From: a virus
Taxonomy: Duplodnaviria; Caudoviricetes
Length of the DNA stretch: 34,800 nt
Direction: 5' to 3' (one strand)
Virus record (IMG/VR): IMGVR_UViG_3300030059_002600
Coordinates: 1-34,800 of that record
A program made the translations under genes and the position numbers. The notes under the pieces were generated by a model. The model saw only the letters and a program-made list of their open reading frames with translations, searched no databases and was not told the origin of the DNA. Shown here in pieces: positions 1 to 34,800 of this stretch (positions within the stretch are counted from its first letter, which is position 1; each line of letters begins with the position of its first letter).

Positions 1-99
1 AGGAAACAATTTGCAGATTATACAGAAATAGAAGCGGCCAAAGAATGGTTAGGCCACGACCTGCAATCGATAGGGTTTTATGAACTTGATGAATTAAAA
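1..99 (+). repeat. Terminal direct repeat, left copy (probable assembly circularisation overlap)
   Basis: Bases 1-99 are identical to 34702-34800. Confidence 0.95.
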
Positions 100-183
100 C
101 GTTTCCAGGGGCATGCTGATCAAGAAATTGCAGTATCACAATTCATTGATGATAACGATCACCTTTTTGAGGGAGAGCAATAA
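1..183 (+). CDS. 3' part of the hypothetical protein starting at 34588 (wraps the origin)
   Basis: The frame from ATG 34588 continues across the junction to TAA 181-183, which overlaps the next ATG (TAATG). Confidence 0.8.
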   Translation, partial: RKQFADYTEIEAAKEWLGHDLQSIGFYELDELKRFQGHADQEIAVSQFIDDNDHLFEGEQ

Positions 184-374
184 TGGAATTTCGCACAGAT
201 GAGGAAGCAGTTACAAATGGCCTGGTCCTGGCTGCAACAGCTAAAACAGACAAGCAGTCTCAACAAGCCCTAGATTTGGTCCTGCAATTAACGGCAAGCA
301 TGAATGAGCTTCAAGTTTCTCGATGCAAAAAAGAAGCAGATACGATCCTCCAAGGAATTAATAATGCCGGCTAA
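183..374 (+). CDS. Hypothetical protein (63 aa), accessory operon
   Basis: GGAG-type SD and TAATG coupling to the upstream gene. Confidence 0.7.
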   Translation: MEFRTDEEAVTNGLVLAATAKTDKQSQQALDLVLQLTASMNELQVSRCKKEADTILQGINNAG

Positions 375-507
375 ACCAAAGAAAGAGATAATGCGGGCCA
401 TGCGCCTGAAGCGTAAACAGATGGGCCTGGTTGAATTAAAATTATGGCTCACTCCTCAGCAAAAAGAAGCTGTTCAGAAACTTATGGCCAAGCTCACAAA
501 AGACTAG
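364..507 (+). CDS. Small basic putative DNA-binding protein (47 aa)
   Basis: SD AAGGA before ATG 364. MRLKRKQMGLVELKLWLTPQ resembles small ribbon-helix-helix-like phage/plasmid regulators. Confidence 0.55.
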   Translation: MPAKPKKEIMRAMRLKRKQMGLVELKLWLTPQQKEAVQKLMAKLTKD

Positions 508-899
508 CCAGCTCTGAATTTATTACTTAAAGTTATGGCGCGTTGGCCGACCTGTGTGGACCAGCGCGACCGTAACATTTCATCTGCTGCTGCTGCAAAG
601 TCTTTCTTTTCTATAGCGTTAATGGTCTTGCGGAACAGCATAAACCTAGATAAACCCATATTAAATATCATTTCCACAACTACATCTTTTCTGTTACCTG
701 TTAAACCATGATAAAAGTTAAATCGTTTTGCTTCGTGTTCTGACATTTTTAAATCATTTAACAACAGTATCTCAGCTTCTTCCTTAGTGATGCCTTTGTC
801 TAAGTTTCTTCCATACCCAATAGTGTTTGCGCCAGCAGTACATTGGTAAGGTGTAAGGCTTAAACCCTCATGGAATTTGACAGAAGATAATAAGCTCAT
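504..899 (-). CDS. Endolysin, T4-type lysozyme (GH24)
   Basis: HEG-x7-C-x5-TIGYGRNL catalytic region, MIFNMG and C-terminal SRWSTQVGQRA. No SAR or signal segment. Confidence 0.92.
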   Translation of the reverse strand: MSLLSSVKFHEGLSLTPYQCTAGANTIGYGRNLDKGITKEEAEILLLNDLKMSEHEAKRFNFYHGLTGNRKDVVVEMIFNMGLSRFMLFRKTINAIEKKDFAAAADEMLRSRWSTQVGQRAITLSNKFRAG

Positions 900-1234
900 T
901 TTTTATCCCAGAAAGCGGCTTCTCCAAAAGTTTTAACAGCCCAATACATTTTCAAAGATCGTCTTCTCCTTAAAAATATAAACCATTTGTTATTATCATC
1001 TATCTTTCTAACTAGATTGTTCAAGAATATACGATCAGCATATTCCTTATCTGCCAGCGTTACCCCTTGGCTATACATGTAGTCATGGATATTGCAGCAA
1101 TCGGTTATATTTAACCCCCATATTGAATCAGGGACTAGCCATCCTCCCAGCCCTTTTGACCCGCACCCATTGCATAGCCGAGATTTTTCAGAAGCAGAGA
1201 GAGCCCTGTAGCCCTCCGGTTCAAACAGTGTCAT
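896..1234 (-). CDS. Phospholipase A2-like protein (sPLA2/DUF1353-like fold)
   Basis: CNGCGS ... DCCNIHDYMY ... ADRIF matches the sPLA2 loop, His-Asp dyad and second Asp. Its stop overlaps the lysozyme start (ATGA). Confidence 0.7.
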   Translation of the reverse strand: MTLFEPEGYRALSASEKSRLCNGCGSKGLGGWLVPDSIWGLNITDCCNIHDYMYSQGVTLADKEYADRIFLNNLVRKIDDNNKWFIFLRRRRSLKMYWAVKTFGEAAFWDKK

Positions 1235-1245
1235 ATATTTTTCCC

Positions 1246-1274
1246 AAAAAAAACCCCCATATTTCAGGGGGCTT
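1246..1274 (-). terminator. Intrinsic terminator ahead of the lysis genes
   Basis: Minus strand AAGCCCCC-TGAAATAT-GGGGG followed by T8. Confidence 0.75.
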
Positions 1275-1282
1275 AAATAACT

Positions 1283-1348
1283 TCATTTTTTCTTTTTTTT
1301 CTTTTTTACTGTTTTATATGGATATTTTTTACCATTCACAATCGGCAT
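1283..1348 (-). CDS. 21-aa cationic micropeptide MPIVNGKKYPYKTVKKKKKKK (not in ORF track)
   Basis: ATG overlaps the upstream TAA (TAATG) and the frame is open to TGA 1283-1285. Confidence 0.6.
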   Translation of the reverse strand: MPIVNGKKYPYKTVKKKKKKK

Positions 1349-1806
1349 TAAACGGCCTCCAGTTCTTCAATGGTTTCAGCATCTGCAACTAACTTTTCAC
1401 GACCATTACCATTGATGCGTAGCTCTGCGACCTCGCTCCATTTTAGTTTATATATAGTTACTGACTTGTCTGCTTCCTTAGCATCCAGAAACTCTGCCAA
1501 AAGATTACGCTGGCTTGTAGCATCACCTACAACTTCCACAATGTCAGCAGCCGTCTTTGCATCAATGGCAGCAATCTTTAAGGTTTTAGCTTCTGCAAGT
1601 TCTTGAGCCAAACGTAAAGCTTCTTCTTGTTCTAACCTTTCAGCCTCCATTTCGTCAGCATTTTCTTTTAGCACTAGCTCACCATCTACAACCTCATATG
1701 ATGGTGCGTTGTACTTGCTAAAAAAATCATCAGGCACTTGCATATCTAATGCTTCTGAATAGCTTGCGCTGACAATCTCACCATCAACTATCTGTAAGCC
1801 AATCAT
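1348..1806 (-). CDS. Tail fibre assembly-like protein
   Basis: Follows the fibre genes. Acidic, ending ...LVADAETIEELEAV as in tail-fibre chaperones. Confidence 0.55.
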   Translation of the reverse strand: MIGLQIVDGEIVSASYSEALDMQVPDDFFSKYNAPSYEVVDGELVLKENADEMEAERLEQEEALRLAQELAEAKTLKIAAIDAKTAADIVEVVGDATSQRNLLAEFLDAKEADKSVTIYKLKWSEVAELRINGNGREKLVADAETIEELEAV

Positions 1807-2330
1807 GCGTTATTTGCCCAATTAACCATATCTTGTCCATCAGAATTACGAATGACAACACAACGATATTGAATGCCTTGACTAGAACTAACGCTGCTTA
1901 TGTGACGGAAACTTGATGTTTTTCCTTTCTGCAAAACAAACCCACGGCTATTACGGTTTGACATAGCTTTATTGTCAGGTGGACTAGTGGCAGTTGCCCC
2001 TATGAATTGATACGTAATTCCCTTTAAGAAAGTACCGCTATCAAAATTTAAACCTTTTTCTTCAAGCTCATTCCATTTATTATCGCCCTGTGAAGTACTA
2101 CCATCGCTGTTGCTGTATTCATCCCAATAAAACCAATACTGCGCTTGTGTCTCTCTATAATAGCGACCATAGATATGCACTGTCGCATCAACACCGTAGC
2201 CTGAAAAGGTTTGAACGGTAGTGGCTGCGCCATTGCCAGTGTAGGTTACCCATCCACTGTCGTAAAGCACAGGATTAACTACTGCTGCTGCTGCTTCTTC
2301 TTCTGCTGGTACTATTGATACTAAGCTCAT
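1803..2330 (-). CDS. Putative tail-tip/receptor-binding accessory protein
   Basis: Position, YDSGW motif and beta-rich composition. Confidence 0.5.
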   Translation of the reverse strand: MSLVSIVPAEEEAAAAVVNPVLYDSGWVTYTGNGAATTVQTFSGYGVDATVHIYGRYYRETQAQYWFYWDEYSNSDGSTSQGDNKWNELEEKGLNFDSGTFLKGITYQFIGATATSPPDNKAMSNRNSRGFVLQKGKTSSFRHISSVSSSQGIQYRCVVIRNSDGQDMVNWANNA

Positions 2331-2331
2331 A

Positions 2332-3687
2332 CTATGCTACTCCTTCGATTAATACACCATCGGCATATACTTTGTGTGTTACTGCTCTTGCTGTTGTTGC
2401 ACCAGCTATTAAATGAATGGGAATATTAGCAATTGATGAGGCATCATTGTTACTCGCAGGCTCTATATACCCTGAAGCGAAATAACTACTTGACTGCATT
2501 TGAGTGGTATTTGCAGTCATAGTGTTTACGTCTATATACACCATGACACTGTTATAAAAGAAGACTCCTATTCCTGGGGCAACTTCCATTCCTAGGTTAC
2601 CGTATTCAGTTGATGTACCAAGACTGTACATAGTCACGCTAGGGCTTCTGGTAAAATCGGATAATTTAATAATGTTATTTTTGTCAGTACCTTGACCAAC
2701 CTCTATGATATAGAACTCACCGTCAGCTCTTTTCGTGACAATTGCTCCGGCAGAATACGACCCGATACCACAGCCTGTCAGTGTCACAACAGCACCAGTA
2801 GTGACGTTTATTTTAAACAGATCACCTATAGTTGCAGTGCCGTGAATATATATATGCCCGTCGTGGTAAATTGTAAAACCACCCTGATTATCTGATTGAC
2901 CTAGAATATTTCTCGACATAGTGATGGTTGATGATACGTTGCCGACTATTGTTCGACGATATAAATACGGGTCATTGCCAGTGTCTACCGCGTAAATATA
3001 TGTGCCATCCGTACAAGCACCATTAGTACCTCCGCCAAAATCAAAAGAATCATTGTTTGCGTTGCCGCCACCCGTGTTCCAAGTGATTAAAGCACCCGCT
3101 GCATTGTATGCTTTTGCTTGGTTTGAATACATCGAAAAATATACTTTGTCTCCCGCTGCTATCGCAGGGCTGGAAGCTGGTGAATTGTTTGCATCTAAAA
3201 TTAAACCGAAAGCAGATCTGGCAGGCCGAGTGAGACTTCCTGTTCGTACAGAGCTAAACTTTCCAACAGTATCGGTAAATGTTGTTACATTAGCTGGATC
3301 TCTAGGAGTGCCCGTACTATCCGCCCATTTAAATATTCCAGAGCCATCACCGCCAAAGTACCTAGCATCCTGATAACCGTTTGTTACTTGGTCTGCGCCA
3401 GTGTCAAATTTAATATTTACGGTGCTGCTTACATCTACAATCTGTGAACCCGATAATGTGTCAGAGTTCTTGACCGTCTTTAATGTTGTCTTAGGCGTTG
3501 TAAGATTTGCATTGCCGTTAGTAAGAGTGGCAGTTACAGGGTACTTTGGATCTACAGCCTCATAAGATATTGTTTTTAAAACCGCTTGCTCACTTGAGCT
3601 TGTGGCCTTAATAACAACATTGGTTATTGCTGATGTTGATACGGAGGGTGCAGTGTTGACAAACACCTTTAATTTTTCTGTTGCCAT
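2332..3687 (-). CDS. Putative receptor-binding protein (beta-propeller-like core)
   Basis: 451 aa, rich in T/S/G/N, with blade-like segments (TDGTYIYAV, HDGHIYIHG, LFKINVTTG). Confidence 0.55.
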   Translation of the reverse strand: MATEKLKVFVNTAPSVSTSAITNVVIKATSSSEQAVLKTISYEAVDPKYPVTATLTNGNANLTTPKTTLKTVKNSDTLSGSQIVDVSSTVNIKFDTGADQVTNGYQDARYFGGDGSGIFKWADSTGTPRDPANVTTFTDTVGKFSSVRTGSLTRPARSAFGLILDANNSPASSPAIAAGDKVYFSMYSNQAKAYNAAGALITWNTGGGNANNDSFDFGGGTNGACTDGTYIYAVDTGNDPYLYRRTIVGNVSSTITMSRNILGQSDNQGGFTIYHDGHIYIHGTATIGDLFKINVTTGAVVTLTGCGIGSYSAGAIVTKRADGEFYIIEVGQGTDKNNIIKLSDFTRSPSVTMYSLGTSTEYGNLGMEVAPGIGVFFYNSVMVYIDVNTMTANTTQMQSSSYFASGYIEPASNNDASSIANIPIHLIAGATTARAVTHKVYADGVLIEGVA

Positions 3688-3706
3688 GATTGTTTATTCC
3701 TTTTGT

Positions 3707-4579
3707 TTAAATGTAGGCTTGAATTTGCGCTTGAGTCATACCACCACCAGCAACAGATACTTGCGCAGTACCGTCTAATTTTATTCTTGATAGTTTGTAA
3801 CTTGTTGTACTAATTGCTTTTACAATCACCTGATCTCCAGCAGCACAAGTAACCGTATCGCCAGAATTAACGCCATCGATAACCATGTTGCTACCGGCAG
3901 TAAACGAACAAGCACCTGCACATATTAGTGTTCTTTCAACTCCGCCTTGTGGCGCATTAGGGAACGCTATGGTGGTGACTGCTCCTGTCCAGTTTATCTG
4001 GTTACTAGCAGTCCAGATATCCGCAGTAGATGCGTGTGATGCAACTGTTGACCTTGCGAGGTTTAGTCCACCAATCATCAACTTATTGTTAAAGTTTAAA
4101 TTGCCACCTAGCTCTGGCGAGGTATCCGCCACGACGGAACTTATGCCGTCCTGAAGGGCAGCCCATGCAGAACCCGTGGTATATACCTTTAATTTATTGA
4201 TGGTCGTATTGAAATATTGAGCGCCTACGATTAAGGCATTACCATCATTATCCAGTGTAGGGTCGCTAGCCTTTGCTCCTAGATAGGTATCGTCGAAAGC
4301 ATCTAGAGCTGCTTCTGCCGCATCTTTTGCAGCCACTGCCAAAGTTACTTGATTGGTTGCTAAAGTGACCTGTCCTTGGGCGCTCACAACAGCCGCATCA
4401 GCCAGGACAACATCGGCGTTAGTTAACACTAATTTTTGCCCAGCTAAGGTAGCACTCGCCGCGGCGGCTGCAACAGAAGTGGATAGAACACCTGTCCCAA
4501 GGTTTAAATCATCATCCATCTGGTTTAATTTAGTGGGATAATCCGTGTCTCCCGTTGAAAATTTGGTTGATACTGGCAT
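3707..4579 (-). CDS. Tail fibre protein
   Basis: Ala-rich coil, then FDDTYLGAKASDPTLDNDGNAL and DTSPELGGNL modules typical of phage fibres. Confidence 0.75.
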   Translation of the reverse strand: MPVSTKFSTGDTDYPTKLNQMDDDLNLGTGVLSTSVAAAAASATLAGQKLVLTNADVVLADAAVVSAQGQVTLATNQVTLAVAAKDAAEAALDAFDDTYLGAKASDPTLDNDGNALIVGAQYFNTTINKLKVYTTGSAWAALQDGISSVVADTSPELGGNLNFNNKLMIGGLNLARSTVASHASTADIWTASNQINWTGAVTTIAFPNAPQGGVERTLICAGACSFTAGSNMVIDGVNSGDTVTCAAGDQVIVKAISTTSYKLSRIKLDGTAQVSVAGGGMTQAQIQAYI

Positions 4580-4581
4580 AT

Positions 4582-5430
4582 CTATGATTCCTGTAGGGTT
4601 AATGTATCTTGATAAATACCGTGTGTGATAGTGACGTTATCGTGGTTGTTCGTTATCTTCGCAACCATTGAATAATCGCGTTCTTTCTCTCCACCTGCCT
4701 CTGGGAATATCGAGACAAATAGGTCTTTTCGTTTGCCCGATGACCGCATAATTTCTATAAATTTAGGGCGCTCGGACTCAGATAGTGCTGATAGGTCAAA
4801 GGCTATCTGCCTGTAAATAACACCGGCATCAGTTCTAAGTGTGCCTCCTGCGGTTCTTATTTGCCTGGACTCATCTACCCAGGACAAACCGAGGCCATAA
4901 TCTACGTTTACTGCTGGCGAGAAATAACGCCCTAGCATTAGTCTGGATGCTTCCATGTAGGCATTTGTATTTGCCGAATCGGTTAAAGTTAACCTAAACG
5001 ATAAAGCAGCGGCATCCGTAAACCAAAGGACTGAGTATGATAAAGACCAAGATTCAGCTCCGGCCTCGAATACGGTAGCGCCGATTGGATCGATCCCCCA
5101 TTCCAAGTCGCCTAACGATTTTAAAGAGACAGCAGATATCGTCCCGCTATCATAAACGGTCGTTCCGCTTTGGTTTGCGCCAGAGAATAACTCTAACCGC
5201 CAAGTAGCTGTAGCACTGAGGTTATGTCTCCACAGCACTAGGCTGTTCACAATCTGAAGCGATGTAAGATTGCCTAAGATTTGCTGCTGGGCAAGGGATG
5301 TGGTCCTGGCTATTCGCGCCCTGGTCGGATCTTGTAAATTCGTGACAGGTAGAGTTGTAACTAGTGCCGGTGAGGCGCTTAAAGTAGAAGTGTCAGATGG
5401 GATGGCCCATACTATTCTCAAATTACTCAT
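4582..5430 (-). CDS. Minor tail protein
   Basis: Position after the tail hub. HNLS..ATWRL and GRYFSP...YG motifs are seen in siphovirus tail-tip proteins. Confidence 0.65.
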   Translation of the reverse strand: MSNLRIVWAIPSDTSTLSASPALVTTLPVTNLQDPTRARIARTTSLAQQQILGNLTSLQIVNSLVLWRHNLSATATWRLELFSGANQSGTTVYDSGTISAVSLKSLGDLEWGIDPIGATVFEAGAESWSLSYSVLWFTDAAALSFRLTLTDSANTNAYMEASRLMLGRYFSPAVNVDYGLGLSWVDESRQIRTAGGTLRTDAGVIYRQIAFDLSALSESERPKFIEIMRSSGKRKDLFVSIFPEAGGEKERDYSMVAKITNNHDNVTITHGIYQDTLTLQES

Positions 5431-6869
5431 AAAAAGAATCTCACTTTAATTTTATTACTTGCTGGTCGCTCATCTAAGCCGACGACAATCACATTTTTTC
5501 CATTTTCAAATCCAAACCTGGGATAAATAACAGATATTTCATCTCCTAATTTAATTTCAAATGGGCCCGTTGAGAAGGTTGCCTCATAAGTAAACCTAAC
5601 GACATTCCTTAATGCCAGGACCCTGGCTGCTTCAGTATTGGCATCACCAATTAACGAAATTACGCTATTTAGCGCGTCAGGCTTGAGAGCAAGTGGATGA
5701 GAGGTAATAATGGAAGAATTAACAGAAAATGAGACAAGGTTGTTACCGCTGTATATGTTGCGGTTAGCTTCCGTGACTGAGCCGGCTGAGTTGTTTTGAA
5801 CCGTATAATTCTTTTGATATCCAATAGCCGATCTTGCATAAGGTAGGTCACTATTTATAAATGAAAAAGTATCATCAAGCACATCATCAGCATCAAAAGA
5901 AGCACTTGCTGTACCCGTCACATCATCCAGCTGCCACAAAACCATCTTTCCAGCCCTGTTAAATAACCAGTAAGAGCCTGAAGATAATGTAATTTTATCT
6001 ATAACAGATATTAAATTTGCCCTGGCAGGTATGTAATGGCCAACAGTGTAAGGGACCTTAGTATTAAAAGCCGTAAAGCTGGCGGCATCTAAATCTGCTG
6101 ATACCAGGGCTTCCCTTTTTACTAGATATTCAACAATATCGGCTGTTTTAACGTGATAGTTTCCTGAAGGTTTAGCACCCTGAACATCACAAGTTATTAA
6201 ACCAGATGGCTGGCTACTCAAAACAAAAGTACCAGCAGATAAATCAGCCGTAAACGATACTGAAACGCCATTATCCCGAACTTGTGTGATGGCGTTTATT
6301 TCTCCATCGTGAACCTGATATTGGTGAGTAGAAGCGTTTATTAAAATGGGCGTAATGTTAAAAACTTGGCCCACACACAAAGGTTTCGGTTTGCCAAAAG
6401 ATTCACCACTTGTATAGAACGAAGATTGAGCGTTAACGTTTAATTTTTCGCGCTTATCTCTTACTCTGATTCGCATTTTATCGTTATTAACAACCTCAAA
6501 TGCTTCAGTTACTAATGCCGCGATTTGTCTAAAATCATTTCTAGCCCAGGCTGGATCTCCAATTAGCAAAGATAATCCACGCCCGTCCCAGGCATCATTT
6601 AACCAGGCATCTAATGAGCCATCATTAACTAGGTCAATATCCCCCACTCCGAATTTCATAGAAAGCTGGCTTTGAAGATTTGGAACATTACTTATCAAAT
6701 CATCATAAACCGTATTGGCTGGCGTATCTGTCGGCAAAGAGACAAAGGAATGAGTTGAAAGATATTTTACTTTTTCGCTGGTATCGTAGTATTTAGCTTC
6801 CACCAGGACAGCTCTCTCCTGGTTGTCATCTTTTAACCATGCCGCATATTCTGCATCACTAATGCTCAT
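5427..6869 (-). CDS. Tail tip/hub protein
   Basis: Directly downstream of the tape measure, with a GKPKPLCVGQVFNITP motif. Confidence 0.7.
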   Translation of the reverse strand: MSISDAEYAAWLKDDNQERAVLVEAKYYDTSEKVKYLSTHSFVSLPTDTPANTVYDDLISNVPNLQSQLSMKFGVGDIDLVNDGSLDAWLNDAWDGRGLSLLIGDPAWARNDFRQIAALVTEAFEVVNNDKMRIRVRDKREKLNVNAQSSFYTSGESFGKPKPLCVGQVFNITPILINASTHQYQVHDGEINAITQVRDNGVSVSFTADLSAGTFVLSSQPSGLITCDVQGAKPSGNYHVKTADIVEYLVKREALVSADLDAASFTAFNTKVPYTVGHYIPARANLISVIDKITLSSGSYWLFNRAGKMVLWQLDDVTGTASASFDADDVLDDTFSFINSDLPYARSAIGYQKNYTVQNNSAGSVTEANRNIYSGNNLVSFSVNSSIITSHPLALKPDALNSVISLIGDANTEAARVLALRNVVRFTYEATFSTGPFEIKLGDEISVIYPRFGFENGKNVIVVGLDERPASNKIKVRFFL

Positions 6870-9800
6870 CGAACAGCCTGAACGCGATTAGCTGATGATT
6901 GAGCATCATTACTTGAATCATTAACAGCCTGGGTAGTCCCCTGTACAGCAGCAACAACTCGTATCGCCATCCTTTCTATTGCTTGCTCAATACTTTTATC
7001 AAGGGTTACAGGGATACTCCGACCATCAGGAAGTGGGACAGCAGCTTCAGGGCCGGCTTCACCAAAGATTGCTGGTCGGTTACTTATTCCTCCCTTAGCA
7101 AACATTTTTATATTTGTTTGGTCAAAACCTACGTTAGCTGCTTCGGCAGATGAAACGAAGTTATCTACTATTTGCTGTCTTGTTGCCCCATTTCTGAGCG
7201 ACTCATTCCAGTAGTTTGCACCGCCGATATCAGCCTGTCGGCCAAAACCTTGTGTATATAATTGGTCTACAAATTGCGCGTTACTCATAGCCACTGACTG
7301 TGAGCCATTAGCTTTACCGGCTGCTGTTCCGTTACCACCTTCTAACACAAACTTATCTAATGCTTGTTCAAGGCTAAGAACACTTGTATTTATAGTTTCT
7401 AGCCAATGATTACTGGTGGCGATTAAATTAAATTCAGCTTTTAATTGGTCAACCATTCTATCGGCGTTGTCCGCTATTCTATTTGATGCTGTTCCTGCCT
7501 CGGTTAAAGCGGTTTGCACCATGTTGAAGTCATCTGTATAAGCTGTGCCAGAGGCGTTAAACTTCTGACTTTCCTTTAAAAATTCCTCTGATACTGTAGC
7601 TAAATCAGCAAGTGCATCAGCATCGCCTAATTGAGCGCGGTTATTAACATTATTAAATCTAGCCTCGGCAGCTGCAAATCTTTCAGCGTTTGTTAGAGGT
7701 GATAAACTGCTTAACAATAAGCCTTGTGCAGAAGCTCTTAAACCGTCAGCCAATCCTCTAAATGAAGAAGCTAATCCTTCTTGAGATTCTATTTCGCGTT
7801 TGTAGGCATCTATTAGGTTGTTTTTAGCAGTAACCAGCGTTGATATTTTGCCAGTCATTCCAGTGTTTGCTAATTCTTCGACTTGTCTTATTAACTCACC
7901 AGCAGCCAACCAATCAACCGTTTGGCTTGCAGATAATCCGGCGCTTAAAGCCTGCTCAAAACTAGCTCTAAAGTTTTGCATTGATAGGCCTAGACCATCA
8001 AGCTCGGTAGCTTTTAGAAAGGCATTAAGTTTAGCCGTACCCTCTTCCAGACTGGCAATCGCTTTTTCTTGGTCCGTGTAAAACGTACTAAAATAACCCC
8101 GCCATAAAGCCGATGCTGTTTCTGCTCCACCAGCCGCTTCTGATAATTCCCTGGCGAAATTAATCATGCCGTCTACTGACTTATTAAGGGTTATACCCAT
8201 AATATCTAACGATGATGTAAGACTTATAGTTTCAACTGATAGCCTAGTATATGTATCTAGTAACGTTTCATTTTCATTAGCATAAGTATCGACCAGCGCT
8301 ACAGCATCTTGAATGGTCTGTCCCATCACGCCACTATCAGAACCAAATGTGCCGCTGAATATGCCTATCTGATCTTTTAAGTCTTTATTAATAGCCGCAA
8401 GAGCAACGGGCAATTTACCAATATTATCTTTGGTTGCCCTGGCATCAAACATGCTAACCAGTTCGTCATCTATTGCGCCAAGCACCATTCTGTATCGGTT
8501 AAAAATAGCGTTAAATTGTGGGCCACCTTTGTTGCCATCGTGCTTGCCACTTGCGAAATGCTCCGCATTATCCAGCGTGTCTTTTATCGCTGCTATTTCA
8601 TCAGAATCCAAGAAGCTCGCCATTGCATCATCTGCACCTTGAATCATCTTTTGCATGCCGGTTAAATCAACACGGCGACTATTTAAAAATGTTTTTCCAA
8701 AAGCAGTATCGGTAAACGCAAAGTTACTGCCATCAGGATCGCTTTGATTTCCGTATTTTGCTATAGCCTCATCCATTGGTAGATTGCCAGTATGTCCGGC
8801 AACATTACTACCAGTTGATATTGCAAACCTTTGAGATGGTTTATCAGGGCCAATCATTCCACCTAATGCGCCACCGATTAAACCACCTACTAAAGCCCCA
8901 GGGAGTCCACCAGCAGCCATTCCAATAGTAGCTCCTATACTTGCCCCCGCGCCTCCATTTTTGCCGAACAATTCTTGACCGATAAGACCAGCAACAAGTG
9001 CAACGCCAGTATAAACAAGGTTTGATACAGCCCCAGCCCCCGTGAAAGCGCCTCCATTAGCAGCATATGCAGCACTGCTAGTTGAGCCTGAGGCCATAAA
9101 GTTTCCGGCAGAAACAAAGCCTTGACCGATGGAGTTTCCTGACAAGGAACTAAGATTGGATAGGTTGGACAGCATATCCATACCGCCACCACCATCACTG
9201 CCCATTCCAGCATTTGCCATGCCAGAAGCGCCCATTGTAGCAACGCCTGCAATTCTCATAATGAAAGGTTTAGCGGCAAGTAGAGCCATTTCAGAAAGAA
9301 TGTCTTTGACCATTGCTTTGGCGCTATCAACTAGGTTTCTGAAGACATTATCACCACCATCTAGCATTTCGCGGAAAGTAGCTTTAAAAGAGGTGGACAT
9401 ACCATTTGCCATATCGTCAAACTTTTGCTGTGCTTCTGTGGCTTTTTCTGCTGCCAGGTCCAGAGCTTCTTGCTCAGTAAAGATTGCCCTGGTCAGCGCT
9501 ACAACTTCTTTTCCTTGATCACTGATGGCGCTGGCATTAAGTTTTCTTAAATTGTTTGATACGGCAATATCAACTTCAAGCATGTTTAGCTGTTTAAGCT
9601 CACGCCTTAAATTTTCTAATAGTTTTTGATCTTCTTTGCTGATCTTTTCTTTAACAACCACGGCCTCTTTCTCGGCCTTAGTGGTTTTTTTAACGGCGGA
9701 CTCTGTGTCCTCATTAATTTTCGTATAAGCATAAAGACCCGCTGAGGCCGCTAGTATAGCGAGCCCTACTGGTCCCATCATTGTTGTAAACCTACCAAAC

Positions 9801-10798
9801 GCTGCGGTAGCGGCAACTAATGAAGCTGTCAACACGTTGTAACCTAACGCGCCAGCTCTCGCAGCAAAACCAGTCGCTGTTACAGCCGTGGCATTTGATG
9901 CTGCAGCAATTGTATTGATAGTAAAAGCACCAGCAGAAGTGAGCATAGCACCGCCCACTTTTGCGCCATAAACAACAGCAATCAACTGGCCAATACTTAG
10001 CACTGTATCTAAATTTTCAGAAAGAGTTACGATCCCCCTTCCTGCTGATTGAGTTGCAGAATTTAAAGCGCCCATAGAGCCGACAAAAGCTATCGCATTA
10101 TTGTTTGACTGTTCTAGCGATTGAGCCATTGTTGCAGTAGACTTGTTAAATATGCCATCCACAACTTCGCTATAACCTTCGAGGGACTTAATCAAAAGCT
10201 CAGCAGTAATACCGCCAGTTGCAGCAAACTCTCTCAGTTCGCCAGTCGCCATTCCTGTTTCTTTAGAAATGGCCCTTAGTATTTCTGGCGCACCCTCTGC
10301 TACAGAGTTGAACTCGTCACCTCGTAAAGCTCCAGCAGCTAAACCTTGTGATAATTGTCTGATTGCCCCGCTTGCTTCCTGCGCTGAAGCGCCAGAGGTT
10401 GCAAAGGATTTATTGATAGTCTCAGTAATTCTGAGTAGGCGGCTCTGGCTTAAATTGAGCGCCTCTGTGTTCCTGGCTAAAACAGTATAAAGGCCAACAG
10501 TTGAATCAAGCGAGCTTCTTGTAGAATTAGCGACTTGGAGTAATTTTCCCTGGACCCTGACAAGCTGCTCAGTAGAAGTTGTGACGACTTTTAATTTATT
10601 CGTCATGCCAGTAAAAGAATCTGTCATATTGACAAGCTGGCGAACAGTTGCTGCTGCCCCTAATCCTGCAAATGCGCGCTTTAGGTTGCTGGTGGCTTTT
10701 TCTGTTTTAGTGGCCTTTTTTTCGAGCTTATCCAGGTTCTTTGTGGCTCGTAGAACTCCCTTGCTGTCAACAACTATTCCCAGACTTGCTATATCCAT
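6866..10798 (-). CDS. Tape measure protein (1310 aa) with DUF4214-like insert near the C-terminus
   Basis: N-terminal tape-measure domain (QLSQGLAAGALRGDEFNSVAE), Ala/Gly-rich hydrophobic segments and C-terminal FAKGG...GEAGPEA. Confidence 0.93.
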   Translation of the reverse strand: MDIASLGIVVDSKGVLRATKNLDKLEKKATKTEKATSNLKRAFAGLGAAATVRQLVNMTDSFTGMTNKLKVVTTSTEQLVRVQGKLLQVANSTRSSLDSTVGLYTVLARNTEALNLSQSRLLRITETINKSFATSGASAQEASGAIRQLSQGLAAGALRGDEFNSVAEGAPEILRAISKETGMATGELREFAATGGITAELLIKSLEGYSEVVDGIFNKSTATMAQSLEQSNNNAIAFVGSMGALNSATQSAGRGIVTLSENLDTVLSIGQLIAVVYGAKVGGAMLTSAGAFTINTIAAASNATAVTATGFAARAGALGYNVLTASLVAATAAFGRFTTMMGPVGLAILAASAGLYAYTKINEDTESAVKKTTKAEKEAVVVKEKISKEDQKLLENLRRELKQLNMLEVDIAVSNNLRKLNASAISDQGKEVVALTRAIFTEQEALDLAAEKATEAQQKFDDMANGMSTSFKATFREMLDGGDNVFRNLVDSAKAMVKDILSEMALLAAKPFIMRIAGVATMGASGMANAGMGSDGGGGMDMLSNLSNLSSLSGNSIGQGFVSAGNFMASGSTSSAAYAANGGAFTGAGAVSNLVYTGVALVAGLIGQELFGKNGGAGASIGATIGMAAGGLPGALVGGLIGGALGGMIGPDKPSQRFAISTGSNVAGHTGNLPMDEAIAKYGNQSDPDGSNFAFTDTAFGKTFLNSRRVDLTGMQKMIQGADDAMASFLDSDEIAAIKDTLDNAEHFASGKHDGNKGGPQFNAIFNRYRMVLGAIDDELVSMFDARATKDNIGKLPVALAAINKDLKDQIGIFSGTFGSDSGVMGQTIQDAVALVDTYANENETLLDTYTRLSVETISLTSSLDIMGITLNKSVDGMINFARELSEAAGGAETASALWRGYFSTFYTDQEKAIASLEEGTAKLNAFLKATELDGLGLSMQNFRASFEQALSAGLSASQTVDWLAAGELIRQVEELANTGMTGKISTLVTAKNNLIDAYKREIESQEGLASSFRGLADGLRASAQGLLLSSLSPLTNAERFAAAEARFNNVNNRAQLGDADALADLATVSEEFLKESQKFNASGTAYTDDFNMVQTALTEAGTASNRIADNADRMVDQLKAEFNLIATSNHWLETINTSVLSLEQALDKFVLEGGNGTAAGKANGSQSVAMSNAQFVDQLYTQGFGRQADIGGANYWNESLRNGATRQQIVDNFVSSAEAANVGFDQTNIKMFAKGGISNRPAIFGEAGPEAAVPLPDGRSIPVTLDKSIEQAIERMAIRVVAAVQGTTQAVNDSSNDAQSSANRVQAVR

Positions 10799-10802
10799 CT
10801 TA

Positions 10803-11125
10803 TTACCCTTTATTGACGGCGCTTAAACTTCGGATTGCTTTTATTTCAAATGGTGATAGCTCGCCATGTATTTGAGAATATTCTTTTATTTCAAGATAGC
10901 CGATCTTCCCGCCATCTGGATTATTCAAGTCTAAAAAAGCCGACCAGATATAAGACATTTCAGGCCTTAGCTCTGGTAGGTTTTCAAGCTCTTTAGGTTT
11001 TCTTCCTAATGATTTTTCTACTTGTTCGAGGTTGTCAATGCGGCTAATCTTTGAGCCTTCTTCGTGGCCGTAGAGCCAATACTGAGACTCGGCAAATTCG
11101 ACCAGCTCTGCTATTAGCCCTTGGT
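10803..11125 (-). CDS. Tail assembly chaperone, -1 frameshift extension (lambda gpT analogue; not in ORF track)
   Basis: Open -1 frame YQGLIAELVEFAESQYW...IWSAFLDL...LSPFEIKAIRSL ending TAA 10803-10805, with no ATG start at its 5' end. Confidence 0.8.
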
Positions 11126-11485
11126 AAAATTTTCACGGTCAGCGATAAATTTATCCACCTGGTCCGCAATCAAAGGGCTATTTTCAAACAAAGCCATCAG
11201 ATTCTTTTTAGTAAAAGGCCATTCTTTTTTATCGTTTTTAAAGCCACGCCAGCCAGTGCAAGACTCAACCAGTAAACCAAATTCATCATCGGGAATAGGC
11301 TTATTGCTTCTCACTGCATCTAATGCTTTTCGTTGGCGTTTTCGTTGCTCTGCTCTAAAACTTTTAGAGTCGATACCAATAACAGTGATGTAACAATCTG
11401 TATCGCTACCGTCAGCTGGATTTACAATCCTACATTCTGCTCCAGCTTCGTGAGCATCGGCGGTGTATAGTTGGTTAATATCCAT
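11114..11485 (-). CDS. Tail assembly chaperone (lambda gpG analogue)
   Basis: Lies between the tail tube and tape measure genes and ends ...DKFIADRENFTKG. Confidence 0.85.
   Translation of the reverse strand: MDINQLYTADAHEAGAECRIVNPADGSDTDCYITVIGIDSKSFRAEQRKRQRKALDAVRSNKPIPDDEFGLLVESCTGWRGFKNDKKEWPFTKKNLMALFENSPLIADQVDKFIADRENFTKG
11126..11132 (-). other. Programmed -1 frameshift slippery site A AAT TTT
   Basis: X XXY YYZ heptamer in the correct phase, followed by two codons and the G stop. Confidence 0.8.
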
Positions 11486-11507
11486 TATAGTTATCTCTTA
11501 TAGGGTT

Positions 11508-11540
11508 AAAAAAAGGGCGATACCACTTGATATCACCCTT
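11508..11540 (-). terminator. Intrinsic terminator after the tail tube gene
   Basis: AAGGGTGATA-loop-TATCGCCC followed by a T run. Confidence 0.75.
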
Positions 11541-11545
11541 GCTTA

Positions 11546-12478
11546 TTAGACTGGGTTTCTTTGGATAAGAATGTTAGTCGCTGTTGTTGTATCTCTTAAC
11601 GCTTGAAAATCAAACGTGATTGTCACTGGATTTTCATCCGTCACATCAGGTTGACCGCTGTTGTATTTGATACGAGGGAGGTCGAAGAAATAAGTATTGC
11701 CTGCTACGTCTGTAAGCGTAAAGTCTATGGATGTTTCGGTTTCGTTCACAAACTTATTAAGCAGCGTCGTATCTTGAAAATAAGCAGTAATTGAACCTGT
11801 GACATTTGAGCGACCAATGCTAGGATCTAAAGTCTCACTAGAACCTACAACATAGGTATTAGACATACCGTTATCTAGGTTAATAGATAAATCCGTGATG
11901 ATAGCAATGGCTGAATTGTTTTCATTAATAGTGCCTGTGAAGCTATCAAACGGAGAAGTGGTTGTTGCGGCGGGGTAAGTACTTCCAGAAAGTGCAGTAG
12001 CAGAAGTGGTCATTCCTTTGCCCATCATTCCTAGCGTACCGGTAACCATTGCATTAGGAGCAACTGATAGCGATAAAGTATTGAAGTTCACGCCTGTAAA
12101 ACGTAAGTATTGAGTAATGTCCTCAAAATGGCGCTCGACAGAAAAACTACGGCGAACAACACCAGCTTTTAGTTGTGCTATACCTGCTGAAGGAGTATCA
12201 GCCGCCCATGTTCCACCTAAAACAGCCTCTAAAAGGTCATCAAAACTCCCGTATGAAAGTTCTACGCCAATATCGCCAGATACTGCTTTGTTGCCGTGTC
12301 TAAAATCTGCAATTTGTCGGTCTGATCTTAGTTCATTGGACTGGATACTTTCCTTTGAAAGACCCAGAGTTGTTGAAACGTGTCGTAATGCTTTAAACGT
12401 CGGATTGTTTGGAGTAACTCCAAATGCCGCTTCCGTTATAAAACCCATAGAATGTCTTGATCCTGATGCTATAGCCAT
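11546..12478 (-). CDS. Major tail tube protein
   Basis: E.AFGVTP, SNELRSDRQ and GDIGVELS motifs; position in the tail operon. Confidence 0.88.
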   Translation of the reverse strand: MAIASGSRHSMGFITEAAFGVTPNNPTFKALRHVSTTLGLSKESIQSNELRSDRQIADFRHGNKAVSGDIGVELSYGSFDDLLEAVLGGTWAADTPSAGIAQLKAGVVRRSFSVERHFEDITQYLRFTGVNFNTLSLSVAPNAMVTGTLGMMGKGMTTSATALSGSTYPAATTTSPFDSFTGTINENNSAIAIITDLSINLDNGMSNTYVVGSSETLDPSIGRSNVTGSITAYFQDTTLLNKFVNETETSIDFTLTDVAGNTYFFDLPRIKYNSGQPDVTDENPVTITFDFQALRDTTTATNILIQRNPV

Positions 12479-12485
12479 GAAAATG

Positions 12486-12893
12486 TTACCTCGGTAAAGT
12501 AAAAACTTGATAAGTGATAAAAATAGGGATGACGAACCACGCCTCGTCGCGTTTCCCTAGACCGCGTGAGGTTTTTGATAGGCGCACATTGACGCCATTA
12601 TAAGTAAGGACTACCCCACGTTTAAAGTGGTCAGCAATCACATCAGCTTTGATGGTTGCCTGGCCTTTTCCTTTTGATCCTGGAGCTATGATGTCTATCT
12701 GATAAACGCCTACATGCTCATCTAATCCATTTGAACCTAGACCCGCTTGAACTGTATCGGCGGGCATTAAAGTCGGCCTGATATATAGCGTTTCCGCTGT
12801 CGGGGTAAAGGCTATGTTTTCCCAGGCGGTCGGTAGAGAGAGCGAGTTGGTCCTGGCATCTAAAGCAGCGGATATATCGGTAAATGAAGCCAT
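12486..12893 (-). CDS. Tail terminator protein (DUF4128-like)
   Basis: AWENIAFTP ... GVYQIDI ... ADHFKRG. Confidence 0.78.
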   Translation of the reverse strand: MASFTDISAALDARTNSLSLPTAWENIAFTPTAETLYIRPTLMPADTVQAGLGSNGLDEHVGVYQIDIIAPGSKGKGQATIKADVIADHFKRGVVLTYNGVNVRLSKTSRGLGKRDEAWFVIPIFITYQVFTLPR

Positions 12894-13277
12894 CTATTTT
12901 CCTTTCTTAGCGTTGTTGACGTTACCTTTAAAGATGGCCTGATATTCGGCTACGGTTACGGCAACCATTCCCTGGGGAGCTTTTGTGCTTGAGCCGCCTT
13001 CTATCTTTTTTGCATAAGGAAGATTGTTTGTTATATAAATCTTATCGCCAATCTTTGCGTTTAATACTGTACTTTCAATATCGTTTCCCCCTCTTTCTTT
13101 TGTGCTGTTTGAAGGAGAATTAACGGAAGGTTGCCAGCTATTCCGTAGCCGACCGCTTTTAATCGGGGTCCTTAATACAACTTTATTAAAAAGCCCTATT
13201 GTCGTCCCCTTAAAAACTTGCTCTGTCATGGTGTTTGTTTTTTTAACGAAGCGGCTAAGATCTCGTTTGAACGACAT
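12894..13277 (-). CDS. HK97 gp10-like neck/tail completion protein
   Basis: TPIKSGRLRNSW ... NNLPYA..IE.G.S.KAPQGMV. Confidence 0.82.
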   Translation of the reverse strand: MSFKRDLSRFVKKTNTMTEQVFKGTTIGLFNKVVLRTPIKSGRLRNSWQPSVNSPSNSTKERGGNDIESTVLNAKIGDKIYITNNLPYAKKIEGGSSTKAPQGMVAVTVAEYQAIFKGNVNNAKKGK

Positions 13278-13608
13278 AAATCACCTCGTCACTGGTAAGG
13301 CCGACACTCTCAAAACTGATAACAGTTGTTACTATTCCTGATAATGAAACCTTGTCATTTACAGCTGGTTTATTGCCAGCCTGGACAATTAGCTTTTTAT
13401 CACCCGATAAAATAGATTTGCCGTTTACCTGGGAAACTGAAAAATCAGATGGGTAAACCTTAGCGGTAAAAGTCGTGACATTTTGACCGCTGCTGGTTCC
13501 TGTCACTGGATCGAAATTGCCAGCGCTTCTCCTGGTAAAAGTAGCAGTCTCACCTTTTTCGGTTAAAAGCCTGGCTGCAGTAGTTGCAAGTTCAGAATAA
13601 AAACTCAT
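13255..13608 (-). CDS. Head closure protein
   Basis: Y..LATTA.RLL..KG and FDPVTG motifs; position. Confidence 0.72.
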   Translation of the reverse strand: MSFYSELATTAARLLTEKGETATFTRRSAGNFDPVTGTSSGQNVTTFTAKVYPSDFSVSQVNGKSILSGDKKLIVQAGNKPAVNDKVSLSGIVTTVISFESVGLTSDEVIYVVQTRS

Positions 13609-14072
13609 CCTCGTGACACCAAGAACCCTGAATTTGTGAGCTTTTTCTCTAGGGCCAATATTTTACGGTTGTATGGAAAAGCAGCAGAGTTAGCCATGTA
13701 CTCGACTTCAATTACATCTACTTTTTCTTTTTTAACCGATCTACCAACATCAGCAAGAGGATCTACACCGCCATCAATTGCAAGAGCCACTTCACACTGA
13801 AGATCTTTTAATAGCTTAGGTATAACGTCTGATGGCGTTAAAAAGCCATCGACCGTTGCGGAATTGCGAGGCCATTGCATGGCTTGCGCGCTGGTTTTCT
13901 TTGTCCCTATAAAAGGCAAAGCCTCCACATAAACACTCGCTTTTAGAAGTAAAATAGCAGCCGTACCGCTTACAGTTACTCCCATTGATGCAGCATAGGC
14001 TGTAAAGGCGGTATCACTAATATATGAATTGCTGTTTGTTAGTCCCGCGCCTGTCTCGACCACTGTTGCCAT
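13605..14072 (-). CDS. Head-tail adaptor (DnaT-like family)
   Basis: VETGAGL..SNSY, QAMQWPR and EKVDVIEVEY. Confidence 0.8.
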   Translation of the reverse strand: MATVVETGAGLTNSNSYISDTAFTAYAASMGVTVSGTAAILLLKASVYVEALPFIGTKKTSAQAMQWPRNSATVDGFLTPSDVIPKLLKDLQCEVALAIDGGVDPLADVGRSVKKEKVDVIEVEYMANSAAFPYNRKILALEKKLTNSGFLVSRG

Positions 14073-14136
14073 TACTTACCCCTGTTATTTGTTTTTCTTA
14101 ACATTGCACCCTATTGCTAAGGTGCAACATTAAAAA

Positions 14137-14313
14137 TTACAGCTTGGTTACCCGTCCAGCGTCTATCAACTCTTTTGCAAGCTCACTGCTAACATCAGCA
14201 ATGTAAAACCCGCCTTCTAAGTTGAAAGGAACACCCCATAAATTCATAGCGTCATAAATAACGCTGTCATAAATAGCTTGCACCTTAACTGTTGATGATT
14301 TGGTCTTAGCCAT
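14137..14313 (-). CDS. Small virion-associated protein, 58 aa (not in ORF track)
   Basis: Starts 1 bp after the MCP stop; MAKTKSS...SELAKELIDAGRVTKL. Confidence 0.65.
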   Translation of the reverse strand: MAKTKSSTVKVQAIYDSVIYDAMNLWGVPFNLEGGFYIADVSSELAKELIDAGRVTKL

Positions 14314-14314
14314 C

Positions 14315-15253
14315 TTAGTTGTTGATGCTAGTTAGGCGTGCAATCCCGCGACGATTAAATGATGCAAAGTTTGAGTAAGATTTGACCCGAACAATTGTTT
14401 CATCTTTTGTCTCAGCTACACCTACTTGCTCTACTGCGATTCCTGCCACCGTACCCGACGGATGAATCATAGATACACCAACCTTCTGCGAGCCATCATC
14501 GAAACAACCAGCATAAACAGACGTGAGTGCTCCTCCGGCTATGGCGGCTCCGTTTGCCGTCTCAGCTACTGATAAATAATCGTTTTGGAAAATTGGGATA
14601 CCTTCATAAACGCTTACGTTTCGAGTTGTACCGTTGGGCATAGTAAAAGTCATAACTTCGTTGACTCCGCCTAGAGCGCGAACCAATGCTTTGTAAGCCC
14701 GCAATGTACGTGAAGGCATCATGATCCAGTCAACCTGACCATCCTTAGCTTTCACCAAGTCTAAAAGCGAATCTAACAACGTGAAAGATATTGCTTGACC
14801 AGCAGATGCCGCTGTAAATTGTGTAGCATCTACAAGAACGGGCAAGCCATTCATGTTTGGAGATACGCCTGTACCAGTTGCGATACCAGCTTGCAATAAA
14901 CGACCGACTGATTTAGCTTTTGAGCTAATTTCTATCGCTAATTGATCCACTCCTGCTGAAGATGATTGTGCGCCCACGAGGCCATTCATTTCTGCGTCCC
15001 CGATAGTAGTTACGGCTGTATATGCAATCTGTGTGAATGTTGCAGCAGCTTTGGCTGTTATTGCGGCTCCTACAGCTAAATGCTGGGCATTACCTAACGC
15101 ATTTTCACGGTTGATAAGCATTGCCTGGCCGTCATAGCCTGTGTAGGGCATAGACAGAAAGATAGGATTAGTTGTAATAATATCTTCCGCAACACCTGCC
15201 ACTATTTCGTTATTGATTAATTTCTTTGCTTCTACTAATGTTTGTGTAGCCAT
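14315..15253 (-). CDS. Major capsid protein (HK97 fold)
   Basis: 312 aa downstream of the scaffold. MATQTLVEAKKL, YEGIPIF and C-terminal IARLTSI. Confidence 0.88.
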   Translation of the reverse strand: MATQTLVEAKKLINNEIVAGVAEDIITTNPIFLSMPYTGYDGQAMLINRENALGNAQHLAVGAAITAKAAATFTQIAYTAVTTIGDAEMNGLVGAQSSSAGVDQLAIEISSKAKSVGRLLQAGIATGTGVSPNMNGLPVLVDATQFTAASAGQAISFTLLDSLLDLVKAKDGQVDWIMMPSRTLRAYKALVRALGGVNEVMTFTMPNGTTRNVSVYEGIPIFQNDYLSVAETANGAAIAGGALTSVYAGCFDDGSQKVGVSMIHPSGTVAGIAVEQVGVAETKDETIVRVKSYSNFASFNRRGIARLTSINN

Positions 15254-15268
15254 GTTAAATTACCTTTT

Positions 15269-15889
15269 TTAGAGTTTTGATAAACCAGATGCTATTTTTT
15301 GCACACTGGTTAAAGTTGGATTGTTAGCAGTTTGTGAGCCTCCTAATGAGTCTCCGCCGCTTGACTGGTTTCCCTTGACTAAATGAGCAATTTCGCCACT
15401 GGCGCTAATTTCTGCTTTTAGGTCTTCCAGAGATAGAGCTGTCAGTGAGCCTGACTTATCTAACACGCGCATAGAGCCATCTATAATCTTAGTTCTACTT
15501 GCAAGTCGAGCAGTTAAGTCATTTAAAGCAAATTCAGAAACAGGATTGAAAGAGACACCGTAGCTATTGACGTCGCGTTGATGTGTGGACTTTTCAAAAC
15601 TTTGAATAGCCTCATCCAGCGCGCTTTCTTTAGCGTTTAGGTCCGCCATTAACTTCTCAGACCTTGATTTTTCAATGGTCAAAAGCTGCTCGTGGTCGTT
15701 TTCTTTTAATGCTTTTTCAGCTTGAGACTTAGCTAATAATTCGGCTTCATCTTTTGCTTTTTGTTTTGCTTTTTTAGTTTCGCCCAACAACTCTTCATTC
15801 TTAGCCTTTATAGCTGTGAACTCTAAATTGCTAGATTCAATTACTGACTTTTGTTCTTCGATAAGTTTTAACGCTTCTTCAAGTTCCAT
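15269..15889 (-). CDS. Capsid scaffolding protein
   Basis: Coiled-coil, KNEELLGE.KK and a C-terminal SSGG tail. Confidence 0.82.
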   Translation of the reverse strand: MELEEALKLIEEQKSVIESSNLEFTAIKAKNEELLGETKKAKQKAKDEAELLAKSQAEKALKENDHEQLLTIEKSRSEKLMADLNAKESALDEAIQSFEKSTHQRDVNSYGVSFNPVSEFALNDLTARLASRTKIIDGSMRVLDKSGSLTALSLEDLKAEISASGEIAHLVKGNQSSGGDSLGGSQTANNPTLTSVQKIASGLSKL

Positions 15890-15936
15890 ATTAATACTCC
15901 CACAAGGAAAACAGCCACTGGCTGAATTTTTTACAT

Positions 15937-15962
15937 AAAAAAACCGCTTATTTACAGCGGTT
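15937..15962 (-). terminator. Intrinsic terminator after the head morphogenesis gene
   Basis: AACCGCT-GTAAATA-AGCGG followed by T7. Confidence 0.7.
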
Positions 15963-15984
15963 CCGAATTAACTCTTTTTATTAT

Positions 15985-17001
15985 TTAGCTGAAAGATAAC
16001 GAGTTTCTGGCTTCCAGCTGATCTAATGTTAATGTTTGTCCTGATTTGTCGATAAAGTTGCTGATAGACACTTCGCCGCTTCTGAATAATGCTGCTCGTT
16101 TTGGCCCTAACACTTCGGTCTGAACTGATTTGCCTTGTTTTTTTAGCCATCCACCATAGGTAAGTTTTGCCGATACATAACCGCTATCAGAAGATCTTTT
16201 TCCCTCAATTTCAGAGCCTAGATCAAATTCAGGTTTAACTAATTTAATAAAACTACTTCTGCACCCCCAATGGATTGGCGGCTTGCTTTGCTCACCTTCT
16301 TGGAACTTCTGGCCATCCAGGCCTGCGCATGTAATGGAGGTTTTTGAATCTAAGGTTGATAACCACTGCCAACCATCAAAAATATCATCGTTTTCGTCAA
16401 AGGTAGCTTCTCTGGCTCCCGTTGCAGTTTTATTAGTGGTGGTCCTTACCAGGGTTTCAGCCTGCTGTTTTGTTCTTGTTTTAACCATTTCTGATATTTC
16501 TTCAACCATTTCATCGTTTGTTCTACCGCTTAAAGATCCATCTTTGATTATTTGGCCTATCTTTTTAGACTGAGAAGCTGAGAATTGTTTTATTGCCTGG
16601 TCAATTGTTACCGCCTGAATCTTTCCGCCTACTAACAGGTTCATAGTCTGAGACTCAACAGATTTTTTTATACTTAATAACGATGGCGACTTAATAGACT
16701 TTGCTGATGTTGTTGCTATTAATAGTTGCTTTGCAAACTTTGACTCTTTAACAGCAAAATCCTCTAATGAAGAAACAAGGTCATTACCGTATAGGGTCAG
16801 CAGCTCATTACTTATTTTTTCAACTTCTTTCCCTAAAATAACGGCCCTTTCTTTCCCATACCTTGCCAGCACTTTTTTTTCTAGCAAATTGTCCAGGCGT
16901 CTAATGTGTTTGTAGAGCCTCCTGGCCTCGCCCTTTGAATATCTTTCCATTAATATCTGCCTAAGGGTTACAGCATCAATCATTGCCTGTTTACTACTCA
17001 T
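15985..17001 (-). CDS. Head morphogenesis protein (SPP1 gp7/Mu gpF family)
   Basis: STLDSKTS..C..LDG ... PPIHWGCRS. Confidence 0.9.
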   Translation of the reverse strand: MSSKQAMIDAVTLRQILMERYSKGEARRLYKHIRRLDNLLEKKVLARYGKERAVILGKEVEKISNELLTLYGNDLVSSLEDFAVKESKFAKQLLIATTSAKSIKSPSLLSIKKSVESQTMNLLVGGKIQAVTIDQAIKQFSASQSKKIGQIIKDGSLSGRTNDEMVEEISEMVKTRTKQQAETLVRTTTNKTATGAREATFDENDDIFDGWQWLSTLDSKTSITCAGLDGQKFQEGEQSKPPIHWGCRSSFIKLVKPEFDLGSEIEGKRSSDSGYVSAKLTYGGWLKKQGKSVQTEVLGPKRAALFRSGEVSISNFIDKSGQTLTLDQLEARNSLSFS

Positions 17002-18383
17002 TCTATTGGGCTAATATCATCAACATCTGACTCAATATCTTCGCTGGTCCTGGTAGGATCTATAAGTCCAGTATTACGAGCGTTTTCTTGTAAGTCCTCT
17101 TTAGCAATAATGCCTCTGTCATATAACTGAATCGAAGCCATAACCTGGGCAGCATCTAGTGAGCTATCATAAAAGTCATCGTTAATTACATACGTAGGCA
17201 AAGTGTTTGCGCCCATAAATAGCCCCGCCCAGGACAAAGACAGCTCCAAAGCTGAGGAAGTGTTTTGAACGACGTTGCTTAACACAGAATTTGATCCGGC
17301 ATGTCTAATCATTGCCGCTGTTGCAGTTTCAGCCTGGCCACTACCCTGGTCAATTAGTCTCGCCCCAATAGCAACCATTTCTTTTAGCTTTTGCTGCATT
17401 TCAGAGCTGACAGCATCATTTGCTGTTGTCTGCAATAGGGTAGCCGACCCGCCTCCTGACGTAATTAAACCCCGACGGGCCCCTACTTCAACGCCATTCG
17501 GATTTAATTCTTTCCATTCGTTTGAATTTGTATCACCAATATCAAGGTGTAGCATCGGCTGGCCATGTAAAAAAAGCCCCTCCTCTTTGTCTGCAGAGTT
17601 GCGATAATGACCTATATTAATCTCACTAATATCATATAAAGGCGCGTCATCAGTTGCTGGATCGTTACTGTAGGACCCTGCAATAACGAAAGGAATAAAC
17701 TTTAATCGAGAACCACTTGAATCTCTAGGCTCAACCACAGAAATTATCTCATCTTCCCTATAAACAGTGATTGTATAAACGCCATCAACCAGGGACAAGA
17801 CGCGGTATTGCGTGGCCGTGTCGTAATCAAACTCATCAATCGCTGTCGGGTAATCTTCTTTTAAGACAACCTGGACCAGCATATCTATTCCGCCGATTGC
17901 TTCTGTTTTCCAGTTAATTATTGACTCTGCCAGATAAGGCTTAATATTTGCCTGGACATTTAAGCCCTGGACCTGGGCGTCACTTAAACCCTGGTCCACT
18001 GACGGATAATCAGTAAGCAAGCCGTATCGGCCTGTTTGCAACAAATTAGCAACAATATTTTTTGCTAACTGCTCAAGTGTTACGCCATCACCAGTTGCGT
18101 TCTTTATTAAATAATCCAATTGGCTGGGAATATCGGTTGTCGGCTTGTCTTTAAAAGCAAACCCCACCATTGAATCATTCGTTACTTTTATTACGTTAGT
18201 AAATATTGCTCTTTGAACGTAGCTCGTATAACGGCTAATAGAGTCCGAATTATTAGGGTTTGGATTTGGCAGGTAAACCTCGCCCGCTTCTTTTATCGCT
18301 TTCGATCCCTTAATACAGTCTCGGACCAGCTTCCATTTGCTTAACGAATAACTATACTGATGATGCTGGCTGTCAACTGGCAT
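16998..18383 (-). CDS. Portal protein (DUF4055-like)
   Basis: Follows terL. YLP.P, NIGHYRNSAD and GARLI...ETATAA. Confidence 0.88.
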   Translation of the reverse strand: MPVDSQHHQYSYSLSKWKLVRDCIKGSKAIKEAGEVYLPNPNPNNSDSISRYTSYVQRAIFTNVIKVTNDSMVGFAFKDKPTTDIPSQLDYLIKNATGDGVTLEQLAKNIVANLLQTGRYGLLTDYPSVDQGLSDAQVQGLNVQANIKPYLAESIINWKTEAIGGIDMLVQVVLKEDYPTAIDEFDYDTATQYRVLSLVDGVYTITVYREDEIISVVEPRDSSGSRLKFIPFVIAGSYSNDPATDDAPLYDISEINIGHYRNSADKEEGLFLHGQPMLHLDIGDTNSNEWKELNPNGVEVGARRGLITSGGGSATLLQTTANDAVSSEMQQKLKEMVAIGARLIDQGSGQAETATAAMIRHAGSNSVLSNVVQNTSSALELSLSWAGLFMGANTLPTYVINDDFYDSSLDAAQVMASIQLYDRGIIAKEDLQENARNTGLIDPTRTSEDIESDVDDISPIE

Positions 18384-18384
18384 A

Positions 18385-19629
18385 TTAAAATCTCACATTT
18401 ATATCTATTATTGGTTTGGATATTGGCATCAGATAGGCGATGGTATATGTAGCCGCGTCTGGTAAATGGTCAATATTTGATTTTTTATCTGGCTCGCCGT
18501 TTACGTCATAGGTCAACTGCTCAAAGCATCGAGAAGTTTCAGGGCACAACCTGTCGTTAATCATTACCCTGCCATCTTGAAATGCTTTGTTTGCACTCAT
18601 TATTCTATCTTTTACCAGGGGATTCCTATTGTTTGCGTACACCGAAAAGCCAGCTTGTTCAAGCAAAGATATATCACTAGTAGATGCATTGACCGACTTT
18701 CTAGCCCGACCAGAAGCATCGGGATAGACGTTTATGTGGTGCTCTAAAAAGCGATCTTTTATTATATCTATAATAGACGGCGTATCATAAACGCCTTTAA
18801 GCTCATCAACTGCGTGATACACTTTGCCCCTCAGAACATAGATAACCGCTGACATATTAGTCACGTTGAAATCCATGCCAATAAAGAGCTCTTCTTTGAG
18901 CTGTATTTTTTCCTGGCTTCGTTGCTTTAATCTGTCGTAACCGTTGTAAACAGTACCGGACTTTAAGTTTACAAACTGCCCCATTAAATAAGCACTAATT
19001 AGCTCATCAGGATATGTTTCTTTTAGACTACTTATGTAATCAGGCGGCAAAAACTTTTTGTTTTCATAAGTTGACGCCTGGACCATTGAGTAGCTAGATG
19101 TTGGGTTTAATGCAAACTTCTCATAAACAAACAAAAAACCTTCTGGGGTCGTTGTCACAGATATCGTATTTTCTACCCCAGGAATAACCAGGCGCAAACG
19201 AGCAACTATTTTATTCCATGCTTCATTTGCTTTAAGTTTCGGCAGCGTGTCTATTTCATCTACCAGAGCCCTGGCAATCTTAAAACCAATAATGGATGAT
19301 GGTTTATCCATTGAACGACAAATAACAGTCCCGTAGTAGGCTTTCCCACGATAAATATCTATTTCTTTATTTGCTACTTTTATAACAACATTAAAACCAA
19401 GGCTGAGCGCGGCTTCTTCAAAGGTTGGAAAGTAAATGTCTCTTATAGCTGGGTACGTAGGGGCAAAGTAACCCTGTACAGTCCTGGGGTTTCTGGACGC
19501 AAACAGTAGCTGGTCAACACAGCCTATATAAGTCTTGCCCGACCCAAACCCTCCAACGTATGCTTTGTATTTAGTATTTAACCTGTTTAAGAACACATTT
19601 TGAGGAGCACTAAGCTCAAGTCCTTGCAT
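18385..19629 (-). CDS. terL: Terminase large subunit
   Basis: Walker A GGFGSGKT, Walker B LVDE, TTTPEG, nuclease IGMDFN and DHLPDA. Confidence 0.95.
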   Translation of the reverse strand: MQGLELSAPQNVFLNRLNTKYKAYVGGFGSGKTYIGCVDQLLFASRNPRTVQGYFAPTYPAIRDIYFPTFEEAALSLGFNVVIKVANKEIDIYRGKAYYGTVICRSMDKPSSIIGFKIARALVDEIDTLPKLKANEAWNKIVARLRLVIPGVENTISVTTTPEGFLFVYEKFALNPTSSYSMVQASTYENKKFLPPDYISSLKETYPDELISAYLMGQFVNLKSGTVYNGYDRLKQRSQEKIQLKEELFIGMDFNVTNMSAVIYVLRGKVYHAVDELKGVYDTPSIIDIIKDRFLEHHINVYPDASGRARKSVNASTSDISLLEQAGFSVYANNRNPLVKDRIMSANKAFQDGRVMINDRLCPETSRCFEQLTYDVNGEPDKKSNIDHLPDAATYTIAYLMPISKPIIDINVRF

Positions 19630-19990
19630 TTGTCACTTTAATATCTTTAACCGCGTCATTGACAGTAAAAGAAATATTAAGAGGTGGGGACTCTTCTTCA
19701 TTCTCAGCTTTAGCCTCGGACCATCCCGCCTGAGTCTTTAAGTAAAATATAGCAGCTGATACGTTTCCAGCTTTTGCCTGGCCTATGAGGTTTGAACCAA
19801 TAGCCCCAATAGCTTTTGCCTTGCCTCTTTTATAAGACCGAAAAACCTCCGCATCTCTTTTCTTTATTGCAGCAAAAGTATCGGCATCAATACCAAAATA
19901 ATCAGCTATCTGCTCTTGATTTAATACAGCCGCGAGAGTCTCAACTTCCTTAGCTTGTTCTGGTGTTAGTGTCTTTTTAGGCCGCGCCAT
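19616..19990 (-). CDS. terS: Terminase small subunit
   Basis: MARP, HTH QIADYFGI...TF and AAIFYLK; directly upstream of terL. Confidence 0.8.
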   Translation of the reverse strand: MARPKKTLTPEQAKEVETLAAVLNQEQIADYFGIDADTFAAIKKRDAEVFRSYKRGKAKAIGAIGSNLIGQAKAGNVSAAIFYLKTQAGWSEAKAENEEESPPLNISFTVNDAVKDIKVTNART

Positions 19991-21227
19991 TCTGCACCGC
20001 CAGTAACTCGTTATATGTTTTACCGCTTTCTTCGTGTGTTGCTTCTTTGCCTGTGAAGTTTTGCCAGCGCTTGATAATTACATCAACGTATTTTTCGTCT
20101 AATTCCATTAATCTTGCGTGTCGATTTACTTTCTCGCAGGAGATCATAGTTGTTCCAGATCCGCCAAATAAATCAAGGCACACACCATTCACCTGACTTC
20201 CATCAATCAACGCCTTATCGACAAGTTCTATTGGCTTCATTGTTGGATGCAAATCGTTTTTGCTAGTTCGTTTAATTCTCCAAATATCCATGCCGTTATT
20301 CCCGCCATAGAATTTGTGGTTATTAACCCATCCGTAAAACATAGGCTCATACATACTCATGTAGTCACTATTGCTTAATGTGTGGTTACCCTTATCCCAT
20401 ATAATAAGACTTCTATGTTTAAGCCCTGTTCGCGCCATGCTTGAGTAATATTTATCAATGCCTAGCCTGTAGAATGTTATGTAAAAAGCTCCATCAACAA
20501 CCTGAAGGATGATAGAGTTAATCGCATCCAAGAAGTCAGCCCCCTCTTGATCGGTCATTTTGTCGTTCTTTATAGCGCCATGCATTGCATTAAAACTCTT
20601 GGAGCCGTCAGCATGGATGCCACCAGTAAAATCCATTTGGTACGGAGGATCTGTAAAGCACATATTTGCAACGCCGCCATCAAGCAATGTATTTACAGCA
20701 TCTATGCTGGTACTGTCGCCGCACATTAATCGATGGTTGCCTAGTATCCACATATCACCTAATACGCTCACGGGTGTTTCTGGCAATTCTGGGACATCAT
20801 CTTCATCCGTTAAGCCTTCAACCTGTTCAGGCTCTAACAGTAAAGCGAGCTCATCAACGTCAAAACCAATTAAAGATAAATCGAAATCTTCTTTTTGCAG
20901 TGCCTCTAGCTCTAAGGAGAGGAGCTCATCATTCCAACCAGCATTTAGGGCCAGCTTATTATCAGCGATTATATAGGCTTTCTTTTGAATATCAGAAAGG
21001 CCGTCTAAGGTTATTGTTGGGACCTCATCCAGGCCTAATTTCCTAGCAGCTTGAACCCTTCCATGACCTGCAATAATGCTACTTTTACTGTCCAAAAGTA
21101 TTGGATTTGTAAAGCCAAACTCAGAAATGCTTGCAGCAACCTGAGCTACCTGCTCGTCGCTATGCGTTCTGCTGTTATTTATATACGGTATAAGGTCATC
21201 GGTTGGGCGGTATTTAATTTGTAACAT
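19977..21227 (-). CDS. ParB/Srx-domain DNA amino-methyltransferase (N6A/N4C, beta class)
   Basis: ParB-like IIAGHGR and ADNKL; FTDPPY, HPTMKP and DLFGGSG. Confidence 0.92.
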   Translation of the reverse strand: MLQIKYRPTDDLIPYINNSRTHSDEQVAQVAASISEFGFTNPILLDSKSSIIAGHGRVQAARKLGLDEVPTITLDGLSDIQKKAYIIADNKLALNAGWNDELLSLELEALQKEDFDLSLIGFDVDELALLLEPEQVEGLTDEDDVPELPETPVSVLGDMWILGNHRLMCGDSTSIDAVNTLLDGGVANMCFTDPPYQMDFTGGIHADGSKSFNAMHGAIKNDKMTDQEGADFLDAINSIILQVVDGAFYITFYRLGIDKYYSSMARTGLKHRSLIIWDKGNHTLSNSDYMSMYEPMFYGWVNNHKFYGGNNGMDIWRIKRTSKNDLHPTMKPIELVDKALIDGSQVNGVCLDLFGGSGTTMISCEKVNRHARLMELDEKYVDVIIKRWQNFTGKEATHEESGKTYNELLAVQNGAA

Positions 21228-21283
21228 TTAGCACTCCACAGGATAGCTATGTCTGGCCACAGGCTAGACGATTGAATTTTTTT

Positions 21284-21514
21284 TTAATCTTCTTTGGATA
21301 ATTGTTTTTGTAATAACTGAATCTGTAGCTGATTTTTATGCCTGGAACTAACATAGGTGGCAATGGCAAGAGCGATAGACAATAAAACCCCAATAATCGA
21401 CACAATTGATTGCATGGCCGCTAAAGAGGTCGCGGCTAGAATTGTCGAGGACAAATATGCTAGCTTAGTCTGGACCGTCGTAAGGCCAAGCTCTAATATC
21501 TCTGATAGCTGCAT
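21284..21514 (-). CDS. Putative holin
   Basis: 76 aa with 1-2 hydrophobic helices and a charged C-tail; first gene of the late operon. Confidence 0.6.
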   Translation of the reverse strand: MQLSEILELGLTTVQTKLAYLSSTILAATSLAAMQSIVSIIGVLLSIALAIATYVSSRHKNQLQIQLLQKQLSKED

Positions 21515-21585
21515 GCTGGCCCCGTTAATAAGCGAGCCAATTGCTTAGCCGCCCTGATTTAGAGCTGTTGGCTAAGATTGACCGC

Positions 21586-21664
21586 AAAAAAAAAGCCTCT
21601 GCCATTGCTGGAAGAAGCCTGATATCTGTTGCTTTGGGTTTAACCCAAGCATAGATCAATTATA
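21586..21664 (-). promoter_or_regulatory. Late promoter -10 plus short leader ending in a terminator (pR'/tR'-like)
   Basis: TATAAT at 21664-21659, a hairpin at 21631-21650, then a GCAA-capped stem and T9 at 21586-21620. The -35 is poor. Confidence 0.6.
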
Positions 21665-21768
21665 TCCTACATTTGCCCTAAAATTCTTTAATATTTGTGA
21701 ACCTGAGAATAATCAGCATTAAATATGAAATGTCAACCGAAGTTTTTTTGATATTTTCTTCGTATTTT

Positions 21769-22155
21769 TTAAGCCTTTATTCTTGAGCGATACAGGCACT
21801 GATGCACGATTTGCGATATTACTGCTTCAACCCTGGTCCTAACCATTTTTTCCGTCAGACTTTCACGCTGTGCAATTTCTTTAATTGTTAGGCCCAGGCC
21901 AAATTTAAGCCTTGTAATTGTTCTCAGCTGCAAGGCCATTGACGACATGATAGAGAAAGTCGTCTCATCTTCTAAGTGGATCTCATATGACCCTCTTGAG
22001 CCCCCGCCTCCGCCTATTGACTGCTCAACTGACATCTTCGGATATCCAAGGTGAGGTAATCCATTTCGACTCAGCCAGCAATATCTCTTGATTAATATAG
22101 TCGCCCTCTTTTTCTCTTCTTTCGATATAGCTGTATATTTGTTCAAGGCAGTCAT
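21769..22155 (-). CDS. Late gene regulator, Q-like antiterminator/sigma region 4-type HTH
   Basis: LGYP motif and C-terminal HTH (GLTIKEIAQRESLTEKMVRTR); position just before the late operon. Start uncertain (22155 or 22239). Confidence 0.65.
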   Translation of the reverse strand: MTALNKYTAISKEEKKRATILIKRYCWLSRNGLPHLGYPKMSVEQSIGGGGGSRGSYEIHLEDETTFSIMSSMALQLRTITRLKFGLGLTIKEIAQRESLTEKMVRTRVEAVISQIVHQCLYRSRIKA

Positions 22156-22465
22156 TGGCGATTTGCTTGTCCGTCGGTTTGGCAATCCATTGTCTTTCAC
22201 CTTTTTTAACCCCTGTTTTAAATTCAAGATATCGCCCATTTATATAAACCCCTATAAAAAATTCAACGCTCGGTATCGACTCATCGTAATAATCAAAATC
22301 CCCGTCTATAGTTGCCTGGACTGCTTTTTCAATCTTTTTTATGCTTTTTGAATTTTGCCTAAAGGAATGTAGGCTAAGATTGTCGGGGTCAAATATTAGC
22401 CAGGCCCCATTGCCACCCTTAATATCTGCGTTTACTTTTGTAATGAAGCGGTCCAGGTCAATCAT
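22025..22465 (-). CDS. Hypothetical protein
   Basis: GGAGG SD before ATG 22465. Confidence 0.65.
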   Translation of the reverse strand: MIDLDRFITKVNADIKGGNGAWLIFDPDNLSLHSFRQNSKSIKKIEKAVQATIDGDFDYYDESIPSVEFFIGVYINGRYLEFKTGVKKGERQWIAKPTDKQIANDCLEQIYSYIERREKEGDYINQEILLAESKWITSPWISEDVS

Positions 22466-22598
22466 TTTTGACAACCCTCCCATTTACCCTTACTAGAAAG
22501 GCGTCTTTCTTTTTGTCTCGTTTTGACCAGTCTATTAAGGCAATGTGTTTTTCTATACTTTTTCGATTTTCAATTCGCCTGGAGCTGCCTTTGCTCAT
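22458..22598 (-). CDS. Small basic hypothetical protein, 46 aa MSKGSSRR... (not in ORF track)
   Basis: ATGA overlap with the upstream gene; fills the gap in the operon. Confidence 0.6.
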   Translation of the reverse strand: MSKGSSRRIENRKSIEKHIALIDWSKRDKKKDAFLVRVNGRVVKND

Positions 22599-23053
22599 TT
22601 CACGTTCCTTTCTAAACTAAAGTCTGCGCTCTTAATTTTGAAATATATCTCCTGGTGCGACATGCCCTTTTTCTTGTATGCTTTTATTCTATTACTAAGC
22701 TCATCTTCTTGTTTATATACGGGCATAGGGTTAGACCAGTTGCTTCCCTTTGTTTTTATTGTCCTTACTTCAAGTTCTAAAGGAGTACCATCCCTCAAGC
22801 GCACCCTTATTAACTGAGGCGTTAGATGAGGATAAACATCGGCCCATTCTTTAATGCTTTTTGTCTCGCCTTTGTATTTGAATTTCTTCGGGGGTTTTTT
22901 AGGGTAGATTTTAGAAATAAGATGACTTAGATCTGCATTTGGGTTTCTTCTAATTTTGGTTCTGAGCGTGGCTGCTTTTATGCCGTATTTTTTCGCGGCG
23001 TCGGGAATAGTCAATAGCTGGCCATTGAAAATATACATCTTATTACTTGCCAT
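22595..23053 (-). CDS. DNA-binding protein with two HNH-associated repeats and no nuclease domain
   Basis: IFNGQLLTIPDAAKKYGI..ATLR and KYKGETKSIKEWA...LIRVRL. Confidence 0.6.
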   Translation of the reverse strand: MASNKMYIFNGQLLTIPDAAKKYGIKAATLRTKIRRNPNADLSHLISKIYPKKPPKKFKYKGETKSIKEWADVYPHLTPQLIRVRLRDGTPLELEVRTIKTKGSNWSNPMPVYKQEDELSNRIKAYKKKGMSHQEIYFKIKSADFSLERNVK

Positions 23054-23360
23054 AGTGGTCTCCAGTTGGACCATTGGAACCTATAATATCAATCCTAGAT
23101 TCACTATCAGGCCAGACAGGAGCGTTTAATAGGTCATCCATAAATTCTTGGCAATCGCTAAGAATGTCGCTCGTAACTGCCCATTTATCATACGTTCCGA
23201 CCGTGTTATTTGCCGTTGCATCAGGAGCATTTGAAATGTCTGTGGCAATAAATGAGCTCTCAGTTTCGGGCCAATAAACAATTATTCCCTCACCTTCTAA
23301 AGTTGCAAAAGCAGCATTAATCATTATCCTGGTGTTATATTCGCTAAAACTACGTTTCAT
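23043..23360 (-). CDS. Hypothetical protein
   Basis: Coupled ORF in the nin-like operon. Confidence 0.6.
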   Translation of the reverse strand: MKRSFSEYNTRIMINAAFATLEGEGIIVYWPETESSFIATDISNAPDATANNTVGTYDKWAVTSDILSDCQEFMDDLLNAPVWPDSESRIDIIGSNGPTGDHYGK

Positions 23361-23652
23361 TTTTGTTTGCCTCTGCTTCTGCTTCTTCCTCTTCTTTCAT
23401 TCTAAATTCGATCAAAATGTTGATAAGGTGCTTAACTTTTAACAGGTCTTTTAGTCCGTCTTTAAATTTCCACCTGCATAGATATCTAATAATCAAACCT
23501 TCAATAAACCCAATATATTCCTGGTTTGCATAAATAAACTCCACTGGCTGTATTTTCATTTGAGAATAATGGTTGCCCCCTACCTGGTCCTGTAAAAAAG
23601 AATGAGGCGGAAGCTCCGGCTCTTTAATGCAACTCTCAACTTCTAAAGTCAT
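23350..23652 (-). CDS. DUF3310-family protein
   Basis: QVGGNHY....IQP.EFI ... IIRYLCRW..K.GL.DL.K. Confidence 0.85.
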   Translation of the reverse strand: MTLEVESCIKEPELPPHSFLQDQVGGNHYSQMKIQPVEFIYANQEYIGFIEGLIIRYLCRWKFKDGLKDLLKVKHLINILIEFRMKEEEEAEAEANKNET

Positions 23653-23660
23653 AACGGCTC

Positions 23661-24857
23661 CTAAATAGTGATGTCTGGTTGGTGCTTGGGTTGCTCAATG
23701 CAAAAAGTGTGTGACGAATAAATGCCGCCTGATTTTCTAAAGGTAATCATTTCCATCTCCCCATCACCGTTATAGCCCTTTGAAGAGTGCCAGGAATCGG
23801 GCGGTGGAAGTGCGGCGAACACCTTATACTTGACGCCTGCCAAAGTTTTTACTTGTTCTTTATGAAAGTGGCCTACGCACCATAGACGATGAGACGTCCT
23901 ACCCCACGCTTCTGACATATCACGCGCCATTGAACCTGCCAATTGCTCTGGCTTTTGTTTGTCGCCATGATGAATGCCCAATAGCCATTGACCGTATTCA
24001 ATGTAATGATAAAAACCATTGGTTTCTAAAACGGTTACCCTGGGTTCTTTGTCATAATAGAATTTCATCGCCATTTGGATAGCAATACTCGTGTCTGTAT
24101 CGTGATTGCCCTTAGCGCATACCAAGATCACCCTAGCAAACTTGGAAAGCATCCTGTCTGTCATATATCTCAAGGTTACTGCTGCCATGTGCATGACCTT
24201 ACTCAACCTGGTATCTACGTCTTGAGGGGTTCCCCCAGCAGTCATATTGTTGCTTCCGTTAGTGTGTATAAAGTCTCCTAGATTTACTAGCAACCCTGTC
24301 TCGCTCGGCTCGGCCTTGTCGACCAAATAATCTATTGCTTCACGTAATTGCTTGGTTGCTATATCGGAATCAAAGTCACTGTGTTTCGTTTCAAGTCCCC
24401 AGCTATACATGCCGATATGGGCGTCGCCGACAAAAACTGCAGATAATAAGTCTGGCGTATGATGTTTGTGAGGATTTAGCTGGACAGGTTCTGCTGGCTT
24501 CATGTCAGAACAAAGGCCATCAATGAAGTCTTTCAGCGCTTTGGCTTGAAGCTCTTTGTCTCTTGAGGTTTTGACCCACCCCATAACTTTTTCGCCGTTT
24601 TTGTAAAGATTGCTAGTGCCGTTTATTGAATATCCAAAATCTGTTGACTCAGTATTGCCGTTGCTGTGCCTTATAGTTTTGGAAGAAGAAACCTCTCGCA
24701 AATGTTTAATTTTTCGATTTAAATAGCTGTTATCAATTCCCAAGTTTTTACAGGCTTTTGAAACATTTCCACCAAAGGCTACGCACTCATCAAGTTGCCT
24801 GATAAATTTTTGATCCTCAGTAAATTGTTTTAAATACTCATGGTCATTGTGAGACAT
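23661..24857 (-). CDS. Calcineurin-like metallophosphoesterase with N-terminal HTH
   Basis: GDAHIG, LGDFIH, GNHD, HHGD and GHFH motifs; HTH GNVSKACKNLGI. Confidence 0.85.
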   Translation of the reverse strand: MSHNDHEYLKQFTEDQKFIRQLDECVAFGGNVSKACKNLGIDNSYLNRKIKHLREVSSSKTIRHSNGNTESTDFGYSINGTSNLYKNGEKVMGWVKTSRDKELQAKALKDFIDGLCSDMKPAEPVQLNPHKHHTPDLLSAVFVGDAHIGMYSWGLETKHSDFDSDIATKQLREAIDYLVDKAEPSETGLLVNLGDFIHTNGSNNMTAGGTPQDVDTRLSKVMHMAAVTLRYMTDRMLSKFARVILVCAKGNHDTDTSIAIQMAMKFYYDKEPRVTVLETNGFYHYIEYGQWLLGIHHGDKQKPEQLAGSMARDMSEAWGRTSHRLWCVGHFHKEQVKTLAGVKYKVFAALPPPDSWHSSKGYNGDGEMEMITFRKSGGIYSSHTFCIEQPKHQPDITI

Positions 24858-25143
24858 CTGTTATTTCCTTTAGTATTTCTTGATAGCTGGACACGATGCT
24901 GTAGTGCCCTGGCCAATGGTCTAAAAGCCATTGCTGGCTGGGCTTAATAGTTCCAGCTTTAAAACTGCCGTCTTTTTTTAAAGTTTGGGGATCTTTTATT
25001 TCAAACCAGAACGTCTGTTTTTTATAACCAACTAAAATATCATCGTGGCCCAGAGAGACGGAGCAACCCTCAAGACCCCTCAAGGTCTCCACAAGAAGCG
25101 ACTGATTATTGTCTACCCTGGCGGCCTGCCTGAATTTGCTAAT
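24844..25143 (-). CDS. PD-(D/E)xK endonuclease (VRR-NUC/resolvase-like), probable ATT start
   Basis: (M)SKFRQAARVDNNQ ... DILVG ... FEIKD ... PSQ..W...W.G. Confidence 0.7.
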   Translation of the reverse strand: MSKFRQAARVDNNQSLLVETLRGLEGCSVSLGHDDILVGYKKQTFWFEIKDPQTLKKDGSFKAGTIKPSQQWLLDHWPGHYSIVSSYQEILKEITDVSQ

Positions 25144-25393
25144 GAAAAAGCTTTCCTTCTAACTTTGCCGCGTCGGCGTGTAAATAGAAATTAATATCAA
25201 CCTCATATTCTTCTGCCAAGGCAACTATTAATCGGTGCAGTATTTCGTTATCCTCTTCTCTCTCTTCCCTTTGCTTTCTTGTAAGCACTTTTTCAGTGTC
25301 ATTGAGCTGAGACATCTGCGTGTCTGCTAGATTGATTAAGCTGCTAAGAAGTATCAGCGCATCTCTTTCGGGCATTTTGATTTTGAAAATCAT
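25139..25393 (-). CDS. Hypothetical protein
   Basis: Coupled ORF (ATGA overlap). Confidence 0.6.
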   Translation of the reverse strand: MIFKIKMPERDALILLSSLINLADTQMSQLNDTEKVLTRKQREEREEDNEILHRLIVALAEEYEVDINFYLHADAAKLEGKLFH

Positions 25394-25539
25394 TTGCTTG
25401 CCCTCAGTTTTGTAAACATCAAAAAGTGTCGATATCCCCTGACTCTCATTTCCCTGGGGTAGTCTTTTACTAAAGCCTCAAATAACTCAAACGAGCCGTT
25501 GCAGCGCGTTATCTTTCCGTTTAAAGTGCCTTGACTCAT
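25390..25539 (-). CDS. Hypothetical protein, 49 aa (not in ORF track)
   Basis: ATGA overlaps at both ends. Confidence 0.6.
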   Translation of the reverse strand: MSQGTLNGKITRCNGSFELFEALVKDYPREMRVRGYRHFLMFTKLRASK

Positions 25540-25820
25540 TTAATCAGGCCCTGCTTTATCATCAAGTCTTGGGTCCTAACCATTCCTTCGAGGTGCGCAA
25601 GTCGTAACTCGTTTTGCGAGTAACTGCATGGCGTCCGTTGGTCGATACAGTCGTGACAACGGCTACATGCGTAGGAACCTTGAATGTCATATCCCTTCAT
25701 TGAAAGGCCGGCTCCGCCAAGGTGGGCGAGGACCGTGGTGGCTGGATCGAAATTACAGATACCATAAAGCCTCACCTGGCAATCCTGATCGCGGGCACTT
25801 GCCCTTATTTTATTGACCAT
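25536..25820 (-). CDS. DUF1364 (YbcO-like) Zn-binding putative nuclease
   Basis: SARDQDCQVRL.GIC....TTVLAH ... ACSRCHD..D.R. Confidence 0.88.
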   Translation of the reverse strand: MVNKIRASARDQDCQVRLYGICNFDPATTVLAHLGGAGLSMKGYDIQGSYACSRCHDCIDQRTPCSYSQNELRLAHLEGMVRTQDLMIKQGLIK

Positions 25821-26226
25821 TAAAAGTCTCCCTCGACGGAAAAGCTACATGAACACCTTTCGATGCTGTGTAATTATTAATTTCTTCATAAATTACGTTT
25901 ACCTCTGAAGTAACTAGCTCTGATGTTGAGTCTTTATCCGTCAAAGCCGACATCACGGGCCGCCATATAAGCTCTTTAACTAAAGTCTCGGACCAGGAGA
26001 TATCGAGAGGTTTACTTAATGTCTTTTCAACAGTAAAACCAGCATCATTAAAAGCGTTTGCCAGCAACCGATAATATTGATGAATAGCGTTGTTTTGCAG
26101 ATAGGTTCTTTGCTGCGGCTTACCTAACTCAACCTCAATAACCTCGCCAGGCTGTATTTTTTTTAGACTATCGTCCAGTGGCATAAAATAGCCCTTATCT
26201 GTTTTAACGAGCAACGCCTTAGTCAT
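25810..26226 (-). CDS. NinB-like recombination protein
   Basis: RTYLQNNAIH ... STSEL...E. Confidence 0.65.
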   Translation of the reverse strand: MTKALLVKTDKGYFMPLDDSLKKIQPGEVIEVELGKPQQRTYLQNNAIHQYYRLLANAFNDAGFTVEKTLSKPLDISWSETLVKELIWRPVMSALTDKDSTSELVTSEVNVIYEEINNYTASKGVHVAFPSRETFNGQ

Positions 26227-27050
26227 GTGTGACACCATGAACAACTAACTTCATTCTTTGGCAGAGCTTCCGAAAACATATCAACCTGTGTATCTCTTAA
26301 CTCAAACTGTTCTATTAATTTAGCAACAGTCTTGTCACCATAAAAAAAGGAATGAGGAAGGCCAGTTGTTGACGGTTTATCTTGATTTATTTTAGCTTCA
26401 ACAACAGCTAACTTCTTAATATTGGCTTTGCCTTCTTGAGTTTGCCAGACGTTGTACCATGATCTTTCGCTTGATAAAACGCATGGATAACAACCGACCC
26501 TGGAAGCACCAATTTCATACAGAGGGTTTTTTTTAATATTGTGGCGCGAATGAATGTCCCATACGTCCACATCACTCCACTCGACAATAGGCGTTCTAAT
26601 ATTAACGTGGCTAAAGTCCCTCTTTGAAAACTCAGGTAATTCAGAAATAGGATATAAACTGTCAAATGTTAAACCCTTGTATCTCCTTGCTCTAGCACTT
26701 GACTCGGCAGTTCTAACGCCTATCCAGCTTTCAGTAATATCTTTATTTTTTAATAAAAACTCTTTGGATGGCTTGAGTTTTAGGTTAGAAGTGCAAAACC
26801 TAGCCATAGTGTTTGGTAGCATTTGTTTTTGTGTGATTAAATCCAACAACCCCTTGTACTGGCTATTTTTGAGCATTTCTATCTTAATGCCTGTTTTTTT
26901 TTCAATATAATTTAAGTACAAATAATGGGATGAATGTTCAAAGCCAGTGTCTTGATAACACGCAACAAAATCAATATCTAGCTCAATAGCCAACAGCAGC
27001 ATAGCTGTAGAATCTTTACCGCCAGAATAATTGAGCATAACTTTTGTCAT
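26223..27050 (-). CDS. PAPS reductase-family (PP-loop) protein
   Basis: SGGKDS, DTGFEH, RFCT..LK, IGVR..ES..R, NPLY and RVGCYPC. Confidence 0.9.
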   Translation of the reverse strand: MTKVMLNYSGGKDSTAMLLLAIELDIDFVACYQDTGFEHSSHYLYLNYIEKKTGIKIEMLKNSQYKGLLDLITQKQMLPNTMARFCTSNLKLKPSKEFLLKNKDITESWIGVRTAESSARARRYKGLTFDSLYPISELPEFSKRDFSHVNIRTPIVEWSDVDVWDIHSRHNIKKNPLYEIGASRVGCYPCVLSSERSWYNVWQTQEGKANIKKLAVVEAKINQDKPSTTGLPHSFFYGDKTVAKLIEQFELRDTQVDMFSEALPKNEVSCSWCHT

Positions 27051-27514
27051 TTTCGTAACATTTCTTTTATTTCTGATAGCTTCTGTCTAGCAACTTCAGG
27101 ATCGCCGCGCTGCTCAATTGCCTTTGTTCTATCAAAAGGAGAGTAAGCTGCAGTGTTGTGAGCTCCAGTCTTAACGCCGCACCATTGTTTAAATTTGTCA
27201 GGGTCAGGCGCATATCCCGTTTTTAAGTTTGCCAGGCCATGCTCTATTTGTGCTTTTGTGACGTTTCTAAGTTTTGATATCCATTCCGCCCTGGTTATTT
27301 GAAAAAGCTCATCATTTGCGACGTTTTGGGTCCATGAATGTCCGTACCATATTCCAAAGACAGCGAACATTCTCTTCAAAAGAGGGTCAGACCTGTGTGG
27401 AGAGCTATCCAAGCCGCTTGATTCTTTCGAGGATATCGATACTGTTTTGAGCCGACGGGCTAAGGCGTTTAGATGAGCCTGTGATTTTTGGTGCTCCGGC
27501 GATAACTTCGTCAT
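27047..27514 (-). CDS. Replication protein P-like helicase loader
   Basis: Downstream of the initiator. YGHSW...EW...L...T..QI..GL......P.P..F..WC. Confidence 0.72.
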   Translation of the reverse strand: MTKLSPEHQKSQAHLNALARRLKTVSISSKESSGLDSSPHRSDPLLKRMFAVFGIWYGHSWTQNVANDELFQITRAEWISKLRNVTKAQIEHGLANLKTGYAPDPDKFKQWCGVKTGAHNTAAYSPFDRTKAIEQRGDPEVARQKLSEIKEMLRK

Positions 27515-28115
27515 TCCATCTTTCTCCTCTTAAATAAACATCGGGGGCAGCTACGTACTGGATATCTTTGTTGGCGGTAAATGACTTAATACCATCAGTT
27601 GCAGCTTGCCTTTGTTCGGCTGTGAGTTTTTTCCATATTGCTTGAGAGTCTTTTCTTTTAATCTTCTTTGGATATATTTTATAAAAATCATCAAAACTAA
27701 CGTTTAGTCTGGTGGTTACACTGGTGGTTAAAGGTACTGATGGTTCTGTATGCCGTTTTTGGGACACCTTAGCTGTCCCCTTTTCGGGACTACTACATAT
27801 CCCGTTTTTGGGACTGCTTACGAAGCTATCCCGTTTTTGGGACTGCTCACCAGGCTCGGTTATTTGCCAAACTGTAATAGAACGGGTCCGCCCTACTTTT
27901 TTTCCAGTATTTTTAAGATAACCCAAAGATTCAAGCTGGATTAACCCAGCTATTATTGTCTTTCTATTTAGTGAGGTCTTGCTGTTTAAGGTTTGAATGG
28001 ATGGGTATGCCTGGCCCTCTTCATTGGCATAATCTGCCAGCGCCACCATGATGAACTTTAGCGACGACTTCTTAATGTCGGCTTTAAATGCACGATTAAG
28101 AGCGTCAATGCTCAA
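27405..28115 (-). CDS. Replication initiator (lambda O analogue)
   Basis: TTG start; winged HTH (LADYAN...AYPSI.TL...T.L.RKTI); internal iterons; C-terminal FDDFYKIYPKK. Confidence 0.88.
   Translation of the reverse strand: MSIDALNRAFKADIKKSSLKFIMVALADYANEEGQAYPSIQTLNSKTSLNRKTIIAGLIQLESLGYLKNTGKKVGRTRSITVWQITEPGEQSQKRDSFVSSPKNGICSSPEKGTAKVSQKRHTEPSVPLTTSVTTRLNVSFDDFYKIYPKKIKRKDSQAIWKKLTAEQRQAATDGIKSFTANKDIQYVAAPDVYLRGERWNDEVIAGAPKITGSSKRLSPSAQNSIDILERIKRLG
27752..27847. repeat. Replication origin iterons (4 copies)
   Basis: TATCCCGTTTTTGGGACTGCT exact at 27798 and 27827, with degenerate copies at about 27752 and 27776. Confidence 0.85.
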
Positions 28116-28170
28116 GGCTTAAAACCTGTTTTTATTGTTAGGCGTTGTTTTATAAAGATAACCATGAGCA

Positions 28171-28200
28171 AAGTTTAGTACAATCATACTTCTAATGCAA
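28171..28200 (-). promoter_or_regulatory. Early lytic promoter (PR-like) with overlapping operator 1
   Basis: TTGCAT-17-TAAACT on the minus strand; operator AAGTTTAGTACAATCATACTT at 28171-28191. Confidence 0.75.
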
Positions 28201-28217
28201 GTCGAAGATAATTCGTA

Positions 28218-28265
28218 AAGTTTTAACACGCTACACTTGCATTCGTTTTTCAGTCGTGCTAGTTT
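28218..28265 (+). promoter_or_regulatory. Operator 2 and repressor promoter (PRM-like)
   Basis: AAGTTTTAACACGCTACACTT at 28218-28238 abuts TTGCAT-17-(TGc)TAGTTT. Confidence 0.65.
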
Positions 28266-28272
28266 CTTAGGC

Positions 28273-28626
28273 ATGTCAAAAAATGTGTACAGTGTCGTCA
28301 TGACTAATAATATAAAAGAAACCTGGCAAGGTAAGGCCAAGAGGCTGCTTAGGCAGCGCCGTATATATCATGACGAAATTGCTGGACTGTTAGGTTTAAA
28401 AAAGGCAACTATCAGTCAAAAGCTAAATGGCAAAATCGGAACCGAAATGTCCGAAATGATTATCATAGCTAAACGACTAGGGATGACGGTCGATCAGCTA
28501 TTGGTGGACGACCCAGTTTATTCGGGCGAGCAGTCTAAGTCTGTTCGATTCATGCAAGAGTACGCGGACCTTTCGGAGGTGCAACAGGAAATGATATTAA
28601 AGTTGATTAAAACTATTCAAGATTAG
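28273..28626 (+). CDS. XRE-family HTH repressor without a peptidase domain
   Basis: HDEIAGLLGLKKATISQKLNG HTH; divergent from the replication operon. ATG 28273 coincides with the predicted +1 (alternative start 28300). Confidence 0.82.
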   Translation: MSKNVYSVVMTNNIKETWQGKAKRLLRQRRIYHDEIAGLLGLKKATISQKLNGKIGTEMSEMIIIAKRLGMTVDQLLVDDPVYSGEQSKSVRFMQEYADLSEVQQEMILKLIKTIQD

Positions 28627-28689
28627 TCTTTCACAAGCGCAACAAGTTGTAACTTAATAATAAAAAAAAACAATTAGGATGCGCAATAA

Positions 28690-28860
28690 ATGGATATTAT
28701 TGAAAGCAGAAACGAAGGTGAAAAGCTGTTACAAATGCATAAGGATAACCAGGCAAATGAAGTCTTGACAATGTATCGCGGCCTCGACGATGCCATGCAA
28801 GACGCTCTTTTGGATATGGTCCATGTTATAGCATGTAAGCAGAACCAGATTCACGACTAA
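28690..28860 (+). CDS. 56-aa protein resembling the repressor C-terminal helix (not in ORF track)
   Basis: AGGA SD; MDIIESRNEGEKLLQMHKDNQANEVLTMYRGLDDAMQDALLDMVHVIACKQNQIHD. Confidence 0.68.
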   Translation: MDIIESRNEGEKLLQMHKDNQANEVLTMYRGLDDAMQDALLDMVHVIACKQNQIHD

Positions 28861-28884
28861 AAGTTAAACCATTTCAACCCCCTG

Positions 28885-28955
28885 AAACCCGCTACATGAA
28901 AAGCGGGTTTTTTATTGCCTGAACTTTGTAAACCTCCGCAAAAAGGAGGTTTTTT
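28885..28955 (+). terminator. Two tandem intrinsic terminators closing the immunity operon
   Basis: AAACCCGCT..AGCGGGTTTTTT (28885-28913) and AAACCTCC..GGAGGTTTTTT (28930-28955). Confidence 0.85.
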
Positions 28956-29053
28956 ATTGTTTGGGCTTTTTTTTAAAATTCACCTAATTGTTTGGTACAG
29001 CTAACTTATACACGACATAATTACCTTAATTTGCCATATAAATACGATTTTGC

Positions 29054-29083
29054 TTGCAACAAAAGTATCAACACGCTAAACTC
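29054..29083 (+). promoter_or_regulatory. Early promoter (PL-like) with overlapping operator 3
   Basis: TTGCAA-17-TAAACT; operator AAGTATCAACACGCTAAACTC at 29063-29083. Confidence 0.75.
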
Positions 29084-29117
29084 TTGCTGTGTTTTAAGAG
29101 AAGTTAAGGAGATTAAT

Positions 29118-29255
29118 ATGAAGATAGGAACTGGCACAATTGAAGTCAAAAACAAACAAAGCGTTAAGGCTACTATTTTAAATGTCTTTTGTTTTATTTT
29201 GGCCTCTTGTCTTTTCGGCTTAACTTTGTCGTTAGCTATTTTAGGGGGTTTTTAA
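29118..29255 (+). CDS. Small membrane protein (45 aa)
   Basis: Strong TAAGGAG SD before ATG 29118; C-terminal TM helix. Confidence 0.7.
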   Translation: MKIGTGTIEVKNKQSVKATILNVFCFILASCLFGLTLSLAILGGF

Positions 29256-29256
29256 T

Positions 29257-29538
29257 ATGTCAAATGTTGCGCGAGATCAGTTTTTAGAAAACCACTCATT
29301 TTATGATCATGAAACAGATGCGGCTCAGGACCTGGGGGACGCCAGGTTATACGCCCGCGAGCAGTTGGTCCAGGCATTGCTGGCGGACGAGCCTATCTTC
29401 TTAGAAGGTCAGCGTTGGACGCTTGAAGAATTAATAGAAGAGCGTATCGAGTTTACTGACGATGAGTTGGATCATGAGCTGGCCAGAATAGATTATCAAA
29501 ACTTTGACGAGCCAGAAAATCACGGTGAAACCTTATGA
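29257..29538 (+). CDS. Highly acidic hypothetical protein (93 aa)
   Basis: SD present; D/E-rich. Confidence 0.7.
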   Translation: MSNVARDQFLENHSFYDHETDAAQDLGDARLYAREQLVQALLADEPIFLEGQRWTLEELIEERIEFTDDELDHELARIDYQNFDEPENHGETL

Positions 29539-29684
29539 ACGTTAATCAAGAAAGAGAGCGCCTGCAAGCTGAGATTAAACGGATAGAAGCTGAGACTGAA
29601 AAGGTGTTACTAAATATTGAGAATCTACGGGTTTATATAGCTTCCAATAAAACACCATCGGCAGAGGCTAGTAGTTATGTCTGA
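29535..29684 (+). CDS. Small coiled-coil protein, 49 aa (not in ORF track)
   Basis: ATGA overlap; ERERLQAEIKRIEAETEKVL. Confidence 0.6.
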   Translation: MNVNQERERLQAEIKRIEAETEKVLLNIENLRVYIASNKTPSAEASSYV

Positions 29685-29754
29685 CTTTATATATTCGATG
29701 GCTTTTATCGTTTTATTTTTTACCGCACAGTTTTTATCACTTTAGGAGAATGTT

Positions 29755-29919
29755 ATGAGCAAAAAAGTAAAAGAATTTGCACAAGGCCAAGCTGATTGTC
29801 GTGATGGTCTGGAGGAAAAACAACCAGCTACCAAATCTTATTTACGAGGTTACGGTTTTCAATATGCTACTGAGCAGGTGGCTAATCACAGGAGTATTGA
29901 GCATGCAGTCATCAAATGA
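29755..29919 (+). CDS. Hypothetical protein, 54 aa (not in ORF track)
   Basis: AGGAG SD; MSKKVKEFAQGQADCRDG...SYLRGYGFQYATEQ. Confidence 0.65.
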   Translation: MSKKVKEFAQGQADCRDGLEEKQPATKSYLRGYGFQYATEQVANHRSIEHAVIK

Positions 29920-30499
29920 AATCAATGAACTAGCTAAGGCCCTGTGCAGTTCTCAGAAGGTTATGAGTGGGGCCTCCAAGGACAGCACCAACCCCTTCTT
30001 CAAGTCAAAGTACTCGGACCTCAGCTCAGTCATACGAACTATTAAACAGCCTTTTGCTGATAACGGCCTATCATATTCTCAACACCCTATAAGCAGTGAC
30101 GGCATGGTAGGCGTGACAACAATTTTAATGCACACAAGCGGCCAATGGCAAAGCTCTGATTTTATGTTAAAGCCAGTTAAGGCGGACCCACAATCTGCTG
30201 GAAGCTGCCTAACCTATTGTCGAAGATATACATTAATGGCTCTTGCTGGCATACCTTCAGAAGATGATGATGCCAACTTAGCGACAAGAACTGTGAGCCC
30301 AAAGGCATCTTCTATAACAAGTGGCCAAGCTGAGCAGTTGCACGAACTGATTATAAAAACAGATACCGATTTGCCTGGGTTTTTAACATATTACACCAGC
30401 CGAGCAGGTATAGAAATGAAGGCGATTGAAGATCTACCTTCTGATCTATTTAGCCAGGCTCACAAACTTTTGCAAAAAAAACTAAACGAGGCGGCTTAA
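29903..30499 (+). CDS. erf: ERF-family single-strand annealing recombinase
   Basis: NPFFKSKYSDL, HTSGQW, GSCLTYCRRY and EDDD. The AGGAG SD supports a start at 29903 rather than 29777. Confidence 0.9.
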   Translation: MQSSNEINELAKALCSSQKVMSGASKDSTNPFFKSKYSDLSSVIRTIKQPFADNGLSYSQHPISSDGMVGVTTILMHTSGQWQSSDFMLKPVKADPQSAGSCLTYCRRYTLMALAGIPSEDDDANLATRTVSPKASSITSGQAEQLHELIIKTDTDLPGFLTYYTSRAGIEMKAIEDLPSDLFSQAHKLLQKKLNEAA

Positions 30500-31336
30500 A
30501 TGGAAGTCTTGAAAGTTACCCAGGGGTCGCCTGAATGGCTGAGAGCTAGACAAGGGAAATTAACTGGAAGCCTGGCCCCCGCAATGATGGGTTATGGCTA
30601 CAAGTCAAGAAGTGACGCAATGGAACAATTCTTAGGGCTATCGCCTGAAGAGGTGTTTGATGACTTTACCAGGAATCTTTTCGACAAGGGTCATGAAACA
30701 GAAAAAGTTGCGAGAGTACAAATTGAAAAACAACTAGACCAGCCTTTGTCGCCAGTTACAGCGACCAGGGACTATAACGGGTTACAACTCCTGGCCAGCT
30801 TCGACGGCATTTCTTTTGACCACTCTTTGGTCTGGGAGCACAAGTACACGACTAAAAAACCCGATTTTAGTAAAACAATACCTCATAGATATATCTATCA
30901 GCTTGAGCATAATATGTTGGTCTCTGAATCAAACGAGTCACTTTTGACTGTCACGTATAAAAACGAAATAACGAATTATCAATATGTCTCGGTTCCTAAG
31001 CGACGATTGGATTTAATTAAAGGATGGGAGTCTTGGCTTGATGACTGTAGCTCGTATGAGAGGACCGATATCAAAACTATCGATATTGCTAAGAAATACA
31101 TTTCAAAAAAGAACGAGGTCGATATTCTTTCGCAAGAAGTCAAGTTGCTGGCCCATCAACTTTATGACGAAGCAGGTAATAAAAATATGTCAGTTGGTGG
31201 GTTAAAAGTAAAAGTTTATCAAAATAGTAGTAAGCAATCAGCAGTATCTTATTGTAAGGCTCAAGGAATTGAGCTGCCAACAATACAAGGTGAGCAGTCA
31301 CTAAGGCATCGAATCACAATAAATAAGGATTATTAA
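30500..31336 (+). CDS. YqaJ/lambda-exonuclease family protein
   Basis: QGSPEWL..R...LTGS, GH..E, ASFDG, EHK and YQ. Confidence 0.9.
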   Translation: MEVLKVTQGSPEWLRARQGKLTGSLAPAMMGYGYKSRSDAMEQFLGLSPEEVFDDFTRNLFDKGHETEKVARVQIEKQLDQPLSPVTATRDYNGLQLLASFDGISFDHSLVWEHKYTTKKPDFSKTIPHRYIYQLEHNMLVSESNESLLTVTYKNEITNYQYVSVPKRRLDLIKGWESWLDDCSSYERTDIKTIDIAKKYISKKNEVDILSQEVKLLAHQLYDEAGNKNMSVGGLKVKVYQNSSKQSAVSYCKAQGIELPTIQGEQSLRHRITINKDY

Positions 31337-31540
31337 ATGTACGAATTATCAAAAATCGCCGAAGTAAAAAAACAAACAGGCTTGTGTGCCAGCTCGATAT
31401 ACAAGATGGCGGTCCTGGGAAAGTTTCCAAAACCAATTAAACTCGGAAATCGATCTAGTCGCTGGATAAGAGCAGAAGTTGACCAGTGGATAGACGACCG
31501 TATCACTGAACGTAACAATCAAGGAATTAGCCATGAGTAA
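31337..31540 (+). CDS. AlpA-family HTH regulator/recombination directionality factor
   Basis: EV...TGL..SSIY.....GKFPKPIKLG.RSSRW...EV..WI. Confidence 0.9.
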   Translation: MYELSKIAEVKKQTGLCASSIYKMAVLGKFPKPIKLGNRSSRWIRAEVDQWIDDRITERNNQGISHE

Positions 31541-31847
31541 AATAGGAATAAGTATGTCAATAGACGTGACTAAGCTAGACAAGGCTCGTTTTTACAAAGG
31601 AGAAAAAGGGACTTATTTAAGTCTTACCGCTTTTGTAAACTTGGACGAAAAAGATCAATACGACAATAATGGTTTCATCACCCAGGAGCTCTCCAAAGAA
31701 GAACGTGAGAATAAAAGCCAGCTACCAATACTTGGAAATTCTAAGATCTTTTTTGATGACCGCGAAAATTCAGGCTCTGGCAATACCCCACCAGTTCGGG
31801 CCGGTATAGAAACCAGCGAATATTTAGATGATGACATCCCCTTTTAA
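31533..31847 (+). CDS. Phage single-stranded DNA-binding protein
   Basis: IDVTKLDK, DQYDN.GFI, PILGN and acidic tail DDDIPF. Confidence 0.8.
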   Translation: MSKIGISMSIDVTKLDKARFYKGEKGTYLSLTAFVNLDEKDQYDNNGFITQELSKEERENKSQLPILGNSKIFFDDRENSGSGNTPPVRAGIETSEYLDDDIPF

Positions 31848-31852
31848 ACAAT

Positions 31853-31989
31853 TGCAGCTGTCTCCTGGTAGGCGAGTTGTGGCGTCGCAAAACAAGGCTT
31901 TATCCCTATAGCTGCATTTTCATTTTGGAAGGGAAATAGAGTCAACCACAACAAAGATAAGGCTGGCCTCATATTTTAAGGGGCCAGCC
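31853..31989 (+). ncRNA. Candidate structured RNA element
   Basis: Stem TGCAGCTGT/ATAGCTGCA, inner hairpin with a loop complementary to a downstream site, and a 10-bp GC hairpin at 31961-31989. Confidence 0.4.
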
Positions 31990-32017
31990 AAACAGAGGTT
32001 ATATACAAGGGATTGTG

Positions 32018-32092
32018 ATGATTAGTTTTATTATGCAAGGTTTATTAATAATTGTTTTGTTGCGTTTGCTTTTAGGTGAAATGTTCCCGTGA
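32018..32092 (+). CDS. 24-aa hydrophobic peptide MISFIMQGLLIIVLLRLLLGEMFP (not in ORF track)
   Basis: AAGGG SD; GTGA overlap with the next ORF. Confidence 0.45.
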   Translation: MISFIMQGLLIIVLLRLLLGEMFP

Positions 32093-32226
32093 GCAAATGT
32101 TGTGGAGCTCCTTTTTCTTTATTTATTAGTCTCAGCTTAAAGTGCTGCTCTGATTGTCATAAGTATTACCCGTGGCCGTTAAAGCCAAATCAGCCCCCGC
32201 TTTTTAGTAGTCGTCACGCATCGTAG
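32089..32226 (+). CDS. 45-aa zinc-ribbon protein (not in ORF track)
   Basis: GTG start; SKCCGAP...CCSDCHK. Confidence 0.55.
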   Translation: MSKCCGAPFSLFISLSLKCCSDCHKYYPWPLKPNQPPLFSSRHAS

Positions 32227-32234
32227 GAACTTAG

Positions 32235-32453
32235 ATGAATAATTCATTAGTAAACTTCAAACAATTACAAGAATTAACAGGCCTCTCAAGGTCGGGCGCT
32301 ATAAAACGTCATTTGAATCTAAACGGGATCAGATTTTTTGGTCACAAAGGGACAAATATTTATACTACTGTTGAGTTAATAAACTCAGCTGGTGGCCTGG
32401 TATACAGTGTTAATGAAGAAGTTCAGCCAGAGCAAATAATATTAGATCCTTGA
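32235..32453 (+). CDS. DUF4224-like excisionase
   Basis: LQELTGL.R...I.R.L..NGIRF; directly upstream of the integrase. Confidence 0.75.
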   Translation: MNNSLVNFKQLQELTGLSRSGAIKRHLNLNGIRFFGHKGTNIYTTVELINSAGGLVYSVNEEVQPEQIILDP

Positions 32454-32508
32454 ATCTTTTATTGTGCTGAGTTAAAGTCGGGATAAATTTAAGACCTGGC
32501 ATATTAGT

Positions 32509-33663
32509 ATGGCTGTTAAAAACCTTGGGGGTCGACCACGACTATTCGACCCATTGATACCCTCCCACATTGACCAGAACAAGATTCCGCAGGGCTTGCG
32601 GTATAAGCCGAAGAAAAAAGCATGGCGATACTTTTACAAGGACAGCCTGGGTAACTCATTCAGCAGGACTATCGGCAAAGAACAGTCTACTCTCAAACAA
32701 TTAGAATTGAGAATTCAAAGGCTGGCAATCGAAAAGCCCAATACCTTTAACTGGCTGGTAAATGAGTATTTAAAAGATGCCAGGTTTTTGGACCTTAAAC
32801 CCGCTACGCAAAAAAGTTATCTCGCCTGCTATAAGCTGATACAGAAACAAAGTGTCAAGCAGAAGTCCGTAGGTGCGCTCTTATTAAAAGACTTTAGCTC
32901 AGGACTCTGCCAGCAACTGAATTCCAACATTGCAAAACAATCCGGCCCCAGCATGGCCAATCACGTTCATAGCTTTTTATCGCTAGTTTTCACTTACGGC
33001 AAAAACTACAACTATTTGACCGTTAATCACGCGACAGGCGTGTACAAGGCTAAATGTAAACCAGCGCAGCAATGGGTAAACGATAAAACTTATAACGCGG
33101 TTCTTAATTATGCCAAGGCTAGAGCTTTAGTCTTGGCTAAAACAAAAGGTTCCTCTCCTGGGTATATATGGGTAATGATGGAGGTATCATACCTATGCCG
33201 ATTGCGAGGCATTGAAACTAGGACGCTCACTGAGGATAAGCTCTTAGCCAATGGCTTGAGGTGCGAGAGAACTAAGGGAAGCAAAAACAACGTCACGCTC
33301 TACAACGACCGATTATTATTTGCAATAAACAGCTCGATAAGTAGGCGCGATGAAATCTGGAAAAAACAAAAACGAGTTATTTCAAAAAGAGCAGAAGATA
33401 GGCTCATTATAGTCAACAATGAAGGCGAGGCAATATCTTCGGATGCTTTTCATTCTGCCTGGCAAAAGTTTATTAAGTTTGCAATAAATGACAAAATAAT
33501 CAGCGACAGCTCTCGTTTTTCACTTCATGATCTAAAAAGAAAAGGCGTTTCTGACACCCCAGGCAACAGCGCCGATAAAAAAGACGCTTCTGGCCATCGT
33601 TCCGACTCCATGATGAAAATTTATGACAAAAATGAGCCAGCTGTTCCCTGCGCGACAGATTAA
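32509..33663 (+). CDS. int: Tyrosine recombinase (integrase)
   Basis: Catalytic R (LCRLRGIE), K (TKGSK), HDLKR, GH and Y (KIYD); adjacent to attP. Confidence 0.93.
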   Translation: MAVKNLGGRPRLFDPLIPSHIDQNKIPQGLRYKPKKKAWRYFYKDSLGNSFSRTIGKEQSTLKQLELRIQRLAIEKPNTFNWLVNEYLKDARFLDLKPATQKSYLACYKLIQKQSVKQKSVGALLLKDFSSGLCQQLNSNIAKQSGPSMANHVHSFLSLVFTYGKNYNYLTVNHATGVYKAKCKPAQQWVNDKTYNAVLNYAKARALVLAKTKGSSPGYIWVMMEVSYLCRLRGIETRTLTEDKLLANGLRCERTKGSKNNVTLYNDRLLFAINSSISRRDEIWKKQKRVISKRAEDRLIIVNNEGEAISSDAFHSAWQKFIKFAINDKIISDSSRFSLHDLKRKGVSDTPGNSADKKDASGHRSDSMMKIYDKNEPAVPCATD

Positions 33664-33704
33664 AGTTTAGACAGGGTAAACTAAGGTTTCAACAGCCTTA
33701 ACTC
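33663..33704. promoter_or_regulatory. Two tandem operator-like 21-mers in the attP arm
   Basis: AAGTTTAGACAGGGTAAACTA and AGGTTTCAACAGCCTTAACTC; the second matches operator 3 at 16 of 21 positions. Confidence 0.6.
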
Positions 33705-33762
33705 TGATTAGCAAAAAAAGAAAAAATACTTAAATCCTGTATTGCATATTAAACACAGATGG

Positions 33763-33807
33763 CTGTTAATCAATGGGTCCCAGGTTCGAGTCCTGGTCGA
33801 GGAGCCA
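33763..33807 (+). other. attP core: 3' half of tRNA-Asn(GTT)
   Basis: Anticodon loop CTGTTAA, T-arm CCAGG-TTCGAGT-CCTGG, acceptor 3' strand TCGAGGA-G-CCA. No matching 5' half. Confidence 0.92.
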
Positions 33808-33815
33808 AGCATACC

Positions 33816-33847
33816 AAGGGTTTACAAGAGATTGTAAGCCCTTTTTT
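33816..33847 (+). terminator. Phage-supplied terminator for the reconstituted tRNA
   Basis: AAGGGTTTACAA-GAGA-TTGTAAGCCC followed by T6. Confidence 0.8.
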
Positions 33848-33864
33848 GTGCCTAAAAACAGCGA

Positions 33865-33888
33865 GGGGCTTAACCTGGGGCTTAACCT
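33865..33888 (+). repeat. Tandem 12-bp repeat, probable integrase arm-type sites
   Basis: GGGGCTTAACCT x2, about 60 bp from the att core. Confidence 0.65.
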
Positions 33889-33933
33889 CGATTTCTAAAG
33901 ATATAGCTTTTTTCCCTTTCCGAAATGTTTACC

Positions 33934-34143
33934 TCACCTAAACATCGGGGATACTTTAACGCTGTATATAATCGCCCAACCTTTTAAGCACCATGAAATC
34001 TTAAAATATCTCACTGTTACTTTCTCAGTCGGCAACATCACATCATCATAGCTAATACCTGTGCTGAAGTAAGCTGTAGGCAGCCACCCCCCAAAGACAG
34101 GCATACCAAACAATAAAAGCTGATTATCTTCTTTCTTAAACAT
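33934..34143 (-). CDS. Hypothetical protein (about 69 aa)
   Basis: Only sizeable ORF in the gap; start uncertain. Confidence 0.45.
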   Translation of the reverse strand: MFKKEDNQLLLFGMPVFGGWLPTAYFSTGISYDDVMLPTEKVTVRYFKISWCLKGWAIIYSVKVSPMFR

Positions 34144-34200
34144 AGTAAAAGTCCATCTTCTCTGAGACATAATTGGCCTTGAAAATAGAATGAAAAAGAC

Positions 34201-34252
34201 TTGCAATGGGTAAAGCGTTACCGTATACTTAACACATGGTAAATATTTACCA
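34201..34252 (+). promoter_or_regulatory. Strong sigma70 promoter with two GGTAA-N4-TTACC operators
   Basis: TTGCAA-17-TATACT; palindromes at 34209-34222 and 34237-34252. Confidence 0.8.
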
Positions 34253-34273
34253 GTAACTATAAAGGAATAAATT

Positions 34274-34588
34274 ATGTCAACGCGAGCTACTTACCAATTT
34301 GTACACGGATGTGTTTATGTTCACCATGATGGCTACCCGTCAGGCGCCGCTGAGTATTTCAAAAATGGAGTTAAGAATGTTGAGGCGTTTATCAGGGGCA
34401 ACTTAAAAGCTGAGTTGACTATGGATCACTCAATGCATCAAGATACAGATTATCAATACGACATTAACGATTTTAATGGTCAACTTGTTGCTAGAAAATG
34501 TCACCCCGATGAAGTGCTTGGACAAAGATATGATGTATTTTTTGAAGGAACCGTTAGCGAATTTATTACAAAATATGAGGTGAAATAA
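34274..34588 (+). CDS. Conserved-looking phage hypothetical protein (MSTR...YVHHDGYP)
   Basis: AAGGA SD; first gene after the promoter. Confidence 0.75.
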   Translation: MSTRATYQFVHGCVYVHHDGYPSGAAEYFKNGVKNVEAFIRGNLKAELTMDHSMHQDTDYQYDINDFNGQLVARKCHPDEVLGQRYDVFFEGTVSEFITKYEVK

Positions 34589-34800
34589 TGACTATTATAA
34601 TTTTAGAAACATCGCACAGAGGCAAACCTGTAGTTTATGAAGTTAAAAACGAGCAGGCAATAATAGATCTGGCTAATAATATGGACTTTTGTTTTAGCGA
34701 GAGGAAACAATTTGCAGATTATACAGAAATAGAAGCGGCCAAAGAATGGTTAGGCCACGACCTGCAATCGATAGGGTTTTATGAACTTGATGAATTAAAA
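34588..34800 (+). CDS. Acidic hypothetical protein (98 aa, continues across the junction to 183)
   Basis: TAATG coupling; frame open through the window end. Confidence 0.8.
   Translation, partial: MTIIILETSHRGKPVVYEVKNEQAIIDLANNMDFCFSERKQFADYTEIEAAKEWLGHDLQSIGFYELDELK
34702..34800 (+). repeat. Terminal direct repeat, right copy
   Basis: Identical to 1-99. Confidence 0.95.

Follow-up and report, generated by a model that had tools for sequence, protein, structure and literature searches.

A phospholipase A2-like gene overlapping the lysozyme gene of a marine phage in which no spanin was found

The 112-aa protein encoded just upstream of the lysozyme gene in the window (the whole stretch of 34,800 nucleotides analysed here, IMG/VR record IMGVR_UViG_3300030059_002600) is well supported as a secreted-type phospholipase A2 (PLA2)-fold protein with intact active-site residues, judging from its predicted structure and from profile comparisons. 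A tie of its family to lysis genes is likewise well supported by gene neighbourhoods, and the family is real, apparently undescribed and enriched in phage lysis cassettes; searches of the open-access literature gave no paper describing phage lysis by a secreted-type PLA2. As to its function, we somewhat favour a holin-gated lipase that contributes to lysis by weakening the membranes of the envelope, both the activity and the role being predictions. Replacement of a spanin by this PLA2 is plausible, and exclusion between PLA2s and spanins is only suggestive. The relevant features are listed in the table.

Table. Features of the window around the PLA2-like gene and in the late block
Feature	Position	Strand	Remarks
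Phage lysozyme (GH24-type endolysin), 131 aa	504..899	-	PF00959 E 9e-16; phrog_7 endolysin
Secreted-type (group XIV/DUF1353-like) PLA2-fold protein, 112 aa	896..1234	-	Predicted catalytic H50/D67, Ca-ligand D51
Intrinsic-terminator-like hairpin and U-run	1251..1274	-	Between peptide gene and PLA2 start; pattern only
21-aa Lys-rich peptide gene	1283..1348	-	Directly upstream of PLA2; no PHROG model
Last gene of distal tail block	1348..1806	-	Near-identical in podophage L004, where PLA2 also follows it
Likely holin, 76 aa	21284..21514	-	phrog_1350 E 9e-9; one predicted TM segment, 31-49

The PLA2-like protein and its family

The ORF is a real gene, because in comparisons with six close homologues silent codon differences number 20-44 and replacements 15-20, and because the family profile matches 2155 clusters (50% identity; E 0.001); the family members are mostly viral. 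The first-pass annotation, made from the sequence alone, had noticed the motifs CNGCGS, DCCNIHDYMY and ADRIF and an overlap of the stop codon with the lysozyme start. All of these are there: the motifs lie at residues 21-26, 45-54 and 66-70, and TGA (896-898) and ATG (897-899) share a 4-nt ATGA overlap. Among 150 representatives of the family, H50 and D51 are invariant (150/150 each) and D67 is kept in 144. Both C24 and C47 are present in 133 representatives and both are missing in 16, with a gap in the remaining one; this covariation fits a disulfide, and the Cys-less rows may represent few lineages. The window protein has no signal peptide or hydrophobic N-terminus, and only 2 of the 150 representatives have a hydrophobic N-terminus, both probably owing to over-extended starts. 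A search for longer or fused forms gave 2 weak proteins and no lysis fusion, which is weak evidence.

The AlphaFold (AF2) model of the protein (pLDDT 82) is PLA2-like, as the annotation had expected. The top five Foldseek matches in PDB were all bacterial or fungal PLA2s, with weak E-values of 0.034-1.2, and VIA placed the model on the Tuber PLA2 4aup with Z 9.9 and rmsd 2.8 over 95 residues, the next row being at Z 6.2. Searching PDB with the single sequence gave no match, and the family profile alone succeeded: the profile of 69 sequences matched 1faz (Streptomyces PLA2) at E 3.5e-8 and also 4aup, 7ygk and 8k1w. These four are solved group XIV enzymes, and their CxxHD motif, downstream Asp and last helix are in register with the profile. 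Among the weak fold matches are parvoviral capsid PLA2 domains, and the ORF also weakly matches phrog_1158, labelled tail assembly chaperone (E 1.6e-4).

With regard to named families, NCBIfam has no model for this one, and the Pfam matches of the ORF were all below threshold: PF06951 (PLA2G12) at 19.3 versus 34 bits and PF07087 (DUF1353) at 16.1 versus 22.5 bits, while PF09056 gave no match at E 0.01. Of the 69 relatives, 37 weakly match PF07087 (best E 1.1e-4), 25 PF09056 (best E 2.9e-5) and 7 PF06951. The protein has the His-Asp motif and the downstream Asp of the secreted-type PLA2 superfamily and, in the predicted model, its helical core fold. Relative to group XIV, it stays below the PF09056 cut-off and lacks the secretion signal and one of the two disulfides, only the C24/C47 pair being conserved; relative to the DUF1353/TtaP class, it stays below the PF07087 cut-off and shares the small, signal-less, single-domain form and the His/Asp dyad. 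Thus, by profile scores, the family falls between DUF1353, PF09056 and PF06951 and within no named family by cut-off. The earlier proposal of a secreted-PLA2 pattern held for the fold and the catalytic residues and failed for group XII: besides the sub-threshold PF06951 score, the CCxxHDxCY pattern is broken, with Met at residue 53 and C46 kept in only 20 of 150 representatives. The closest relatives are instead group XIV and DUF1353/TtaP.

The same annotation had described a basic amphipathic tail. The segment is basic indeed (net +6), but in the model it is a core helix at about residues 86-103 with a hydrophobic moment of only 0.02-0.06, that is, a basic/aromatic patch and not an amphipathic tail. 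We also rejected a disruptin-type product, in which the whole protein would be an amphipathic cationic helix, on account of this low moment and the globular enzyme fold of the predicted model.

Lysis genes and spanins around the PLA2 gene

The window holds a complete circular phage genome of 34.7 kb, whose last 99 nt repeat the first 99; the record is classed as 100% complete with direct terminal repeats. By its gene set in Pfam and PHROG scans, the phage is a temperate siphophage of lambda-like type, with integrase, ERF/YqaJ recombination and O/P-like replication genes besides those for head, tail tube and tape measure. The phage is of marine source, and we infer a Gram-negative host from its terminase and capsid matches, for which the listed organisms are phages of Proteobacteria. 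On the minus strand the late genes run from the likely holin through head and tail genes to the PLA2 ORF and finally the lysozyme, so that the holin is the first gene of the block, about 20 kb upstream of the PLA2 on the same strand. The lysozyme has no transmembrane or SAR segment and therefore needs a holin to leave the cytoplasm. Elsewhere, a ParB-methyltransferase fusion (19977-21227, minus strand) lies between holin and terminase and a PAPS-reductase-domain gene (26223-27050) follows the replication genes; both are common phage genes.

Immediately upstream of the PLA2, the 21-aa peptide gene is coupled to the gene before it and, in the related siphophage L008, also to the PLA2 start. We considered this peptide as a partner of the PLA2 and rejected it. 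In 80 loci sampled from 4 of 64 parts of the collection, its family (about 2000 matches in viral contigs, common in aquatic phages, usually among tiny basic genes) never had a PLA2 nearby and had a detected endolysin nearby in 6, and the family is not specific to lysis modules. The hairpin downstream of the peptide gene is common to L007 and absent from L008, and terminator-pattern sites were as many as expected by chance (2 found versus 1.8). At 1235-1290 (minus strand), the peptide stop is followed by a remnant of an older PLA2 start as in L008, then by the hairpin and then by the present start, which looks like a recombination junction between alleles. The distal tail block (compared over 1348-3687), together with the PLA2, shows high identity to podophage L004, which suggests that it moved as a module between the siphophage and the podophage. 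A promoter scan of positions 1-2400 gave fewer sites than chance. Contigs from marine RNA libraries span the PLA2 in 2 of 4 runs of one sample, though contigs cannot show transcription.

The first-pass annotation had found no Rz/Rz1 pair or u-spanin in this genome, and all further searches agree with it. There was no spanin match among the 57 ORFs scanned with Pfam and PHROGs, and six-frame searches with phrog_739, phrog_456, PF03245 and PF06085 gave 0 matches. The lipobox scan of 1035 start-stop candidates found 2 lipobox-like motifs, both weak, on the early plus strand and neither paired with an i-spanin. A de novo spanin-pair detector, which recovers the pair of a Thiohalocapsa phage (its single positive control, its sensitivity being otherwise not established), called none, and the PLA2 itself has no lipobox or transmembrane anchor. 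The nested spanin of LambdaSo, missed by annotation, is a caution for such claims of absence (bioRxiv 10.1101/2024.01.23.576932).

To place the gene among its homologues, we compared 80 viral and 41 genome loci, of which 1 and 2, respectively, were left out for want of a callable PLA2 gene; 61 viral representatives and 39 genome loci formed 79 clusters at 80% identity. Neighbours at the viral loci (287 ORFs) were compared with PHROGs, and those at the genome loci (59 proteins, candidates picked by eye) with Pfam. An endolysin lies within three genes of the PLA2 in 42 of the 79 clusters, or 45 with putative ones, against about 10% for a random gene by a rough estimate (4 kb of a 40-kb genome). 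The endolysins belong to seven unrelated types (lysozyme, M15 peptidase, Amidase_2, Amidase_3, GH108, CHAP and phrog_938-type), which bears out the expectation that homologues sit next to endolysins. Moreover, 31 of the 79 clusters have a lipoprotein gene within two genes of the PLA2; by inspection these lipoproteins are without a Pro-rich o-spanin look and without an i-spanin. In 21 of the 34 clusters with no endolysin, a neighbour of the PLA2 is a small TM protein or a lipoprotein; the rest include sites with tail genes only in Halodesulfovibrio, a site on a Vibrio chromosome and, in Bdellovibrionota, regions of recombinase- or conjugation-like character.

The window's own cluster, counted once as having an endolysin, is mixed: siphophages L001 and L008 have the PLA2-lysozyme arrangement, and podophages L004 and L009 have a 77-aa TM gene before the PLA2 and a distant lysozyme. 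In podophages with at least 80% identical PLA2, the gene follows the tail block, and the lysozyme is about 10 kb off when the distance is taken across the genome ends (26 kb by contig coordinates; G001). The host labels of the 41 genome records are diderm in 37 (mainly Desulfobacterota) and unassigned in 1; the other 3 (an archaeon, an actinobacterium and a Chloroflexota bin) are non-diderm and possibly mis-binned phage contigs.

In the Bdellovibrionota genomes, the PLA2 homologues at L132, L135, L137 and L138 have no phage lysis genes as neighbours; next to them are genes for a recombinase and a Gly-zipper lipoprotein, together with conjugation-like membrane genes. A transglutaminase-like cysteine proteinase (PF06035) adjoins the PLA2 in lysis-like cassettes (L014:9387-9989, with a lipobox, and L046:4277-4789). 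Proteins of about 210 aa directly follow the PLA2 or the endolysin in L022:4029-4658, L060:10049-10702, L104:10389-11051, L114:7614-8276, L115:969-1610 and L302; they have a holin-like N-terminus and a second hydrophobic segment, several ending in a lipobox-like Cys, and possibly represent a holin-lipoprotein fusion or an unusual spanin topology. At the endolysin position of Mu-like phages there is a protein of about 190 aa (L070:9414-9989, L036:8966-9559, L047:8596-9183, L048:9384-9989 and L060:9050-9631), which has no Pfam or PHROG match and whose Atlas neighbours are VgrG3-like C-terminal (PF21277) and lysozyme-fold clusters; it is probably an unannotated endolysin family.

The relationship with spanins was examined against control loci, which came from lysozyme, amidase and Mu-type terminase alignments and were kept if they had enough flank and no PLA2 match. 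Raw spanin calls were made in 2 of 35 PLA2 cassettes and 16 of 91 control clusters (p 0.15). With a stricter o-spanin rule (Pro at least 7% or at least 2 Cys), chosen after seeing the data, the counts were 0 of 35 and 15 of 91 (p 0.011). This depletion could come from the differing host groups of the test and control sets alone. By position, the PLA2 occupies the spanin slot of the Mu-like phages: at 4 loci its start precedes terS by 1.28-1.81 kb, and at 7 loci the start of a spanin pair precedes terS by 1.2-1.45 kb. The same slot of sister Mu-like phages holds a 60-aa peptide, a single TM protein or a lipoprotein. The hydrophobic/amphipathic peptides of 60-63 aa in this slot (L302:4867-5049 and, with 63 aa, L305) are disruptin candidates.

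No credible spanin was detected in 15 near-complete PLA2-bearing genomes, in which 1 raw call was judged spurious, or in Vibrio phage 1.097.O. On the other hand, the complete Thiohalocapsa phage OP947165 has both: its homologue is intact and precedes a holin-like gene, and 3.4 kb from it lies an Rz/Rz1 pair whose genes overlap. Among the related lysozyme control clusters, 21 of 23 have neither a spanin call nor a PLA2 within 3 kb, so such phages lyse with neither system and spanin absence is the norm among these relatives. Because one phage has both and most of these clusters have neither, the PLA2 would be an optional helper rather than a required substitute. The anticorrelation with spanins that the first-pass annotation put up for testing is suggestive as to depletion and has this one phage against it; and of its proposal that a PLA2 may replace the spanin as a lysis factor, the PLA2 identity and the link to lysis genes stood up, while replacement is only suggestive, most related spanin-less lysozyme loci being without a PLA2.

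Possible roles of the phage PLA2

As a holin-gated lysis lipase, the PLA2 would be an active Ca2+-dependent enzyme, made late with the lysozyme and kept inactive in the cytoplasm by the low Ca2+ there and by the absence of the C24-C47 bond. Holin lesions would then release the protein and admit seawater Ca2+, and the basic helix would dock on anionic phospholipids, both in the inner membrane and in the outer membrane's inner leaflet, which the enzyme would cut. After removal of the wall by the lysozyme, lysolipids and fatty acids would destabilise the outer membrane, which this spanin-less phage has no means to fuse, and would help the host cell to burst. We infer the gating by Ca2+ and the C24-C47 bond from the conserved residues and general knowledge of secreted PLA2s; the results of a literature search included no statement about Ca ligands in the Streptomyces enzyme. 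In favour of such a lysis helper, we count the fold, the conserved H50/D51/D67, the endolysin and lipoprotein context, the Mu-like slot, the lack of a credible spanin in the near-complete PLA2-bearing genomes, the diderm hosts (37/41) and, as precedents, TtaP and LysB. Against it, a PLA2 cannot cut LPS in the outer leaflet. Also counted against it are the non-significant raw depletion, OP947165 with both systems, the 21 of 23 clusters with neither, the distant lysozyme of the podophages, the tail-only, chromosomal and conjugation-like contexts, the lack of a ttaP deletion phenotype and the weak Foldseek E-values (best 0.034). The PLA2 would be one optional solution among several in the slot and not a universal spanin substitute.

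A lipase confined to the inner membrane or to debris, which would enlarge the holin lesion, set its timing or release virions from membrane remnants while leaving the outer membrane untouched, fits the lack of an export signal and the fact that the inner membrane is met first. The PLA2 also adjoins holin-like TM genes in podophages L004 and L009 and in the spanin-bearing Thiohalocapsa phage. We nevertheless regard this restricted action as unlikely in view of the spanin slot held in Mu-like phages, the depleted spanin calls nearby and the frequent pairing with lipoprotein genes (31/79). Alternatively, the PLA2 might be a virion or tail enzyme for entry (membrane penetration) or for tail assembly, and the link to lysozyme would then reflect a shared position at the end of the tail block. 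The PLA2 does follow distal tail genes in the window phage and podophage L004, and tail genes with no endolysin beside in Halodesulfovibrio prophages; DUF1353 lies beside tail-fibre genes in the spanin-less phage KIRK (PMC7924643); and the weak matches to phrog_1158 and to the parvoviral capsid PLA2 point the same way. We nevertheless consider a virion or tail function improbable, since the PLA2 of Mu-like phages belongs to the lysis block that precedes the terminase, a long way from tail genes, and since endolysins of seven types accompany the family.

There may also be no need for a dedicated outer-membrane breaker, or another one may serve (the 21-aa cationic peptide or the lysozyme), with the PLA2 as dispensable cargo. 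This is consistent with the 21 of 23 lysozyme clusters without both systems. Of 677 phages of Gram-negative hosts, 91 (about 13%), many of them marine, have no spanin, and fragile outer membranes were proposed in that survey (PMC6139136). Moreover, cationic peptides can replace spanins, as with gp28 of phiKT (bioRxiv 10.1101/515445). Dispensable cargo is hard to reconcile with the near-invariant catalytic residues and the strong enrichment in lysis cassettes, and of the 80 loci sampled for the peptide family, none has a PLA2 close by and 6 have a detected endolysin; we give this explanation little credence. Returning to the holin-gated lipase, a broader version is doubtful though worth stating: phages of Gram-negative hosts would have an enzymatic outer-membrane route, in which the unnamed PLA2 family (over 2000 clusters) takes both the slot and the job of the spanin, is activated by Ca2+ and oxidation upon holin triggering, is often paired with a small lipoprotein and would be the Gram-negative counterpart of mycobacteriophage LysB.

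For the crossing of the outer membrane by spanin-less phages, the one substitute shown is the disruptin peptide. The PLA2, predicted to be a soluble enzyme of 112 aa, would be a further answer. If true, this would assign a function to a large phage family that lacks annotation and would suggest where TtaP, next to the muramidase of the typhoid toxin islet, came from. Should the lysis role fail, this would still be a new small PLA2 family.

Comparison with known enzymes and lysis systems

The group XIV PLA2s (Streptomyces violaceoruber 1FAZ/1LWB and Tuber borchii 4AUP; PF09056) share with the phage family the three-helix catalytic core, CxxHD and the Asp downstream of it; also aligned are a PD motif and, at the end, the Y-x-A-V-x-x-F-G helix. 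Unlike them, the phage PLA2 has no signal peptide and no second disulfide pair, carries a polybasic helix, a group XII-like NGCG loop and a Gly-rich insert, and is phage-encoded in lysis cassettes. TtaP (DUF1353, PF07087) of the Salmonella Typhi toxin islet is a proven PLA2 with prophage relatives; outer-membrane perturbation beside the muramidase TtsA is the preferred role proposed by the authors, a ttaP deletion showed no envelope or secretion phenotype, and Table S1 lists a lysozyme fusion (PMC11525133). It resembles the phage PLA2 in being small and signal-less, in its clan, His/Asp dyad and prophage relatives, and in having a muramidase in the same islet. On the other hand, it is without the group XIV Cys, whereas the phage family keeps C24/C47 in 133 of 150, and it serves a toxin islet and not a phage lysis module.

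Two other systems concern spanin-less phages. In phage WO, a phospholipase-based lysis by a patatin lytic cassette was proposed (PMC9203015); the patatin is of an unrelated phospholipase family and replaces the endolysin, whereas the window PLA2 accompanies it. The disruptin gp28 of phiKT is a non-enzymatic, cationic amphipathic peptide of 56 aa (bioRxiv 10.1101/515445); like the window PLA2 it is small, is not a spanin and would complete lysis in a phage without one. Between gp28 and the PLA2 there is no sequence or fold relation.

LysB of mycobacteriophages has an alpha/beta hydrolase fold. It performs enzymatically a third, spanin-like lysis step (PMC5707550), and like the phage PLA2 it is a lipolytic enzyme in a lysis cassette. 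LysB is a mycolyl-arabinogalactan esterase of phages of Actinobacteria, whereas the PLA2 is predicted to be all-helical and belongs to phages of LPS diderms. In concept, the window PLA2 may work like LysB.
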